64,000 nt of DNA, taken from positions 64,684 to 128,683 of the forward strand of contig JBAYHD010000002.1 in NCBI GenBank assembly GCA_041666305.1, read 5' to 3'. Shown here in pieces: positions 1 through 64,000 of this stretch. This DNA comes from Minisyncoccota bacterium. Its GTDB lineage: Bacteria > Patescibacteriota > Minisyncoccia > Phycocordibacterales > Phycocordibacteraceae. Made by a program: the position numbers and the translations under genes. The notes beneath the pieces are model-generated. The model had not been told where the DNA came from. It saw nothing but the letters and a program-made list of their open reading frames with translations, and made no database searches. The stretch's first letter is position 1, and each line of letters begins with the position of its first letter.

Positions 1-158
1 TGCACACGAGCAACGGGCGGTCATCCGGTTCCGGCATAGTGCGCGCTCCTTCGTGCACCACCTGCACGAGCTGTTCCGTTGTTTTATGGATGGGCGGTAC
101 GTGAGGGGATGTGTCGCGCGTCAGATCCTCATTCATAACTCAATGATATCAGAAAATA

Positions 159-509
159 TTATTTACAATTCGCTGCCGGGGCATAACCTGCAGCAACTGC
201 TGCTTCAGCTGAAGCGAACCACACTTTATTTGTGGGAGATATGCGATCCGCTCCTGCACACCCCGTCGGATAATATTTTGTTCCGTTCATTGAGGCAACA
301 AATTGTCCTGATTTTGATGGTGTCGCGTCTGCCGAAACCGGCAATGCCTCAAACCCCTCAACAGACACCTGGTGGGCATCCAGACCGGCAAAATATCCCA
401 ATCCAAAACTTGCTGACGAAGCGAGTACGAGAATCCCTATAATGAGCATATCAGGGGGTATTCCGGTCAGGAATCCTTTGCATTTTCCCCGCACTTCTGC
501 TATAGTCAT
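159..509 (-). CDS. membrane-anchored Ada-like Zn-binding domain protein
   Basis: C-terminal 'YYPTGCAGADRISPTNKVWFASAEAAVAAGYAPAANC' matches the Ada metal-binding domain pattern (Y..C....RI...N..F.S...A...GY.PC..C); N-terminal hydrophobic helix. Confidence 0.5.
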   Translation of the reverse strand: MTIAEVRGKCKGFLTGIPPDMLIIGILVLASSASFGLGYFAGLDAHQVSVEGFEALPVSADATPSKSGQFVASMNGTKYYPTGCAGADRISPTNKVWFASAEAAVAAGYAPAANCK

Positions 510-602
510 TAAATAATAGTAACAAAATACAGGCGTTAGGCTTTAGCACAAACATAATTATTGCTACTTCCTAGCGCCTAGAGCCTAATAAGCTAGTTAG
601 AT

Positions 603-875
603 ATGGCATCAACGAAAGCAGGCGGATCAGCGAAAAACCTCAATACTTCAAACCCGAAATACCTCGGCGTGAAGCTTGCTGACGGTGCCGCCGCCCGCCC
701 GGGCATGGTCATCGTCCGCCAGCGCGGCACAAAAGTAGAGGCCGGTAAAAATGTGCGCGTGGGCCGTGATCACACTCTTTTCTCCGTTGCGACCGGTACC
801 GTTTCTTACCGCACGCGCCGCAAGACGAACTTCACCGGCAAAATCATTTCCAAGAAAGTGGCCGACGTCGTCTAA
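603..875 (+). CDS. rpmA: 50S ribosomal protein L27
   Basis: 'GGSAKN...LGVK...G.IIVRQRGTK..AG.NVG.GRDHTLF' L27 signature. Confidence 0.9.
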   Translation: MASTKAGGSAKNLNTSNPKYLGVKLADGAAARPGMVIVRQRGTKVEAGKNVRVGRDHTLFSVATGTVSYRTRRKTNFTGKIISKKVADVV

Positions 876-889
876 CTTCCCTTTCGTAC

Positions 890-927
890 AAAAAATCGCG
901 ACACCTTTTCAGTGTCGCGATTTTTTG
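890..927. terminator. bidirectional rho-independent terminator between convergent rpmA and rplI
   Basis: A-run, hairpin atcgcgacac/gtgtcgcgat, then TTTTTTG. Confidence 0.7.
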
Positions 928-933
928 TTCAGA

Positions 934-1377
934 TCATTCAGCCTCGATGATGATGGAAAACTTTCCGAACGTTTCGCCCGCAGAGACCGGGATATCAAAT
1001 GTGCCGAGCTCCTTGAACGGCTTTTCGAGCTTGATGACGCCTTCCGGCAAGTCGATATGCCCTTGTTCTTTCGCAGCCGAAATGATCTCCGGCTCCCCTA
1101 CCGCATCATACAAATGCCCTTTCTCATTTGCCTTTACGCGTATGACGATGCGCGCATCTGCGAGAGACGCGATGTTTTGCGCGAGGAGCGTGGCGTCGAG
1201 TGCGGAACGGTCCGTTACCTGCTTGCGGCGCGTTTCGGCCTCTTTCTTCGCGACGGTCGTTGCGGCTATGGCGAGCTTCTTCGGGATAAGGAAATTCAGC
1301 GCGTAGCCGTCCGAAGCCTCTATTTCCTCATGAGCACGCCCCACGTCCTTCACGTCTCTGATCAATATAACTTTCAT
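934..1377 (-). CDS. rplI: 50S ribosomal protein L9
   Basis: N-terminal 'MKVILIRDVKDVG...GYALNFLIPKKLA' typical of L9. Confidence 0.85.
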   Translation of the reverse strand: MKVILIRDVKDVGRAHEEIEASDGYALNFLIPKKLAIAATTVAKKEAETRRKQVTDRSALDATLLAQNIASLADARIVIRVKANEKGHLYDAVGEPEIISAAKEQGHIDLPEGVIKLEKPFKELGTFDIPVSAGETFGKFSIIIEAE

Positions 1378-1410
1378 ATCGCATCAGCTTACTGTATCTC
1401 CTCTCATTAA

Positions 1411-4035
1411 TCAACGTTGTCCTATTGTCGCGTGTCTCCGATGGAACATCCATTTCCCGAACTCGACAGCGACGATATTGAACAGACCGACCGCCGCAAC
1501 ACCGAGGAGCCAGATGGACGGCAACGCCACGGTGTCAAATAGGGATTGAAGGAATGGAACATATATCGCCGCGCCCATAAGAATAACGCCCATGCCTACG
1601 CCGATGACCAGATACGGGTTCGAAAAGAGAGGGTAAGACAGAATGCTTTTCTCCAGACTTCTGAGCGAGAAAGAGAGAAAGAGCGTATACGTCCCGAAGC
1701 TAGCGAAGACAAATGTTCTGACGATGTCTTCTGCGAAGCCGGCTTGCAGAAGCCCCCAGTACAGTATGAACAGCAGTGCGCTTGTCGAGAGACCAATGAA
1801 CAACACGAGAAATTTCATCAATGGATTGAAGAGACCAGCACTCCTATCGCGCGAATGCTGGGACAATCCATCGATATTCTTTTCAAAAGCGAACGCGACT
1901 GCGGGGAAACTGTCTGAGAAGAAATTAACCCATAGGATCTGAAGTGCGTTCAGTGGGAGCACCAAGCCGGTAGCAAGCGCTCCCCCGATCAAAATCAGTT
2001 CATCCGCGACGGACGAGAGAAGATAGACTACCACCTTTCGGATATTGTGCATGATCTGCCGGCCTTCTTCTACTGCGGCGACGATCGTCTCGAAATTGTC
2101 ATCGAGTAACACCAGGTCAGCAACATCGCGAGCCACCTCGGTACCCGACCCCATAGCGATGCCGACATCGGCCTGCTTGATGCTCGGAGCATCGTTCACG
2201 CCGTCGCCGGTCATAGCGACTACTTCTCCCATGCTTTGTAGCACCTGCACGATCCTCATCTTATCGAGCGGTGATATCCGAGACACCACGCGCAGTGTCG
2301 GCAGGCGCTTTTTCAAATCATCGTCCGACAGCGTGCGAAGCTCTCGCGCGTCGAGTGCATTGTCAGCATCGATATGCATGCCTACTTCTCTGGCGATCGC
2401 CTCTGCCGTACCGCGATGATCGCCGGTCAGGATCATCGTCCGTATCCCTGCTTGTGCCACCCGGAGTATCGCTTCTCTGGCGCCAGGCCGGACCGGGTCA
2501 TGGAGCGTCAACAGACCTTCGAAACAAAGCTGGGAGAGCTTCAGGTCCGTAGAAAAGGAGAAGTCCTCTCCCGACTCGACCTCTTTCGTCGCGATGCCCA
2601 TCACCAACTCGCCCGACCGAGCCAGGGCGTCTATTTGTCCCAGTGTCTCCTTTTGTCGTATGGGAGAAAGTGTCGAATGCGCGACGAGGATATCAGGCGC
2701 GCCAAAAAATAGCAGCTCATGCTTCCCGCGACTGCGCACAAGCGACACAGAGAATTTATTGACGGCATTGAACGGCATGGAATTCAGCACTGCTCTGTCT
2801 CGAACGGCAGTATCAACCGTGACGCCGCGGAGCGCTGCGGAGCGCACGAGCGCCATTTCCAACACTCGACCGTTCATGCGCCACTCGAGCGGCTGGTCAT
2901 GAGGGTTTTCTACCAGCACGTTCGTATTCAGGAGCGCCAATTCGAGCAGGCTTTCTTCTCCCCTCTCGCCGGCCGGTAAGATCTTGCTAAGGGTCATCTT
3001 CGCTTGCGTGAGCGTCCCGGTTTTGTCGGTCAGGATCACCGTTGTACTTCCGAGCGCTTCAGCGGCGACCAGTTTCCTCACCACCCCCTTACGGCGGGTC
3101 ATGCGCTGTACGCCGATCGCCAGAATAACCGTCATGGCCACCGGCAGGCCCTCCGGAACCGCCGCGACGGCAATCGCTACCGAGGTGAGGAACATTTCCG
3201 CATACGAGTATCCGAGGGCAATGCCGGCGCCGAAGATGCCCAGCGTCAAGATGCCCAGGAACATTCCGAGTTGTACGCTGAACACCTTTATCTTTTTTTG
3301 CAGTGGTGTTTCTTCTCGATGAGAATCAGCGACTAATGCCGCTATCTTCCCGAGTTCCGTAGAAAACCCCGTCCGGCACACTATCGCCGTGCCGATGCCC
3401 TGAGTGATCAACGTCCCGGCAAATACCATCGAACGCTGATCGCCAAGAGCCGCCGTTCCAGCCGACGGCTCGACAGACTTCGACACCGGCAGAGATTCGC
3501 CCGTAAGAATCGCTTCATCGACCTGAAAATCGTTGATGAATACGAGTCGCGCGTCCGCCGGGACTCGATCGCCCTGCATGAGACGCAGGCAGTCCCCCGG
3601 CACGATGTGTGCGGCATCAATCTCGCGCTCGACACCGTTACGGACCGCCCGAGAACGCTGTTTAAGATAGGTTTTCAGTTCTGCAAGAGCTCTTTCCGCC
3701 TTGTATTCTTGATAGAAACCCAAAGTAATGTTGACAAGGACAGCGGCAAAAATAAACAGCGCATCGCGATAATGGCCGATATAAGACATCACGCCGCCCG
3801 CGAAGAACAGGATTACGATAAGAGGACTTTTACATTGGCCGTATAAAATAGAGAGTCCTGACGATTGCTGAATTCTCTCAATCACATTGAGACCATATTC
3901 CTTCAGTCGCCTCCCTGCTTCTTCTTCTGAAATTCCACGCTCGATATCGGTGTGCAGTTCGGCGGCAATCTTCGGTATGGAATATGACCAGAACGGACGC
4001 TCTCTTGATCCGAAGGATGTGCGCCCGAGCGTCAT
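1411..4035 (-). CDS. P-type cation-transporting ATPase (P2/Ca-Mg type)
   Basis: DKTGTLT phosphorylation motif, TGDGVNDAPS hinge motif, 8-10 TM segments; the ORF-track start at 4107 overlaps the upstream gene, so an internal Met (MTLGRTS) is the likely start. Confidence 0.85.
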   Translation of the reverse strand: MTLGRTSFGSRERPFWSYSIPKIAAELHTDIERGISEEEAGRRLKEYGLNVIERIQQSSGLSILYGQCKSPLIVILFFAGGVMSYIGHYRDALFIFAAVLVNITLGFYQEYKAERALAELKTYLKQRSRAVRNGVEREIDAAHIVPGDCLRLMQGDRVPADARLVFINDFQVDEAILTGESLPVSKSVEPSAGTAALGDQRSMVFAGTLITQGIGTAIVCRTGFSTELGKIAALVADSHREETPLQKKIKVFSVQLGMFLGILTLGIFGAGIALGYSYAEMFLTSVAIAVAAVPEGLPVAMTVILAIGVQRMTRRKGVVRKLVAAEALGSTTVILTDKTGTLTQAKMTLSKILPAGERGEESLLELALLNTNVLVENPHDQPLEWRMNGRVLEMALVRSAALRGVTVDTAVRDRAVLNSMPFNAVNKFSVSLVRSRGKHELLFFGAPDILVAHSTLSPIRQKETLGQIDALARSGELVMGIATKEVESGEDFSFSTDLKLSQLCFEGLLTLHDPVRPGAREAILRVAQAGIRTMILTGDHRGTAEAIAREVGMHIDADNALDARELRTLSDDDLKKRLPTLRVVSRISPLDKMRIVQVLQSMGEVVAMTGDGVNDAPSIKQADVGIAMGSGTEVARDVADLVLLDDNFETIVAAVEEGRQIMHNIRKVVVYLLSSVADELILIGGALATGLVLPLNALQILWVNFFSDSFPAVAFAFEKNIDGLSQHSRDRSAGLFNPLMKFLVLFIGLSTSALLFILYWGLLQAGFAEDIVRTFVFASFGTYTLFLSFSLRSLEKSILSYPLFSNPYLVIGVGMGVILMGAAIYVPFLQSLFDTVALPSIWLLGVAAVGLFNIVAVEFGKWMFHRRHATIGQR

Positions 4036-4595
4036 ACTGCTTGCGCGATAAGGCCGATCAACACAATGCCTGCGAAATTGAAGACAAAAGAAAGAGGGAT
4101 GAACCATGCCGTCTGTATCCTTGAAAAACCAAAGAGGCCGATTCCGAGCTCGTCAGGAAGTGGCGAAGCGATGATCAGACCTCCTACAAACAGCGATACC
4201 CAGCGGAACAGCCGCAGTTTGAAGAGCGCTCGGACTCTTTTACCTACGTGTCGATGCCCGAACAGTTCAAGTAAGTGTCCGGAAAATCTGTCCCGAATGA
4301 ACCGGAAGATGATCAGATCGCCCACGACTGCCCCTGCCGCTCCGAAGAGAGCCGCCGGCAATATCGCTTGCACGTGAGCAATCTCGCCGAATGCGGCTAT
4401 CGCGGGCGCTGTGGTGAAAATCGAGGTGAAGAACAGTCCTGCGATAAAGCTTCCGACAAACCCAAATCCTTCCGTCGACGCCAAAATCTCCACAACGATA
4501 CCTGTCCTGACCATGAATGCGGCGAACACGATACTCACGGCAATGATCAGTATGTCATGCAGAAGAAAACCATTCGTGCGGCTCGTGGCATTCAT
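4032..4595 (-). CDS. multi-pass membrane protein (DedA/TVP38-like, tentative)
   Basis: hydrophobic, 5-6 predicted TM helices, R/K-rich loop; family assignment weak. Confidence 0.5.
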   Translation of the reverse strand: MNATSRTNGFLLHDILIIAVSIVFAAFMVRTGIVVEILASTEGFGFVGSFIAGLFFTSIFTTAPAIAAFGEIAHVQAILPAALFGAAGAVVGDLIIFRFIRDRFSGHLLELFGHRHVGKRVRALFKLRLFRWVSLFVGGLIIASPLPDELGIGLFGFSRIQTAWFIPLSFVFNFAGIVLIGLIAQAV

Positions 4596-4626
4596 TCAGA
4601 AAAGTATACCAGCTTGCTGCACCGAT

Positions 4627-5883
4627 TCATTTCCCGGTCGTCAAAAATTGGATGGCACGTGCGGTTTGAGGATCTTTTTTGGCGGTAGCATCCGCTTGGG
4701 TGAACGGCACGCTGATGTCCGGAGAGACTCCGTTACCCATGATCCAATGGCCGGCGGGAGTTATCCAGCGTGCAACCGTGATCTTGAGTGAACCGCCGGC
4801 AAGATCCACAAGCGTCTGTACTGAGCCTTTCCCGAACGATTTCGTGCCGATCAGTGTCGCGGCGTGCGCGTCCTGCAAAGCGCCGGCGAAGATCTCGGAT
4901 GCGGAAGCGGAACCACCGTCAATGAGCACGACGATCTTCGTCCCCGCGGGTACGTCATTGTATCCAAAGCTTGTATGCACATTGTTCGGTTCCTTTTCGC
5001 CGAAGTCCTCAGTCACGATAGTCGCACCCTTCGGAAGAAAATGGCTTGCGATGTCTACTGCCGCATCCAGATACCCGCCCGGATTGCTGCGTAGGTCAAT
5101 AATAAGTTTCTTTGAGCCGGATGCTACAAATCGGTTGAACGCCTGATCAAAAAGACTCGCAGAATTGGAGGTGAATTCGTAGAGCGCGATGTGGTACACA
5201 CCGCTGTCCTTATCAATGCCGTCATCCGTCTCCGGCACCTGGATGGTCTGTCGCACAATAGAAATATCCTGCGCTTTGCCACCGCGTACGATAGTGACGA
5301 TAACGGTCGAGCCAATGGGGCCGCGTATCTCATTCACGGCTTTATCGGTTGAAATGCCATCGGTGGATTTGCCGTCGATGGCGGCGATCTGATCGCCCGC
5401 TTTGATGCCAGCAGCTTCGGCAGGCGTTCCCTTCAGCGGTGCAATGACCGTGAGGATATTATCCTTTATATCAATTTCCATGCCGACGCCGGCGAAGCTT
5501 CCTGAAATGGTGTCTGCAAACGCTTTTGCTTCTTCAGGTGGGAAAAAGACGGTGTACGGATCGCCATACGAGGACGCCAGTCCGGAAATAGCGCCCAAGA
5601 CCCGTTCCCTGCTTGTGGGAAGCGTCGACGAGGCGTGCGTAATGACATAATTAGTATTCAGCGCATTCCATGCTTTCCAGAAATCCGCCAAGTCCACGTT
5701 CTGATTCGGCGTTGCATCAAGACCGTCTCCAATGAGCGGGATGTGCGTGACGATGGCCGCGGTGGTCGTGCCGCTACCGGCGACCGCAAGACCCGCGCCG
5801 AAAGCGATCGCTGCGACGAGCGCGAACGATACGCCACGTGCCGCGATGCTTCGACCGCGGTGATATGCTTCTCGAGCATCCAT
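4627..5883 (-). CDS. ctpA: C-terminal processing peptidase S41 with PDZ domain
   Basis: PDZ 'GVGMEI...GTPAEAAGIKAGDQIAAIDGKS', S41 'IIDLRSNPGGYL' and catalytic-region motifs. Confidence 0.85.
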   Translation of the reverse strand: MDAREAYHRGRSIAARGVSFALVAAIAFGAGLAVAGSGTTTAAIVTHIPLIGDGLDATPNQNVDLADFWKAWNALNTNYVITHASSTLPTSRERVLGAISGLASSYGDPYTVFFPPEEAKAFADTISGSFAGVGMEIDIKDNILTVIAPLKGTPAEAAGIKAGDQIAAIDGKSTDGISTDKAVNEIRGPIGSTVIVTIVRGGKAQDISIVRQTIQVPETDDGIDKDSGVYHIALYEFTSNSASLFDQAFNRFVASGSKKLIIDLRSNPGGYLDAAVDIASHFLPKGATIVTEDFGEKEPNNVHTSFGYNDVPAGTKIVVLIDGGSASASEIFAGALQDAHAATLIGTKSFGKGSVQTLVDLAGGSLKITVARWITPAGHWIMGNGVSPDISVPFTQADATAKKDPQTARAIQFLTTGK

Positions 5884-5920
5884 TTCGTGGAGTGTAGCAC
5901 GGGTATGGTATCCTAGTCAT

Positions 5921-6838
5921 ATGATATTCCGGTACGAGTATCCAGGCGGTGTGTGGGTCGACCTTGAACAACCGAGCGCCGACGAAATACGGCGCGTTGC
6001 GCGGGAATTTTCCATCAATGAGCGGCTTGAGGCTGAACTCTTGTCCCCCACCCCGTCGCCACTTGTCGCCGGCGACGAAACTGTCGCGCTTCTCGTCCTT
6101 CATTTCCCCGTGCAGGAAGACGGTGGCGGGACGCCGAAGAGCCAGGAGATAGATTTCATCGTTGGCAATCGATTCATCGTGACCGTGCGCTATGAGGTCA
6201 TCGTGCCACTCCATCACTTGAAGAAACTTCTCGAGACGGAAAAAATCGTTTCCAATCACGATGGCATTTCCACCGACGTCTTACTCGAGATACTGTTCGC
6301 ACATCTCTACACGTCCGTGCGCGACCATACCGATCACGTAGCAGCGAATCTCGAACGAGTGGAACGGCAGATGTTCGACGGGCGCGAGCGCAACACGGTG
6401 CGGCTTATTTCCAACATCAGCCGAGAATTTCTGCATTTAGAAGCGGCGCTTGCGAATCAAGAGGAGTCACTTGGGCGTTTCCTACACGTTCTCGCTGAGC
6501 GCAGTCTCTTCGGCGCATCTTTTGTCGAACGTTCTATTCGCATTGAGGCAGAACGCGCACAAGTCGCGCACTTTATCAAGACACACCGCGCGATAGCGAG
6601 TGAGATGCGTGAGACCAATATTGCCCTTCTTGAGGCGCGTCAGAATGAGATTATGAAAACACTGACACTTATAACGGTCATCATACTACCTCTTGAACTC
6701 ATTGCCGTCACGCTCGGTATACACGCTCAAGGAGCGCCACTTGAAGAAAACCCTGATGCATTTCTCATCATCATGACCATCATGTTCAGTCTCGTCGTTC
6801 TTATGGTGCTTTTCTTCGCTAAAAAACGCTGGCTCTAG
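5921..6838 (+). CDS. corA: CorA-family Mg2+/Co2+ transporter
   Basis: cytoplasmic alpha/beta domain plus two C-terminal TM helices; GMN-like loop degenerate. Confidence 0.65.
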   Translation: MIFRYEYPGGVWVDLEQPSADEIRRVAREFSINERLEAELLSPTPSPLVAGDETVALLVLHFPVQEDGGGTPKSQEIDFIVGNRFIVTVRYEVIVPLHHLKKLLETEKIVSNHDGISTDVLLEILFAHLYTSVRDHTDHVAANLERVERQMFDGRERNTVRLISNISREFLHLEAALANQEESLGRFLHVLAERSLFGASFVERSIRIEAERAQVAHFIKTHRAIASEMRETNIALLEARQNEIMKTLTLITVIILPLELIAVTLGIHAQGAPLEENPDAFLIIMTIMFSLVVLMVLFFAKKRWL

Positions 6839-6841
6839 TCT

Positions 6842-6982
6842 ATGCCCGGTAGGACAACATGGCATCGTGTCTTTTACTCCAACTGCGATTTGCATGATAT
6901 ACAATGACAATGCACTATGAATTCAATGACTCAATTTGAAAGGCGTGACACAGAGAGTAATGCCATGTTGTCCTAACCGGGT

Positions 6983-6984
<2 letters not shown>
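6842..6984. repeat. ERIC/MITE-like intergenic element copy 1 (21-bp terminal inverted repeats, ~95-bp variable core)
   Basis: left arm cccggtaggacaacatggcat, right arm atgccatgttgtcctaaccggg (reverse complement with 1-nt bulge); second copy near 50305. Confidence 0.8.
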
Positions 6985-8443
<1,459 letters not shown>

Positions 8444-8457
8444 TACACTAGGCAGTA

Positions 8458-9813
8458 ATGGCCGCTGACCGAATTCCTCCCCAATCACTTGAGTCCGAAC
8501 GCGCCCTTCTGGGCGCACTTCTCCTCAAACCCGATGCTATCCACGATGTATCGGACCTTATTCATGCGGATTCTTTTTATGCAGAAAAGCATCGCCTCAT
8601 TTTCGGCGCAATGCGCGAACTTGCCGAGCGCGGTGAGCCGATTGACCAGCTTTCCCTTTCCGCGCGTTTGCAGGACCAGGGATTGCTGGAGCGCAGCGGC
8701 AGCAGAAGCTATCTCGCCGAGCTCGCAGGCTCCGCTCCGGCACCGGGCAATTTTCCTCATTATGCGGAACTTGTCTCGCGCAAGTATCTGATGCGTTCAC
8801 TTATCGATGCTGCATACGGCATCACCGAGTCCGCGTATGACGATGCGAGAGAAACGATGGAAGTGCTTGATGAAGCTGAAAAAAGTATCTATGCGATCGG
8901 CAACGCTTCCGCAGCGCACAAATTTACCGCCATCGGCGATAAGGTTCACGAAGCATGGGAGCGCATTGAAGCACTCTCGCACAAAGAAGACGGTATCCGC
9001 GGAGTGCCGTCCGGCTTCCCTTCCCTCGATAATCTCCTTTCCGGTTTTCATCCTTCCGACCTCGTTATCATCGCTGCACGCCCTTCAATGGGAAAGACGT
9101 CGCTCGCGCTCGACATTGCACGCAATGCCGCCGTGCGCCACAACGTCCCCGTCGGCATCTTCTCGCTTGAAATGAGCTCGGAACAGCTCATTGACCGCAT
9201 GCTTGCGGCGGAATCATTCGTGAACTCGTGGAAGCTTCGCACTGGCCAAGTGCGCGACGAGGAAGATTTCGGCCGCATCCGCGATGCGCTCGAAGTGCTC
9301 TCAAAGGCGCCGATTTATATCGACGACAAGCCGGGCAACAACATTCTCGCCATGCGCGCGGTGGCGCGCCGCCTCAAGCGTGAGCGCGGCATCGGGCTCA
9401 TCGTGGTGGACTATCTCCAGCTTATGTCGCCGACTTCCACGAAAGCCTCCGATTCTCTCGTGCAACAAGTGACCGAAATATCGCGCTCCCTCAAATCGCT
9501 CGCGCGCGAACTTGAAGTACCGGTCATTGCGCTCTCTCAGCTTTCGCGCGCGGTTGAGCAGCGCGGCGGCAAGCCTCGATTGAGCGATTTACGCGACTCC
9601 GGTTCCATTGAACAGGATGCGGACGTGGTGATGTTCATCCACCGCGAGGACAAACGAAATCCCGAGAGCGACCGACCGAACATCGCCGAAATACTTATTG
9701 AGAAGCACCGCAACGGCCCGACCGGAAAAACCGAACTGTACTTCGACGAAAAGCGCGCCACCTTCCAGCCGATGGACACCGCGGGTTACGGCGAGCTCGC
9801 ACAGGAGTTCTAA
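8458..9813 (+). CDS. dnaB: replicative DNA helicase DnaB
   Basis: N-terminal DnaB domain (PPQSLESERALLGALL), RecA-like core with Walker A 'GKTS' and 'DYLQLM'. Confidence 0.9.
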   Translation: MAADRIPPQSLESERALLGALLLKPDAIHDVSDLIHADSFYAEKHRLIFGAMRELAERGEPIDQLSLSARLQDQGLLERSGSRSYLAELAGSAPAPGNFPHYAELVSRKYLMRSLIDAAYGITESAYDDARETMEVLDEAEKSIYAIGNASAAHKFTAIGDKVHEAWERIEALSHKEDGIRGVPSGFPSLDNLLSGFHPSDLVIIAARPSMGKTSLALDIARNAAVRHNVPVGIFSLEMSSEQLIDRMLAAESFVNSWKLRTGQVRDEEDFGRIRDALEVLSKAPIYIDDKPGNNILAMRAVARRLKRERGIGLIVVDYLQLMSPTSTKASDSLVQQVTEISRSLKSLARELEVPVIALSQLSRAVEQRGGKPRLSDLRDSGSIEQDADVVMFIHREDKRNPESDRPNIAEILIEKHRNGPTGKTELYFDEKRATFQPMDTAGYGELAQEF

Positions 9814-9819
9814 ATTTCA

Positions 9820-10440
9820 ATGGATCACATTGACGAACTTGCGACGGCACTTGCTCGACTCCCCGGCATTGGGCCGCGGCAGGCGAAACGCTTTGTTTAT
9901 TTCCTCCTCGCCACACCTGCTAGCGAGCGCACCAAACTAGCGGAGCTTATCGCGTCTCTCGGCAAAGAAGTGCGCCAATGCCCCGACTGTATGCGTTTTT
10001 ATAATGGCAGTACGGCAACGATATGCGGCTACTGTTCCGATACGAAGCGTGATGATGCGTTATTGATGCTGGTGGAAAAAGACCAGGACCTTGCGGCGGT
10101 AGAACGCGCGGGTACCTACAAAGGTCGATACTTCGTACTCGGCGGCGTGCTGATGCTTTCCGGCAAAGGCGCCATCCGAGAAAAAGAATTAGTGCACACC
10201 ATTGAAAAGCGCCTTTCTGATGGACACTCCGTGTCCATCAAATTGCGCGAGGTGGTTTTGGCACTCTCCGCAACGAGTGAGGGCGAACACACGGCAGACC
10301 GCGTGCGCGAACTTCTCGCACCCTTTCGCGACCTTTTGAAGACCTCAGAACTCGGCCGCGGCCTTGCGACCGGAAGCGAGCTCGAATATTCCGACGCCGA
10401 AACGCTCCGCGCCGCGCTCACCAACCGCAAAGAGGCATAG
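9820..10440 (+). CDS. recR: recombination protein RecR
   Basis: C4 zinc finger 'CPDCMRF...CGYC', Toprim domain. Confidence 0.9.
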   Translation: MDHIDELATALARLPGIGPRQAKRFVYFLLATPASERTKLAELIASLGKEVRQCPDCMRFYNGSTATICGYCSDTKRDDALLMLVEKDQDLAAVERAGTYKGRYFVLGGVLMLSGKGAIREKELVHTIEKRLSDGHSVSIKLREVVLALSATSEGEHTADRVRELLAPFRDLLKTSELGRGLATGSELEYSDAETLRAALTNRKEA

Positions 10441-10455
10441 GCACGAAACAGAAAA

Positions 10456-10498
10456 GCCTCACACGAAGGGGCCGTGTAGGCTTTCCCGTGTGAGGCTG
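10456..10498. terminator. hairpin between convergent recR and nucleotidase genes
   Basis: agcctcacacg ... cgtgtgaggct 11-bp stem. Confidence 0.5.
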
Positions 10499-10502
10499 AG
10501 TC

Positions 10503-11087
10503 TCAGATGCTTCTGACAACTTCGAGAATGTCGTTCCATGAATGCACCCTGTGCATGTTTTGCTGACAGAGCACACTATTGTAATTCCATGGAGCATCAA
10601 AGAGCAGGGCCTTACTCACAACCGGCGCGACATTTTCGACATAATGAATAGCATCGTCGACAAACACTTGCACGCCGAGATGGTGACACAGTTGCCTTTT
10701 CGTCATGCTCCCATCTCGATGAGCATCACTTCGCGCAAAACAGATAGAGTCCACAAGCGATGGAAAGTATTTCATAAGGCATGCCCGTGTCTGAGGTTTC
10801 GTGTTACTTGGCCGAGAGGTGATCACAACAACCTCTGCCCTGCTTTGAAGCTCGCGAACTGCCTCAACGGCACCGAGAATAGGAGCAAGCATCTCGTGCT
10901 CGGGCGAAACAAAGAATTCATCAATTCTCTTCGTCATCTCCCTACGGGAACAACTCCATAACATATCAAGACTGTAGGTGTGGACATCATCTCTCGTAAG
11001 TGCCGTGCCATACCGACGGTTATGGAATAGCTGCACCGCGGATTGACAATCCACGAGTACGTCGTCAAAATCAAGGCCAATAATCAT
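10503..11087 (-). CDS. HAD-superfamily 5'(3')-deoxyribonucleotidase-like protein
   Basis: 'IGLDFDDVLVD' DxDxV HAD motif I at the N-terminus; the ORF-track N-terminal extension (to 11204) runs through the REP palindrome and is probably not translated. Confidence 0.55.
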   Translation of the reverse strand: MIIGLDFDDVLVDCQSAVQLFHNRRYGTALTRDDVHTYSLDMLWSCSRREMTKRIDEFFVSPEHEMLAPILGAVEAVRELQSRAEVVVITSRPSNTKPQTRACLMKYFPSLVDSICFARSDAHRDGSMTKRQLCHHLGVQVFVDDAIHYVENVAPVVSKALLFDAPWNYNSVLCQQNMHRVHSWNDILEVVRSI

Positions 11088-11149
11088 GTCAATCCTCCTG
11101 GTGGGTTCAAGTCTGCCGCGACTATACCACGGGTGATTATTCACTCCCA

Positions 11150-11174
11150 ATGAAAGGTTTACGAAACCTTTCAT
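11150..11174. repeat. REP copy 1, 25-bp palindrome atgaaaggtttacgaaacctttcat (inverted orientation)
   Basis: near-perfect palindrome; the asymmetric centre (tacg vs cgta) defines orientation. Confidence 0.85.
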
Positions 11175-11183
11175 GTATACTGG

Positions 11184-11879
11184 TTGTTGATGGAACTCTG
11201 GCACGTTCTTAATCGGGGTGTTGAGGGACGCAATCTATTTCTCGATACGCAGGATTACGCTCGCTTTGTACACGATCTCTATGAATTCAACGACACCGCA
11301 TTGGCTACCAATCGCTGGCGTTCCTTTGACCTGTCAGGAATGAAAGGTTTCGTAAACCTTTCATTCCGAGAAACGCGGAACTTGCTGGTGGATGTTCATG
11401 GGTGGGTGTTGATGAAGAATCACTACCATTTGCTGTTATCAGAACGAGTCGAAGGTGGTATTAGTCTCTTTCTACGCAAGCTGAACGTAGGGTATGCCAA
11501 CTACTTCAATCAAAGATACGGACGGAAAGGAACCCTCTTCCAGGGCCGGACGAAGAAGATTTTGATTAATCGTCAGGCGCACTTTCTGTATATCCTTCAC
11601 TATATTCATCTCAACCCGCTTGATTATCTACCGGGTGCCGATGATTGGCGCATACGGAGTAAAAGCGTCATTAAGAATGCGGGTGAAGCATTCAATTTTC
11701 TTGACTCGTACCGCTGGAGCAGTTATTTAGACTATATCGGGCAAAAGAACTTCCCTTCTATTCTCAAAACTTCCCTCTTCAAAGGATCTCTCGGCGATTA
11801 TCGGGAATCGCTTCATGAGTATCTTAACGACGCCGAACAAGACAGCGATAGTAGTATGGAACAGTCGATTTTGGAATGA
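11184..11879 (+). CDS. REP-associated tyrosine transposase (RAYT, IS200/IS605 Y1 HUH family)
   Basis: 'HVLNRG..GRNLF' N-terminal strand, HUH motif 'NHYHLLL', 'GYANYFNQRYGRKGTLFQGR' catalytic-Tyr helix region, RAYT hallmark 'YRWSSY'. Confidence 0.8.
   Translation: MLMELWHVLNRGVEGRNLFLDTQDYARFVHDLYEFNDTALATNRWRSFDLSGMKGFVNLSFRETRNLLVDVHGWVLMKNHYHLLLSERVEGGISLFLRKLNVGYANYFNQRYGRKGTLFQGRTKKILINRQAHFLYILHYIHLNPLDYLPGADDWRIRSKSVIKNAGEAFNFLDSYRWSSYLDYIGQKNFPSILKTSLFKGSLGDYRESLHEYLNDAEQDSDSSMEQSILE
11340..11364. repeat. REP copy 2 (forward orientation), in-frame inside the RAYT ORF
   Basis: atgaaaggtttcgtaaacctttcat, extended to the 31-bp palindrome ggaatgaaagg...cctttcattcc. Confidence 0.85.
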
Positions 11880-11900
11880 AAGGTTTCGTAAACCTTTCAT
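11876..11900. repeat. REP copy 3 (forward orientation), overlapping the RAYT stop codon
   Basis: atgaaaggtttcgtaaacctttcat; the RAYT TGA stop is the tga of the repeat. Confidence 0.85.
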
Positions 11901-11918
11901 TTCTAGCGGTCTTGAAGG

Positions 11919-13283
11919 CTATCTGTCCTGAACGAATGTGAGCGCTTTGCCCTTCATCGTGGCACGGCCAGTACGGCCGATGCGATGCACATAGTCCTCA
12001 TACGTGGACGGCAAGTCGTAATTGATGACGTGCGAGACGGCGGGAATGTCGATACCGCGGGCGGCGACGTCAGTCGCTACGAGCACGCTCACCTTCCCCG
12101 CTTTGAAGGCCTCCAGGGCGCGCTGACGCGCACCCTGCGTCTTATTGCCGTGAATGCTCTCGGCGTGGATGTGCAGGCGCGAGAGCGCCTTGGCGAGCTT
12201 CTCAACACCGAATTTTGTGCGACCGAACACCAATACGCGGCTGAACTCGCGGTCTTTGAGCATCTCTGCAAGCACGTCAAACTTGTCTTTCCCGCGCGGA
12301 ATGCGAACGACGTCTTGGTCAACGCTTGATGGCGTGTCGCGCGTCTTCACCGATATGATGACCGGACTCGTAAGGAAGTCGCCGATAAGCTTCTCAATAT
12401 CCTTCCCCATCGTTGCAGAGAAGAAAAGGGTGTGACGCTCCTTACGCATCTTCCCGAGGATGGTGCGCATATCGTCAATGAATCCCATGTCGAGCATGCG
12501 ATCCGCCTCGTCGAGGACGACCGTGCCGAAGCCGGAGAGGTTGAGCGCCTTGCGCTCAAGAAGATCTTTCAGGCGGCCGGGGGTGCCAATAACGAATGCC
12601 GGGTCGTGTTTGAGCTGGGAGATTTGCGGGCCGATGTTGGCACCGCCTACCGCGACCATGCCGCGAAAACCGAGCCCCTTCGCCATGCCGGCAAGCTCCT
12701 TTTCTATTTGCACAGCGAGTTCCCGGGTGGGCGCCATGATGAGAACACGCTCGCCTTTTTGCTTCACAACTTTGTCGATAAGCGGGATGAGGAATGCTGC
12801 GGTCTTCCCCGTGCCGGTCTCAGCAAGTCCGACGACGTCCTGACCCAAAAGCGCATGCGGAATAGCCTTGTCCTGAATAGGCGTCGGATTCTCATATTTG
12901 CGCGCGAGAATATTCGCTTTCAAATGCGCGTTGATATCGAAATCGGCGAATTTGTGCTCCGGAACGAATACCGGCTCTTCGGTCGTGACGACCGTCTTGT
13001 TCATAAATTTCGATATCTCGGCTTCGGTCTCGCCGAAGGTCCCGAACCCGCCACGGCGTGCGCCGCCAGAGCGCCCGCGATTGCCTCCGAAGCTCGGTCG
13101 GCCGCCATAACTGCCACTGCCACCACGGGACGGATACCGCGAGGCTCCCCCGCTGCGCGGCGACCTGCCCCGTGAGAAGCCGTCTGCGGCTTTCTCATGA
13201 GGATACGGACGGCTTGAACTGCCGCTTCTTGGCGCTCCTGAGGAGCTACCTCCTGACTGATGATTCCATCTTCCTATTTGCAT
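11919..13283 (-). CDS. DEAD-box ATP-dependent RNA helicase with N-terminal RG/RGG-rich region
   Basis: Q motif, 'AETGTGKT' Walker A, 'VLDEADRML' DEAD box, 'SAT', 'HRIGRTGR' motif VI; first ~80 aa rich in Arg, Gly and Ser. Confidence 0.85.
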   Translation of the reverse strand: MQIGRWNHQSGGSSSGAPRSGSSSRPYPHEKAADGFSRGRSPRSGGASRYPSRGGSGSYGGRPSFGGNRGRSGGARRGGFGTFGETEAEISKFMNKTVVTTEEPVFVPEHKFADFDINAHLKANILARKYENPTPIQDKAIPHALLGQDVVGLAETGTGKTAAFLIPLIDKVVKQKGERVLIMAPTRELAVQIEKELAGMAKGLGFRGMVAVGGANIGPQISQLKHDPAFVIGTPGRLKDLLERKALNLSGFGTVVLDEADRMLDMGFIDDMRTILGKMRKERHTLFFSATMGKDIEKLIGDFLTSPVIISVKTRDTPSSVDQDVVRIPRGKDKFDVLAEMLKDREFSRVLVFGRTKFGVEKLAKALSRLHIHAESIHGNKTQGARQRALEAFKAGKVSVLVATDVAARGIDIPAVSHVINYDLPSTYEDYVHRIGRTGRATMKGKALTFVQDR

Positions 13284-13361
13284 GTGATATATGTGATGAA
13301 TTAATACGAACAGACATAAGGCGGTAAGCCTCTTGGTAGGTCTTGTTCTCGAAAAGCGAAC

Positions 13362-13679
13362 TTACGAAATGGAGTCGATTTTGACCTTCAAAATCGGTTG
13401 GCGATGGCCTTTGCGCTTAAAGTAACGGCTCTTCGGCTTGTACTTCACCACCTCAATCTTTTTATCCAATCCGGCGAGAACAACGGTGCCCTTGACCTCC
13501 GCGCCCTTGATGAGTGGCGCGCCGATGGTCGTGTCCGAGCCGTTGTCCACGAGGAGCACCTCGCCAAAGACAACCGTGTCACCCTTCTTCAAATCCCCCG
13601 GGAGCTTCTCAATAGCGATAGTGTCGCCTTTTGAGACGACATACTGCTTCCCGCCGGTCTTGATTACGGCCACTTCCAT
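13362..13679 (-). CDS. rplU: 50S ribosomal protein L21
   Basis: 'AVIKTGGKQY.VS.GD.I..EKL' L21 N-terminus. Confidence 0.85.
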   Translation of the reverse strand: MEVAVIKTGGKQYVVSKGDTIAIEKLPGDLKKGDTVVFGEVLLVDNGSDTTIGAPLIKGAEVKGTVVLAGLDKKIEVVKYKPKSRYFKRKGHRQPILKVKIDSIS

Positions 13680-13718
13680 AGTCCGTGCAATATAGCACTT
13701 CTCTATATAAAAGACAAG

Positions 13719-14000
13719 TTATGCGGAATAGAACATTTTATATAAAATATAAGGAACGAGAACAAGGCAAACTAAAATAATCAGTACATTATCAAAAATT
13801 TTACTATTCCTTTCTTTTAATCTTGCTCCACCAGAACCAAAAAGAAACAAAAAGATTAGAAAGAAGTATTCTCCTATGATCGCTCGCCCTGGCAATGGTT
13901 CACCGTGGTCAAGAGCTCTCAATGTCGGAAATATGTAAATGATATAAGTAATTCCAGCGACACCCACAATCATCATTATCCAAGCAATTGTTTTGCGCAT
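13719..14000 (-). CDS. small membrane protein, hypothetical
   Basis: ORF with 2-3 hydrophobic helices; no family recognised. Confidence 0.35.
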   Translation of the reverse strand: MRKTIAWIMMIVGVAGITYIIYIFPTLRALDHGEPLPGRAIIGEYFFLIFLFLFGSGGARLKERNSKIFDNVLIILVCLVLVPYILYKMFYSA

Positions 14001-14018
14001 ATGACCTAAGTATACAAC

Positions 14019-15074
14019 CTATTCTTCAGACGCTAGTGGTTTATCTAACAACTCGGGCTCGATGCCGATTTTGCTCTCGGCGATGCGGTAGACATCCTTG
14101 TCTATTTTGCCGAGCTCTTTATAGCCGGCATTGTAGTGGCTAACCGAGGTCCCAAGCGAGACCCCGAGCTTTTTATAGAACTGTTCATACGAGGCGACAT
14201 GCTTCCCCAGCTCCCCCACTCTCTGCTGTATTTCTACCGCTTTCTTCTCTATTTGAAGCGCCTTGAGCCCCTGCATGACCGTCTGGAGGTAGGCGAGGAA
14301 TGAGGTCGGCGACACGATGATAACTTTATATTTGCTCGACGCGCGCTGAATGAGATTCTCTTCCTCCCCACCGCCGACCTGATTGGTCAAAAGATCGTAA
14401 TAAATGCCCTCGGAAGGAATGAACATAAAAGCGAAGTCCATCGTGTTCTCTTCAGGACGAATGTATTTGGCGGTTTCCGCGATGCGGAGCTTGAGGTCAT
14501 TCACGAACGCTTTTTCAGCAGTGACGCGTTCCGGACTGCCCACTTGGGTGCTCACGAAGCGGTTGTAGTTGTCGAGCGAAAATTTGGAGTCTATTGGAAC
14601 GATTTTGTCGTTCACGAAGACGGCGGCGTCCACTATCTCGCCATTCTTGAAGGGGTACTGGATTTGATACATTCCCGGCGGAAGCACATTCTTGAGTACG
14701 GTTTCCAAATAATACTCGCCGAGGATGCCGCGCTGTTTCGGATTTTTCAGCAAGTCTTGGAGCGACTGGAGCTGTTCGGCAAAGCTCTGCGTCTGACGCC
14801 CAATCTCTTTCACCGAGGTCACCTCCTGTGTGATTTCTTTGATAAGCCGCGAAGATTCGGTGAATTGGCGATGAGAATGTTCCTGCATCGCTCGAGACGA
14901 TTCAGTGACGCGTGCATCGAGAGTTCGTTCAAGATTTTGTAGTTGCTGTTGCAAAAGTACCATCGCACCTCCGTCCTCGGATTTGGCTGTTCGTTTGAGC
15001 GTGTACAGCACCCACGCAAATCCGCCGACGAGAACGATAAGCAAAAGCACTATGAGCAGTGTGGCCGATTCCAT
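14019..15074 (-). CDS. rmuC: DNA recombination protein RmuC
   Basis: N-terminal TM, coiled coil, 'VDAAVFVNDKIVPIDSKFSLDNY' RmuC nuclease-like motif; start trimmed to an internal Met (MESATLL). Confidence 0.75.
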   Translation of the reverse strand: MESATLLIVLLLIVLVGGFAWVLYTLKRTAKSEDGGAMVLLQQQLQNLERTLDARVTESSRAMQEHSHRQFTESSRLIKEITQEVTSVKEIGRQTQSFAEQLQSLQDLLKNPKQRGILGEYYLETVLKNVLPPGMYQIQYPFKNGEIVDAAVFVNDKIVPIDSKFSLDNYNRFVSTQVGSPERVTAEKAFVNDLKLRIAETAKYIRPEENTMDFAFMFIPSEGIYYDLLTNQVGGGEEENLIQRASSKYKVIIVSPTSFLAYLQTVMQGLKALQIEKKAVEIQQRVGELGKHVASYEQFYKKLGVSLGTSVSHYNAGYKELGKIDKDVYRIAESKIGIEPELLDKPLASEE

Positions 15075-15323
15075 GTCTGTAGTATACCCTGTACTAGAGC
15101 AAAGCTTCAGTACGGGGATACCTCCTGCTTCTTTATCCACACATGACATTGCAGATGTGATGCTACAATTCATTCGAAGAGGTAGTCGAGTCCTGTTTTA
15201 AGGTTAACAACACTCCTCTCATCAGCGCCCGGGCACCCGTGTGTCCAGAATCCGATTCTGGACACATTTTCGTTTTTTCGACCCGGCATACATTACAATG
15301 TGCGCGTAACTAGAACGACTATG

Positions 15324-15632
15324 ATCGAACGTATTTCAAATTTTTGCCCTCTCCAAGCCACGACGTCAGTTTCATCATACGCAGACCCTCGGAGCGATTT
15401 CGAACGCTTGAGCAAGCTTACCTTCCATGTGGAAAGCGGCGACTACTTCCGCTCTCTCGCGGCGCTTCTTGGATTCGTTGAAGAGACACTCGTATCGGAA
15501 GATACGGATGAGTCTAAACTCATCCAGCTTGAGGCCGTGAGAGCATCGCGAAAAGACCTGCTCTACCTCGATGGTCACTGCTCGATAGAGATACGGCCCC
15601 TGCAATGCTCGTGTGCTACACTTTCTGCATGA
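15324..15632 (+). CDS. hypothetical protein, translationally coupled to the downstream gene
   Basis: its stop TGA overlaps the ATG of the yqeY-like gene (ATGA); no recognisable domain. Confidence 0.35.
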   Translation: MERISNFCPLQATTSVSSYADPRSDFERLSKLTFHVESGDYFRSLAALLGFVEETLVSEDTDESKLIQLEAVRASRKDLLYLDGHCSIEIRPLQCSCATLSA

Positions 15633-16087
15633 GCACTCACGAAACCCTGAAAAAATCCATCCCCGAGGCGCTCCGTGCCCATGACGAAGTGCGGCTCAGA
15701 ACGCTCCGTTCACTGGTCACCGCGATGACCAACGAGGTCGTCGCAAAAAAGCGCAAACCCGACGAATACCTCACCGACGATGAGGCATTGGCGGTACTTA
15801 AGCGCGCTGCCAGCCAGCGCAAAGACTCTATCGAGCAATTTGAAAAGGCTTCCCGTAATGACCTTGCCGAACCCGAGAAGCTCGAGCTCGCTATCATCGA
15901 ATCGTATCTCCCCCAAATGATGAGCCGGGAGGAAATTATGCCTATCGCTCAGGCGAAAATGGCTGAAATGGGCATCACCTCCAAAGCCGATGCCGGCAAA
16001 TTCACCGGTACGCTCATGAAAGAACTCAAAGGCAGGGCCGATGGCGGGGACGTCAAGGCGGTTGTGGATTTCCTTTTTGCGCAGTGA
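15629..16087 (+). CDS. GatB/YqeY-domain protein
   Basis: YqeY-like pattern (R....LRS...A..N.E..K......DE....V....K.R..S). Confidence 0.7.
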   Translation: MSTHETLKKSIPEALRAHDEVRLRTLRSLVTAMTNEVVAKKRKPDEYLTDDEALAVLKRAASQRKDSIEQFEKASRNDLAEPEKLELAIIESYLPQMMSREEIMPIAQAKMAEMGITSKADAGKFTGTLMKELKGRADGGDVKAVVDFLFAQ

Positions 16088-16156
16088 GGGCTGTTGACGG
16101 GATAGCTAAATCTCTGTCATACTCTAGCTATGTCCAACCCTTTTGAAGGAGCACAC

Positions 16157-16402
16157 ATGGACAAAGGCAAACAACCAGACCTACAAGAGGTCCTGAAAAG
16201 AGCCGCTGCGTCCCGAGAAGCATTCAAGCAGAGGCATCCGGAGTTTATCGTTGAAAAAAAACCGGATATCATGCCGCCTCCACCGACTACCGAAGCGGCT
16301 TCTCGACAAGTCAGCAAAGCGGAAAAGAAAAAACGAGTTGATCCCGATGCGGCAGCGCATGATTTCCATCAGCGCCGCCTGCTCGGCAAAGACTTCGAGT
16401 GA
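16157..16402 (+). CDS. hypothetical small charged protein
   Basis: GAAGGAG Shine-Dalgarno 7 nt upstream of ATG 16157; TTGACG-17-TCATAC promoter-like upstream. Confidence 0.4.
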   Translation: MDKGKQPDLQEVLKRAAASREAFKQRHPEFIVEKKPDIMPPPPTTEAASRQVSKAEKKKRVDPDAAAHDFHQRRLLGKDFE

Positions 16403-16422
16403 CTTCCCTGCAAAAGGGACAA

Positions 16423-16451
16423 GGCCGGTACTCGTACCGGCCTTTTTTATT
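16423..16451. terminator. bidirectional rho-independent terminator
   Basis: ggccggtac-tcg-taccggcc hairpin followed by TTTTTTATT. Confidence 0.7.
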
Positions 16452-16459
16452 GCATTCTT

Positions 16460-16876
16460 TTATGGACAGGGAACTTTTCCGGCGTTGAGTATTTCCAAAA
16501 CCTTATCTACCACTCCTTCCACCTTCCAATCCGCTTTCACCATAAAAAATGAAGGGCCGAGTTCGGCGATGTGCTTTATCTGCGCATCTTCATCCGCGCT
16601 CAAATTAGTGAGGATGACCACCGGCACGCATTTTCCCCAGTCGTCTTTCTGGCGCAACTGCTCAAGCATTTCCCAGCCATCCATCATCGGCATCAAAATA
16701 TCGAGCAATATAAGGTCGGGGCGCTCCTGAAGTGCGATGACGATGCCGCTGACGCCGTTTTTCGCCTCCAGCACCGTGAGACCGGCGCCGGTGAGCACAG
16801 TATTAAGCGCTTTGAGCGTCGCTTCGTCATCTTCCACCACGAGCACTTTTTTCTTTGCAGGTTCTAGTGTTGGCAT
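16460..16876 (-). CDS. single-domain response regulator (CheY-like receiver)
   Basis: 'VLVVEDDE', phospho-acceptor Asp in 'LILLDILMP', conserved T/K positions. Confidence 0.8.
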   Translation of the reverse strand: MPTLEPAKKKVLVVEDDEATLKALNTVLTGAGLTVLEAKNGVSGIVIALQERPDLILLDILMPMMDGWEMLEQLRQKDDWGKCVPVVILTNLSADEDAQIKHIAELGPSFFMVKADWKVEGVVDKVLEILNAGKVPCP

Positions 16877-16883
16877 AGGACTA

Positions 16884-19238
16884 TTATACCAGCCTTTTCC
16901 CGTCCATTGGAAGCATCACATAGAACGTTGTCCCTTTGCCTTCCTTCGAAATGAACCAGATCGAGCCGCCGATGATATCCACCATAATTTGAGACATGTA
17001 GAGACCGAGTCCGTTGCCATTGGGGTCTAGCTTTTTTGCATTTTCGGAACGGAAAAATTTCGTGAATATCTTATCCTGATCCGCTGCTGGTATACCGATA
17101 CCGTTGTCTTGCACAGAGACCAAGAGAGAATCCGCGTGTGCGGTTTTCCCGGCAACAACGCTTCCTTTGTCTACGGTTTCAAGTGCAACGAGTATCTGAC
17201 CGCCCTTTGATGAATATTTGATGGCATTACTGACGAAGTTCTGAGTGATGACCCGTACGAGATCCGCATCGGTGGTAACGGCCGGTATAGACTTCTGATA
17301 CCGCTCTATGACCCGAATATCTTTTTTCTCCGCATTCAGATGTAGTTCCGCCAGCACTGATTTTGCAACAAGGGTGAGATCGGTAGAGACAAGATTTTTT
17401 GTTTGTGTGCCCGATTCGATGCGCAGAATGTGCAGGAAGGATTTGATAATCTCGTTCATTTGTCGGCCGGCTTGATATATCTCATCGAAATATTCTTTCT
17501 GCTTCTTGTTTAGTTTCCCTGCGTCATCGTCAAGAAGCATCTCCGCGTACCAATTAACGACGGTCAGCGGGGTGCGCAATTGGTGCGACGCGAGCGATAT
17601 GAACTCGCTCTTCGCCGTATCTATCTCTTTTTCTCGCGTGATGTCCCGCTCCAGACCGACGAAGAAGATGATGTTCCCAGCGTCATCCATCACCGGCGAC
17701 ACGTTTATCATCGCGGTGTAGATCTCGCCATTTTTCCGTTTATTTTGTATTTCGCCGATAAAGGTCGTCTTGAGGTCCTTAATGGTATGCCAGAAGTTCT
17801 GATAATACTCTTTCGGCATCGGCTGTTTCCACAACGCTCCGGCCTTCTTCCCGAGAGCATCTTCTGCCCTATAGCCGGTAATTCGTTCCACGGCCGCGTT
17901 TGCATACACCACCATTCCCTCAGGATCAGAAATGATAACTTGATCTGAGGTGTCGTCCAGCGCCAATTTAAATTTCTTAAGATCGTTCGCGAGTGATTCA
18001 GCCCTTGTTTTTTCTTCGGCGAGCTTTTCTTCCTCCGTTTTCAGGTCTGCCGCGATATTGAGCGCAGCTTTTTCGCTATTTTTTGCCTCCTCCGTCTTTT
18101 CCGTGAGCGCCTTGGTCCGCTCCAAGACCTTCTTTTCAAGCGTCGCATACGCATCCTGAAGCCGCTCGATCATCGTATTCAGCGTGGCGGCAAGTATCCC
18201 CACCTCGTCTTTAGACGTCACCACGATGCTTTGTTGCGTGGCTCCTTGTGAGATTTTGCTCGCAAATTCAGTGACCTTGTTGATGGGACCGGTAATGGAG
18301 CGCGACATAGAAATGCCGATGAACACCATGAGCACGCCGACCATTGCTATAATAAAGAAGAATAACTCGCGCAATCTGACCACCGGCGCAAATGCTTCTG
18401 ACTTGTCTATTTTGACGACGATGCCCCAGCCGACGCTCGGGATGTATCGCGTTGCCGCAAACACTTTCACTCCGCGATAGTCCACAACATTATTGAAAAC
18501 GGCTTCCTCTCCTGCAACCGCATGTACTGAAGGAACATTTGTCTTGTCCGCGGTGACTACCCGCTCGAGCGCCGCACTGGGATCATAGCGGGTTGAGGTG
18601 AGAAATAGCGCGTTATTCCCACTCATCTTTTGCACGATGAGCGTCTCGCCGGTCTTACCCAACCCGGTAAAGTCATGCGCAACATCAACGATGTCATTGG
18701 CATCCGTCACCACTGCCATCACCCCTTCGGTCTTCCCGTTTGAAATGAGCGGACCGACAAGGTATTGCGACACGATGCCGGCGGCATCCTTCTCCAAAAT
18801 CGATTCGTCATTCGCGAGTACGCCGCGCTTGAAATAATCTTCATTCTCCTTATCAGTGCCTAGAAGCGCCGAGTCGGTTGAAGCGATAACGGCACCATCG
18901 AGCGTCATCACAAAGAGCTTCTTGATGCCCAAGGACCTCCCTGGTGCTTCAATCAAATCTTGGATTCTTTTTTTATTCGCGAGCGTCGGTTGCGCGTTAT
19001 AATCCCGCACATATGCGGTCAGCCAGGGGCTCTTGGTAAATAATTGTAAGATATCCAGCTTGTTCTGAAGGGTGTCCTGTAATCGATTCTTTTGTATAGC
19101 GGCGATTGCATCCAAATTTGAATACGTTTGACTGTTGATCTGCTCCTGCGAACTAAGGTACGCCAGGAAGCCGCCCAGTGCCCAGGGTATGAGCGATACT
19201 TGCAAGATGGTGAGGACGATCTTGGTGTTCAGTTTCAT
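16884..19238 (-). CDS. sensor histidine kinase (TM, periplasmic Cache-like, HAMP, PAS, HisKA, HATPase_c)
   Basis: 'SLASHQLRTPLT' H-box, PAS 'ISDPEGMVVYANAAVERITGY', G2 box 'GNGLGLYMS'. Confidence 0.85.
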   Translation of the reverse strand: MKLNTKIVLTILQVSLIPWALGGFLAYLSSQEQINSQTYSNLDAIAAIQKNRLQDTLQNKLDILQLFTKSPWLTAYVRDYNAQPTLANKKRIQDLIEAPGRSLGIKKLFVMTLDGAVIASTDSALLGTDKENEDYFKRGVLANDESILEKDAAGIVSQYLVGPLISNGKTEGVMAVVTDANDIVDVAHDFTGLGKTGETLIVQKMSGNNALFLTSTRYDPSAALERVVTADKTNVPSVHAVAGEEAVFNNVVDYRGVKVFAATRYIPSVGWGIVVKIDKSEAFAPVVRLRELFFFIIAMVGVLMVFIGISMSRSITGPINKVTEFASKISQGATQQSIVVTSKDEVGILAATLNTMIERLQDAYATLEKKVLERTKALTEKTEEAKNSEKAALNIAADLKTEEEKLAEEKTRAESLANDLKKFKLALDDTSDQVIISDPEGMVVYANAAVERITGYRAEDALGKKAGALWKQPMPKEYYQNFWHTIKDLKTTFIGEIQNKRKNGEIYTAMINVSPVMDDAGNIIFFVGLERDITREKEIDTAKSEFISLASHQLRTPLTVVNWYAEMLLDDDAGKLNKKQKEYFDEIYQAGRQMNEIIKSFLHILRIESGTQTKNLVSTDLTLVAKSVLAELHLNAEKKDIRVIERYQKSIPAVTTDADLVRVITQNFVSNAIKYSSKGGQILVALETVDKGSVVAGKTAHADSLLVSVQDNGIGIPAADQDKIFTKFFRSENAKKLDPNGNGLGLYMSQIMVDIIGGSIWFISKEGKGTTFYVMLPMDGKRLV

Positions 19239-19876
19239 TGGCTTTCTTCAGGATTCAGTATCCTCGTCAGGCCAAACCCGAGTACGATGAAACACGCCGC
19301 GGTGTTGAACGCCATCGGCACCGAATTGGCTGTGAATTCGTAATAGAGCTCGGGCAAGCTGAACATATATCCGATCACCGCAAAGCATCCGGTGAGGAGA
19401 ATGAAATATCCGGCGTAGCGGATGGACCGTTCGCGAAAGGCGCCAGCAAACAGCGCATCAATGCCCAGCAAAGCGAAAAGTGCGAAGCCAAACAATGTCG
19501 GCAAAGATGGCCAGCCCTCTATGGAAACAGCATTAGATAAATTGATGGGGCCAGCGGATTGAACAAATAACTCCTCTATCCCCGTCGGAGTACCGAGGAT
19601 CCAACTGACGAGAAGGGTCATCGTAATGAGGAAAATGACAAGAGCAATGCCCGGCAGCATCACGCGCGCGAGCTCATTTTCCTTTTCAATAGATAACGCC
19701 ATGGCATGCAAGCCCAGCGCACTGAAAAAGAAAAGAACGGCAGTGATGAATTTCATATTGATGCCGATCGGTATCAGTCGCGTCATCCACTCTACACCGA
19801 AGATCCAACCCGTCATCACAACGACGGATTCCGTGATGAGCACTCCTGCTACGATCTTCGTGGTGAGGTAGCGCAT
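19235..19876 (-). CDS. polytopic membrane protein (possible detached sensor membrane module)
   Basis: 5-6 TM helices; ATGA overlap with the kinase gene. Confidence 0.5.
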   Translation of the reverse strand: MRYLTTKIVAGVLITESVVVMTGWIFGVEWMTRLIPIGINMKFITAVLFFFSALGLHAMALSIEKENELARVMLPGIALVIFLITMTLLVSWILGTPTGIEELFVQSAGPINLSNAVSIEGWPSLPTLFGFALFALLGIDALFAGAFRERSIRYAGYFILLTGCFAVIGYMFSLPELYYEFTANSVPMAFNTAACFIVLGFGLTRILNPEESQ

Positions 19877-19883
19877 AGGTGCA

Positions 19884-20651
19884 TTATCGCACAGATGCCT
19901 CAAGTTTTTGCTTTAATTCTTCTATTTCATCCTTCAATTCCACCATCTTCAATTCGCGCCCTATCATTAATTCGTTGGCCCGTTCGAGATCGGTGACTTT
20001 TTCCTGCAATTCTCGTTCCCTCCTCTTGCGTTCAGTAATGTCTCTTGACACGCCGATAACACCCGTGATCTCTCCGGTATCACTCCGTATCGGTGTCACT
20101 ATTTCAAAGCAATATTCATTCACCGACCCCTCTTTGGTGTGGTGTACTTCTATAGAAACAGTCTTTCCATTCAGCGCCGAGTTGAACGCTTCTTTAAATT
20201 CAGTCTGGCTTTCAGGAGCGAGAGCTTCAATGAAGTTATGCCGCTTGGCATCCTCAACATCCTTGTAATGATGCTCCGCGAGCCCTCCTTTGTTTATGAA
20301 CGAGAGATTTCCTTTTGTGTCAAAAAGTTTGATGCAGTCGGGCGAGTTTTGCGCTAGTGCGGTGAACAATACATTTTCAACGGACAACACTTTATTTCTT
20401 TCAGATTCTTCCATATTTTTCCGGACCAGCGGCTTGAAAGCGAAGTAGTATAAGATCGGATACTCAATGAGCGTTAGCAACAGTGCATCAATGAAATTTT
20501 CCAGTGGTTGTATCGGCGGCAGATAGAACTGTATCAAAAACATAATGCCGAACTCCACAACGAAAATACTGACCAAAAGGACTATCAATAATCTGACAGG
20601 ATCAGAACTGAAAGGGACTCGTATCTTTTTTTCTTTTGGCGCCTCGTCCAT
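19884..20651 (-). CDS. membrane-anchored PAS-domain sensor protein without an output domain
   Basis: two TM helices, PAS fold, C-terminal coiled coil. Confidence 0.65.
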   Translation of the reverse strand: MDEAPKEKKIRVPFSSDPVRLLIVLLVSIFVVEFGIMFLIQFYLPPIQPLENFIDALLLTLIEYPILYYFAFKPLVRKNMEESERNKVLSVENVLFTALAQNSPDCIKLFDTKGNLSFINKGGLAEHHYKDVEDAKRHNFIEALAPESQTEFKEAFNSALNGKTVSIEVHHTKEGSVNEYCFEIVTPIRSDTGEITGVIGVSRDITERKRRERELQEKVTDLERANELMIGRELKMVELKDEIEELKQKLEASVR

Positions 20652-20665
20652 AGTGCGGGAGGCGC

Positions 20666-21037
20666 TTACTTGGCCTGCAGAAGAACGTTCTTTATTTTCT
20701 CAATGATCTCGTTGATAGGATGCTCTGACTTCACATAATAGTCGGCGGCGCCGAGCTGAAGCGAGCGTTTGATGTCGCTGTCTTCACCCAAATTGGAGAC
20801 GACGATGACCGGTATCACTTTCAGCTCCTCATCCTTCTTCAGCGCCTCAAGAACCTCAAAGCCGTTTTTCTTAGGTAACAGAAGGTCAAGTACTATGACA
20901 TCGGGCTTGAAACTTGCGGTAGAAACGAGGGCAGCTTCGCCGTCGCTCGCTACCTGAACTTCATAGCCGGATTTTTCCAATTTCTCTTGAAAAACTTTTG
21001 CGAGCACCTCCTCGTCTTCAACAATTAGGACTTTCAT
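20666..21037 (-). CDS. single-domain response regulator (receiver only)
   Basis: 'KVLIVEDEE', 'VIVLDLLLP', 'VSNLG..SD'. Confidence 0.8.
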   Translation of the reverse strand: MKVLIVEDEEVLAKVFQEKLEKSGYEVQVASDGEAALVSTASFKPDVIVLDLLLPKKNGFEVLEALKKDEELKVIPVIVVSNLGEDSDIKRSLQLGAADYYVKSEHPINEIIEKIKNVLLQAK

Positions 21038-21093
21038 ACTATTGACTATAGCAATGAATGGATAGCGTGCGCAAGCGGACCGTGGGGGGTATT

Positions 21094-23388
21094 CTAGCCC
21101 TTAGCTTGCTTCCTGATCTTGGCCAATACGGCCTTTGATTTCTTGTTTTCAGCGTCTGTCGCTTTCCTCCTCGCCTGTTCCTTGGCCAGCTTTTCTTTCG
21201 CCGTCTTTCTTTGCTTTGCGAGCGCAATTTCTGCCCTGTGTTTTTCAGCGAAAACAGTGCGTTCGATCATCTTCCTTCTCGCGGAGAGCGCGGTCCGCGT
21301 CTGACTGTTCTTTTTTTGCACGGCGTGCTCTTTCGCCCGTTTCTTCCGTAGGGTCGACTGCAATTTTTTCTTTTCTGCTATGACGATTCTCATCCGCTCT
21401 TTTTCACGGCGTATCGTTTCCTCTTCTTTTTTCTTACGAGCTGCGAGAGCAGTCTCAACTTGTTTGGCTTTAGCCCGAATTGCTTTCTCTTTTTCTCGCT
21501 CCTTACGAAGAGCTGTTTGCACTCTCCTTTTCGCATCAGCAACCAGTTTCTTTGCGCGCGTCTTTTCCTTCAGGAGAGCTCTTGCCTTCTTTCGTTTTTC
21601 CGCAGCGAGTGCTTTTTCTGCTTTCTTTTTCTCATTCGCGACGACTTTATCGGCGGCTTTTTTGCTTATCAGTGATGCGCTTGGCGCAGAATGTGCTTCT
21701 TTTTTATTTTCAAAAAATTCCGTCAATCCGCGGATTGCGTCCGCGTGCTTTATGCGTTCAGTTGCCATTACCTCTTCCGCAAGTTTTCGTTCTTCAACAA
21801 CGACCTCTTCCCTTTTTTGTTTTTCTATCTGTAGGGCCTTCGCTTCTTTTCTTTTTTCTTTGGCGAGAGCTGCCTCAGCTTGTCTCTTCAAAAGCCTCAA
21901 TCCTTCTGACTGATCCTTCGCTGAAAGGACCGCGTCGGCAAGACGTTTCTTCTCGGCGATGACTGCCTCGAATTTATTTTTTTCTGCCATGAGCTTTGCT
22001 TGGAAACGCTGCTTCTCACGAGCCAGTGCTGTTTCCGCAGCTTTGGCGCGACGCAATTCATCTTTCAGAGCAGTTTCCGCTTGATCCTTCAAAAGAAAAG
22101 CCTCGTCCGCTTGTTTTTTCTCCGAGAAAGCTTGTTCAGCAAATTGTTCTTTCTTTACGACCGCGCTGGCTGTTTTCGATTTTTCCTCGACTATCTTTGC
22201 GTTAACGCGTTTCTTTTCCCTCACCAGCGCTGCTTCGGCAGTCTCGGCGCGCTTCTTTTCTTCTGCGAGCTCTGCTTCCTTTATTTTTTCTTCGGCGAGC
22301 ACGGCGTCTGTGCGTTTCTTTTCCTTCGCGAGCGCCGCCTCAACCTCGCTCTTTAGGCGAAGCGCTTCCTCGGTTTGTTTCTTTGCCACGAGCACCTCCT
22401 CCGTCGTTTGCTTTTGTGCCGCTGTGGCCACGTCCGCCTCAGCGTATTGCCTCTTGATATCGGAAATAGCAGCTTTGGCCTTACTCTTTTCTTCAGCCAG
22501 TGCGACTTCCGCGTCCTCTGCACGCTTTTTTGTGTCCACAAGCGCTGCTTCGGCCTCGCTTTTCATGCGAAGAGCTTCTTCCGCTTGCTTTTTTGCTGCA
22601 AGGAACTCTTCTTCTGCACTGATTTTTGATGCAACAGTCTCCTCTTGAGATGGCTTCTTTTTAAGGTCGGAAATTATGGATTCAGACCGGTTCTTCTCCT
22701 CGGCCAACGCCGCTTCCGCGGCTTCTACATGCTTTCGTTCTAGAGCGAGTTCGTCCTCCGCTTGCTGTTTTTCCTTTTGGAGCTCGGCTTCCTTCTTTTC
22801 TTCTTCAGCAAGAGCATTTTCCGCTCGTTTCTTTTCCTCTTCAAGCGCCGCTTCTGCTTCGCTTTTCAGACGAAGAACTTCTTCCGCTTGCTTCGCCGCC
22901 GCGGAAACCTCTTCCGTTTGCTGTTTTTCTGTTGTCGCAGCCTCAGTTCCGACGGTTTCTTCCAACGGAACGGGAGTCGGCTCTTCTTTCGTTTCTGCGA
23001 CGGTAGTCGATATATCGATGCCTTTTTCCTCAAAATACGATTTAATCTTTGCGATCACTTCCTCGAACGGATGATCTGCTTTTACAAAATAATCCTTGGC
23101 ACCAAGCGACAACGCTGTCTTAATATCCTCGTCGCCTTGAAGATTCGACGTCACAAAAACGGGTATGTCCTGCAATGTCGGGCTTTCCTTCATTGCCTTC
23201 AACACGCCGAAGCCGTCCAGACGGGGCATCACGAGGTCCAATATCACCAGATCGATCTCGTGTTGCCGCAGTATGTTCAGCGCCTCCTCGCCGTCACCTG
23301 CCGTGAGAACATCCCACATTTGCGCCTCCAGCTTGCCCTGTTCTATGTGACGCAGGCTTTCATCATCTTCGGCGACGAGTATTCTCAT
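21094..23388 (-). CDS. response-regulator receiver domain fused to a ~640-aa K/E/A-rich repetitive coiled-coil tail (FrzS-like architecture)
   Basis: N-terminal REC ('ILVAEDDESL', 'LVILDLVMP'); remainder is a low-complexity Ala/Glu/Lys heptad-like repeat ('AKKQAEEALRMKSEAEAAL..KKRAEDAE.ALAEEK'). Confidence 0.75.
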   Translation of the reverse strand: MRILVAEDDESLRHIEQGKLEAQMWDVLTAGDGEEALNILRQHEIDLVILDLVMPRLDGFGVLKAMKESPTLQDIPVFVTSNLQGDEDIKTALSLGAKDYFVKADHPFEEVIAKIKSYFEEKGIDISTTVAETKEEPTPVPLEETVGTEAATTEKQQTEEVSAAAKQAEEVLRLKSEAEAALEEEKKRAENALAEEEKKEAELQKEKQQAEDELALERKHVEAAEAALAEEKNRSESIISDLKKKPSQEETVASKISAEEEFLAAKKQAEEALRMKSEAEAALVDTKKRAEDAEVALAEEKSKAKAAISDIKRQYAEADVATAAQKQTTEEVLVAKKQTEEALRLKSEVEAALAKEKKRTDAVLAEEKIKEAELAEEKKRAETAEAALVREKKRVNAKIVEEKSKTASAVVKKEQFAEQAFSEKKQADEAFLLKDQAETALKDELRRAKAAETALAREKQRFQAKLMAEKNKFEAVIAEKKRLADAVLSAKDQSEGLRLLKRQAEAALAKEKRKEAKALQIEKQKREEVVVEERKLAEEVMATERIKHADAIRGLTEFFENKKEAHSAPSASLISKKAADKVVANEKKKAEKALAAEKRKKARALLKEKTRAKKLVADAKRRVQTALRKEREKEKAIRAKAKQVETALAARKKKEEETIRREKERMRIVIAEKKKLQSTLRKKRAKEHAVQKKNSQTRTALSARRKMIERTVFAEKHRAEIALAKQRKTAKEKLAKEQARRKATDAENKKSKAVLAKIRKQAKG

Positions 23389-23412
23389 AAGGTATGCGTT
23401 CGATCGGGGTTG

Positions 23413-24876
23413 CTATGACTCTATCTCTTCCATGTTTTCGACTATATATTGCTTGTTCTTCGTTATACTGTCTGAAATGCGCGTGAGTACGATCTTCATT
23501 TCGTGCACTACTTGAGCGGTCAGGCCCGTATCATCCATTCGCGCCAATAGGTTGCCGACCTCTTTCTGAATGGCATCAAACGAGGTACGCACATCCCGTT
23601 GTGCGATAACAAGACGCCGCAATCGCTGTTCCTTTTGTTTCCGTCCTAAGTACCAGCCAAGCGCGCCGCTCGCAATGATCGCAAAAATGAGGATGAGGAT
23701 GAATGATGATTTGGTGACGCCGATGCCTCCGATCATGATGAGCGGGACTTCCGTAATATCCAACGTTACGCGGTTCTCGGTCGTATTCCCCGCCTTGTCT
23801 ACCGCTTGCACAACGAGACTATGCTTTCCCGCTTGCTGAGGAGAAAGCGTGTACTGCGTAAGCGTCGTCGTCGTCGCCAGATTGTTGTCGATCAGCACTT
23901 TGTAATTCAGTATGCCGGACGGTTGATCATTCGTCACAAAACGGATCGTCGGAGCGACATTCGCGGTCGTCAGACCATCGGGCGACGTAACCGCAAAGCC
24001 CAAGGGCGGAGTGGTGTCGATACCGATGCGATAATGCGCGGTCGAGCTCCACCCGAGAGAATTCTTGAATCGCACGTGCAGATACCATATGCCGTCGGAA
24101 AGAGGACTAAAGGTTTTATTGTTGAACAATCCTTCCGAGACCGTCGGATCAAATGCCGGCTGTTGGTTCACTGCCGTTGCGACATCGGTCACATCTCTGG
24201 GCAGGTCCCACTGCACGATGAATTTAGATACATCCGCATACCACGCTGTTGGATCGGGGTAGAGCGGAACGGTGAGAGTCGTTTTTGTCGGAAGCACCTT
24301 CGCTTCCACCACAGGACGCACGATCTGCTGAGGAGGCTTGATGACCGTAGGAGTTTGTGAGGTGGAGCTGGTGAGCTGCAGGCCGTTCATCGCTTTGAGC
24401 ACATTGGTTCCGCTGCCGTCGGAGGCCGTGACCGCACCATCGGTGAAGATGATGCTGACCGGACCCGCGCCGAGCACCTTGAATGCGATGCGAACCACTT
24501 CGAGCGCTTTGCCGGATATGCCGCTCTGGCTTCCGCCGATGAACGTAACCTGGCCGCTGTCATTTGAGAACGAGGGCCCCTGGAGCCAGAAATCAAACGC
24601 AGATGTGCTTTTGTCGATACCGGTCACTTGCACGGTCCCCTTCGGAAACGAGATAGTTCCCTGCGCGGCATTGACACCGACATCCGTGCTGTCGATCTTT
24701 ACGTCCACATTGAATGTGCTCCCCGCCGCAAACGTTTCTTTGTCAGTGGTGAGATTGTACGACGCAGCGAGCGCGTGGCTCGGTGCGGACGCGATGAACG
24801 CGATTGCGAGTAAGCTTCCGAGCACGAGCGTGCGTTTCGTGTATGTCATAGGTGAATTATACATCGACATTCCCAA
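23413..24876 (-). CDS. secreted/membrane-anchored surface protein with cohesin-like beta-sandwich domain (tentative), Ig-like region, C-terminal TM anchor
   Basis: signal peptide, alternating-hydrophobic beta-strand pattern 'FNVDVKIDS..GVNAAQGTISF', TM 'FILILIFAIIASGALGWYL' near the C-terminus. Confidence 0.55.
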   Translation of the reverse strand: MGMSMYNSPMTYTKRTLVLGSLLAIAFIASAPSHALAASYNLTTDKETFAAGSTFNVDVKIDSTDVGVNAAQGTISFPKGTVQVTGIDKSTSAFDFWLQGPSFSNDSGQVTFIGGSQSGISGKALEVVRIAFKVLGAGPVSIIFTDGAVTASDGSGTNVLKAMNGLQLTSSTSQTPTVIKPPQQIVRPVVEAKVLPTKTTLTVPLYPDPTAWYADVSKFIVQWDLPRDVTDVATAVNQQPAFDPTVSEGLFNNKTFSPLSDGIWYLHVRFKNSLGWSSTAHYRIGIDTTPPLGFAVTSPDGLTTANVAPTIRFVTNDQPSGILNYKVLIDNNLATTTTLTQYTLSPQQAGKHSLVVQAVDKAGNTTENRVTLDITEVPLIMIGGIGVTKSSFILILIFAIIASGALGWYLGRKQKEQRLRRLVIAQRDVRTSFDAIQKEVGNLLARMDDTGLTAQVVHEMKIVLTRISDSITKNKQYIVENMEEIES

Positions 24877-24878
24877 CG

Positions 24879-27800
24879 TTATTGTTTGAGAGTGCGGACA
24901 AAGATGCTCAAGTCGGTGACATCAACTTTTCCGTCGCCGTTGAGGTCGTCAAGTATGCGAACGGCCGTATCGGACGAAGAGAAACGCGAGAGGAAAATAC
25001 TCCAGTCCTGCACATTGATCACGCCGTCCTGATTGAAGTCGGTTTGCGGGGTGAGCAGTGTCGTCACATTGAACACCTTTTGGGGAGTATAATCGCTCTT
25101 CGCTCCAATGGGAGAAATTTGGCGTACACGGACGGTATGACTGCCGAGCGCGAGCGTACCGGTCGGGAGGAGCATTTTGTACGAACCGTCAGATTCGACG
25201 GGCGTTTCTGTAGGAATGGAAGTGCCATCAATTTCAGCTTCGACAGAATACCCGGGAATCGCCATTCCTACGAAACCAACCACATCATTTTGGCGGACGG
25301 TCGGATGCACGAGGCCCAAGGTCGGCGAAAGGAGACCGGCATCGAGATGGATGACCGGATTATTGCCTGAGTAACCCGCGTTGAACACTACGGTCTGGGT
25401 CGTGCGGCCGAGCGAGTCAATTCCAACAACGCCGTACGAACCGAGTCCGACCTGAATGTTTTTCAGCAACATCGAGAAGGCGCCGTTCGCTGCAGCGGTC
25501 GTCTGCGCCTGCAGTATCGACCCTTTCGGCGATACAGAGAGAACTTGTATTTTCGCGCCCGGAAATGCCAATCCCGAAAGTTGCTCGCCAATAACAATCG
25601 TTATTCCGGGAGCAACGGCGGTGGCGCTTACGCCCGACGACGGTGCGACAGGAGTTGCCGAGAATGTGATCTCCTGCGTCGAAGACACGTCGAGGTTCGT
25701 CCCTTCACTGTCAGACAGCGAGAGAGTCACTGTTTCGGGAGAAGTGTCCTGTAAGGACGCCGTTCCAACGCCGTTAACCATGGTCACGAGTCCGGCGCCG
25801 GTCGCCGAGCCAGTCACCAGGAGCGTCACGCCGGATTGGATCGTGGTGTCCACATTGCCGGAATTATCTTGCGCTTCGATGGTCACTGTTGCCGGCGTTC
25901 CGACCTGAACGGTCGAAGGTGGCAGAATGACGAAACGAGTGGCGACGATTGGTATCGTGCTCACCGTCACTGAATCAACAGCATCGAGGATGCCGGTGGA
26001 ACCATTCGGCGCGCCCGAACTGTCAGAAGCAGTGACCAGCCAGGTGCCGGGCTCTGCGTCGTAATACCAGAAATCGCCTGACGAATTGCCGTCATTGATA
26101 GTAGCGAAGGCTGTCGGTGCTCCGCCGACTGCCGCTGAATAAAATGCGGTTGTCGTCCCCGTCGAAGATGAACACAGGTACGCGAGCGTCACGCCCGCGG
26201 TAGTGGGATTATTGAACTGATCTTCGCGGGTCACGGTGTATCCGAGGCGCGTGCTGACTGTCATATTGCCGGGATCATTCAAGAGGAATTTCGCGACAGC
26301 GGCCGGCTGAATAGTAATCGCATCACTCGCATCGGCTACGCCCGCGCTATCCGGCGCGCTCGAGCTATCAGACACCGTTATGTACCAGTCGCCCGCTTTC
26401 TCATCGTATGCCCAGAAGCTGATTGCTGAAACGCCATCCGGAATGACAATGGATGTAATTGCGCTGCCACCGCTCGCGGCGTCATAGAATTTTTTGTTGA
26501 CGCCATCGGAGGTGCTATAGAGATACGCCGTTGTTGCGCCGGCCGTGACCAAATTTCCGTACTGATCTTTACGACTGACGGTGTATCCGATCCTCGCTCC
26601 CGCCGCCACGTCTCCGGGATTATTAAGCGCGAATTGCGCGACCGCTCCGGCAGCGAAGGTCACTCCTTGAGTCGAAGACACGTTAAGATTTGTCGTTTGA
26701 CTGTCAACAAGTGACAGCGTGACGACTTCAGGAACCGTATCGGATATCGGGATCGTTCCGACACCGCTTGCAATGGTCACGAGCCCTCCGCCAGTCGCCG
26801 TGCCGCTTGTGTTGAGCGTCACTCCGATATTTTGAGTGGTGTCCACATTGCCGGAATTATCTTGTGCCTGCACCGTAACGGTAATCGGCGCGTCAACGGT
26901 ACCACTCGTCGGAGGAAGTATCACAATGCGTGTCGCGACAATAGGAGCCGCGGTAACCCCCACCGAGTCGGTAGCGTCAGCGACGCCGCTCAATCCATCT
27001 GGGACGGATGGATTATCAGAAGCGGTCACGGTCCATGTCCCGAGATTTGAATCGGCATACCACACTTGGGCAGATGACTGGCCGTCCGGAATGGTGATTG
27101 AAGTGATCACCGTGCCGTTCGTATCAGCGTCATAGAACGCAGGAGTATCGACTCCGGTCGAATTGCTATACATATATACCGTTGTAGCGCCGTCAGTAAC
27201 TAGGTTATTGAATTGGTCCTTTCGAGTCACGGTGTAGCCAAGGCGCGTATCGGCAGTCATGTCGCCCGGATTATTGAGCGAGAAAGAGGCAACCGAACCT
27301 GCAGTCACCACAAGAGAGTCGGTGGCATCGTTGATGCCGGTGTTGCCGTCCGGTGCAGATATATTATCGGAAGCGGTCACAGTCCATGTTCCCGGCAACT
27401 CGTCGTAATACCAGACATCCGCCGTTGATTGACCGTCACTTATGGTGATTGAAGTTATTTCAGTGCCGTTTATCGCGGCATTATAAAATTTCTTATTCAC
27501 ACCGGTCGATGAACTGTAGAGATACACGACATTTGAACCGAGAGAACTCACATTGCCGTATTGGTCTTTGCGCGTAATCGTGTATGCCGCACGCTCGCCC
27601 GCAGCCAATGTTGCTGGGTGATTGAGCGTGAACTGTGAGACCGTTCCGCCGGCAAACACAACTGACTGCGTCGACGAAACATCCAAGCCGGTACTCTGTG
27701 AGTCAGTCAAAGAGAGATCCACGGTCTCGGCAACCGTATCTGAAATGGATAGTGTTCCAACACCGTTGATGATATCTACCAATCCTCCGCCGGTAGCGGA

Positions 27801-30326
27801 ACCGGTCGTGTCCAAGGTCACGTCATTTTGATAATTCGTGTCCACACTGTTGTCGGGCTTTTGTGCCTGCACAGTGACCGTGATAGAAGCATCCACCGTG
27901 CCATTCGTCGGCGGTAGTATGACGAATTTCGTAGCGACCGGGTTTACGACCACAGAATCGGTCGCGTCAGCAATGCCGGTATTACCGTCAGCATTCGGAG
28001 TGGCATCAGACGCCGTAATGGTGTAGGTCCCCGGCGTCTCATCGTAGTACCAGAAGTTGGCTGTCGAGTAGCCGGGAGCAATATCGATGTAGGTAATCTC
28101 CGAGCCGGCGAGAGAATCATCGTAGAATTTTTTCGTACCGCTTGAGGAGTTGGAATAGAGATAGACTCTGTTTGTTCCCGTACCAACCGCGTTCCCTGAA
28201 AAATCGTTTCTACTCACGGTATACCCGAGCCGGGTTCGGGCGTACATATCTCCCGGATTATTGAGCGAAAAGGACGTAACGACTCCACCGGTCACGGTAA
28301 AGGCGGCAGAGGTACCGGTCTTCGTCCCTCCGTTGTCGGTTGCGGTGATGGTCTTGCCGGAACCAGCTGTTGTCACCGTCACACTTTCCGTGCGTTCACC
28401 TGATACGAAGGCGCCGGACTCCGTGGGCGCGATGGTGCCTGCGGTTGTAGAAAGATCAACAGTGCCTGAATATCCGGTCACGGTGTTGTTGTTCACGTCC
28501 TGCGCCATAATCGTTATGTTGAACGGGGTACCGGCTGCTTGGGTGGTGATTGCCGCGAAAGAGAAATGATCAAGAGCACCGGGATTCACGGTGAACGTCG
28601 AGGAGGTGCCGGTCTTCGTTCCTCCATTATCGGTAGCGGTGATGGTTTGAAGAGTGCCGGCCTGCGTAACGGTCACGCTTTCGGTACGCACACCGGAGCT
28701 GAAGGCACTCGATTGCGTCGGCGCGATGGTGCCTGCAGTCGTCGAGAGATCAACGGTGCCCGAATAGCTGGCCAGTGTGTTGTTATTCACATCCTGCGCT
28801 GTGATGGTGATGTTGAAAGCGGTACCGGCGGTCTGTGTTCCGATAGCGGCGATGGCAAAGTGATCAAGGGTGCCGGCAGTAACGGTGAATGACTGATCCA
28901 CATCTGCAGCGGCGTTGTAGTTGCTGTTGCCGGATTGCGAGGCGCGAATGGTGCAAGTGCCCGTAGAGACAAGGTGGACGGTTGCGGTACTCACAGTACA
29001 GACGCCGGTCGTTTGCGACGAGAAGGTGACCGTGAGGCCGGATGAGGCTGTTGCGCTGACCGCGAAGTCGGGATCACTGAGCGTCTTGTCCGAAAGTGCA
29101 CCAAACGTGATGGTCTGATTCGCCGTATTGATGACGAAGTTCCCTGCCGAGGCGCCCGTCAAACTTTTATAACTCGTGGTGTCGGTCGGCGTGAAGTTGG
29201 CGGTGACGGCATAGGTGCCGACGTTGGTCTGCGTTGCAACGCCACCCGTAAGGATATTGCTTGCCGTACCCGGTACAGAACCCGAGACTGTGGCAGCTTG
29301 TCCGGAGCCATTGTAGGTGACAGGAGAATTCGTCACCGAAAGAGTCGGTGTCGCGCGAGTATCGTTCGTAACACTCAACATGCCAGTCGTTGCTGCGAAA
29401 TAGGTGTTGTTTTGATGAGTTGCCGTGGAGCTTGTTGAACCCCATGTGCCATTGATGCGGCCGAGACCGCCGAGCGTCAGATTTGCTACCGTCAGTGTAA
29501 GCCCGGCCCCGACACTTGCAGTCACCGAGCCCGTCGGTGCAATGCTCATCGTGCCGCTAACCGAAGTTCCAGTTACCATCGTCGCCGCACCGCTTCCAGA
29601 GAGCGTGAGATTCACATAACTGGCGGGCTCGATCGCTTGCGCTGAACCGTTATAATTAATTGTGTTTCCGGCTCCGGTTGCGGTGAGCGTGACATTAGCA
29701 GATGGCGTAAATGCCCCATTGATATTGAGCACAGAACTCGCACCTTGCACCCATATGGCAGTGCCGCTCGTTCGTGCGTAATTGCCATTCAGAGTAACGG
29801 TCCCATTGTTTGTAACTGTTTTCCCCGGAGAATTAATATTGTTGTTGATCGTTATATTTGCGGTGGAAGAAAAGGAGAAATTTTGGGTTACCAATATACT
29901 CGTATCTATCACTCCACTCCCATCGATAGTTTTTCCAGCGGAGTTCGATTTAAGAATCCCCGATGTCCCAGTAATTGATCCGTTGACCACAACGTTTCCG
30001 TTTTCCGTAAGCGTAAACGCACCGGCAAAGTTCAAAATAGCGCCAGAGTTTACGGTAAGACCGGCATTTGTTTTATTCGCACTGATAGTCACATTATTTC
30101 CGCCGGTCGTCGCAATAATGACACTGTCGGCATTTGCGGGAACCACGCCACCAATCCATGTTGACGCCGTAGCCCAATTGCCTCCGGTCGCAGTACTTGT
30201 CCTTACTGCAGCAAATGCGGTGCTTGCACCACCGAGCGTCATCAGCATCGTTAATGCGAATACAAAACTATACCTGCCGACTCTTGCGAACAAGGAGAAG
30301 AATGCGAGGCGGTGGTTGGTAGTCAT
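24879..30326 (-). CDS. giant surface adhesin-like protein with beta-helix N-terminus, ~6 tandem ~100-aa Ig-like modules and C-terminal dockerin
   Basis: signal peptide; Thr/Gly/Asn-rich beta-helix repeats; repeated module '...VYLYS.S.G..K.FYD....G..ITSI.I.DG.S.A..WYYD..PGTW.VTASD'; C-terminal 'DFNQDGVINVQD...DLNGDGKVDVTD' duplicated Ca-binding dockerin segments. Confidence 0.8.
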   Translation of the reverse strand: MTTNHRLAFFSLFARVGRYSFVFALTMLMTLGGASTAFAAVRTSTATGGNWATASTWIGGVVPANADSVIIATTGGNNVTISANKTNAGLTVNSGAILNFAGAFTLTENGNVVVNGSITGTSGILKSNSAGKTIDGSGVIDTSILVTQNFSFSSTANITINNNINSPGKTVTNNGTVTLNGNYARTSGTAIWVQGASSVLNINGAFTPSANVTLTATGAGNTINYNGSAQAIEPASYVNLTLSGSGAATMVTGTSVSGTMSIAPTGSVTASVGAGLTLTVANLTLGGLGRINGTWGSTSSTATHQNNTYFAATTGMLSVTNDTRATPTLSVTNSPVTYNGSGQAATVSGSVPGTASNILTGGVATQTNVGTYAVTANFTPTDTTSYKSLTGASAGNFVINTANQTITFGALSDKTLSDPDFAVSATASSGLTVTFSSQTTGVCTVSTATVHLVSTGTCTIRASQSGNSNYNAAADVDQSFTVTAGTLDHFAIAAIGTQTAGTAFNITITAQDVNNNTLASYSGTVDLSTTAGTIAPTQSSAFSSGVRTESVTVTQAGTLQTITATDNGGTKTGTSSTFTVNPGALDHFSFAAITTQAAGTPFNITIMAQDVNNNTVTGYSGTVDLSTTAGTIAPTESGAFVSGERTESVTVTTAGSGKTITATDNGGTKTGTSAAFTVTGGVVTSFSLNNPGDMYARTRLGYTVSRNDFSGNAVGTGTNRVYLYSNSSSGTKKFYDDSLAGSEITYIDIAPGYSTANFWYYDETPGTYTITASDATPNADGNTGIADATDSVVVNPVATKFVILPPTNGTVDASITVTVQAQKPDNSVDTNYQNDVTLDTTGSATGGGLVDIINGVGTLSISDTVAETVDLSLTDSQSTGLDVSSTQSVVFAGGTVSQFTLNHPATLAAGERAAYTITRKDQYGNVSSLGSNVVYLYSSSTGVNKKFYNAAINGTEITSITISDGQSTADVWYYDELPGTWTVTASDNISAPDGNTGINDATDSLVVTAGSVASFSLNNPGDMTADTRLGYTVTRKDQFNNLVTDGATTVYMYSNSTGVDTPAFYDADTNGTVITSITIPDGQSSAQVWYADSNLGTWTVTASDNPSVPDGLSGVADATDSVGVTAAPIVATRIVILPPTSGTVDAPITVTVQAQDNSGNVDTTQNIGVTLNTSGTATGGGLVTIASGVGTIPISDTVPEVVTLSLVDSQTTNLNVSSTQGVTFAAGAVAQFALNNPGDVAAGARIGYTVSRKDQYGNLVTAGATTAYLYSTSDGVNKKFYDAASGGSAITSIVIPDGVSAISFWAYDEKAGDWYITVSDSSSAPDSAGVADASDAITIQPAAVAKFLLNDPGNMTVSTRLGYTVTREDQFNNPTTAGVTLAYLCSSSTGTTTAFYSAAVGGAPTAFATINDGNSSGDFWYYDAEPGTWLVTASDSSGAPNGSTGILDAVDSVTVSTIPIVATRFVILPPSTVQVGTPATVTIEAQDNSGNVDTTIQSGVTLLVTGSATGAGLVTMVNGVGTASLQDTSPETVTLSLSDSEGTNLDVSSTQEITFSATPVAPSSGVSATAVAPGITIVIGEQLSGLAFPGAKIQVLSVSPKGSILQAQTTAAANGAFSMLLKNIQVGLGSYGVVGIDSLGRTTQTVVFNAGYSGNNPVIHLDAGLLSPTLGLVHPTVRQNDVVGFVGMAIPGYSVEAEIDGTSIPTETPVESDGSYKMLLPTGTLALGSHTVRVRQISPIGAKSDYTPQKVFNVTTLLTPQTDFNQDGVINVQDWSIFLSRFSSSDTAVRILDDLNGDGKVDVTDLSIFVRTLKQ

Positions 30327-30476
30327 GAGGGTGTAAAAATAATGGTATCTGCATATAATATAGAGCAATTCAGCCATTGTTTTTGCCATTTCGTAAAATA
30401 TGTGTGGATAGTAAGGATGGAATGCGCATGCTCATGTATGGCATGACGGGCGAAAGTCTGGTATAAAAATAGGTAC

Positions 30477-30549
30477 GGCCTCATCGTCTAACGGCTAGGA
30501 CAGATCCCTCTCACGGATCAAATCGGGGTTCGATTCCCCGTGAGGTCAC
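30477..30549 (+). tRNA. tRNA-Glu (anticodon CUC)
   Basis: cloverleaf folded by hand: acceptor GGCCUCA/UGAGGUC, D arm GUC..GAC, anticodon stem GAUCC/GGAUC with loop CUCUCAC, T arm CGGGG-UUCGAUU-CCCCG, discriminator A. Confidence 0.85.
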
Positions 30550-30556
30550 CCGCAAG

Positions 30557-30581
30557 TAAAAACCGCCCTAGAGCGGTTTTT
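30557..30581. terminator. bidirectional terminator between tRNA-Glu and murF
   Basis: aaaaaccgc-cctaga-gcggttttt. Confidence 0.6.
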
Positions 30582-30621
30582 ACTTTACAAAATATGACTT
30601 TCTCGTCTCGGATACGCAAGA

Positions 30622-31896
30622 TTATGAGCGTTCGCGCCACTTTTTTTCTTGCCGGACGAGCTTCACGACGTCGCTTTTTTTTGCGAGCAATGCCTCAACA
30701 ATGCGTTCAGTACGAACGGATTGTGAGCCCTTCACGAGAATAACGTCGCCTTCTCGAATGAGCTCTGCAAGCGCAGACGCGGCACTGCGAGAATTATCAA
30801 ATTGCATCACTTCGGCTCCATTTGACGCGATGGTGAAGGCACGTGCACGTATGCCAACGGTGACGATGACGTCGGCAGACGCCCCTGCAAGTACCGCAAT
30901 GCGTTCATGTTCCATGACCGAATAGCGGCCGAGTTCAAGCATATCGCCAAGAACGGCAATGCGGCGTTTCGCGTGCGGAAACATCTTTAGCGTATTCAAC
31001 GCTTCTTCAACTGCTGCAGGCGAAGCATTGTACGAATCATCAATGATGGTCGCTCCATTTCTACCAACAAGAAGTTTTCCTCTGCCCGATGGTGCTTCAT
31101 AGTTCTCCAGTGCGAGCAATGCTTCTTGCAATGGTATTTCAAAAGCGTTTGCAATAGCAATTGCAGCGGCTATCGGCGATACTTGCGTTGTGCCAACCGA
31201 TCCTTTAACGATGCACTGCCCGTGTTCGCCACGCACACTGACTGTTGTTTGCATACCCTCGACCTTGTCGTCGATTTCATAAAAATTGGTGTCACGCATG
31301 CGCACCGTTGCGTTCTCCGTATAACCATACGAAATAATGCGCGCCGGTGTGCGTATCGCGCTCTCAAGCGTGTACTCGTCATCGACGGGCACGATGAGCG
31401 GTGCGCCCGCCCTAAGTGCATGCGCCGGAGAAAATTCTTCTTCGCGCACCGCATCTGGTGACGGATATGCTTCCACGTGCACTGGGATCTCCGGCAATCG
31501 CGTCACCACGACCGCATCCGGCGTGGCGAATCGCAATATGCGCGCCAAATCACCCGGTTTGTCTGCACCGACTTCAAGCACGAGCATATTCGGATAGTGG
31601 TTCGGTAGGATCATGAGTGCGACCGCACTCCTCAATACCGACAACCATGCAAAGGGGTCGTTCCACGGGTTCCCCACGCCAAGTATGGTGAACGGCACGC
31701 CGAATTCGCTATTAAAACTCTTTTCGCTCTTCCGCACATAAAATCGCGTCGCAAGCGCAGCCGCTACGGCATCCTTCGTGGAAGTCTTCCCTACTGAGCC
31801 GGTGACCATAATAATGCGCGGCTGGTATCGGTGCAGCACGGATCGTGCGAAAAAGGCGAGGAAGAATACCGCTATGGCTTTCAGGATGTTTTTCAT
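30622..31896 (-). CDS. murF: UDP-N-acetylmuramoyl-tripeptide--D-alanyl-D-alanine ligase
   Basis: Mur ligase P-loop 'GSVGKTSTK', central and C-terminal Mur ligase domains; ATGA overlap with ftsI. Confidence 0.85.
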   Translation of the reverse strand: MKNILKAIAVFFLAFFARSVLHRYQPRIIMVTGSVGKTSTKDAVAAALATRFYVRKSEKSFNSEFGVPFTILGVGNPWNDPFAWLSVLRSAVALMILPNHYPNMLVLEVGADKPGDLARILRFATPDAVVVTRLPEIPVHVEAYPSPDAVREEEFSPAHALRAGAPLIVPVDDEYTLESAIRTPARIISYGYTENATVRMRDTNFYEIDDKVEGMQTTVSVRGEHGQCIVKGSVGTTQVSPIAAAIAIANAFEIPLQEALLALENYEAPSGRGKLLVGRNGATIIDDSYNASPAAVEEALNTLKMFPHAKRRIAVLGDMLELGRYSVMEHERIAVLAGASADVIVTVGIRARAFTIASNGAEVMQFDNSRSAASALAELIREGDVILVKGSQSVRTERIVEALLAKKSDVVKLVRQEKKWRERS

Positions 31897-33650
31897 GGAG
31901 TGGTGGCTTGCGATGCGGTACTGGTACTCGTAGTAAAGCCGCGATCAGGGGGCACCGCGTAATAGTCTATGAGGAAATGGACAAGGTCAAGGAAGCTCGA
32001 GGAAAGCGTGTCGGAAGCGTAGGTAACGTGCTGGGGATCATTGGTATAGAGCAGAATGATAAAGCGCGGATTGTAGGACGGGAAGAATCCGACGAAAGAG
32101 TGGAAATAACGGTCGGTATAGTACCCGCCCTGACCGTTCGTGAGCTGGGCGGTTCCGGTCTTCGCCGCAACCGACATCGTGGGGATCATCGCTTTGCCGT
32201 TCTGGAGTTTTTCATCAACGACCGCCGTCATCATCTCGGTCGTCTCACGTGCGGCTGTTGCGGAAAATACCGGCGTCGTCTGACCCCAATCAATAGCGCG
32301 TTCAATGCCGGAATTCAGGCGCACGGCGCTTGCAAGATGTGGTTCCACCATCACTCCGCCGTTCGCTATCGCGCCCAGGGCACGGATCATTTGCAACGGC
32401 GTCACGGCAATGCCCTGTCCGTATGCCGCAGTATCGTAGCCGACCTGCTGGGGCTTCGTGAGGTTACTGAGCAAGGCGCCGCTTTCGTTCGGCAGATCAA
32501 TGCCGGTCTTCTGACCGAAGAGTTTGGTGAAATACGCCCGAAAATTATCCTGCCCCAACTGCGTCGCCACCCACGCGGCGCCGATGTTGAGCGATTGCAC
32601 GATGATCTGCTTCATAGGAATGACGCCGCGCGGTTTAAGATCCCAATTGCAGATCGTCGCCGTGTTGACCGTGATGCACCCAGTATCTTTGTACGTCGTT
32701 TGCGGCGTAATGACTCCCGCATCAAGCCCCGACGTCATAGTGAGCGGCTTCATGATGGAACCGAATTCGTGCACGTGCTCCACAAATGGATTCCCAAGGA
32801 TTGCAGGATCGACATTTTGCAGGACGTTCGCGTCGTAAGACGGATTGCTGGCAATAGCAAGGATAGCGCCCGTACGGGGATCCATGATGATCCCGCCTGA
32901 TTCTTTGCTGGCATATTTCTGGCTCACCTTCGCGAGGTCGTCTTCAAGATGCGTCTGCACCTCCGGTTCGATAGTCGTCACGATATCGCCCTCGCGCGCA
33001 TCTTTCGCCGCGACGAGCATATTGCCGACATTGGAAAAAAGCTCCGCGAAGAAATTCCTATACAGCGAATCCCCGGAACGCAGAAGGGTCTCATCATAGG
33101 TAGCCTCAAGCCCCGTCTGCCCCGCAAGCGTATCGCCCAAGCCATAAGACACGATGCCGATGGATTGCGCCGCAAGCGTTCTTCCCGGGTACTGCCGCCA
33201 ACGTTCCCGAAGCACCTGCACGCCGGTTATATTTTTATCCGAAAGGGACTGCCCTGCTTCTTCGGAAAGATGGTGCGCAACTTCAATGTACACCTGGTTC
33301 TTTTTTGCGGCCGCCGTAAGAAATGCGTCGCGCGAGATCGCATCGGGAGCGACGTTCGTTATGGCCGCATACGCGTTTTCAGGATTCCCAAGCGTTTGCG
33401 GATTTATGGCAACAAGGAATCCGGTGGAGAGCGTCGCCGCAGATATGAGCGTTTCGTCCTTTCGCGTAAAATAAATAGCGCCTCGATCAAAGAGACCGCC
33501 GCCGCCGGAAGCGAATTGTTTATCCGCTTTTTGCGCATACTCGTCCCCATGAATGATTTGTATAAAATAGAGGCGCACAATGATCATGAGCGCCACGAGT
33601 ATGACGAACGCGAGAACGAGGCGTATACGTGAGCGGAACTGCGCGCGCAT
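31893..33650 (-). CDS. ftsI: penicillin-binding protein / peptidoglycan D,D-transpeptidase FtsI-like
   Basis: N-terminal TM, dimerisation domain, transpeptidase motifs 'SIMK', 'KTGTAQ'. Confidence 0.85.
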   Translation of the reverse strand: MRAQFRSRIRLVLAFVILVALMIIVRLYFIQIIHGDEYAQKADKQFASGGGGLFDRGAIYFTRKDETLISAATLSTGFLVAINPQTLGNPENAYAAITNVAPDAISRDAFLTAAAKKNQVYIEVAHHLSEEAGQSLSDKNITGVQVLRERWRQYPGRTLAAQSIGIVSYGLGDTLAGQTGLEATYDETLLRSGDSLYRNFFAELFSNVGNMLVAAKDAREGDIVTTIEPEVQTHLEDDLAKVSQKYASKESGGIIMDPRTGAILAIASNPSYDANVLQNVDPAILGNPFVEHVHEFGSIMKPLTMTSGLDAGVITPQTTYKDTGCITVNTATICNWDLKPRGVIPMKQIIVQSLNIGAAWVATQLGQDNFRAYFTKLFGQKTGIDLPNESGALLSNLTKPQQVGYDTAAYGQGIAVTPLQMIRALGAIANGGVMVEPHLASAVRLNSGIERAIDWGQTTPVFSATAARETTEMMTAVVDEKLQNGKAMIPTMSVAAKTGTAQLTNGQGGYYTDRYFHSFVGFFPSYNPRFIILLYTNDPQHVTYASDTLSSSFLDLVHFLIDYYAVPPDRGFTTSTSTASQATTP

Positions 33651-33656
33651 GGCCCG

Positions 33657-33998
33657 TTACCGCAGCGCGGTCGCACTTTCCGCTCTGACAAATACTGTCG
33701 CGGTTGGTTTCGCGTATCCCTCTGCGACAAAATTTGTACCGGTCACTTGCGCGACGCCGGCGAGATATTGTCCTTCAAGCGTTGCCACGGCGGCCTCATC
33801 ATTCTTCACCGATTGTGAGAACTCCACTGTAAGAGCCGCGTAACTCATGACCACGGCGATAAGTCCGATATAGGTGACCAAAAGGACGCCGAATATGCCG
33901 TAGCACAGCGAGAGCGGGGAAAATGAAAGGGTCGGGCGCCTCTGCATATTCTGCTGGAGAGCCGAATTGCGCGCGGAGCGAGGAAGATCCATGTGCAT
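33657..33998 (-). CDS. ftsL: FtsL-like cell-division protein
   Basis: small bitopic protein between rsmH and ftsI in the dcw-cluster position; start uncertain. Confidence 0.5.
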   Translation of the reverse strand: MHMDLPRSARNSALQQNMQRRPTLSFSPLSLCYGIFGVLLVTYIGLIAVVMSYAALTVEFSQSVKNDEAAVATLEGQYLAGVAQVTGTNFVAEGYAKPTATVFVRAESATALR

Positions 33999-34005
33999 AG
34001 CAACG

Positions 34006-34959
34006 TTACGCGGCATATGAAAGTACGGTTTCCGCCGGTTTTGCGGTTTCTGCATGCGACAAAACGGCCGCACGTTCGAAAATGCGCAATTTCGCGCTTC
34101 GGGCGCGGCGATTACGGAGGACTTCCGCTCGCGATGGTACGATGGGCTTTTTTGTCACCGTTCCGAACCCCTCCTGCGCCGCATCACGCAGCATATTTTT
34201 TACGACGCGATCTTCAATGCTGTGGAATGAAATGATCGCGAGGCGGCCGCCTGCAGAAAGAGCGCCGAGCGCCGCCGTGAGCCCTTCGCGCAGTGCGCCA
34301 AGCTCGTCATTGACCGCGATGCGAAGCGCTTGGAACGTTTTCGTCGCCGGATTAATCTTGCGCGCACGGTACCACGCTGGCACGCCGGCTTCGACCGCGC
34401 GAACCAGTTGCCCGGTCGTCAGTATCCGCTCCTTTGCACGCGCAGTAACTATTGCCCGGGCGATGCCACGCGAGAAATGCTCCTCGCCGTACGTGAAGAT
34501 GAGGTCGGCGAGTGCCTCTTCGGAAAAACCGTTGACAATGTCAGCAGCCGTTTCGCCTCCTTCGCCATAGGTCATGAGAAGCGGTTCATCCTGCTGAAAA
34601 GAAAAGCCGCGCGGCGCCGCGATTTGATACCCGCTCCACCCGAGATCAAAGAGGATCTTGCCGACGGGAGCGATATTGAGACGCTCTAAAATGCGCGCGA
34701 GATTGCGGAAGTTATCATTCACCAAATGCGCGACCGGCCGTCCGGGCCGACGATCAAGCGCATAGGCTTCGCGTCCGCGCTCCACCGCCGCGGGATCCGC
34801 GTCGATACCCACGATGACACCGCCTTCTCCGAGCTGTAGAAGTAAAGCGGCGAAGTGCCCTCCGCCGCCGATGGTCGCATCAACGACCGTGTCGCTTGAT
34901 TGCACATCGAGCGCTTCAAGCACTTCTTTCATCAACACGCTTTCATGCAGTGTTTCCAT
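34006..34959 (-). CDS. rsmH: 16S rRNA (cytosine1402-N4)-methyltransferase
   Basis: 'HESVLMKEVLEAL....VVDATIGGGGH' MraW/RsmH N-terminus; SAM-binding fold. Confidence 0.85.
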   Translation of the reverse strand: METLHESVLMKEVLEALDVQSSDTVVDATIGGGGHFAALLLQLGEGGVIVGIDADPAAVERGREAYALDRRPGRPVAHLVNDNFRNLARILERLNIAPVGKILFDLGWSGYQIAAPRGFSFQQDEPLLMTYGEGGETAADIVNGFSEEALADLIFTYGEEHFSRGIARAIVTARAKERILTTGQLVRAVEAGVPAWYRARKINPATKTFQALRIAVNDELGALREGLTAALGALSAGGRLAIISFHSIEDRVVKNMLRDAAQEGFGTVTKKPIVPSRAEVLRNRRARSAKLRIFERAAVLSHAETAKPAETVLSYAA

Positions 34960-34960
34960 A

Positions 34961-35386
34961 TCAGTTTTTATTGCCGACTTTTTCGGCAAAAGCATCGGCA
35001 TCGCGCTCGATCGCCTTCGTGTATTTCTTCCACGAATCTTCTTGCCAAATTTCGACTCGGTCGGCGACGCCTGCAATAACCGCTTTCTCTTTGATCGAGG
35101 CAAAAGACTTCAAGTGTTCGGGAATGAGTACGCGACCGGAACGATCGACCTCAGCTTCGGATGAGCCCGCAAGGAAAAGACGTGCGAGACCGCGGCGCGC
35201 GGCATTTCCGCTTGCTTCAGCCGCATAGGCGCGCGCCTCTTTCTCCCACGCTTTGCGCGAATACACATACAGACAATGATCAAGGCCGCGCGTCACCACG
35301 ACGACACGGCCCAAATCCTTCCGGAATTTCGACGGAATCGAAATCCGATTTTTAGAATCGAATATGTGTAGGTATTCTCCGAGGAA
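34961..35386 (-). CDS. mraZ: transcriptional regulator MraZ
   Basis: 'MFLGEY...DSKNRISIP..FR' duplicated MraZ/SpoVT-AbrB domain. Confidence 0.85.
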   Translation of the reverse strand, partial: FLGEYLHIFDSKNRISIPSKFRKDLGRVVVVTRGLDHCLYVYSRKAWEKEARAYAAEASGNAARRGLARLFLAGSSEAEVDRSGRVLIPEHLKSFASIKEKAVIAGVADRVEIWQEDSWKKYTKAIERDADAFAEKVGNKN

Positions 35387-35420
35387 CATAGCAAAATGTG
35401 GTTGGCTGAGAAGGAAACAG

Positions 35421-35490
35421 GCCACCACTCCCGTTTCCCACTCGACTCAACCATCAGTGGATTATATCCCACTCCTCCCCACTCCCCTAA
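35421..35490 (-). promoter_or_regulatory. candidate MraZ operator: direct repeats GAGTGG(G) with ~10-bp period upstream of mraZ
   Basis: gene-strand 'agtggggagg agtgggatat' plus a second pair ~35 bp away; MraZ binds GTGG(G)-type direct repeats in model bacteria. Confidence 0.35.
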
Positions 35491-35568
35491 TCGAAGGTTA
35501 TCCACAGGTCAGACAGAAACGAATAAACCGGCGCGGCTCACGCCGCGCCGGAATGACTCGTTTGCTTG

Positions 35569-37026
35569 CTATCGCGGGCGCAGGAGGGGGAAGATCTGTC
35601 CTTCGCGCACGGAAACGCCTTCGAGGAAGCTGAAAAGCCGCTCGGAGACGCCGAAGCCGAAAGCCGGCGGCATGCCGTATTCAAGCGCTTCCACGAACTC
35701 GGCGTCCGGCATTTGCGCTTCTTCATCGCCCGCCTCGCGCAACTGCTGCTGACGCTTGAATCGTTCCTCCTGATCTACTGGGTCGTTCAATTCACTGAAA
35801 CCCTTTCCTATTTCCGAACCGGCGATCATCACTTGAAAACGCTCCACGACGCGCGGATCTTTTATACTTTTCTTTGCAAGCGGCTCCATGTAGACCGGCA
35901 CATTGATAAGGAATCCGGGACCTGCCAATGTTTTTCGGATCTGTTTCCACGCAATATCGACGAGCCGTTCGATGCTCGCGCCTTTTTCAAACGGAATATC
36001 TTTTTCCGCGAGTATCGATGCCCAATCGGCTCCTTCATCGAGCGGATCAAGGCCGTATGCTTCTTGCATCAATGCGCAGAAGTCGTAGGTTTGCCATTCT
36101 TTGCCTAAGTCAACGTCGAGACCTTTTATTGAGAACACTTGCGTGCCGTACACTTTGTCGGCAATAGTGCGATACAGATCGGTGACCATTTCCATTCCGG
36201 CTTCATAGTCCTTGAACGCTTCATAAAATTCCACCTGCGTGTAGTCCTGCGCGTGTTCCGCCGACATGCCTTCGTTGCGGAAGATGCGGCCTATCTCAAA
36301 TGTCTTCGGCAGGCCGGCGATGAGCAGTCTTTTCTGCCAAAGTTCTCCCGCGGAGATGCGCAGATACACGTCCATATCAAGCGCATTGTGATGCGTCACG
36401 AACGGACGCGCCTCGGCGCCGCCGGTCGTCGTCTCGAGCACTGGTGTTTCCACTTCCACGAAGTCTCGTTCCAAAAGGTACGAACGGATGACATTCCAAA
36501 AACGAGAGCGCCGTTTGATGCGTTCAGCGAGATCTTTGGTGAGCAAAATATCCAGATAGCGCTTCCGAAATCGTTCGTCTTCATCTTTAATGCCGAACCA
36601 CTCATCCGGCAAAGGGCGGAGCGACTTTGCAAGCATGCGCCAGCCTGTCACATCCAGAGAAGGCATGCCGCGTTTCGTCGTGAACGCGAGACCGGAGAAT
36701 TCAATGATGTCGCCGGTGTCAACCGTGCCGACGAATAGGTCGTATGCTGCTTCGCCGAGCTTTTCGCGTTGTACGAAACACTGCCCTTTCGTCCCGTCAA
36801 AAATATCGGCGAACAAGGAACCTCCGTGCTCTCGAAGCGAGATGACACGCCCTGCGAGCGCTACTTGCTCGCTATTTTTCTCCAGCGTTCCGTGATTCTC
36901 AAGAAAATCATCAACGGTATGCGTCCGACCGGTCTGAGCCGGATAGGCGTCCATGCCGGCCTCAGCGAGGCGCGCGATTTTCGCCAGCCGTTCCGCCCGC
37001 ACCGTTTCAAGCAAAGCCATACGCAC
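35569..37026 (-). CDS. lysS: lysyl-tRNA synthetase (class II)
   Basis: N-terminal OB anticodon-binding domain; class II motifs 1-3 ('FRNEG', 'GGGIGIDR'-like end). Confidence 0.9.
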   Translation of the reverse strand: MRMALLETVRAERLAKIARLAEAGMDAYPAQTGRTHTVDDFLENHGTLEKNSEQVALAGRVISLREHGGSLFADIFDGTKGQCFVQREKLGEAAYDLFVGTVDTGDIIEFSGLAFTTKRGMPSLDVTGWRMLAKSLRPLPDEWFGIKDEDERFRKRYLDILLTKDLAERIKRRSRFWNVIRSYLLERDFVEVETPVLETTTGGAEARPFVTHHNALDMDVYLRISAGELWQKRLLIAGLPKTFEIGRIFRNEGMSAEHAQDYTQVEFYEAFKDYEAGMEMVTDLYRTIADKVYGTQVFSIKGLDVDLGKEWQTYDFCALMQEAYGLDPLDEGADWASILAEKDIPFEKGASIERLVDIAWKQIRKTLAGPGFLINVPVYMEPLAKKSIKDPRVVERFQVMIAGSEIGKGFSELNDPVDQEERFKRQQQLREAGDEEAQMPDAEFVEALEYGMPPAFGFGVSERLFSFLEGVSVREGQIFPLLRPR

Positions 37027-37045
37027 TACTATACCACCCGTTCCG

Positions 37046-37519
37046 CTATGCTACTTTCTCGATAGTATAGGTCTGCTTCCCTGCCGGAGTTTCGAACGTA
37101 AAGACGTCGCCCTTCTTCTTTCCCATGAGCGCGGCACCGAGCGGAGACACGTGTGAGAGCTTTTTAATGCGCATATCGGCTTCCTCGCTTCCGACGATGG
37201 TGTATTCGTGCACTTCGTCGCTGCCGTCTCTTTTTATGGACACTTTTGAATTGAATCCGACTTCGCTCTTCTTCTTGCCGTCGGTGTGTATCTTCGTGTA
37301 CTTCACGAGTTCCTCGAGTTTCTTGATGCGCTCTTCAGTGGCCGCCTGCAGATCGCGCGCTTCTTGGTACTCGGCATTTTCCGAGAGGTCGCCGAGCGAA
37401 CGAGCGTACTCGAGATTCTTGGCAATCTCGGTTCGACGCACGGTCTTCAAATTTTCAAGCTCTTTTATCATTTCATCGAACTTCTCCTGCGAGACGACGA
37501 TATCTTGTGCATCAATCAT
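37046..37519 (-). CDS. greA: transcription elongation factor GreA
   Basis: N-terminal coiled coil with 'LGDLSENAEY', C-terminal FKBP-like domain; conserved greA-lysS linkage. Confidence 0.85.
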   Translation of the reverse strand: MIDAQDIVVSQEKFDEMIKELENLKTVRRTEIAKNLEYARSLGDLSENAEYQEARDLQAATEERIKKLEELVKYTKIHTDGKKKSEVGFNSKVSIKRDGSDEVHEYTIVGSEEADMRIKKLSHVSPLGAALMGKKKGDVFTFETPAGKQTYTIEKVA

Positions 37520-37772
37520 GGTAGTGCGCGCATTGTACTTGCCCCGTACCAACTTGCAAGTTTTTGGACGAACCTCCACCTGCAAATATCCTTATCTGCA
37601 TCCGGTCGGAAATAATAAGAACATTTGGGAAAGTTGGTTCTGGTGCTTGAGTCGCGCCAGAGCGCAACTACTACCAAGCGAGCCGAGTAACGAGTGTATT
37701 CTTATACATTCGTTCGAGGCAAGCGTAGGGAGGAAGCTTTGTCCTCAAAGCTTATTGCGCAAGCGCAAATTT

Positions 37773-37820
37773 GGCGGAGAGACAAAAACCTCCATATATG
37801 GAGGTTTTTGTCTCTCCGCC
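37773..37820. terminator. 48-bp perfect palindrome (24-bp stem) immediately downstream of mrdA
   Basis: ggcggagagacaaaaacctccata|tatggaggtttttgtctctccgcc, exact reverse complement halves. Confidence 0.5.
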
Positions 37821-37823
37821 AAG

Positions 37824-39509
37824 TTAATTTGTGATTGTGGCGGTGCCTCCGATGTACGGGGAATTCGCGATATACAACGAATCAAAAAAATCCCGCATGA
37901 CGTTCACCGCCTGCTCGCCGGCGCCCTCCGGTCCCCTCTCAAGCACGACTGCAAACGCATACCGCGGATGCTCGTACGGAAAGAATCCGACGACCCATGA
38001 ATTGTCATATTGATTGCGCGTGCCCGTCTGCGCGGTGCCGGTTTTCGCGGCAACGTTTATATACGGCAGATTAATGGCGCTTGCGAGAGCGCCCGTGACG
38101 CTCTGCCGCATACCGGAGCGCACCACGGCGAGCGCGCTCGGATTTGCAGGAACAAGCGTAAAACTGGAAGTTTGGTTCGCAAGCAAAGTCGGCGTAAGTA
38201 ATTTTCCGCCATTCGCCACTGCCGCGATGGCACACACCATCTGTATTGGCGTCACCTGCACTGAGTATTGTCCTATTGCGGTGAAATACGTGTCGCCGAG
38301 ATACCACGGTTCATTAAAAGTCTCTTTCTTCCATGCTGGCGTCGGGATGAGGCCGCTCGCCTCTCCGGAAAGAGTAATACCGGTCGGACTGCCGAGTCCG
38401 AACTGTCGATACCAATACTCAAGTCGGTCAATGCCGAGCCCCTTTTGGCTTTTGAACCCGCCGCCGACCGTATAGAAAAAGATGTCGGACGACCATGCGA
38501 TGGCTTTCTTCACATCCACCGGGCCGAGCGCACGCCACCCTTTATAAATAAATTCCTTGCCGGGATGATACGGGTCCGGAATGGAGATAAAACCGAGATC
38601 ATCGATGATGGTGTCTGGCGTGATGATGCCGTCAGTGAGTGCCCCAGAGGCTACGAGCGGCTTCACAATGGAGCCCGGTGCATAGACTCCTTGAATAGCG
38701 TGATCAAGGAATGGGCGCCCCGGATTCGCATTATACGCATCAATGATGCTCGCCGGCCCGCCGTTGCTCATCACGTTCGGATCGTAGCTCGGATAGGATG
38801 AAATGGCGCGCACAGCCCCGGAATCGACATCCAAAATAACGCCGGCCCCGGCGATAAAGCGATGGTCGCTCGCCACATTTGCGATGGCGCGCGAAAATAG
38901 TTCTTGCAGATTCGCGTCAATGGATAATTGAAGCGTGCTGCCGCTCTCCGCAGGCACGACGAGCCCTTCGGAACGAACTCTGCCAAGCGCATCGGTTTCG
39001 GTCAAAAGCTGTCCGTTTGTACCCGTGAGAAGCGTGTCGTACTCGGCTTCAAGGCCGCTGACGCCGGTCTCACTGGTGTCGTAATAGATACCGTTACTAT
39101 CTTTTTTCGGATATGAAACGTATCCGATGATCTGGCTCAAAGACGGGAGCGGGTAATTGCGCAAAATGCTTCCGTCTTCTTTCTCGGCGTTCTCTGCAAC
39201 CACGACACCATTGATATCCGTAATAATGCCGCGCAGTGCAAAGAGCGTTCTCACTTCAAGACTGTTATGCGCACTCTCCGCGGCATACTCGGAACCGTTC
39301 GCGACCTGCAGATCCCATGAGCGAGAAATGAGCACAACGAACAGCAGGCCGAGCATCGCGGCAAGATACAAAAACGTTCCGTGCGAAAGAGGTTTTTCGA
39401 GCCGGCCCTCAAAACGCGCGCGGTCGAACGCCGGGGCGTTGCTAGCATCAAGAAATATTTCATCGGGAGCTATTTCCGGATCCTGCCGTCTTGCGCGCTT
39501 CCAGTTCAT
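37824..39509 (-). CDS. mrdA: penicillin-binding protein 2 (elongasome transpeptidase)
   Basis: 'SIVKP' SxxK motif, 'KTGTAQ'; follows mreBCD. Confidence 0.8.
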   Translation of the reverse strand: MNWKRARRQDPEIAPDEIFLDASNAPAFDRARFEGRLEKPLSHGTFLYLAAMLGLLFVVLISRSWDLQVANGSEYAAESAHNSLEVRTLFALRGIITDINGVVVAENAEKEDGSILRNYPLPSLSQIIGYVSYPKKDSNGIYYDTSETGVSGLEAEYDTLLTGTNGQLLTETDALGRVRSEGLVVPAESGSTLQLSIDANLQELFSRAIANVASDHRFIAGAGVILDVDSGAVRAISSYPSYDPNVMSNGGPASIIDAYNANPGRPFLDHAIQGVYAPGSIVKPLVASGALTDGIITPDTIIDDLGFISIPDPYHPGKEFIYKGWRALGPVDVKKAIAWSSDIFFYTVGGGFKSQKGLGIDRLEYWYRQFGLGSPTGITLSGEASGLIPTPAWKKETFNEPWYLGDTYFTAIGQYSVQVTPIQMVCAIAAVANGGKLLTPTLLANQTSSFTLVPANPSALAVVRSGMRQSVTGALASAINLPYINVAAKTGTAQTGTRNQYDNSWVVGFFPYEHPRYAFAVVLERGPEGAGEQAVNVMRDFFDSLYIANSPYIGGTATITN

Positions 39510-39829
39510 CTCCCGATGATACTCGCCGAAAGCCGACTGCGCACGAAAACGGCGATAATCGACAACACGAGTCCATACAGCGTGAAGACCGGCAGCGTTC
39601 CCGCCTGCGGCGCCCAGTAGAGCGTATCGGCAAATACGCCGGCGGCAAAAGGCACCAAAGGCTCGAAGAACGACGTGGCGACCGCAAGCAAAACCGACAA
39701 CGGCCACGGGAAAAGCAGTACCGAAATGAACGTCGTGATGGTAAGTATGCCGTTTCGTATCATAGCGTTGAGGTCGCGAGGGAGAAGGCGCTGCGAAACG
39801 AAGCGCCGGTATCGCGCAATAGAACCCAT
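39506..39829 (-). CDS. mreD: rod shape-determining protein MreD (tentative)
   Basis: small polytopic membrane protein between mreC and mrdA. Confidence 0.5.
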   Translation of the reverse strand: MGSIARYRRFVSQRLLPRDLNAMIRNGILTITTFISVLLFPWPLSVLLAVATSFFEPLVPFAAGVFADTLYWAPQAGTLPVFTLYGLVLSIIAVFVRSRLSASIIGR

Positions 39830-40599
39830 GTAAGCGAGGACGGATTCATCGTCGGCATGATGCGAAGCGTAATACCCGGTGCAGACGGATCACTGTCAAT
39901 GCGCACGACCGTACCGATCGGCAACATGCCGGGCCCCGGAGCAAAGACCGTGTCTCCGACGGTAACCCCTGCGGAGCGCGACAATGACGCGCTCATTGCG
40001 CCCCCTCCCGCGCCAAAAATGTTAAGCGGCATATCCGCACTTTTCACCCAGCCGTGCGTCACGGTGCCGAATGAAGAAAAGAGCGTCGCACGAGAATACT
40101 CTGCCGTGACCGACGTGACGGCGCCGAGCGGCACACCGCCTTCACCGAAGACTTCCTGACCGAGCATAACGCCGGAACTTGAGCCGACGGAAAGTACGAT
40201 AGTGTCGTACGGACTCACGGGCGGATGCGCCACAACACCGGCGAGGATTCCGGGGTTTGCGGTTTTTTGCGAAGCCGAGGCGCCGATGAGCGCATTCACG
40301 CTTGCTTCCTTTTGCAGAAGTGCTTGATTCTCGCTCGCAAGCGCGCTGTTCTCTTCCGTCAGCCGTTCATTCCTCGCGGCAAGCGCCGCTACGTCGCTAA
40401 AACTATTGAAAAATGTGTGGCTCTTCAGGGCGATGACATTTGAAACGCTGAATGCCGGAGCGAACGCCTGCAAAAAAAAGTTCGGCGCAACGAGCCGCAC
40501 AAGAAGCACAAGCGCGGCGAATACGAGCGCACCAGTGCCCCACGAGATGCTCGCGGACGATAAGAGCGCGTTACGCTTCGCTAAGAATGTCTTCTTCAT
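39760..40599 (-). CDS. mreC: rod shape-determining protein MreC
   Basis: N-terminal TM, coiled coil 'ERLTEENSALASENQALLQKEA', beta-rich C-terminal domains. Confidence 0.75.
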   Translation of the reverse strand: MKKTFLAKRNALLSSASISWGTGALVFAALVLLVRLVAPNFFLQAFAPAFSVSNVIALKSHTFFNSFSDVAALAARNERLTEENSALASENQALLQKEASVNALIGASASQKTANPGILAGVVAHPPVSPYDTIVLSVGSSSGVMLGQEVFGEGGVPLGAVTSVTAEYSRATLFSSFGTVTHGWVKSADMPLNIFGAGGGAMSASLSRSAGVTVGDTVFAPGPGMLPIGTVVRIDSDPSAPGITLRIMPTMNPSSLTWVLLRDTGASFRSAFSLATSTL

Positions 40600-41623
40600 C
40601 AACAAAGAAATCCGAGAAGGGTTCCGGGTCCTCGGTGACGATGCCTGCACCGCGCACCACTGCGGTGAGCGGGTCCGGTGCGACTCTCACCGGTACGCCA
40701 AGCATCTTTGCAAGTATTTGCGGCAGACCGCGCAGCAGGGCTCCGCCGCCAAAAACGGTGACTCCCTGCTGAAGCACGTCCGAGAGAAGTTCCGGCGGCG
40801 TCGCTTCAATGACTTCTTTCATGGAGTCCATAAGTGCGTCCAAGGACGGCGCGATGGCTTCGCGAATGTGAGAATCGGTGAGTGTTATTTCTCGCGGGAG
40901 TCCGGTCGCAAAATCGCGGCCGCGTACGGTCCGCGACAAGGTCTCATGAAGCGGTATCACGGCGCCTATCGCTATCTTCACGTCTTCTGCGGTACGCTCG
41001 CCGATACCGAGCTTGAACTCGCTCCGCACATATTCAATGATGTTGTCATTAAAGCGATCCCCGGCAACATGCGAGCTCTTTGACGCAACGACACCCTTGA
41101 GCGCGATGACCGCGATATCGGTGGTGCCACCGCCGATATCGAGCACCATCGTGCCGACCGCCTCATGCACCGGCAGTTTTGCACCAATGGCGCCTGCGAC
41201 TGGCTCTTCCAGGATGATGGCCTCGCGTGCACCGGCATTCTTCGCGGCATCGCGTACGGCGCGGCTCTGCACGTTGGTAACGCCGGTCGGCACGCCGATG
41301 ACGACGCGCGGACCGAAAAGCCGCACGCGTCCGTTCTGCGCTTTGTTGATGAGATAGGTCAGTAATTCCTCGGTCACTTCGAAATCCGAAATGACGCCGT
41401 GGCTCAAGGGGCGCACCACGCGGATGTGCGCGGGAGTCTTGCCGAGCATCGTCTTCGCTTCCTTCCCCACCGCCACGACCTGATGCGTCTTATCGTTCAC
41501 GGCGACCGCCGAGGGTTCGTTGATGACGACACCCTTCCCGCGCACGTATACGAGCGTGTTAGTCGTCCCGAGGTCTATTGCGATGTCGTTACTGAAGAGC
41601 AGATTTTTTGAAAACCGGGCCAT
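40571..41623 (-). CDS. mreB: rod shape-determining actin homologue MreB
   Basis: 'IAIDLGTTNTLVYV', 'DIGGGTTDIA' actin-fold phosphate motifs. Confidence 0.9.
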   Translation of the reverse strand: MARFSKNLLFSNDIAIDLGTTNTLVYVRGKGVVINEPSAVAVNDKTHQVVAVGKEAKTMLGKTPAHIRVVRPLSHGVISDFEVTEELLTYLINKAQNGRVRLFGPRVVIGVPTGVTNVQSRAVRDAAKNAGAREAIILEEPVAGAIGAKLPVHEAVGTMVLDIGGGTTDIAVIALKGVVASKSSHVAGDRFNDNIIEYVRSEFKLGIGERTAEDVKIAIGAVIPLHETLSRTVRGRDFATGLPREITLTDSHIREAIAPSLDALMDSMKEVIEATPPELLSDVLQQGVTVFGGGALLRGLPQILAKMLGVPVRVAPDPLTAVVRGAGIVTEDPEPFSDFFVDEEDILSEA

Positions 41624-41634
41624 GGGGATAGGCG

Positions 41635-42885
41635 CTAGGCGCTAGGCGCTAGGCGGGACAAGAGTTCGGAACGTGGTTTTTTCTGCACCGTGCCGGTCGC
41701 GCGATTCACCACCTCGAACTCGCCAGTGGCGACGGCGTCCTTCCCCACCACGATGCGCTTCGGAACGCCGAGTAGGTCGCTATCCGCGAATTTCTCGCCG
41801 GCACGAGCATCGCGATCGTCATACAAAACTTCCACGCCGGTTTTTATCAAATCATCGTAAAGAACATCCGCTGTTTTAGAAATTTCGTCGCCGTCTTTCC
41901 CAAGCGACACGAGGTGCACCGAAAATGGCGCGACGCTCTCGGGCCACACCAGCCCTTTTGCATCGGAGAGCACCTCCACAATAGCGCCGACGAGGCGCGA
42001 GGGGCCGATGCCGTAGCAGCCCATCACGACCGGATGTTTCTTCCCCTCCTTGTCCAGATATGAGAGACCGAGCGGTTCAGAAAAACGCGTTCCGAGCTTG
42101 AAAATATTTCCGACTTCCACGGCCGTTTCCTCTTTGAGTTCGCCGCGGTCTATCTCAAGGTCCGCAAGGACCTCATCGGTTAGCACTTCTTTATTGATAG
42201 CAACACCCTTTGCGCGGGAGACATAAATCGTATCCTCGCCACTCTCGCAGAGTGTCTGAAATTCGTGGCTGTATTTGGAAAAAGCGCCACCTGAAGCGAA
42301 TGTCATGAAGGTGCGGTCACCGAGTCCGACGCGCGCGAAGACATTCTTATATGCCTGTGCCGCCTGTTCATAAAAGGTATCCAGATCGGCCTGGTCAGCG
42401 TGGAACGAATACATGTCCTTCATCAAGAATTCCCGTCCGCGCATCACGCCGGACTTCGCGCGTTCTTCGTTCCTGAATTTCGTTTGTATCTGATACGTGG
42501 AGAACGGAAGGTCGCGGTATGAACTCACATTCTGAGAAGCAAGGTTTGTGATGGGCTCTTCGTGCGTCCACCCGAGACCCGTCTCGCCCGCCGTCTTGAG
42601 CATCGTCTTGAACCAAACATCCTGCTCCCAACGATTTGTCTTTTTCCAGAGTTCGGCATTCTGGAGCGCCGACATGAGAAGTTCCTGTCCGCCGATTGCG
42701 TTCATCTCTTCTCGAATGACGCGAACGACATTGTTCAGTACGCGGAGCCCGAGCGGGAGAAATGAATACACGCCGGCCGCTTCTTTATGCACGAAGCCGG
42801 CACGAATCAGGAGCTGGGCGTTCTTCGCGACCTCGTCGGCCGGCGCCTCGCGGCGAGTTTTGGTGAAGAGCTGGGACTGTCTCAT
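41635..42885 (-). CDS. proS: prolyl-tRNA synthetase (short form without editing insertion)
   Basis: N-terminus aligns with ProRS 'M..SQL...T.RE.PADAE..S..L..RAG...K...G.Y..LP.G.RV'; class II core and anticodon-binding domain; 416 aa. Confidence 0.8.
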   Translation of the reverse strand: MRQSQLFTKTRREAPADEVAKNAQLLIRAGFVHKEAAGVYSFLPLGLRVLNNVVRVIREEMNAIGGQELLMSALQNAELWKKTNRWEQDVWFKTMLKTAGETGLGWTHEEPITNLASQNVSSYRDLPFSTYQIQTKFRNEERAKSGVMRGREFLMKDMYSFHADQADLDTFYEQAAQAYKNVFARVGLGDRTFMTFASGGAFSKYSHEFQTLCESGEDTIYVSRAKGVAINKEVLTDEVLADLEIDRGELKEETAVEVGNIFKLGTRFSEPLGLSYLDKEGKKHPVVMGCYGIGPSRLVGAIVEVLSDAKGLVWPESVAPFSVHLVSLGKDGDEISKTADVLYDDLIKTGVEVLYDDRDARAGEKFADSDLLGVPKRIVVGKDAVATGEFEVVNRATGTVQKKPRSELLSRLAPSA

Positions 42886-42964
42886 AGGCGACAGTATACC
42901 CTGTACTGAAGCAGAGCTCTAGTACGGGGTATATGCCCACCCCACCCACTCGGCAAAAGGGCGC

Positions 42965-43426
42965 TTAGTTCAGGGCATTCGAGTACGGGCACTCGACCCG
43001 GCCTTCGGGGTTGTTCTGTACATCCGCGCCATATCCGAAGTCGATGGACTTCGCCTCTTCAACTTTCCCATTGCAATACAGAATGCGAGCGAGCAGATGC
43101 ACCTTCCTCTCCTGTTCCTCATAGGGTAACGCCGCTATGCCCCATTTCTCGAGCAGTCTTCGCCATTGGTCGAATGTGTCCTTATAATCCAGGGGATCGA
43201 CGCGCTCATCGACACCCCGCGCCCACAAACAATCCTGCGTCAATTTCATCCCATCTTCGTCAAAAACAGAAAGGACAATACCCCCATCTCTTTTGCGTCT
43301 AAGGATCCGATCGAGATCAACGGTGATTGCATTTATATTCACTTTCGGCCCGAGCAGTTGTTCGATGGTTAATATTCCTCCCTCGTTGTGCGAATGATGT
43401 TCTTGCTGTTCGATGTTGTGCGTCAT
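42965..43426 (-). CDS. hypothetical protein
   Basis: 153-aa ORF, no recognisable motifs. Confidence 0.35.
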   Translation of the reverse strand: MTHNIEQQEHHSHNEGGILTIEQLLGPKVNINAITVDLDRILRRKRDGGIVLSVFDEDGMKLTQDCLWARGVDERVDPLDYKDTFDQWRRLLEKWGIAALPYEEQERKVHLLARILYCNGKVEEAKSIDFGYGADVQNNPEGRVECPYSNALN

Positions 43427-43536
43427 ATGTCCCTAGCGTAACGCCGCTGGCGGCAGAGTCAACATCTCAAATAGTGTCCTAAAAAGTAAGAAGATCTGAC
43501 CTCTGGAACTACATAGGGCAGCCCTATGTAGGTGAG

Positions 43537-43565
43537 TTACCCGACGATGCGAAAGATGTCGTGAG
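43537..43565. repeat. 29-bp direct repeat copy 1 (orphan duplicate of the rseP 3' end)
   Basis: ttacccgacgatgcgaaagatgtcgtgag, identical to 44119..44147. Confidence 0.85.
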
Positions 43566-43676
43566 TAGCAAGGGTTACCCTTGCTACTTTTTTTTAGATG
43601 TCTCAATTTTCGTCCTATAGGACAGAAATTGAGACAAAACAAAAGCCCGCGAGAAGCACGGGCTCCTGCGGGCTAG

Positions 43677-44018
43677 CTATGCCGGCTTCTTGGTCAGCTC
43701 CTTTCCTTCTGCCTCAATCACATCGGGGTATACCTGGGCAATTGTCTCGAGCCGTTCCTTCCAGCACTCGCGTTCCTTGGAGTCGGAGAGGACCCAAAGG
43801 CGGTTCTCATAGTGGCGAATTTCTTTCAACCGAGTTCTCGCAATTTCTGCAGAGATTGGCCATTCAAAAGGATCATCAAACCCCTCGTCGATGTACTGCA
43901 GCGCCCGAGTAAGCACAGGTATGAGATGTTCCTTTCTGAGCCATCTCCACGCCGTATCCAATGCGACAGCAAAGCAAGAAATAAGCATGATAACCGGTAT
44001 TGCGTTCAGTGCATTCAT
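43677..44018 (-). CDS. hypothetical small membrane-anchored protein inside the repeat-bounded insert
   Basis: 113-aa ORF with N-terminal TM; own terminator hairpin gcccg..cgggc + TTTTGTTTT downstream. Confidence 0.4.
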   Translation of the reverse strand: MNALNAIPVIMLISCFAVALDTAWRWLRKEHLIPVLTRALQYIDEGFDDPFEWPISAEIARTRLKEIRHYENRLWVLSDSKERECWKERLETIAQVYPDVIEAEGKELTKKPA

Positions 44019-44118
44019 TTATTCCTCCCCATGTGTTGAGAAATTGGTTTTGAGCCAACGGGCTCTCCGGGGATACCTTACTATTTTGTCTTGAAGAATC
44101 AAGGGTCGCGAATTCCTC

Positions 44119-44147
44119 TTACCCGACGATGCGAAAGATGTCGTGAG
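44119..44147. repeat. 29-bp direct repeat copy 2 (the last 9 codons + stop of rseP)
   Basis: encodes ...AHDIFRIVG* on the minus strand. Confidence 0.85.
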
Positions 44148-45240
44148 CAGTCACGACAAGCATGAGCAAAATGAGGAAAATGAAACCGATAGCGTTCAGC
44201 GCCTGCGCAACGCTCGGTTTTATGGGCCGGCGAATAACGCTCTCAATAATCACGAAAAGAAGACGGCCTCCGTCGAGCGCAGGAACGGGAATAAGATTGA
44301 TGAGCGCGAGGTTAATGGAAATGATCGCCATGATGGAGAAGAGATAGCCGATGCCTTGGAGTGACGCCGTGCCGACTGCGCCCGCGATGCCAACGGGACC
44401 CGCGACCTGCGAGAGATCAGCCGAGAGCGTGAATATGCCGTAGAAGAAATGCCACAAGCCGATCGCGGTGAGCTTCGTCGCTTCCCACGTAAGGAATGCG
44501 CCTTCAGTCAGTGCGGAGCCGAGCGAGACCGGTACCACGCCGACCGTCGCGACTTCGATGCCAAGCACATACCGAGCGGGGTCGCTCACGGAGAGGCCCG
44601 TTGCGGCCGTCGCGGTGATGCTTCGCTCTGTTCCGTTACGCTTAATGTTGAGCGTAATCGCTTCCCCACGACTTGCCGAGACAAACGCTGAAAAACTTTT
44701 CGGGTCCACCGCTTTCCATTCCCCTGCCACATCTTTTGCGCTCAGGATGGAATCGCCCGGAAGTAATCCCGCGAGCGCCGCCGGCGAGGCCGGAAGCACG
44801 CCCGCAATCGCGAGTTCCGTGTTGTGAGCCACCGCCACCTCGTTTTCCGAGAGAGCTCGCGGCGTGCCGGTCATGAGCGCGCCGGTGATGAGCACATACG
44901 CGAACAACAGATTCATCGTGATGCCCGCCACAAGCACGAGCGCCTGCAAAAATCTATTTTTATTATGGAAAGCACGTTTGTTCGCCGCTTGCCCCGTACC
45001 AACGCCGTCCGCGGCTTTGGTATCGGGGTCTTCGCCATATATCTTCACGAAACCGCCGAACGGCAGCCAATTGAGCGTGTAGAGCGTTTCTCCTTTTTTC
45101 GCTATGACCATGGCGCGCGGAGGATACCCGAGCCCGAATTCATCCACGCGCATGCCCGATAATTTCGCCACGACGAAATGCCCGAACTCGTGCACCACAA
45201 TGAGTGCGACGATGACGAGTATGAAAATAAGGATGTTCAC
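44119..45240 (-). CDS. rseP: RIP metalloprotease RseP (M50 site-2 protease) with PDZ domain
   Basis: 'HEFGHFVVA' HExxH in TM1, PDZ, C-terminal 'LD' motif region. Confidence 0.85.
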   Translation of the reverse strand: MNILIFILVIVALIVVHEFGHFVVAKLSGMRVDEFGLGYPPRAMVIAKKGETLYTLNWLPFGGFVKIYGEDPDTKAADGVGTGQAANKRAFHNKNRFLQALVLVAGITMNLLFAYVLITGALMTGTPRALSENEVAVAHNTELAIAGVLPASPAALAGLLPGDSILSAKDVAGEWKAVDPKSFSAFVSASRGEAITLNIKRNGTERSITATAATGLSVSDPARYVLGIEVATVGVVPVSLGSALTEGAFLTWEATKLTAIGLWHFFYGIFTLSADLSQVAGPVGIAGAVGTASLQGIGYLFSIMAIISINLALINLIPVPALDGGRLLFVIIESVIRRPIKPSVAQALNAIGFIFLILLMLVVTAHDIFRIVG

Positions 45241-45253
45241 GAAAATAGTATAT

Positions 45254-45416
45254 CAGTAATGCGATGTGAGGATTTTGGAGACTCTCGGAGGCGGAGCAGC
45301 ATGGCGAATTGCGGCGCCGGAGGGCAGCTGCGCCGCAATTTGCGACGCCGAGAGTGAGCGCGTCCCGCGGCAGGGCGGGACGACGCGTGCTCCAAAATTC
45401 TTACATCGCATTACTG
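45254..45416. repeat. ~160-bp multi-hairpin palindromic intergenic element between frr and rseP
   Basis: outer arms cagtaatgcgatgtgaggattttggag / ctccaaaattcttacatcgcattactg enclosing two perfect hairpins (attgcggcgc..gcgccgcaat; cgtcccgc..gcgggacg). Confidence 0.6.
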
Positions 45417-45448
45417 TCAACGCGAGGAGGAAGCCGTTCTTACGGCTT

Positions 45449-46000
45449 TTATTGCGCTATTTCTTCCTCTTTGCGCTCAAGCGCCTTCGCGAGCGCATCA
45501 TTACCGGCATCGATGAGTTTTTGTATTTCAAGCTTCATTCGTGCTACTTCGTCCTTTCCCATCCCGCCCGCCTTTTCTGCGGCATCGAGCGCCTTGAGCG
45601 CATCGGTGCGGTGCGAGCGAAGCGTCACCTTCGCCTGTTCGGTTTTGTCACCCGCGATCTTTGACAGCTGCGTGCGGCGCTCGCTTGTGAGTTCTGGGAA
45701 GGACACGCGCAACCCTTGGTCATCGGTGGCGACACCCACACCAAGATCAGCGTCCGTAATACCCTTTTCAATATTTTTCGTTATGGATTTGTCCCAGGGA
45801 ATAACGCGCAACGTACGTGCATCTTCCGTTGAAATGGACGCCAGTTCGCGGAGCGCAGTGCGTGTGCCGTATACTTCGGGCTTCACGCCGTCAAGAAGGG
45901 TCGGTGTCGCACGGCCGGTGCGCACGCCGGAAAGCTCGCGCGCAAGCCACTCTTCCGTTTCTTTGATATTCGTTTTGAGTTTTGAAAAGTCGTATGCCAT
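45449..46000 (-). CDS. frr: ribosome recycling factor
   Basis: full-length RRF pattern, 'LSGVRTGRA' and a C-terminal long helix. Confidence 0.9.
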   Translation of the reverse strand: MAYDFSKLKTNIKETEEWLARELSGVRTGRATPTLLDGVKPEVYGTRTALRELASISTEDARTLRVIPWDKSITKNIEKGITDADLGVGVATDDQGLRVSFPELTSERRTQLSKIAGDKTEQAKVTLRSHRTDALKALDAAEKAGGMGKDEVARMKLEIQKLIDAGNDALAKALERKEEEIAQ

Positions 46001-46007
46001 GCGTTAA

Positions 46008-46685
46008 CTATACCAAACCTTTCGGAATGACGAGCGATAGGTGTTCCAGGATCATGCGCACGGGCGCGCTACGGTCGTAGAGATGTCCACGCAGAACTTG
46101 AATATCTCGTAACAATTCCGCAATGTGGGACTTCGTAAGTCCCACATTGCGATAAGCTGCTGCTTCGATACCATTCACGATACTGATCGCTTCGTCACGC
46201 AATTCCCGCCGTTCTTCCTCGTCCTTCCCGCTCGTGAGTTTCTTTATCATCGCACTCCGCTTCTCCTTACTCGCCTTCATAAACTCCTCCGCCGCTTCAG
46301 AAATTAAGGGTTTACGAAATCCATAATTCGTATCAAGGATTTGGACGCGGGAGCGGAGGGTTGGAAGAAGACCGCCGAGAGATGGCAGTATGAAAAACAG
46401 ATACGTCCCAGCAGGCGGTTCTTCAAAAAGTTTTAAGAGCGCATTCTGTGCTTCGTGATACGCACGAATCGCCGCGATGATGACGACCTTTGTTGTGCCG
46501 GCAAATGCAGCGCCCGCGGCGAGCTCAGACACTCGTCGCGCATCCTCGACCGAGAACAGACCATACCGCATCACGGCAACATCGGGATTGCCCTGTATCT
46601 TCATCTGCAACTCCTTCTCCACCCAAGCCTGCGCGGCCATAACACCCTCCTCGGCCTCCGCCTCTATCACAAACGCATGGTGCAT
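46008..46685 (-). CDS. holB: DNA polymerase III delta'-like subunit (short, degenerate P-loop)
   Basis: 'NALLKLFEEPP' clamp-loader box, 'LPTLRSRVQIL' sensor-2-like motif. Confidence 0.6.
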   Translation of the reverse strand: MHHAFVIEAEAEEGVMAAQAWVEKELQMKIQGNPDVAVMRYGLFSVEDARRVSELAAGAAFAGTTKVVIIAAIRAYHEAQNALLKLFEEPPAGTYLFFILPSLGGLLPTLRSRVQILDTNYGFRKPLISEAAEEFMKASKEKRSAMIKKLTSGKDEEERRELRDEAISIVNGIEAAAYRNVGLTKSHIAELLRDIQVLRGHLYDRSAPVRMILEHLSLVIPKGLV

Positions 46686-46717
46686 AACAAGCAGTATACC
46701 CCTGTTATAGTGTTGGT

Positions 46718-47071
46718 ATGAATATACCCATTCCGCTTAGAGAACGTATTGCCGATATTGTGATATACGTTTTTGCAATTATTCCTATTGTGGGAATCGC
46801 CATGGGAGGGTTTATATGCACCCCTGAGGGATTTGGCGTACATAGCTGCGTTATGGGGCCCGCAGTAGATTCGATTATGAATTTTTTCTTGAGCTACGGT
46901 TTCTTGATTGTTTTTGGCGGATTCTTTGTTTGGATACCTGTGATAATTGTTGCGTCAGTGATTTCGATTAAATCACGAAGAAAAGCTGGACGTAAAATTA
47001 TTTATTCACCTCCCTTTATACTGCTCTATCTGTTTGTAGTGAGTGTGCTGCAGGGTATTATCGCTGATTAA
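46718..47071 (+). CDS. small polytopic membrane protein, hypothetical (locally AT-rich)
   Basis: 117-aa ORF with three hydrophobic helices; lower GC than surroundings. Confidence 0.4.
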   Translation: MNIPIPLRERIADIVIYVFAIIPIVGIAMGGFICTPEGFGVHSCVMGPAVDSIMNFFLSYGFLIVFGGFFVWIPVIIVASVISIKSRRKAGRKIIYSPPFILLYLFVVSVLQGIIAD

Positions 47072-47074
47072 AAA

Positions 47075-48100
47075 TTACTGCTTCGCGAGGATGCTTTTCT
47101 GATACGTATCCAAATGCTTCAGCGCGATGCCGGTGCCGCGCGCAACACAAAAATAGGGATCTTGACCCAATTTCGCGACGACACCAGTGCGGCGATACAC
47201 GAGCTCGGGCATCTGCCGGAGCTGGCTCGTGCCGCCGGTCAGGATGATGCCGTTGTCGATGATGTCGGCGGCGAGTTCGGGCGGCGTGTCCTGGAGCACC
47301 TTGCGGATCGCCTGCGTCATTTCGCGCAATTCACGCGCCATCGCGGTTACGAGGTCGTTGGTGGAAAGGTCTACCGTGCGCGGGAGCCCGCTCATCAGAT
47401 CGCGCCCTTTCACCGGCATGGTGAGCTCCTCGTTCAGCGGAACTGCGGCGCCGATTCGTATTTTAATTTCTTCCGCGGTCTTATCGCCGATGGAAAGATT
47501 ATGCTGTTTTTTCACATGATCTATAACCGCGCGATCCAAGCGGTCGCCCGCGCACTTCACCGAGGTGGACGCGACGATGCCGCCGAGAGAGATCACCGCC
47601 ACGTCTATCGTGCCGCCACCAATGTCCGCGACCATGCGCCCCATCGGTTCGTGAATAGGAATACCCGCGCCGATGGCGGCAAGTATCGGCTCCTTCACCA
47701 CATACGCATTCTTTGCGCCGGCTTTGAGCGCGGCCTCAATGACCGCGCGCTTCTCGGTGCTCGTGACACCCGCGGGAACCGAGACCAGCACCGTCGGCTT
47801 GAACGGATTTCGTCCGAGCGCTTTTTTCATAAAATAGCGGAGCATCGCTTCGGTCACTCGATAATCCGCAATGACGCCGTCTTTCATCGGGCGGTACGCA
47901 ATGATGTCGTCGGGCGTGCGGCCGATCATTTGCTTAGCCTCCGCGCCGATGGCGAGAATTTTATTGCCGCCGAATTTGCCGTGCGCCTTCCCCACCGCGA
48001 CGACCGACGGCTCATTGATGACCACTCCCTTGCCTGGCACAAAAACCAATACGTTGGTGGTCCCGAGGTCTATGCCGAGTTTGGGAGAAAAGAAGGACAT
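47075..48100 (-). CDS. second MreB/Mbl-like actin homologue
   Basis: 'LGIDLGTTNVLVFV', 'DIGGGTIDVAV'; the ORF-track N-terminal extension overlaps murA and is discarded. Confidence 0.8.
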   Translation of the reverse strand: MSFFSPKLGIDLGTTNVLVFVPGKGVVINEPSVVAVGKAHGKFGGNKILAIGAEAKQMIGRTPDDIIAYRPMKDGVIADYRVTEAMLRYFMKKALGRNPFKPTVLVSVPAGVTSTEKRAVIEAALKAGAKNAYVVKEPILAAIGAGIPIHEPMGRMVADIGGGTIDVAVISLGGIVASTSVKCAGDRLDRAVIDHVKKQHNLSIGDKTAEEIKIRIGAAVPLNEELTMPVKGRDLMSGLPRTVDLSTNDLVTAMARELREMTQAIRKVLQDTPPELAADIIDNGIILTGGTSQLRQMPELVYRRTGVVAKLGQDPYFCVARGTGIALKHLDTYQKSILAKQ

Positions 48101-48101
48101 A

Positions 48102-49412
48102 TTAGGAAAGCTTTTCGCGTCGAATGTTCGCACCGAGTTGTTGCAAACGTTCTTCGAGACGTTCATATCCGCGATCAATGTAATAAATATTGTCGATAGT
48201 CGAGGTACCACGCGCGACGAGCGCTGCGATGACGTAGGCGAGTCCAGCGCGAATATCAGGACCTTCAAGCTCCCGATCTTTAAGTAGTGATGGTCCTTTA
48301 ATAGATACTTTGTTTGGATTCCACATCGTGATGTTCGCACCCATCTTCACAAGATCTTCAACATAGTTAAGTCGCGCTTCAAAAATAGTTTCAAAGACAG
48401 TGCTCTCGCCCATCACTTGAGTGAGAAAGACGACCATCGGCGCTTGCAGGTCAGTCGCGAAGCCGGGATACTCATGTGTCTTCACATTCACCCCCTTCCA
48501 CTCGCTCGACGGCTTCGTATTTTGTACGATTTTAAGAAAATCCTTACCACGGGAAATAGAGACTCCGGAGAGCTGAAGCAGATTGATGAGCGCATCGACG
48601 TGTTCTGGCACACAACCTTCTATCGTAAGCTCGCGCGCGGTAAGTGCACCGAGGATAAGAAAACTTCCCGTCTCAATACGATCAGGAAGCGTATGGTAGA
48701 CCCGACCGCCCGTAGAAAGAACTTCTCCACCCTCGATAGTAATGATTGACGTACCTGCACCCGTAATATGTGCGCCACAGGCATTCAGAAATTCAGCGAT
48801 GCTCCCGATCTCGGGTTCCATCGCCGCATTGCGGAGCGTTGTTGTGCCCTCAGCGAGCACTGCCGCCATCATCATCGTTTCAGTCGCCGTCACTGACACT
48901 TGAGAAAAGAAAATATCAGCGCCATGAAGCTTCTTGTCCGTGACATTCAAACGGAAAATGTCATCCTCACCATCTTTCTCTTCTTTCACTTCTGCACCCA
49001 AAGCACGAAAACTCTGGAGAAATAAATCGATTGAACGCTGACCAAGTACGCATCCCCCCGGATACGGGAATGTCGCTGAGCCATATCTCGCGAGCAAAGG
49101 GCCCGTGAGAATAATAGACGCGCGCAGACGCTTCGCTACAGCTCTATCAAATTCTGTCTTCGTAACAGTTGCTGCATCTATGGTCAGGCTTCGATTCGAT
49201 TTCTCCGCTACAACTACTCCAAACCCCTCAAGAAGTTCCGTGAGCCGCTTCACATCCTCAATACCCGGAATATTCTCAATGGTGAGAGTATCCTTGAAGA
49301 GCAGTGCGGATGCCATGGCGGGAAGCACCGCATTCTTCGCCCCGTGAATAGACACAGTACCTGAAAGGGTTTTCTCCCCGCCAAGACCCTCTATCACGAA
49401 TCGTTCCTTCAT
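48102..49412 (-). CDS. murA: UDP-N-acetylglucosamine 1-carboxyvinyltransferase
   Basis: 'IHGAKNAVLP' and EPSP-synthase-like fold motifs; start set at the internal Met MKERFVIEG. Confidence 0.9.
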   Translation of the reverse strand: MKERFVIEGLGGEKTLSGTVSIHGAKNAVLPAMASALLFKDTLTIENIPGIEDVKRLTELLEGFGVVVAEKSNRSLTIDAATVTKTEFDRAVAKRLRASIILTGPLLARYGSATFPYPGGCVLGQRSIDLFLQSFRALGAEVKEEKDGEDDIFRLNVTDKKLHGADIFFSQVSVTATETMMMAAVLAEGTTTLRNAAMEPEIGSIAEFLNACGAHITGAGTSIITIEGGEVLSTGGRVYHTLPDRIETGSFLILGALTARELTIEGCVPEHVDALINLLQLSGVSISRGKDFLKIVQNTKPSSEWKGVNVKTHEYPGFATDLQAPMVVFLTQVMGESTVFETIFEARLNYVEDLVKMGANITMWNPNKVSIKGPSLLKDRELEGPDIRAGLAYVIAALVARGTSTIDNIYYIDRGYERLEERLQQLGANIRREKLS

Positions 49413-49781
49413 AGTTCGCTTATTGTACGCCGACTTCGCCAAATCATCAAAAAAGGTAGAATAGGCATAATGAAATCCATCGGCGAGATGCTTCCTGAAT
49501 TCCGAAAAAAGGCGGATGCCGCGCCCAAAGGAAGGAAGCGCCAAACGGAACGAGGTGAGCTGATGCGATTTTTTCTGCGGCACCTGAATTATTCCCGCAA
49601 ACAGGATGGTCTCGCGCCAATGACGATGGCACACCTCGGTACGGTGCTGGAGAAAATCCCGACACAAGACCTGTATTATCTCAAAAGCATCTGCAGTCAG
49701 GCGAAGAATTTCAGCAAGAAATTCTGGTGGGAGCTCGACCCGACCAAACACGAACCGAAATAATTTGGTATACTGCGCCAC

Positions 49782-50315
49782 ATGAAAGAAATCGTGCAAG
49801 ACGGCGCGAAGGTGCTCCGCGATATCGCTAAGCCGGTGCCGAAGGAACTGTTCGGCTCAGTGAAGCTCGCACGCATAATTGTCGACATGACCGAGGCGCT
49901 CGACCAAGAACTCGAGGGCGTCGCGCTCGCTGCGCCACAGATCGATGTTCCCCTTCGGATTTTCATCGTGCGCAAAGATCGTACTCTGCCTCCTCCGGCA
50001 CAGGTTCCGGAAGGGGCGCCGCTTCCTCCTCCCCTGCCGGCGGAAGTGGAGGTATATATCAATCCGGAGATTGTTAAGACGTCTCGCCGACGCGCACGCG
50101 CGGACGAGGGCTGCCTTTCGGTTCGCGGTGTCTATGGCACCACGAAACGGCATGAGCGCGTTACCGTTCGCGCGCAACACCCGGACGGTAAATCATTTCA
50201 GCGCGGCGGCGGCGGCATCATGGCGCAAATCTTTGAGCATGAAATTGACCACTTGAATGGCATTCTTTTCATAGACCACGCCGAGCACCTCATCGAGATA
50301 CATCATGCCCAGTAG
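49782..50315 (+). CDS. def: peptide deformylase (with ~30-aa Pro-rich insertion)
   Basis: motifs 'GVALAAPQI', 'EGCLSV', 'HEIDHLNG'. Confidence 0.9.
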   Translation: MKEIVQDGAKVLRDIAKPVPKELFGSVKLARIIVDMTEALDQELEGVALAAPQIDVPLRIFIVRKDRTLPPPAQVPEGAPLPPPLPAEVEVYINPEIVKTSRRRARADEGCLSVRGVYGTTKRHERVTVRAQHPDGKSFQRGGGGIMAQIFEHEIDHLNGILFIDHAEHLIEIHHAQ

Positions 50316-50445
50316 GACAACATGGCATCATGTCTTTGCCGCTTATAAACGGACGCGGTACAACTAGAATTATGAACACAACGAGGCAACCGCAGGCAAC
50401 TACCTCGGACACGCAGGGCAATGCCATGTTGTCCTCACTGGGCAT
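50305..50445. repeat. ERIC/MITE-like intergenic element copy 2
   Basis: arms gcccagtaggacaacatggcat / atgccatgttgtcctcactgggc; the def stop TAG lies in the left arm and the candidate fmt ATG abuts the right arm. Confidence 0.8.
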
Positions 50446-51307
50446 GCCCCAACCGCATAACCCAGAACATTCGCAGACGAATGAACGGGCGCAGAGCCGT
50501 TTCGCATACTTCGGCACGCCGAACGTTGCAAGCGAAACGCTTGCAAGGCTCATTGAGCATGGTTTCATTCCCGAACTCGTCGTGACGTCACCGGACGCGC
50601 CGAGGGACCGCGGCCACGTGCTCACGCCATCGCCCACGAAAACGCTTGCGCTCTCGCGCGGCATCAAGGTGCTCACGCCGGCGCGTCTCGACACAGAGAC
50701 GATAGCAGAGATACGCGCGTGCAAATGCGATTACGCGGTCGTCGTTGCGTACGGCAAAATATTTCCTGAAGAATTGATCCAATCATTTCCGCTCGGCGTG
50801 CTGAATGTGCATTACTCGCTCTTGCCAAAATATCGCGGCGCAACGCCGCTTGAAGCCGCACTCCTCGCAGGAGAAAAAGAGACCGGCGTGACCATACAAA
50901 AGATGGTGAAAGAATTGGACGCTGGCGACATCATTGAGCAGAAAGCGACCGAAATAGAATCCGACGAAACCGCGCGCGAACTGAGGCCTCGACTTATCAT
51001 CATAGGCGCTGAACTATTGGCTGAGGCACTTCCTCGTTTCGCGGGCGGTTTTATAACACCGGTCCCGCAAGATGATTCAAAAGCGACGCGCGCGGGAAAA
51101 TTAAAAAAGGAAGACGGTCTCCTCTCATTCGACGCACCGGCCGAAGAGAATTGGAACAAATATCGCGCCTATGCCGACAGTATCGGTACGTATTTTTTTG
51201 AGAATGGAAAACGAAAGAAAATAACAAAAGCGTCGTTTACGAACGGAAAGTTCGTCGTTGAACGCGTCATTCCCGAGGGAAGAAACGAAACGGATTATCG
51301 CGGCTAG
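50443..51307 (+). CDS. fmt: methionyl-tRNA formyltransferase
   Basis: 'RFAYFGTPNVA' N-terminus, 'HYSLLPKYRGA' formyltransferase motif, C-terminal domain; the ORF-track start at 50330 lies inside the repeat and is probably too long. Confidence 0.85.
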
Positions 51308-51666
51308 CGGCCGAAACGAAGCATTCTCTTGACTGCAGAGTGACCCCGCTTCCAAAGCGTATGGGCACGCCCGCGCGAATGGCGTATCTCCGCTTCAAGC
51401 TCGCTGCGCACTTTATCTGCCGCACTTTCAGGATTGGGCTTCACCGCCTCGGCATGATACACGTTGCCGTCGAGTGCGAGTCGCGCCACAACCCGGCACG
51501 GCTCGGATGAGCGCCCTTCCGCCGGCGCCTGCTCTACTTCTATCTCAAGCAATGCCCTATCACTTTCGTTTCCAAGAAGACGGAGCGGCGCCGCAAGCTT
51601 CTCTTCTATCAATGCCTCCGTTTCGGGACTGAGCGTATATTTTGTCGCCTTGATAGTGATATTCAT
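51304..51666 (-). CDS. hpf: ribosome hibernation-promoting factor / RaiA family
   Basis: 'MNITIKATKYTLSPETEALIEEKL' S30AE-family N-terminus. Confidence 0.8.
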   Translation of the reverse strand: MNITIKATKYTLSPETEALIEEKLAAPLRLLGNESDRALLEIEVEQAPAEGRSSEPCRVVARLALDGNVYHAEAVKPNPESAADKVRSELEAEIRHSRGRAHTLWKRGHSAVKRMLRFGR

Positions 51667-51677
51667 GGTGAGAAAGG

Positions 51678-51899
51678 TCAGCTAGTAGTGACACTTATCA
51701 TTTTAGCCCGAGAACGGTGTCCTGTCAGGATGCGCACCTTGCCGAGCGGCGCCTTGAAGCGCTCTGCGACGAGCTCGCGCACGCGGGTATTGGCGAGATT
51801 TTGCGTAGCTGGCTCTCGCACTGAAATCCGTAAGGTATCACCTTTTTCTTCAATCTTTTCTTTCTTTGCGCCCGGAGTGACGAATACCTTGATGAACAT
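51678..51899 (-). CDS. DUF167/YggU-family small protein
   Basis: 'VFVTPGAKKEKI.....LRISV.EPA..N.AN' pattern. Confidence 0.55.
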   Translation of the reverse strand: MFIKVFVTPGAKKEKIEEKGDTLRISVREPATQNLANTRVRELVAERFKAPLGKVRILTGHRSRAKMISVTTS

Positions 51900-52169
51900 T
51901 TAGAAAGGATTGCACACGCCGGAGGTCTTCGGTGCATTTTCTTTTCCGCTTCGCAGATAGGCGACGATATCATCCGATTCATACATCTCCACGCCTTTCT
52001 CGCCGTCCACAAGATACGGCACTTGGCGCTTCCCGCCGCGTTTTATGAGTTCCTCTGCGACATTCGGCTCCGCAATATTTTTTTGGTCGAACGAAATGCC
52101 GAGCTCTTCGCCAGCGGCAAGCACCTTATGGCAGAACGGGCATCCGGTTTTTACATAGAGAGTCAGCAT
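51900..52169 (-). CDS. glutaredoxin-like protein
   Basis: 'LTLYVKTGCPFCHKV' CPFC active site and 'VPYLVDGEKGV' of the thioredoxin fold; start set at the internal Met, ORF-track extension reads through the tandem repeat. Confidence 0.7.
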   Translation of the reverse strand: MLTLYVKTGCPFCHKVLAAGEELGISFDQKNIAEPNVAEELIKRGGKRQVPYLVDGEKGVEMYESDDIVAYLRSGKENAPKTSGVCNPF

Positions 52170-52199
52170 GCTTTTAGGATAGCATTCTTTGCTCCGCGG

Positions 52200-52373
52200 G
52201 TAAGCGTTTCTTGCACGCTTTCCCGCGTTCGCCTCGCTCGAAAACAGAAGCCGTGGGTGCCCCGCTTGTAAGCGTTGCTTGCACGCTTTCCCGCGTTCGC
52301 CTCGCTCGAAAACAGAAGCCGTGGGTGCCCCGCTTGTAAGCGTTGCTTGCACGCTTTCCCGCGTTCGCCTCGG
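52200..52373. repeat. 68-bp tandem direct repeat, 2.6 copies (1 mismatch)
   Basis: unit gtaagcgttgcttgcacgctttcccgcgttcgcctcgctcgaaaacagaagccgtgggtgccccgctt. Confidence 0.9.
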
Positions 52374-52380
52374 ATAAAAA

Positions 52381-52411
52381 GAAACCGCCCTCAGAAGGGC
52401 GTTTCTTTTTG
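52381..52411. terminator. bidirectional rho-independent terminator downstream of tRNA-Asn
   Basis: gaaaccgccct-caga-agggcgtttc flanked by A-run and T-run. Confidence 0.7.
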
Positions 52412-52419
52412 ATCCTCGG

Positions 52420-52714
52420 CTCCGCGGGTAGGATTCGAACCTACGACCAACTCGTTACATCTTGTCCGCTATTACTAACGGGATGGACTATATCATCACC
52501 GGTTCTCGGTGCGAGGCGCTTCGACCTCTCGGTCTACTCCCTTGCGGGATAGTCTCTGAACCTTTCTCGAAACATTTCGGGACTTGGCTGCTGATTGCCC
52601 GCGTCTTTCTCGTTTGGGTTTCCAGCAATTCACCTCGTTCTTCATTCCCGAATTCCTTCGGGAAGCTGCGTTTCTTGGCCACAGCGAGCCGCTCTACCAC
52701 TGAGCTACCGCGGA
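52420..52714 (-). tRNA. tRNA-Asn (anticodon GUU) interrupted by a group I intron in the anticodon loop
   Basis: exons 52681..52714 and 52420..52457 join to UCCGCGGUAGCUCAGUGGUAGAGCGGCUCGCUGU|UAACGAGUUGGUCGUAGGUUCGAAUCCUACCCGCGGAG, a complete cloverleaf that parallels E. coli tRNA-Asn and has discriminator G. Confidence 0.8.
52458..52680 (-). ncRNA. group I intron (223 nt, ORF-less)
   Basis: conserved elements in order: P 'aauugcuggaaa', Q 'aaucagcag', R 'guucagagacua', S 'auauagucc'; 5' exon ends in U pairing with an internal guide GCAGC (P1); terminal omega-G. Confidence 0.8.
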
Positions 52715-52766
52715 AGGTAAACACCGATTAATGTAACCGGCTTATGATCAGTATACACAGACATAT

Positions 52767-53147
52767 GTGGAAAACAACATTAACACTAAGTGTTATACTG
52801 TGAGCGTGGAGAAAATTTGCAAGATTCATGGATTAACAAAGTTCTTCCCTAGAACAGAAGGGTGGTATCGCTGTGGAAAGTGCGCCTCGGTAGCCGTCAT
52901 ACAAAATCGCAGACGTAAAAAAGAAAAATTGGTCGAATTATTTGGTGGGAAGTGTTCAATCTGTGGATATAGGAGGTATGTGGGGTCATTAGATTTTCAT
53001 CATATGGATCCGAAAAACAAATCCTTTGCTCTCAGTGTCAAAGGTCTGTGCTATTCATGGGGTTCAATTCTCAAGGAAGCTGAAAAGTGTGTTTTAGTTT
53101 GTAAGAATTGTCATGCAGAAATTGAAGGCGGCATTACAAAGTTATAG
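52767..53147 (+). CDS. free-standing HNH endonuclease (AT-rich, likely homing-endonuclease-like)
   Basis: Zn-ribbon 'CGKC...CSICG', 'LDFHHMDPKNK', 'CKNCH' HNH motif; ~38% GC against a ~57% background. Confidence 0.7.
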   Translation: MENNINTKCYTVSVEKICKIHGLTKFFPRTEGWYRCGKCASVAVIQNRRRKKEKLVELFGGKCSICGYRRYVGSLDFHHMDPKNKSFALSVKGLCYSWGSILKEAEKCVLVCKNCHAEIEGGITKL

Positions 53148-53156
53148 TATAAAAAC

Positions 53157-53702
53157 ATGGCCTTCACTCTCACCAGTCCTGCATTTGAAAACAACGGGAT
53201 GATACCCGCGAAATACACGTGCGACGGCAACCGCGAACTTTCGCCGCCCCTCATCATTTCCGACGTACCCGAGATGGCGAAATCACTCGTGCTCATCATG
53301 GACGATCCAGACATTCCAGAAGTGAAAAAAGAGGAATTCGGAATTTCTGCGTTTGACCATTGGACTCTTTTCAACATTCCTCCGGAAACACGCGAGATAC
53401 CCGAAGGAGGAACGGTGGGAACACCGGGAGCCACCACTGGAGGCGAGTTGCGGTACACGGGTCCCTGTCCACCGCCGAGATTTTCAAGGAGTGCAACGAC
53501 TATGAAAATCCAAGTGGGGTCATGTACTCATGAGCCCCCGCCGGAGCACGAACCAAGCGAACATCGCTATATCTTCAAGCTTTATGCGCTCATTGCTCCG
53601 CTTGAACTTCCGACCGGCGCAAGAAAAGAACAGGTGCTTGACGCACTTGCTCCGCTTTTGCTGGCGGAAACGGAACTCATCGGCCGTTATTCCAGAAAAT
53701 AA
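53157..53702 (+). CDS. PEBP/YbhB-YbcL family protein
   Basis: 'FENNGMIPAKYTCDGNRELSPPL', 'LIMDDPDIP', 'HRYIFKLYAL'. Confidence 0.7.
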   Translation: MAFTLTSPAFENNGMIPAKYTCDGNRELSPPLIISDVPEMAKSLVLIMDDPDIPEVKKEEFGISAFDHWTLFNIPPETREIPEGGTVGTPGATTGGELRYTGPCPPPRFSRSATTMKIQVGSCTHEPPPEHEPSEHRYIFKLYALIAPLELPTGARKEQVLDALAPLLLAETELIGRYSRK

Positions 53703-53705
53703 CGC

Positions 53706-53987
53706 CTACTTATCCATCAATTTTTTAAATCCGAAGAACACGAGAAGCATGCCGGTGAGCAGGACAAGACGATGGACGAAATGAACGACTCCCTCAACGC
53801 CCATGTCTGAGCTTAAGAAATAGAGACCGATCGTCTCAATGAACTGAGACAGTCCAACAATGATTATCCCGTAACCGACCATAGTTAACGCTTCGCCTAT
53901 AACTCCTCCGTATCCGGTCAATTTCAAGAGAACCCAAATTGATAGTATGGCGATCAATACGTCGAACGAAAGAGTTATCATGTCCAT
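53706..53987 (-). CDS. small membrane protein, hypothetical
   Basis: 93-aa ORF with three hydrophobic helices. Confidence 0.35.
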   Translation of the reverse strand: MDMITLSFDVLIAILSIWVLLKLTGYGGVIGEALTMVGYGIIIVGLSQFIETIGLYFLSSDMGVEGVVHFVHRLVLLTGMLLVFFGFKKLMDK

Positions 53988-54035
53988 GCGATTAGTATAT
54001 ATGAGACTCTATGGTCAAAGTAAATCTATCCCCTG

Positions 54036-54413
54036 CTAGTCTTTTGGGTCAATCTTCCTCAGACGCATGCCGAAACGCGTAATGAGCACAAAACCGAGCC
54101 CCCACGCAATGGGAAGCCAATACGGCACGCCAAAAAGTGATGCCTCCGCCCATACTTGCTGATATCCAACGACGCGAAGTCCTATCTCTATAAAACTTCC
54201 GACGAGTATGCCTATGATAAAAAGGTACCTTTCGTTCTTATGGTCCTTCATGAGAAAGATAAGGAAACTGACCACAACGATGAACGCTGTGAGCGCAAGT
54301 TCGCTGAACCTGCCTGACGATTGCGAGACCAGAAATATGAACGACGCGATGATTGGTATGCCGAATTCCGCTGGTACATCTGACTTCATGTGTTTCAGTA
54401 TATACTCCGGCAT
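54036..54413 (-). CDS. membrane protein, hypothetical
   Basis: 125-aa ORF with four hydrophobic helices. Confidence 0.4.
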   Translation of the reverse strand: MPEYILKHMKSDVPAEFGIPIIASFIFLVSQSSGRFSELALTAFIVVVSFLIFLMKDHKNERYLFIIGILVGSFIEIGLRVVGYQQVWAEASLFGVPYWLPIAWGLGFVLITRFGMRLRKIDPKD

Positions 54414-54484
54414 CGCAAAATGCGATTGACGTATCCGAGCTTTTATGATTATATTTGTTCGTCCTAACCTGAAAGGAGAACGTA

Positions 54485-54691
54485 ATGGTCACAGCGTGGA
54501 CACCGCGACAAAAGCACCTTATGAGCCTTGTGGATGCCTACAACCGCACGCTACCGGTAGGCTACATACCGCCTCTGATAGCTAAAGCGAATGGCACACT
54601 CCACATCGTTGCCGAACAGATCGATGTTCCTCTCGAGGAGCTCGACTCGTTCCTCACGATGGTGAACGCCGAACTTCCGCCGGTCGACTGA
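54485..54691 (+). CDS. hypothetical small protein
   Basis: 68-aa ORF followed by a terminator. Confidence 0.3.
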   Translation: MVTAWTPRQKHLMSLVDAYNRTLPVGYIPPLIAKANGTLHIVAEQIDVPLEELDSFLTMVNAELPPVD

Positions 54692-54726
54692 TGTAGGAGC
54701 CGAAAAACGATGCGGACCGCAACTAA

Positions 54727-54768
54727 CGAACCGCCCGATGACATTACTCGGGCGGTCTTTTTTACTTG
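54727..54768 (+). terminator. rho-independent terminator
   Basis: accgcccg-(loop)-cgggcggt followed by CTTTTTTAC. Confidence 0.65.
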
Positions 54769-54866
54769 TGAAAGCACATAAAACTCTAAATTGACTTCCT
54801 TTTTCTAGGAGGGTAGCGTTGCCCTAGGACAGCGATTGGCCCTTTGCCATCGCTGAATTTCGGTCT

Positions 54867-55103
54867 TTGCAGGAGCTTGCTATGAAATATTGGTCCGTTG
54901 ATACGTGGGTCATGATCATTACCATCGCTTTCTTTGGTAAAGGATTGGGAGTCTCTTCTATATTCGTTCTCTTCTCCATCCTCGGTGGTATCGTCTTCTT
55001 CGGACCGCTGGGGTTCGTGCTCGGCCCGCTGGTTCTCTCCGTATTCCTCTCGGTTGTTCGCGTATACGGCGGCGTTGAGCGGGAAAGAGCTAGCTCGTCA
55101 TAA
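54867..55103 (+). pseudogene. possible C-terminal remnant of an AI-2E/PerM-family permease
   Basis: 78-aa ORF 'GGIVFFGPLGFVLGPLVLSV' resembles the last TM segments of AI-2E transporters; no upstream remainder. Confidence 0.25.
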
Positions 55104-55114
55104 GTACCGGAATA

Positions 55115-55384
55115 TTGATTTCCTCAGCGATTTGTGGTATTGTTGCCCCAATGAAGAAATACAGCGAGGAACTGCTCATAAGCGAGATGAGGATATCTCT
55201 TGCCGAATTTCTTACGTCCTATAACAAAAACTTACCGACGGGATTCCCGAAGGCTACAACCGTTCTGCTCAAAAAATTCAAAGAGACGCATCCTCTTTTT
55301 TTCAAGCACGGCGATCTGTGGTCGCTCGACGAACATCGAAAAAAGATCATCGATTGGCTCCCTCCGCGCGATCAGGCGTCCTAA
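55115..55384 (+). CDS. hypothetical protein
   Basis: 89-aa ORF, no motifs. Confidence 0.3.
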   Translation: MISSAICGIVAPMKKYSEELLISEMRISLAEFLTSYNKNLPTGFPKATTVLLKKFKETHPLFFKHGDLWSLDEHRKKIIDWLPPRDQAS

Positions 55385-55450
55385 TTGCTTTTTTTATAAT
55401 ATGTGGTAGTCTACTTCTACCAACATAGTGCTTGGAGAAAGGAGGTGGCC

Positions 55451-55615
55451 ATGAAGCAGTATTGCGAATGCAAAAACAGGGTCCTGTATCCTCGCAACAA
55501 GAAAGGAAAGAAAAAATGGGTTGCTCCTTCAAAAAACGACCACGAACTTTGTACGCGTTGTAGTACGCCGTACGTCCCTACCCGCCCGCATTGGCGGCGA
55601 AAGACTGTCCCGTGA
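55451..55615 (+). CDS. small zinc-ribbon protein
   Basis: 'CECKNR...CTRC' paired Cys motifs; hairpin + T-run after the stop. Confidence 0.35.
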   Translation: MKQYCECKNRVLYPRNKKGKKKWVAPSKNDHELCTRCSTPYVPTRPHWRRKTVP

Positions 55616-55666
55616 GCCCGCTCGATATGAGCGGGCTCTATTCTTTATGCACGTGTCGCTATCTCA

Positions 55667-55701
55667 ATTGACACGCGACATTGTGTGCGATATGGTCTCG
55701 A
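55667..55701 (+). promoter_or_regulatory. sigma70-like promoter (TTGACA-17-TATGGT) upstream of the L,D-transpeptidase gene
   Basis: exact -35 hexamer, 17-bp spacer, -10-like hexamer. Confidence 0.4.
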
Positions 55702-55750
55702 ACGGACCAATTCGAGCGATTTGCTCATTGGCACACAAAGGAGGAACGCC

Positions 55751-56188
55751 ATGCATATGCAACCCGGAAGATGGTTGTACGGGCTTATCGCGAGTGTACT
55801 CTGCAGTATCGCACCGACGGCTACGGCACAAATCGTCGTCGCACGAGTCAGTATCACCGACCAAGAAATGATGGTGTATGTGGACAACGCACTTGAGCAC
55901 GTGTGGAAAGTGTCAACCGCGCGGCGCGGTTACAAAACACCACCCGGCTCGTACACGCCTTACTGGTTGAGCAAAAACCACCGCTCACGGAAATATGACA
56001 ACGCGCCGATGCCCTATGCCGTTTTCTTCCATGGCGGCTATGCCGTCCACGGAACGACGGAGATAAAAAGGCTCGGCCAGCGCGCTTCACACGGATGCGT
56101 TCGCCTCATGACCGAAAACGCCCGAACGTTGTACACGCTCGTTCAGCAATACGGCAAACAGAATGTGGCTATTGTCATTCTGCCGTGA
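55751..56188 (+). CDS. L,D-transpeptidase (YkuD domain), secreted
   Basis: signal peptide; catalytic 'HGTTEIKRLGQRASHGCVRL'. Confidence 0.75.
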   Translation: MHMQPGRWLYGLIASVLCSIAPTATAQIVVARVSITDQEMMVYVDNALEHVWKVSTARRGYKTPPGSYTPYWLSKNHRSRKYDNAPMPYAVFFHGGYAVHGTTEIKRLGQRASHGCVRLMTENARTLYTLVQQYGKQNVAIVILP

Positions 56189-56302
56189 AGGAGTCCTTTT
56201 TGGGAATGCTCTGTAATTCGTTTTGCAGGGCATTTTTCTTTCTCTGCAAGGGTTGTTCACTACTATCCGGTTTCAGGCCTTGGCTGGTGCTACCATACGG
56301 TC

Positions 56303-57121
56303 ATGGCAAATACGTTTGACCGATTTTTGAACGCGTACTCGCTCCTTATCATTAACCTCCTCATCATCGTGCTTGCGCTGACCGTGGGCGGCGGGCTCTA
56401 TTTCTTCGAGACCGGCCTCATACATCTCATCGCGCTCATTTTCATCGCGCTTGCGGTGCTGCGCATCATCTATCATCACTACACGTACGACCCGATATTG
56501 GAGAAATTCGTGCACGCGAGCTTATTCGCCCTCATCGTTTTCGCGGGTTCACACATCATCGAATACATCAGCATGATGTTCCTCAATCGATATCAAGACG
56601 CCGTCTTCGCGAATGTCGGAAATTTCTATCTCATCGGCACGTTCTCCATCATCATTGGTGCTACCTATTTCTCCGGCATAAATCATCGGACCTATGCTTC
56701 TTTTCTGAGGATGCTGTCGTACGCATTCATAGCCGGGTTCTTCCTTTTCTCCGTCTTTTTATTCGCTAATGACCGAGCGATCGGTCTCGAGGTGGAGGAT
56801 CCGGCTCCGTTCCTTTATGCTCTTATGCTCGTCATTGCAGGCGTGCTCGCGGTCATAGAAATAGTAAAAATTCGCCGTCTCACCCCAATCATGCACGGTT
56901 TTACGACCTACCTGCTCGGCGGTCTGGTATTGCTACTTATCGCTATTCTTCCAAATATTTTCTACGACTTTTTGGCGATCGCCGGCGTGCCAAGTTATAT
57001 GTCCATATATTCGAGCCATTTCTTGTTCTATGCGGCATTGAGTTTGTTCTTCCTCGCATTCAAGAAATTGTCATACATGGGCGGCGTATATGAGGACTTG
57101 AAAGCGGTCGACGTGCACTAA
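56303..57121 (+). CDS. polytopic membrane protein, hypothetical
   Basis: 272 aa, ~8 hydrophobic helices. Confidence 0.5.
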   Translation: MANTFDRFLNAYSLLIINLLIIVLALTVGGGLYFFETGLIHLIALIFIALAVLRIIYHHYTYDPILEKFVHASLFALIVFAGSHIIEYISMMFLNRYQDAVFANVGNFYLIGTFSIIIGATYFSGINHRTYASFLRMLSYAFIAGFFLFSVFLFANDRAIGLEVEDPAPFLYALMLVIAGVLAVIEIVKIRRLTPIMHGFTTYLLGGLVLLLIAILPNIFYDFLAIAGVPSYMSIYSSHFLFYAALSLFFLAFKKLSYMGGVYEDLKAVDVH

Positions 57122-57122
57122 C

Positions 57123-57581
57123 ATGGAACAACCTCCTTCAACTGAAACCGCGAGCAAGAAACGACCGTGGTGGCAGTGGGCCATCATATACCTCATCCCT
57201 GCCCTGCTCGTATACGGACTGGTGCAGTACGGCATGCAGTCAAACAAAGACGGCTCGTCGTTGCCCGTACTCACTCTTCCTTCAAAGGGGCAAGTGGTCA
57301 CGTTCACCGATTCCGGGTTTTCTCCGGGCGTACTCGACATTACGAAGGGAACGGTCGTTGAATTCAAAAATGCCTCGTCAAAGAGTATGCGAGTCGCATC
57401 CAATCCTCATCCCATACACGACGAATATCCCGCGCGCGGCGGATGCATCTCGAGCACATTCGATTCTTGTACCAACATTCCGCCGGGCGGAACATGGCTA
57501 TTCCAGTTCGATTTCACCGGCACCTGGGGATACCACGATCACCTGAATTCCACCGACATGGGTACCATCGTCGTTCAATAG
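57123..57581 (+). CDS. membrane-anchored cupredoxin-like protein (tentative)
   Basis: N-terminal TM; 'NPHPIHDEY', 'GGC', 'YHDHLNSTDMGTIVV' resemble His/Cys/His/Met type-1 copper ligands and the terminal cupredoxin strand. Confidence 0.4.
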   Translation: MEQPPSTETASKKRPWWQWAIIYLIPALLVYGLVQYGMQSNKDGSSLPVLTLPSKGQVVTFTDSGFSPGVLDITKGTVVEFKNASSKSMRVASNPHPIHDEYPARGGCISSTFDSCTNIPPGGTWLFQFDFTGTWGYHDHLNSTDMGTIVVQ

Positions 57582-57593
57582 ACTCTTTGTATG

Positions 57594-57627
57594 AAAAAAC
57601 AGCCCCCACGGGCTGTTTTTTCATTTC
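57594..57627. terminator. bidirectional rho-independent terminator
   Basis: aaaaaacagccc-ccac-gggctgttttttc. Confidence 0.75.
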
Positions 57628-57646
57628 TCTCACTTACGAGTAGCGA

Positions 57647-57973
57647 CTATTTTTTCGTCGTCGTTGCTCCCGGAGCTGCGGTGTAGGCCCAGTTGCTCAT
57701 CATGCCCGGTCCGCTAACGTAATAGGTTTGTGCCCTATTGCCGGCGTATCCGCTCATCATGCCGTATCCATAACCGCCGCCGTAATACGCATTGCGGATA
57801 GCGCTTTTCAACTCTCCGAACTGGACGCCACACCAGAAAATGAAAAGTGCGACCGCTATCTTGATGATGATGTGCATCCAGTGATGCTGTGCGCACATCC
57901 CTCCTCCCATCCAACCTTTCTCACACATCGAACATCCTCCCTTCATGTCTTTATCCATACATTTTTTGTTCAT
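57647..57973 (-). CDS. small Cys/His/Met-rich membrane protein with Gly/Tyr/Met-rich tail
   Basis: 'CMDKDMKGGCSMCEKGWMGGGMCAQHHWMH' then a TM helix then 'GGGYGYGMMSGYAGN'. Confidence 0.45.
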   Translation of the reverse strand: MNKKCMDKDMKGGCSMCEKGWMGGGMCAQHHWMHIIIKIAVALFIFWCGVQFGELKSAIRNAYYGGGYGYGMMSGYAGNRAQTYYVSGPGMMSNWAYTAAPGATTTKK

Positions 57974-58065
57974 TACATTTTATGTTTTCAGTATACTCTA
58001 TCCCACATGCATAAGAAAAACCCCGGTCAGTTGAGACCGGGGCTGTCACACGTAATCCGTGTCAA

Positions 58066-59787
58066 TTACTTGGCGGATTGGGTCCGCTTCCGTAAGTTGA
58101 ACGCCGGGGAGACGTGGAACAAGAACGAGAGGGGGCGCAAAGCTTCATCGAAGGCATATCGCAGTACGTCTTCGTTTTCGGCCGGCATCGCTTTGAGCGT
58201 GAGCACATACACCGCAACCGTCTCCTGCAATTGCATGACCTTGCGGTCCGACACATCGCAGGCGACCCAGATGGGATGATTGACGTTGAAGTGCAAGATA
58301 CCCTGACGGGCATCGAGTTCCCAAAGCCTATCGGAGCCATCCATCGCAATGTACGAGAACTGCAGCCCGACGCTGTCGTTCTTCACCAGCATCCGCTGCT
58401 TGCCGCGAGGGCCGGCAACGGTATACGGGTGGTGATTGGGTTTATCCTCGCGCGGCTTTTTGTGCTCGCCAGAACTCCCACCGCCTCCTTCTTCTCCCTT
58501 CGGGGTAAACCCTTCATGGGTGGAGATAGAGGATTCGGTCTGTTGACCGGTCACACTGCCCCTTACAGGCTTCGTGTGACCGATACCCACCGTGCCGAGT
58601 TTGAAGTCCTGCAGCACCAAACGGATGTCGTTGAAAGCCGGGTCGCGCAGCATCGCTTCGATCTCTCGTAGCGACTGTGTGCCGAGCTCCTGATACCGCT
58701 GGTCGCGCCGGGCCTCTTTCACGTCCTTAAGGTGATCGGCTCCGTGTTTATGGAACCATGCCTCAAGTGCGGTACAGAAGCCGACGAATGCATCGTCCTT
58801 CTCGAACGTTTTACGCGTCGAATGGAGCTTCACCTTCTCGCCGACGATCTCGCCTTCGAACATGCCGGAGCGTAATGCAGCCGACACTTCGTCCGAGAGC
58901 AAGCTGTCAGCCGAGCGAGCGAATAGTCCAAAACTGAAGCGGTAGTCGTTATCGAGCTCGCCGACGATGACCTTGCCGTTCTGGCCTTTAGTCGTCTTCG
59001 GTGCAAGATACATGCGGAAGACGACATTGCCGGCATCGCGGTCGGTAATGACCGTTTCGCCGAGCGAACGCCCGGTGAAGAGCTTCGCACGAATACCGTC
59101 GCGTTCTTCGAGTGTGCCGTCCTCATTGGTGAACCTGATGCTGAGGACAGTCTTGTTGCGGCGCATGGCTGCGCCGAAACGCTCGAGAATAGCATCCACA
59201 AGCGCGTCGATCGACGTGACTCTCGAGATGATCCTGTCGCTCGAATAGCGGACAATATTCACCTCAGTGCGCCATGCGATGCTCGTCATTCCCCGCTTCA
59301 CGTTCAACCCTTTGCGGGAAAACACGAGGTCTGGCCGAGGCCGCCGCGGAACGAAGACGCTCTGTTGCTGCCTCCGGATATCCTCGGTGACAAAAGTCCA
59401 TTCCATGTACCCATCCTCGATGCCACGCGCACAAGAGATGAAAGTGGAGGAATGGCATTTGTCGAGCGGAGAGATGAGTCCGATGCCGAAGCGACCGAGC
59501 TTGTTCAGCTCCTTCTGCGACAGGCAGACCTGTTGCAGCGCTTCTTCGAATTTCTCACGGCTCACGCCGTCGCCGTCATCGCGGATAGCGATGTGGCGGG
59601 TCTTGCGGTTAAGCACGACCGAGATGTTCTTTGCGTTCGCGTCGATCGCGTTCTGGACCTGTTCCAGGATGACGTCGAGTACGGTCGGATAATCCGATGC
59701 AACTCGACAGAATGCTTCTCCCATGTGGAACCCGAGAAGCGAATGCGTGCTCTTCGGCGGTCTTGCGTTGAGTATTGCGTTCATCAC
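58066..59787 (-). CDS. GHKL (Bergerat-fold, HATPase_c_3-like) ATPase with ~420-aa uncharacterised C-terminal region
   Basis: N box 'EQVQNAIDA', G1 'IRDDGDGVS', G2 'GRFGIGL'; not MutL, GyrB, Hsp90 or a histidine kinase (no H-box, no dimerisation domain). Confidence 0.7.
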   Translation of the reverse strand: MMNAILNARPPKSTHSLLGFHMGEAFCRVASDYPTVLDVILEQVQNAIDANAKNISVVLNRKTRHIAIRDDGDGVSREKFEEALQQVCLSQKELNKLGRFGIGLISPLDKCHSSTFISCARGIEDGYMEWTFVTEDIRRQQQSVFVPRRPRPDLVFSRKGLNVKRGMTSIAWRTEVNIVRYSSDRIISRVTSIDALVDAILERFGAAMRRNKTVLSIRFTNEDGTLEERDGIRAKLFTGRSLGETVITDRDAGNVVFRMYLAPKTTKGQNGKVIVGELDNDYRFSFGLFARSADSLLSDEVSAALRSGMFEGEIVGEKVKLHSTRKTFEKDDAFVGFCTALEAWFHKHGADHLKDVKEARRDQRYQELGTQSLREIEAMLRDPAFNDIRLVLQDFKLGTVGIGHTKPVRGSVTGQQTESSISTHEGFTPKGEEGGGGSSGEHKKPREDKPNHHPYTVAGPRGKQRMLVKNDSVGLQFSYIAMDGSDRLWELDARQGILHFNVNHPIWVACDVSDRKVMQLQETVAVYVLTLKAMPAENEDVLRYAFDEALRPLSFLFHVSPAFNLRKRTQSAK

Positions 59788-60590
59788 TATCTCCCTTTCT
59801 GGTTGCTGGTTGCTGCTGGATTTGAGTGCATCTCGCGCGCCCGCTCACCGCATAAACGGTAGAGCAGGTTCGCCAGGGTGAACACGCTATTGTTGCCCGC
59901 CAATTCGCGAACCTGCGTTCGCTCTTCGGCAGTGAACCCGTCGGAGCTGACCATCTGCGCGAGCGGTATCAGCGCCTTCACCGACCCCGCGAGGGATGCG
60001 ATGATCGCTTCATGCTCGCTTTGCGAAGACTTCTTCTGCAAAGGAGCCGCCGCACGCACGGGAACGTTCGCTTCTACGCGCGCCGGAGGCGCTTGCAGTT
60101 TGTGGTCGCTCGTACTTCCGGTGATGTTGACCCGAACCGTACCCCGTTGTTTCTCGGGAATCTGATCTTTGTAGAGCTCAGCGAGTGTCGCAAACTTCTG
60201 CATTCTTTTATTCGGGACACTCTGCTTGCCGTGGAATACACGGTACAGTGAGTCGGTACCGACCCTTCCTTCTTTCGGATAGCCAACGAGGTCGACTATC
60301 TCGGTAAGAGAAAGGATGCGGAATGCATATATTTGCGCGACGTCACGTATCGGCGGCGATAACACCTCAAGCTCCGTGATCTCATAACCATGGAGTTCGA
60401 GATAGAACATCAGCCGCGTGAGCGATTCTCCCATGGGCTTCACTCTCCCGTTAAACCAGCGACGCACCGTTTGTTCCCCGACGCCGGTAAATGCGGCAAC
60501 TTTCTTGTGCTTGTCGGTTGGGGCTTCCCCGGGCACTTGTGCGAAATGCGTGAGGCATTTCGCAAAGCTTCCTTCGAAGATTGTTGTCAT
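59787..60590 (-). CDS. XRE-like helix-turn-helix protein, partner of the GHKL ATPase
   Basis: 'VAAFTGVGEQTVRRWFNGRVKPMGESLTRLMFYL' HTH; 1-nt overlap with the downstream gene. Confidence 0.6.
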   Translation of the reverse strand: MTTIFEGSFAKCLTHFAQVPGEAPTDKHKKVAAFTGVGEQTVRRWFNGRVKPMGESLTRLMFYLELHGYEITELEVLSPPIRDVAQIYAFRILSLTEIVDLVGYPKEGRVGTDSLYRVFHGKQSVPNKRMQKFATLAELYKDQIPEKQRGTVRVNITGSTSDHKLQAPPARVEANVPVRAAAPLQKKSSQSEHEAIIASLAGSVKALIPLAQMVSSDGFTAEERTQVRELAGNNSVFTLANLLYRLCGERAREMHSNPAATSNQKGR

Positions 60591-60886
60591 GGCGTGTTCC
60601 TTTCTATGTGCTGTTTGCTCGTGGGTATGACCGGAAAAGCCAAAGTGGCCCGCCAGCCATGTCGGAAAAGTGCAACATTGCGAAGCTCAACAACTTGACC
60701 GTGATTCAATCTCTGACCTTTGCCATGCCAGTTAGACAAGGAAAAGGTGATGCTGTCGCTTTTTTTGAGCTCGCCGTAATCTTCTGTCGAATAGGCAACG
60801 GCGTAGCTCCCCTCCGCTGATTGGCGATTGACGATGTTTTTGACCGTCGCACGCACAGGCGGATTTGAACCTTGCTTTTTACTCAT
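60587..60886 (-). CDS. small protein, first gene of the three-gene operon
   Basis: 99-aa ORF with 4-nt (ATGA-type) overlap with the HTH gene. Confidence 0.4.
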   Translation of the reverse strand: MSKKQGSNPPVRATVKNIVNRQSAEGSYAVAYSTEDYGELKKSDSITFSLSNWHGKGQRLNHGQVVELRNVALFRHGWRATLAFPVIPTSKQHIERNTP

Positions 60887-60951
60887 TGCTATTTCCCTCT
60901 CGTTATCAAGGAACGGGCTGTTCCGCGGGATAGAATAGCACGATAAGATGA

Positions 60952-61626
60952 TTATGTCAATCGGTGTTCGGCCTGTTGGATAAGAGCGTAATCACGCGGG
61001 AATAGGCGCTTACTGATACCGAAAATGCCGTATGCCATGAACGGCGCGGCAAGCACATCAATGGAGTAATGGATGTGGGCGAGGAGCACGGCAACACCGA
61101 ACACGACAGACAAAGAAAGAAACACCATCCGCGCGGTACGGTGGTCCCAGAAAACGAGCGCCATCAAGAATGGCAAGCCGGTATGCCCGGAAAAGAAGAA
61201 CCCGAGCTGGAAATTAAGATAGGAATAGATGTCAGCAAAGAATCCGGAACCCGGGTCGATATGGGTGGGATAGACGCCCACGTGCGTGAGAGAGATGAAT
61301 AGCGCCCGGATTATGATAAAAAGGGCCAGTGCCTTGAGCGCAAAGAGAATGTGTCGCGGTTTGGAGAGCACATAGAGCGTGCCGAGGACAATGGAGAGGA
61401 ACGCTCCCTCAATGATAATGAGATTCAGGTCGACTGCCGGGAGATTGTCGAGAAAAAGATCGCCGACATATGACGAGGTGGGGCGCTCCGAATATGCGAA
61501 CGCGTATATATTGGCGTAGTGCTCGAATACATATGCAGAACCGAGCATGAAGAACGCGGTCAGGAGCGAATACAATTCGCCGTCGCAAAATATGTCCTTG
61601 TAGCTGAACGAGTCTCGTTGAGGCAT
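60952..61626 (-). CDS. PAP2-family membrane phosphatase
   Basis: 'SGHTG' and 'HYSIDVLAA' PAP2 motifs 2 and 3, six TM helices. Confidence 0.7.
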   Translation of the reverse strand: MPQRDSFSYKDIFCDGELYSLLTAFFMLGSAYVFEHYANIYAFAYSERPTSSYVGDLFLDNLPAVDLNLIIIEGAFLSIVLGTLYVLSKPRHILFALKALALFIIIRALFISLTHVGVYPTHIDPGSGFFADIYSYLNFQLGFFFSGHTGLPFLMALVFWDHRTARMVFLSLSVVFGVAVLLAHIHYSIDVLAAPFMAYGIFGISKRLFPRDYALIQQAEHRLT

Positions 61627-61937
61627 GTTGCTGTCATGTATACTAGCAGAAGTGGGAACCTGAGTATCCCCATTGGCTTTTACCGGCCTGTGCGCTTCGT
61701 AAGAAATGCATAACTCCTTCTGCCTTCGGCGCTCGTCAGAGAAGTGAATACACGATGATCGCCCACGGACCGCTGGCTCACGCTGGCGGTTTCGCGTTTG
61801 AGATGCGCTTGACAACAAACAGCGGACCTGCTATTCTGTGCCTATCAACCAGCGGCTTAATCCAGAGAAGTGGGATCGAGCTTCTATCTTTTGCTTCTGA
61901 TTTGATACCAATTAGTCACACAATATCTATCTGCAGT

Positions 61938-62147
61938 ATGCAAAATGGTACCGTAATCAAAAAGAACGAGAAGGGCTTCGGCTTCATCAAAGTCGACGGA
62001 GCACCAGAAGGTTCTAAGGACCTTTTCTTCCATTCCAACGAGCTCAAGAACATTTCGTTCGACGAGCTCCAGGAGGGAGCAAAGGTTACGTTTGAGATCG
62101 GCGACAGCCCGAAAGGCCCGAACGCTCTCAACGTCAGCACTATCTAA
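61938..62147 (+). CDS. cspA: cold-shock protein
   Basis: '[28 protein letters not shown]' RNP1/RNP2 cold-shock domain; long 5' leader. Confidence 0.85.
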
Positions 62148-62163
62148 GCAATTAGATAAGGCA

Positions 62164-62203
62164 AAGAAATCGCCCCGCTAAAAGCGGGGCGATTTCTTTT
62201 GCT
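62164..62203. terminator. bidirectional rho-independent terminator
   Basis: gaaatcgccccgc-taaaa-gcggggcgatttc then TTTTG. Confidence 0.75.
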
Positions 62204-62600
62204 CGGCGCATTTTGCGCAACGGCAACCGAACGGCTTGATGTGTTCATCAACATATTCCTTGCCGTAGTCGTAGGTGAATTCTTCGCCTGGTTTGATGGC
62301 TTTGGTGGCGTCGATGTAAATATGCCCGCGCTCAATTTCCGGCTCGCAGTTCGGCCGGCAGGAATGGTTGATGTAGCCGGCGATGTTCATCTTCGGCTTG
62401 CCATCAATCGTTTTCCTCTTATTCACCTCAAACAGATACTTGCTCTTGCTTGAATATTCTTCTGCGGTTGGTATGACGCGGCCGACATACTCAATAACTC
62501 GTTCTCCCTTCTTGTAGGCGCGCGTCGCGAAAAGGCCGAGTCCGGCGCTCGACCTCCCCACCCGAACTCCCTCGGGGTATTTTGATTTCTTTGTGTTCAT
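62178..62600 (-). CDS. SET-domain protein (putative lysine methyltransferase) with post-SET Cys cluster
   Basis: 'GLGLFATRAYKKGERVIEYVG', 'NIAGYINHSCRPNCE', 'FTYDYG', 'CRCAKC'. Confidence 0.75.
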   Translation of the reverse strand: MNTKKSKYPEGVRVGRSSAGLGLFATRAYKKGERVIEYVGRVIPTAEEYSSKSKYLFEVNKRKTIDGKPKMNIAGYINHSCRPNCEPEIERGHIYIDATKAIKPGEEFTYDYGKEYVDEHIKPFGCRCAKCAEQKKSPRF

Positions 62601-62702
62601 ATAGGCCTGCCCCGTTTCACTTCTCCTCAATATGGAAAATATACGTTAGCGAAACTCGAACGCTGGTATTCTGAAAGTGATACGGGGTATACTAGATATA
62701 TC

Positions 62703-63416
62703 ATGCTTGCCGAACTCGCGCCAAATAAAGGAAAGGTACTTGAGGCTTCGGTAGCCGGTGTCGAGTATCTGCGGCTCCCGATCAAGACGCGACTCATTGA
62801 GTTCGGCGATGACCTCTTCGAGCTTCTGGTGGAATATGTGGAGCCGCACCTGAAAAAAGGTGACACCTTATTCATCAGCGAGAAAGTCGTCTGTATTACG
62901 CAGGGGCGTATCATTCATCGCGATAACGTGCAAACGTCATGGCTTGCGCGCTTTCTTTCCGGCAAAGTGCGCAATCATGTCGGTACAGAAAAATTCCGCG
63001 GCTTCGGGCACGGCACGCCGCCGGCGATGCAATTGCTCATCGAAGAAGCCGGGATTCCGAGAGTCCTTTTTGCCGCGTTTGTTTCCGCGCTCACGCGCCC
63101 CTTGGGCATTAAGGGCGCCTTTTATTATCTGGTGGGCAAACAGGCGAAATCGATTGATTGCCCGATGTCTTTCACGCTGGAGAAATACAAAGACTATGCG
63201 AAAATGGCGCCCTTGGACCCGAACCACGTTGCGCGCAAGCTCAAAGAGCGATTCGGCGTTGAGGCCGTCATCGTGGACGCCAACTACCGCGGCGCCTTCT
63301 CGCTCGGAAAATCCACGCGCGCTATCACCGAAAAATTCATCCAGGAACTCCTGCGCGACAATCCCGCTGGCCAGGACAGCGAGATGACGCCGTTCTTCCT
63401 TGTTCGTAAAGCCTAA
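62703..63416 (+). CDS. CofE-like (F420-0:gamma-glutamyl ligase family) protein, tentative
   Basis: 'GDTLFISEKVVCITQGRI' resembles the CofE/FbiB N-terminal motif. Confidence 0.45.
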   Translation: MLAELAPNKGKVLEASVAGVEYLRLPIKTRLIEFGDDLFELLVEYVEPHLKKGDTLFISEKVVCITQGRIIHRDNVQTSWLARFLSGKVRNHVGTEKFRGFGHGTPPAMQLLIEEAGIPRVLFAAFVSALTRPLGIKGAFYYLVGKQAKSIDCPMSFTLEKYKDYAKMAPLDPNHVARKLKERFGVEAVIVDANYRGAFSLGKSTRAITEKFIQELLRDNPAGQDSEMTPFFLVRKA

Positions 63417-63429
63417 TTCCGAAAAACCC

Positions 63430-63468
63430 GCTAGGTGACACCTTTCCGAAAGGTGTCACCTAGCGGTA
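63430..63468. terminator. 17-bp-stem hairpin between convergent genes
   Basis: cgctaggtgacaccttt-ccgaa-aggtgtcacctagcg. Confidence 0.7.
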
Positions 63469-63469
63469 G

Positions 63470-63985
63470 TTAGGTACGGGGATCGGATTTCGACCATTCG
63501 ATCAGTTTTCCGGCTTTGATTTCCATAGGATCGGCTTTGCGGACGTAACGCCAATTCCCTTTCGGCACGAAATAATAGTGCGGGAGTTCACTCAAGACGT
63601 CGGCGACTTCCCACAAGTCTTTTTCTGTCGCAAGCCAGTCGGCGCCGAATCGCCGCAGATCAAGCGGCTTAGAATAACATTCAAGAAGCTTTTTGCCGGT
63701 TGTGTTCAGAAACCATTCATGGAAATACGAGAGCACGAGCTCGCGCGGCGTGCGATAGATGGGATCGCGAAATCGGAGCACCGCGTGATTCGTCTTGCTG
63801 ATGGCACCGAAGCGTCCTTCGCGTTTGTAGAGCGTAACCACATGATCGTCATCGCCCTTTCCGAGCTGCGGCGAGACGTTCATGATGAGCGGCCGTTCGC
63901 CATTGATCCAGAGCGCGGAGGCAGCGAGTATCGCGCCTTCTAGGCAATTCGCTTTCTTTGCCGCGAGCGCGCGGCGAGGCGACAT
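63470..63985 (-). CDS. transglutaminase-like / papain-fold cysteine peptidase-like protein (tentative, N-terminus may lie beyond the window)
   Basis: 'ANCLEGAILAASAL' putative catalytic Cys on a helix N-terminus, downstream His/Asp candidates. Confidence 0.35.
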   Translation of the reverse strand: MSPRRALAAKKANCLEGAILAASALWINGERPLIMNVSPQLGKGDDDHVVTLYKREGRFGAISKTNHAVLRFRDPIYRTPRELVLSYFHEWFLNTTGKKLLECYSKPLDLRRFGADWLATEKDLWEVADVLSELPHYYFVPKGNWRYVRKADPMEIKAGKLIEWSKSDPRT

Positions 63986-64000
63986 GAGCGTGTCACCGTT

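Follow-up and report, generated by a model that had tools for sequence, protein, structure and literature searches.

A 2.9-kb minus-strand cassette in the window (the whole 64-kb stretch of DNA that was analysed) encodes a GHKL ATPase, A, downstream of a helix-turn-helix (HTH) protein, B. The B–A pair, with B first, is the conserved core of an autonomous accessory cassette which is exclusive to CPR bacteria and is present or missing among genomes sharing the same flanking genes. Judged from its sequence, the cassette matches no described system beyond the GHKL domain. We propose, at a probability of roughly 35%, that it is a conflict-type accessory cassette in which A is an ATP-driven dimeric clamp that cooperates with B, its HTH partner, or is restrained by it.

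The CPR/Patescibacteria account for a large share of bacterial diversity; their genomes are tiny, with fewer recognised defence systems in each than other bacteria have. CRISPR is rare in them (PMC6509639). With at least 457 A clusters (50% identity) the B–A pair is abundant; it is confined to CPR, accessory and wholly without annotation. If it serves in immunity or addiction, it would contribute a system specific to this lineage and a new use of an Hsp90-like clamp; if it works as a chaperone-regulator switch, it would offer a rare example of an Hsp90-type ATPase dedicated to a single transcription factor. Either way, the family is well defined and offers clear residues for point mutants (E42, N46 and R325 in A; R224 and R228 in B).

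Layout and boundaries of the cassette

The preliminary description had read the three minus-strand ORFs, C (99 aa), B (267 aa) and A (573 aa), as a translationally coupled operon, and both their coordinates and their overlaps are exactly as it gave them (Table 1): 4 nt at the C/B junction (ATGA) and 1 nt at the B/A junction, where the G of the B stop codon TAG is also the first base of a GTG at 59787 and is shared between both genes. An ATG at 59784, with a GGGAG Shine-Dalgarno-like motif ~7 nt upstream, is a second possible start, so A begins at -1 nt or at +2 nt relative to the B stop, and with either start the two genes would be tightly coupled. A public gene call places the start at M22 (552 aa); as homologues conserve residues upstream of M22 (S..L.FH), the longer form is the right one. 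Since A and B both have homologous clusters in databases, they are real genes and not chance ORFs.

The promoter-like site shows 10/12 consensus matches, and because such matches are no commoner than in shuffles it is argued mainly from its position; related loci also carry TTGACA...TAnnnT boxes upstream of the cassette. The inverted repeat occurs once in the window, where 0.07 occurrences are expected by chance, and one related locus (L004) has AGGAAC-N7-GTTCCT at the equivalent place, other loci having unrelated palindromes there. It may tentatively be regarded as a candidate operator or 5'-UTR hairpin. The three coupled genes, with a promoter-like site ahead of them and a strong terminator behind, make up one autonomous transcription unit.

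Table 1. Coordinates of the cassette, its putative signals and the protein domains within the window
Feature	Position	Strand	Remarks
Terminator-like intrinsic hairpin and T-run	58019–58044	-	10-bp stem, 7 G-C pairs; 22 nt after A stop
Segment that the related contigs L064 and L065 lack	58021–60979		flanking genes adjacent there
Gene A	58066–59787	-	573 aa; GHKL ATPase, Hsp90-like predicted fold
A residues 455–566: C-terminal domain of beta-sheet and helices	58090–58425	-	near-invariant R465, N501, H504
A residues 427–454: Gly/Ser/charged linker, predicted disordered	58426–58509	-	pLDDT <50 for residues 427–445
A residues 331–395: 49-residue helix and short helix	58603–58797	-	invariant W344
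A residues 191–330: alpha/beta middle domain	58798–59217	-	ends in loop LHxxRxxFE; fold matches
A residues 23–190: Bergerat-fold ATP-binding domain	59218–59721	-	HATPase_c_3, HtpG hhalign, conservation
Gene B	59787–60590	-	267 aa; HTH protein
B residues 190–256: conserved C-terminal three-helix bundle	59823–60023	-	invariant R224, R228
B residues 153–189: variable linker, predicted disordered	60024–60134	-	pLDDT <50 for residues 159–188
B residues 79–152: second five-helix domain, packed after the first	60135–60356	-	AlphaFold, pLDDT >90
B residues 1–78: first five-helix Cro/C1-type HTH domain	60357–60590	-	recognition helix around W45
Gene C	60587–60886	-	99 aa; optional component
Inverted repeat GGAAC-N5-GTTCC	60910–60924		between -10 box and C ribosome-binding site
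Promoter-like site TTGACA-17 nt-TATTCT (TG-extended)	60932–60960	-	overlaps stop codon of upstream PAP2-like gene

Distribution and genomic setting

Homologues of A form 87 clusters in one database and at least 457 in another (50% identity, E ≤ 1e-30), all members coming from Patescibacteria/CPR and all being ~540–600 aa long; homologues of B form 16 clusters. Among 185,579 species genomes the pair was located in ~57 loci, each of them patescibacterial by title or synteny, and its distribution is patchy. B lies directly upstream of A and co-oriented in 56 of 57 loci, and independent gene calls give stop-to-start distances between -4 and +30 nt. Homologues of C lie immediately upstream of B in ~20 loci, all belonging to the nearest subclade, and none was found in the loci outside it among the ~57; a second C paralogue lies nearby in four loci (L001, L020, L032 and L055), and the sole copy is on the opposite strand in L036 and ~1 kb upstream of B in L034. 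C is an optional, lineage-limited extra to the B–A core. It is not the orphan it had been called, since its family recurs in ~20 related loci, and of the trio, B and A do travel together. Among relatives divergence falls in the order C (53% in the one relative that databases contain), B (~50%) and A (~75%), which fits a controller or adaptor plus an enzyme.

Two related contigs (L064 and L065) are collinear with the window in the flanks and lack the 2.9-kb cassette; in L064 the start of the 108-aa gene is ~110 nt from the stop of the PAP2-like gene, vs. ~2.98 kb here. Because these contigs keep the flanking genes without the cassette, we regard it as a presence/absence module, in line with the inserted module proposed in the preliminary description. 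The suggestion of a defence-like system gets no backing from the context: housekeeping genes (P-type ATPase, topoisomerase, tRNA synthetases, ribosomal proteins, MreB, FtsA and Lon among them) make up most of the 88 nearest neighbours across 26 loci, known defence genes are not enriched there, and the few PADLOC matches resemble cross-matches of SMC/RecN-like and Lon-like proteins. No integrase or transposase was found adjoining the cassette, and flanking tRNA genes occur in L004 only. Several lineages hold the pair at a stable, housekeeping-flanked site. GroES/GroEL lie within 3–5 kb in only 4–6 of the ~57 loci.

Predicted domains of the three proteins

A carries the motifs EQVQNAIDA (42–50), DDGDGV (70–75) and GRFGIG (98–103), in which E42, N46, D49, D70, G72, G74, G98, G101 and G103 are 96–100% conserved among 216 family members; these residues and K92 mark the ATP-binding domain. 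Pfam HATPase_c_3 (PF13589) matches residues 38–139 only (E 6.9e-15, 55.7 bits, cut-off 25). By these signatures A belongs to the GHKL (Bergerat-fold) superfamily, HATPase_c_3 type, with the N, G1 and G2 boxes intact, as had been recognised at first reading. A conserved N-terminal strand (residues 13–22) precedes the domain. R325, in the loop that closes the middle domain, is 100% conserved in the family and is followed by the long helix in the AlphaFold model; it is a candidate gamma-phosphate sensor. Also outside the GHKL domain, W344 is invariant and R465, N501 and H504 are nearly so. The linker varies in length and sequence among homologues, and the C-terminal domain, which has no family match in Pfam, PADLOC or NCBIfam, is a candidate dimerisation or effector domain.

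With the AlphaFold model of A (pLDDT 84.7) as query, the top 50 Foldseek matches in the PDB were all Hsp90-family chains (Hsp90, TRAP1, HtpG and GRP94), mostly over ~390–450 aligned columns, with E-values down to 7e-13 and TM-scores of only 0.32–0.39; phage RIIA and viral Hsp90s were among the best viral fold matches. The alignments extend over ~400 columns and take in the Hsp90 middle domain. The fold of A is predicted to be closest to Hsp90 (N-terminal plus middle domain), not to a bare MORC-like head. Sequence methods detect nothing past residue ~140: aligned with E. coli HtpG by hhalign, A reached 96% probability over residues 21–115 only (95 columns), NCBIfam HtpG scored 11.9 bits vs. a cut-off of 371, Pfam HSP90 gave no match, and a profile of the middle region found no PDB sequence. 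On these scores A was rejected as an Hsp90/HtpG by sequence. The earlier statement that A lacks an Hsp90 middle domain is therefore correct by sequence but not by predicted fold. Its best NCBIfam match was the sacsin ATP-binding domain (38 bits vs. a cut-off of 50). By sequence, the GHKL core found its best PDB matches in MutL, PMS2 and MORC2, those to MutL being confined to profile positions 31–83, and no MutL or MORC structure was among the top 50 fold matches; of the label 'HATPase_c_3/MORC-like' the first half is supported, and the fold matches rank Hsp90 above MutL and MORC. MutL itself was rejected (TIGR00585, 31.4 bits vs. 180, residues 38–85 only), with no transducer, C-terminal or S5-domain signal of MutL in Pfam or NCBIfam, as was a sensor histidine kinase (no HisKA match, an N-terminal GHKL domain and HATPase_c at 23.0 bits vs. 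26.4). Both outcomes agree with the lack of an H-box and of MutL signatures reported at the outset.

B has no Pfam family above threshold and no PADLOC match. Cro/C1 (XRE) signals agree across four independent methods, each of them weak: HTH_3 on residues 29–60 (E 0.0014, 19.1 bits, under the cut-off of 23), a PDB profile search which aligned the P22 C2 repressor (E 0.11) and a Listeria XRE protein (E 0.014) to residues 20–69, a Foldseek match to C.BclI (probability 0.95 but E 0.3), and PHROG transcriptional regulators (E 0.006–0.17). The XRE-type HTH first read in B is thus consistently, if faintly, supported, and W45 and G54 are 94–96% conserved among 54 family members. In the AlphaFold model (pLDDT 79.9) the second domain has helices at 79–89, 95–102, 110–119, 127–139 and 143–150, the linker is poorly conserved (no conserved residues), and the C-terminal bundle is a candidate partner-binding domain. 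B may tentatively be described as a Cro/C1-type HTH protein in which a flexible linker joins two helical domains to a conserved C-terminal bundle of three helices. C has conserved motifs (SITFSL...W.G...GQVV.L...RGWRA) and no known domain (no Pfam or PHROG family and no PADLOC match); its paralogues have no Pfam family, and C has no DUF397 match.

In PADLOC-DB v2 no system was matched by A, B or C; the PADLOC and NCBIfam matches of A are limited to the ~60–110-residue GHKL core and fall far below family cut-offs, so that the trio stays outside the named defence systems, as first described. The best PADLOC match was TmtA (E 1.4e-08, residues 36–104 against a 1,486-position profile), and when A is compared with defence-aware libraries, its nearest sub-threshold matches are all to proteins of conflict systems (Tiamat TmtA, MzaB, BbrUII and a type II restriction enzyme). 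Shedu type I-D (GHKL-DUF4263), which is defined by a DUF4263 PD-(D/E)xK nuclease domain at the C-terminus, was rejected (no DUF4263 or Shedu match in Pfam or PADLOC). No nuclease, toxin, membrane or other effector domain was recognised in A, B or C.

Proposed function and comparison with known systems

As part of a conflict cassette, A would act by analogy with other GHKL clamps (Hsp90, MutL, MORC) as a dimer joined through its C-terminal domain, whose N-terminal domains would come together when ATP binds, the gamma-phosphate being sensed by R325. B, the upstream and faster-evolving controller, would bind the promoter-region palindrome of its own operon and contact A through its C-terminal bundle (R224, R228), either targeting the clamp to DNA or keeping it inactive; A would be the ATP-driven sensor or actuator, with the output supplied by its C-terminal domain, or by C in one subclade. 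The cassette could then serve in anti-phage or anti-mobile-element defence, or be toxin-antitoxin-like. The conflict proteins among A's nearest sub-threshold matches favour this reading, as do GHKL ATPases known from defence contexts (PMC2292703, PMC12137116). It is further supported by the operon anatomy and strict B–A adjacency, the presence or absence at an otherwise collinear site and patchy occurrence, the family-wide intact catalytic motifs and invariant residues beyond the GHKL domain, the Hsp90-like fold over ~400 columns with Cro/C1 signals in B, and the divergence order. Against it stand the missing effector domain and PADLOC system, the housekeeping neighbours with no adjacent integrase or transposase (and tRNA genes in L004 only), and the uniform architecture of A in at least 150 representatives, domain shuffling being usual in defence families. 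Between close syntenic relatives, A is also conserved like its flanks (94–95% vs. ~96%), none of the family occurs on IMG/VR viral contigs, and B–A contact, A dimerisation and DNA binding by B all enter by inference. That the B–A pair, joined by C in one subclade, is a hitherto unrecognised CPR-specific immune or addiction system, made of an Hsp90-like clamp whose C-terminal domain (R465, N501, H504) is a new type of effector and a tandem-HTH sensor or brake, seems rather unlikely.

A serious rival, although on balance a doubtful one, is a chaperone-type regulatory switch, in which Hsp90-like A would remodel its client transcription factor B and set its DNA binding, a self-regulating stress or signal circuit like DnaK-HspR or GroEL-HrcA titration and not a conflict system. 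The top 50 fold matches, covering N-terminal and middle domains, the viral Hsp90s, the strict, translationally coupled pairing with a transcription-factor-like protein, the uniform architecture, the stable housekeeping-flanked site in several lineages, the lack of an effector domain and the nearby GroES/GroEL in a handful of loci all fit it. However, the HtpG profile comparison aligns only the ATP-binding domain (95 columns), Pfam HSP90 is unmatched, the mean pI of A is ~7.9, whereas canonical Hsp90s are acidic, and GroESL proximity, in 4–6 of ~57 loci, may be lineage synteny. Patchy distribution and empty sites in close relatives also count against it, as they make the pair dispensable.

A MORC/MutL-type DNA clamp, loaded by B at sites in foreign DNA or at a chromosomal locus, which its ATP-dependent closing or compaction would silence or organise, is improbable. 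It would account for the MutL, PMS2 and MORC2 sequence matches of the GHKL core, the conserved N-terminal strand, long helix and C-terminal domain, the mildly basic N-terminal and middle domains (pI ~8.4–8.5) and the obligatory HTH partner, but Hsp90 outranks MutL and MORC among the fold matches, MutL C-terminal and S5-domain signals are missing, and there is no restriction-modification linkage as described for prokaryotic MORC/paraMORC (PMC2292703). Less probable still is a kinase-substrate pair modelled on CapK-CapS or SpoIIAB-type anti-sigma kinases, with C like BldB, in which A would phosphorylate B (e.g. in its Ser/Thr-containing linker) and so relieve repression: the component set parallels BldB-WhiJ-AbaA loci (PMC10294661), a GHKL enzyme adjoining a repressor follows CapK-CapS logic (PMC13373217) and the B linker is disordered, but that linker has no conserved residues, A (573 aa, with an Hsp90-like middle domain and invariant Arg loop) is unlike AbaA/CapK, HATPase_c scores below its cut-off (23.0 bits, vs. 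55.7 for HATPase_c_3), C lacks DUF397 and B has no STAS or DUF5753 match.

Among known systems, the Hsp90 family (HtpG, TRAP1, GRP94) and the Hsp90-like GHKL proteins phage RIIA and sacsin share with A a Bergerat ATP-binding domain with all motifs, and Hsp90 structures come nearest to its predicted N-terminal and middle-domain fold, the invariant Arg apparently lying in a loop before a long helix where Hsp90 has its catalytic loop. Unlike Hsp90, A has no sequence similarity past about residue 140, has its disordered linker before the C-terminal domain and not after the N-terminal one, has a C-terminal domain unrelated by sequence, is obligatorily paired with an HTH protein, and is accessory and CPR-restricted. 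MORC/paraMORC, Shedu type I-D VcSduA, MzaB, TmtA and BbrUII/HgiDII share the HATPase_c_3-type head and are accessory, patchy genes, and the head of A weakly matches the TmtA, MzaB and BbrUII models. Accessory GHKL ATPases of this type have been described from restriction and defence settings (PMC2292703, PMC12137116), with a clamp-like middle region proposed to control an output domain (PMC12137116); MORC/paraMORC combine GHKL with an S5-fold module, the prokaryotic ones being linked to restriction-modification genes (PMC2292703), whereas the cassette has neither a restriction-modification nor a defence-gene neighbourhood.

Each Streptomyces BldB-WhiJ-AbaA locus encodes a small DUF397 protein, an XRE HTH protein of ~270 aa and a GHKL-fold protein (PMC10294661), and the cassette combines these three kinds of component. 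No homology was detected, however: C and its paralogues have no Pfam family or DUF397 match, the HTH of B is sub-threshold, and A is a 573-aa HATPase_c_3 protein with a predicted Hsp90-like fold, AbaA and CapK being described as anti-sigma-factor-like HATPase_c proteins (PMC10294661, PMC13373217); the triad was rejected, and the core pair here occurs in single copy and does not belong to a large set of paralogues. [quoted passage not shown] There too a GHKL-fold enzyme gene adjoins that of a DNA-binding repressor, thought to be its target, but CapK is anti-sigma-kinase-like and CapS STAS-like, neither domain was found in the cassette, and the cassette ends in a terminator with no immune operon downstream. 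Compared with type II toxin-antitoxin systems (e.g. HipBA), A has no known toxin domain, is uniform in length and more conserved than B, and the pair is kept at a fixed housekeeping site in several lineages; the likeness lies in an upstream HTH gene translationally coupled to a larger downstream gene, in the extra C-terminal domain of B, which could bind its partner, and in an autonomous cassette with presence/absence polymorphism.

Gene order, signals and presence of the cassette

The three minus-strand open-reading frames of the cassette, in the order C, B and A, were recovered where the preliminary description had placed them (see table). The C/B junction is an overlap in ATGA, whilst at the B/A junction the G of the B stop codon (TAG) opens a GTG codon, with an ATG 3 nt further on and a GGGAG motif upstream, so that the start of A falls either 1 nt short of the B end or 2 nt beyond it. 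The public gene call for A begins at M22; we consider the long form to be right, as the residues preceding M22 are conserved in homologues. Together, the coupling of the reading frames, a promoter-like site and a terminator-like hairpin argue that the trio is a self-contained transcription unit. The stretch from the -10 box to the ribosome-binding site of C contains a palindrome, GGAAC-N5-GTTCC, which occurs once in the window (0.07 matches expected by chance) and may tentatively be regarded as a candidate operator; palindromes occur at the equivalent place in related loci too, mostly with a different sequence.

The cassette is autonomous and dispensable. Two metagenome contigs (L064 and L065) are collinear with the window and share ~75-80% identity in the flanks, yet lack the cassette, in agreement with the earlier proposal of an inserted module. 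The missing segment spans terminator to promoter, so the whole transcription unit has been gained or lost. The gene of a 108-aa protein just downstream likewise varies in presence at this site, lying ~110 nt from the PAP2-like gene in L064 and being absent along with the cassette in L065. Elsewhere the B+A pair is held at one site in several lineages: in close pairs A is 94-95% identical vs. ~96% in the flanks, in deeper pairs 42-43% vs. 54-66%, and B diverges faster than A in every pair compared. The G+C content of the cassette (58000-60250) is ~0.57 vs. 0.48-0.53 in the immediate flanks; as other parts of the window reach comparable values (e.g. 50000-50750), the difference by itself does not indicate a foreign origin.

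Away from the cassette, the window also holds a tRNA gene split by a group I intron (Rfam RF00028, 78.5 bits, E 3e-18), missed by ARAGORN on the raw sequence and found after in silico intron removal; which anticodon it carries hinges on where precisely the intron is spliced out. Judging from motifs read by eye, the adjoining 126-aa open-reading frame may encode a homing endonuclease associated with this intron.

Features of the cassette, its relatives and the remainder of the window
Feature	Sequence	Position	Strand	Remarks
Gene C	window	60587-60886	(-)	99 aa ORF
Gene B	window	59787-60590	(-)	267 aa ORF
Gene A	window	58066-59787	(-)	573 aa ORF
Promoter-like TTGACA-17-TATTCT	window	60960-60932	(-)	
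Hairpin, 10 bp, G+C-rich, with T-run	window	58044-58019	(-)	22 nt past A stop
108-aa protein	window	57647-57973	(-)	Cys/Met/Gly-rich, one hydrophobic segment, no Pfam family; just downstream of cassette
tRNA gene split by group I intron in anticodon region	window	52410-52714	(-)	intron 52465-52732 by Rfam
126-aa ORF	window	52767-53147	(+)	adjoins intron-containing tRNA; CxxC...HH...CxxCH motifs typical of HNH endonucleases, by eye
SET-domain protein, bacterial, 150 aa	window	62178-62630	(-)	Pfam SET, E 1.7e-23
Cold-shock-like ORF	window	~61940-62147	(+)	beside SET-domain gene; by eye
Very large ORF, 1,836 aa	window	24879-30389	(-)	adjoins tRNA-Glu
tRNA-Glu CTC	window	30477-30550		only tRNA called by ARAGORN on raw window
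tRNA genes flanking cassette	L004	6705-6780 and 9846-9918		
Second C paralogue type, GSITF...GWRAG.GR	L001	3910-4155	(+)	beside cassette, same strand
Second C paralogue type, GSITF...GWRAG.GR	L020	6393-6692	(-)	beside cassette, divergent
Second C paralogue type, GSITF...GWRAG.GR	L032	6490-6762	(-)	beside cassette, divergent
Second C paralogue type, GSITF...GWRAG.GR	L055	6428-6730	(-)	beside cassette, divergent
Sole C copy, nearer first type	L036	6799-7071	(-)	beside cassette, on the opposite strand

Distribution and neighbourhood

The A family comprises 87 clusters in one database and 457 in another (50% identity, E<=1e-30), and the best 150 of these 457 are nearly all 520-630 aa long. A one-genome-per-species scan returned 55 loci, 54 with an A-family protein, and the cassette family is restricted to the CPR, with titles such as Paceibacterota, Parcubacteria, Saccharibacteria, Microgenomates, Magasanikbacteria and similar. 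Eight loci from MAG records (L019, L025, L028, L030, L033, L052, L053 and L057) are titled ‘uncultured Gammaproteobacteria bacterium’; we regard these titles as mislabels. The collinearity of L025 with the Parcubacteria locus L054 (54-66% identity in the flanks) and an A fragment shared at 100% identity by L057 and the Paceibacteria locus L050 suggest wrong taxonomic labels or mis-binned contigs. A myxobacterial match (L058) proved to be unrelated, a GHKL protein whose tail resembles a metallopeptidase. A phage or prophage origin was rejected, as no relative was found among IMG/VR viral contigs and the PHROG matches of A are restricted to its GHKL head.

Profiles based on six-frame open-reading frames placed B next to A, upstream and in the same orientation, in 56 of 57 loci; the remaining locus starts too near a contig end. 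Independent gene calls gave B-A distances of -4 to +30 nt. C lies upstream of B in only ~20 loci, those nearest to the window, which leaves the pair B+A as the conserved unit; the idea of genes travelling together stands for this pair, with C as an addition in these loci. Described earlier as an orphan, C matched no known family, yet its homologues form a recognisable one with the motifs SITFSL and RGWRA, at times with a second paralogue nearby, which hints that C-type proteins may be a small family of their own, partly autonomous from B and A.

No neighbour family is common to more than 9 of the 55 loci. Neighbours are mostly housekeeping genes (P-type ATPases, tRNA synthetases, ribosomal proteins, GroES/EL, FtsH, release factor, MreB, FtsA, Lon and topoisomerase), and a PADLOC scan of the 88 nearest gave scattered matches only, resembling SMC/RecN-like and Lon-like cross-matches; a defence-island context was rejected. 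In the window the neighbours are PEBP, YkuD, cupredoxin-like, PAP2-like, SET-domain and F420-ligase-like proteins; an exact-sequence look-up of the PAP2-like one gave no match. No integrase or transposase was found alongside the cassette. A tRNA-linked island was likewise discarded, as flanking tRNA genes occur in L004 only (Minisyncoccia, A 74% identical), where a tRNA-Val and a tRNA-Arg gene immediately border the cassette. The surroundings in L002, with a cyclodipeptide synthase (CDPS), a GIY-YIG protein and a reverse transcriptase (RVT_1) near the cassette (L002 1011-2044 and 10444-11739), are the most accessory-looking among the loci seen and are not recurrent.

Architecture of A and B

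The core of the cassette is an HTH protein and an intact GHKL ATPase with an Hsp90-like predicted fold. The Pfam HATPase_c_3 match of A (E 6.9e-15) is confined to residues 38-139, and in NCBIfam and PADLOC this head matches the sacsin ATP-binding domain, MutL, BbrUII, MzaB and Tiamat TmtA, all far under family cut-offs. Against the PDB, the family profile matched MutL, MORC2, PMS2, HtpG and sacsin over its first ~100 positions only; the alignment to E. coli HtpG is restricted to residues 21-115, and a profile of the middle region matched no solved structure. These head-only alignments and low scores exclude MutL, a canonical Hsp90 paralogue and a sensor kinase as identities of A, as the preliminary description had held. 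The AlphaFold model (29 homologues as input, pLDDT 84.7) runs from a conserved N-terminal strand through the Bergerat domain, an alpha/beta middle domain, a loop with an invariant Arg and a 49-residue helix to a disordered Gly/Ser/charged linker and a C-terminal sheet-plus-helices domain. The best 50 Foldseek matches in the PDB are Hsp90-family chains without exception (mostly ~390-450 aligned columns, E down to 7e-13, TM 0.32-0.39), and the best in a viral library are giant-virus proteins, Hsp90s, RIIA proteins and type II topoisomerases. We infer an Hsp90-like middle domain at the level of fold, not of family, because the sequence profiles stop at the GHKL head. Among 216 family members the GHKL motifs, together with R465, N501 and H504, are 96-100% conserved, and R325 and W344 100% each, a pattern that points to an ATPase that is active and has functional sites beyond the ATP-binding domain too. 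A Shedu-like nuclease or His-Me finger in the C-terminal domain was dismissed, there being no family match; in the alignment, read by eye, R465, N501 and H504 are the only invariant polar residues and match neither a D...(D/E)xK nor an H-N-H pattern.

For B the signals are individually weak and concordant with a Cro/C1-type HTH protein: HTH_3 scores 19.1 bits (cut-off 23), PHROG matches are transcriptional regulators, PDB matches are an XRE protein and P22 C2, and the fold matches C.BclI. In its model (pLDDT 79.9), two five-helix domains are followed by a disordered linker and then by a C-terminal three-helix bundle, which is conserved and in which R224 and R228 are invariant (54 sequences). 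C12, H15, C247 and H255 are invariant among close homologues; across the whole family their conservation falls to 22-78%, and a Zn or redox site was rejected.

Possible role and relation to known systems

From established knowledge of GHKL proteins, A would be a dimeric ATP-operated clamp with R325 as gamma-phosphate sensor; the C-terminal bundle of B would contact A, and B would bind the promoter region of its own operon. We rank first, at a probability of roughly 0.35, a conflict-type role (defence or toxin-antitoxin-like) in which B would be the controller and A the actuator. Such a role fits a patchy cassette that is gained and lost, coupled genes with the controller ahead of the actuator, and divergence that decreases in the order C>B>A; moreover, accessory HATPase_c_3 proteins have been described in restriction and defence settings (PMC2292703, PMC12137116). 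Its weaknesses are that no effector domain was found in the cassette proteins, that the neighbourhoods are not defence islands, that the architecture is uniform and that some lineages inherit the pair stably. A chaperone-type regulatory switch with B as its target is a somewhat less likely alternative, a DNA clamp of the MORC/MutL kind targeted by B is improbable, and a kinase-substrate pair akin to CapK-CapS or to the BldB-WhiJ-AbaA triads (PMC13373217, PMC10294661) is very unlikely; each of the three lacks one or more of the membership features tested and is no more than an analogy.

As the preliminary description had found no named defence system for the trio, so PADLOC gave no system-level match for the cassette, and a known system was rejected. 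Curated libraries name none of the three proteins beyond a generic GHKL domain, and full-text literature on Patescibacteria combined with GHKL or HATPase_c_3, HTH and defence yielded no description of the family. Defences and regulation in the CPR are poorly known (PMC12259885, PMC6509639), and the cassette represents a real, large and testable family from this group. The kinds of parts are known already, namely the GHKL clamp and the Cro/C1 HTH; what is new is the B-A pairing, its confinement to this lineage and the two-thirds of A that lie outside the GHKL domain.
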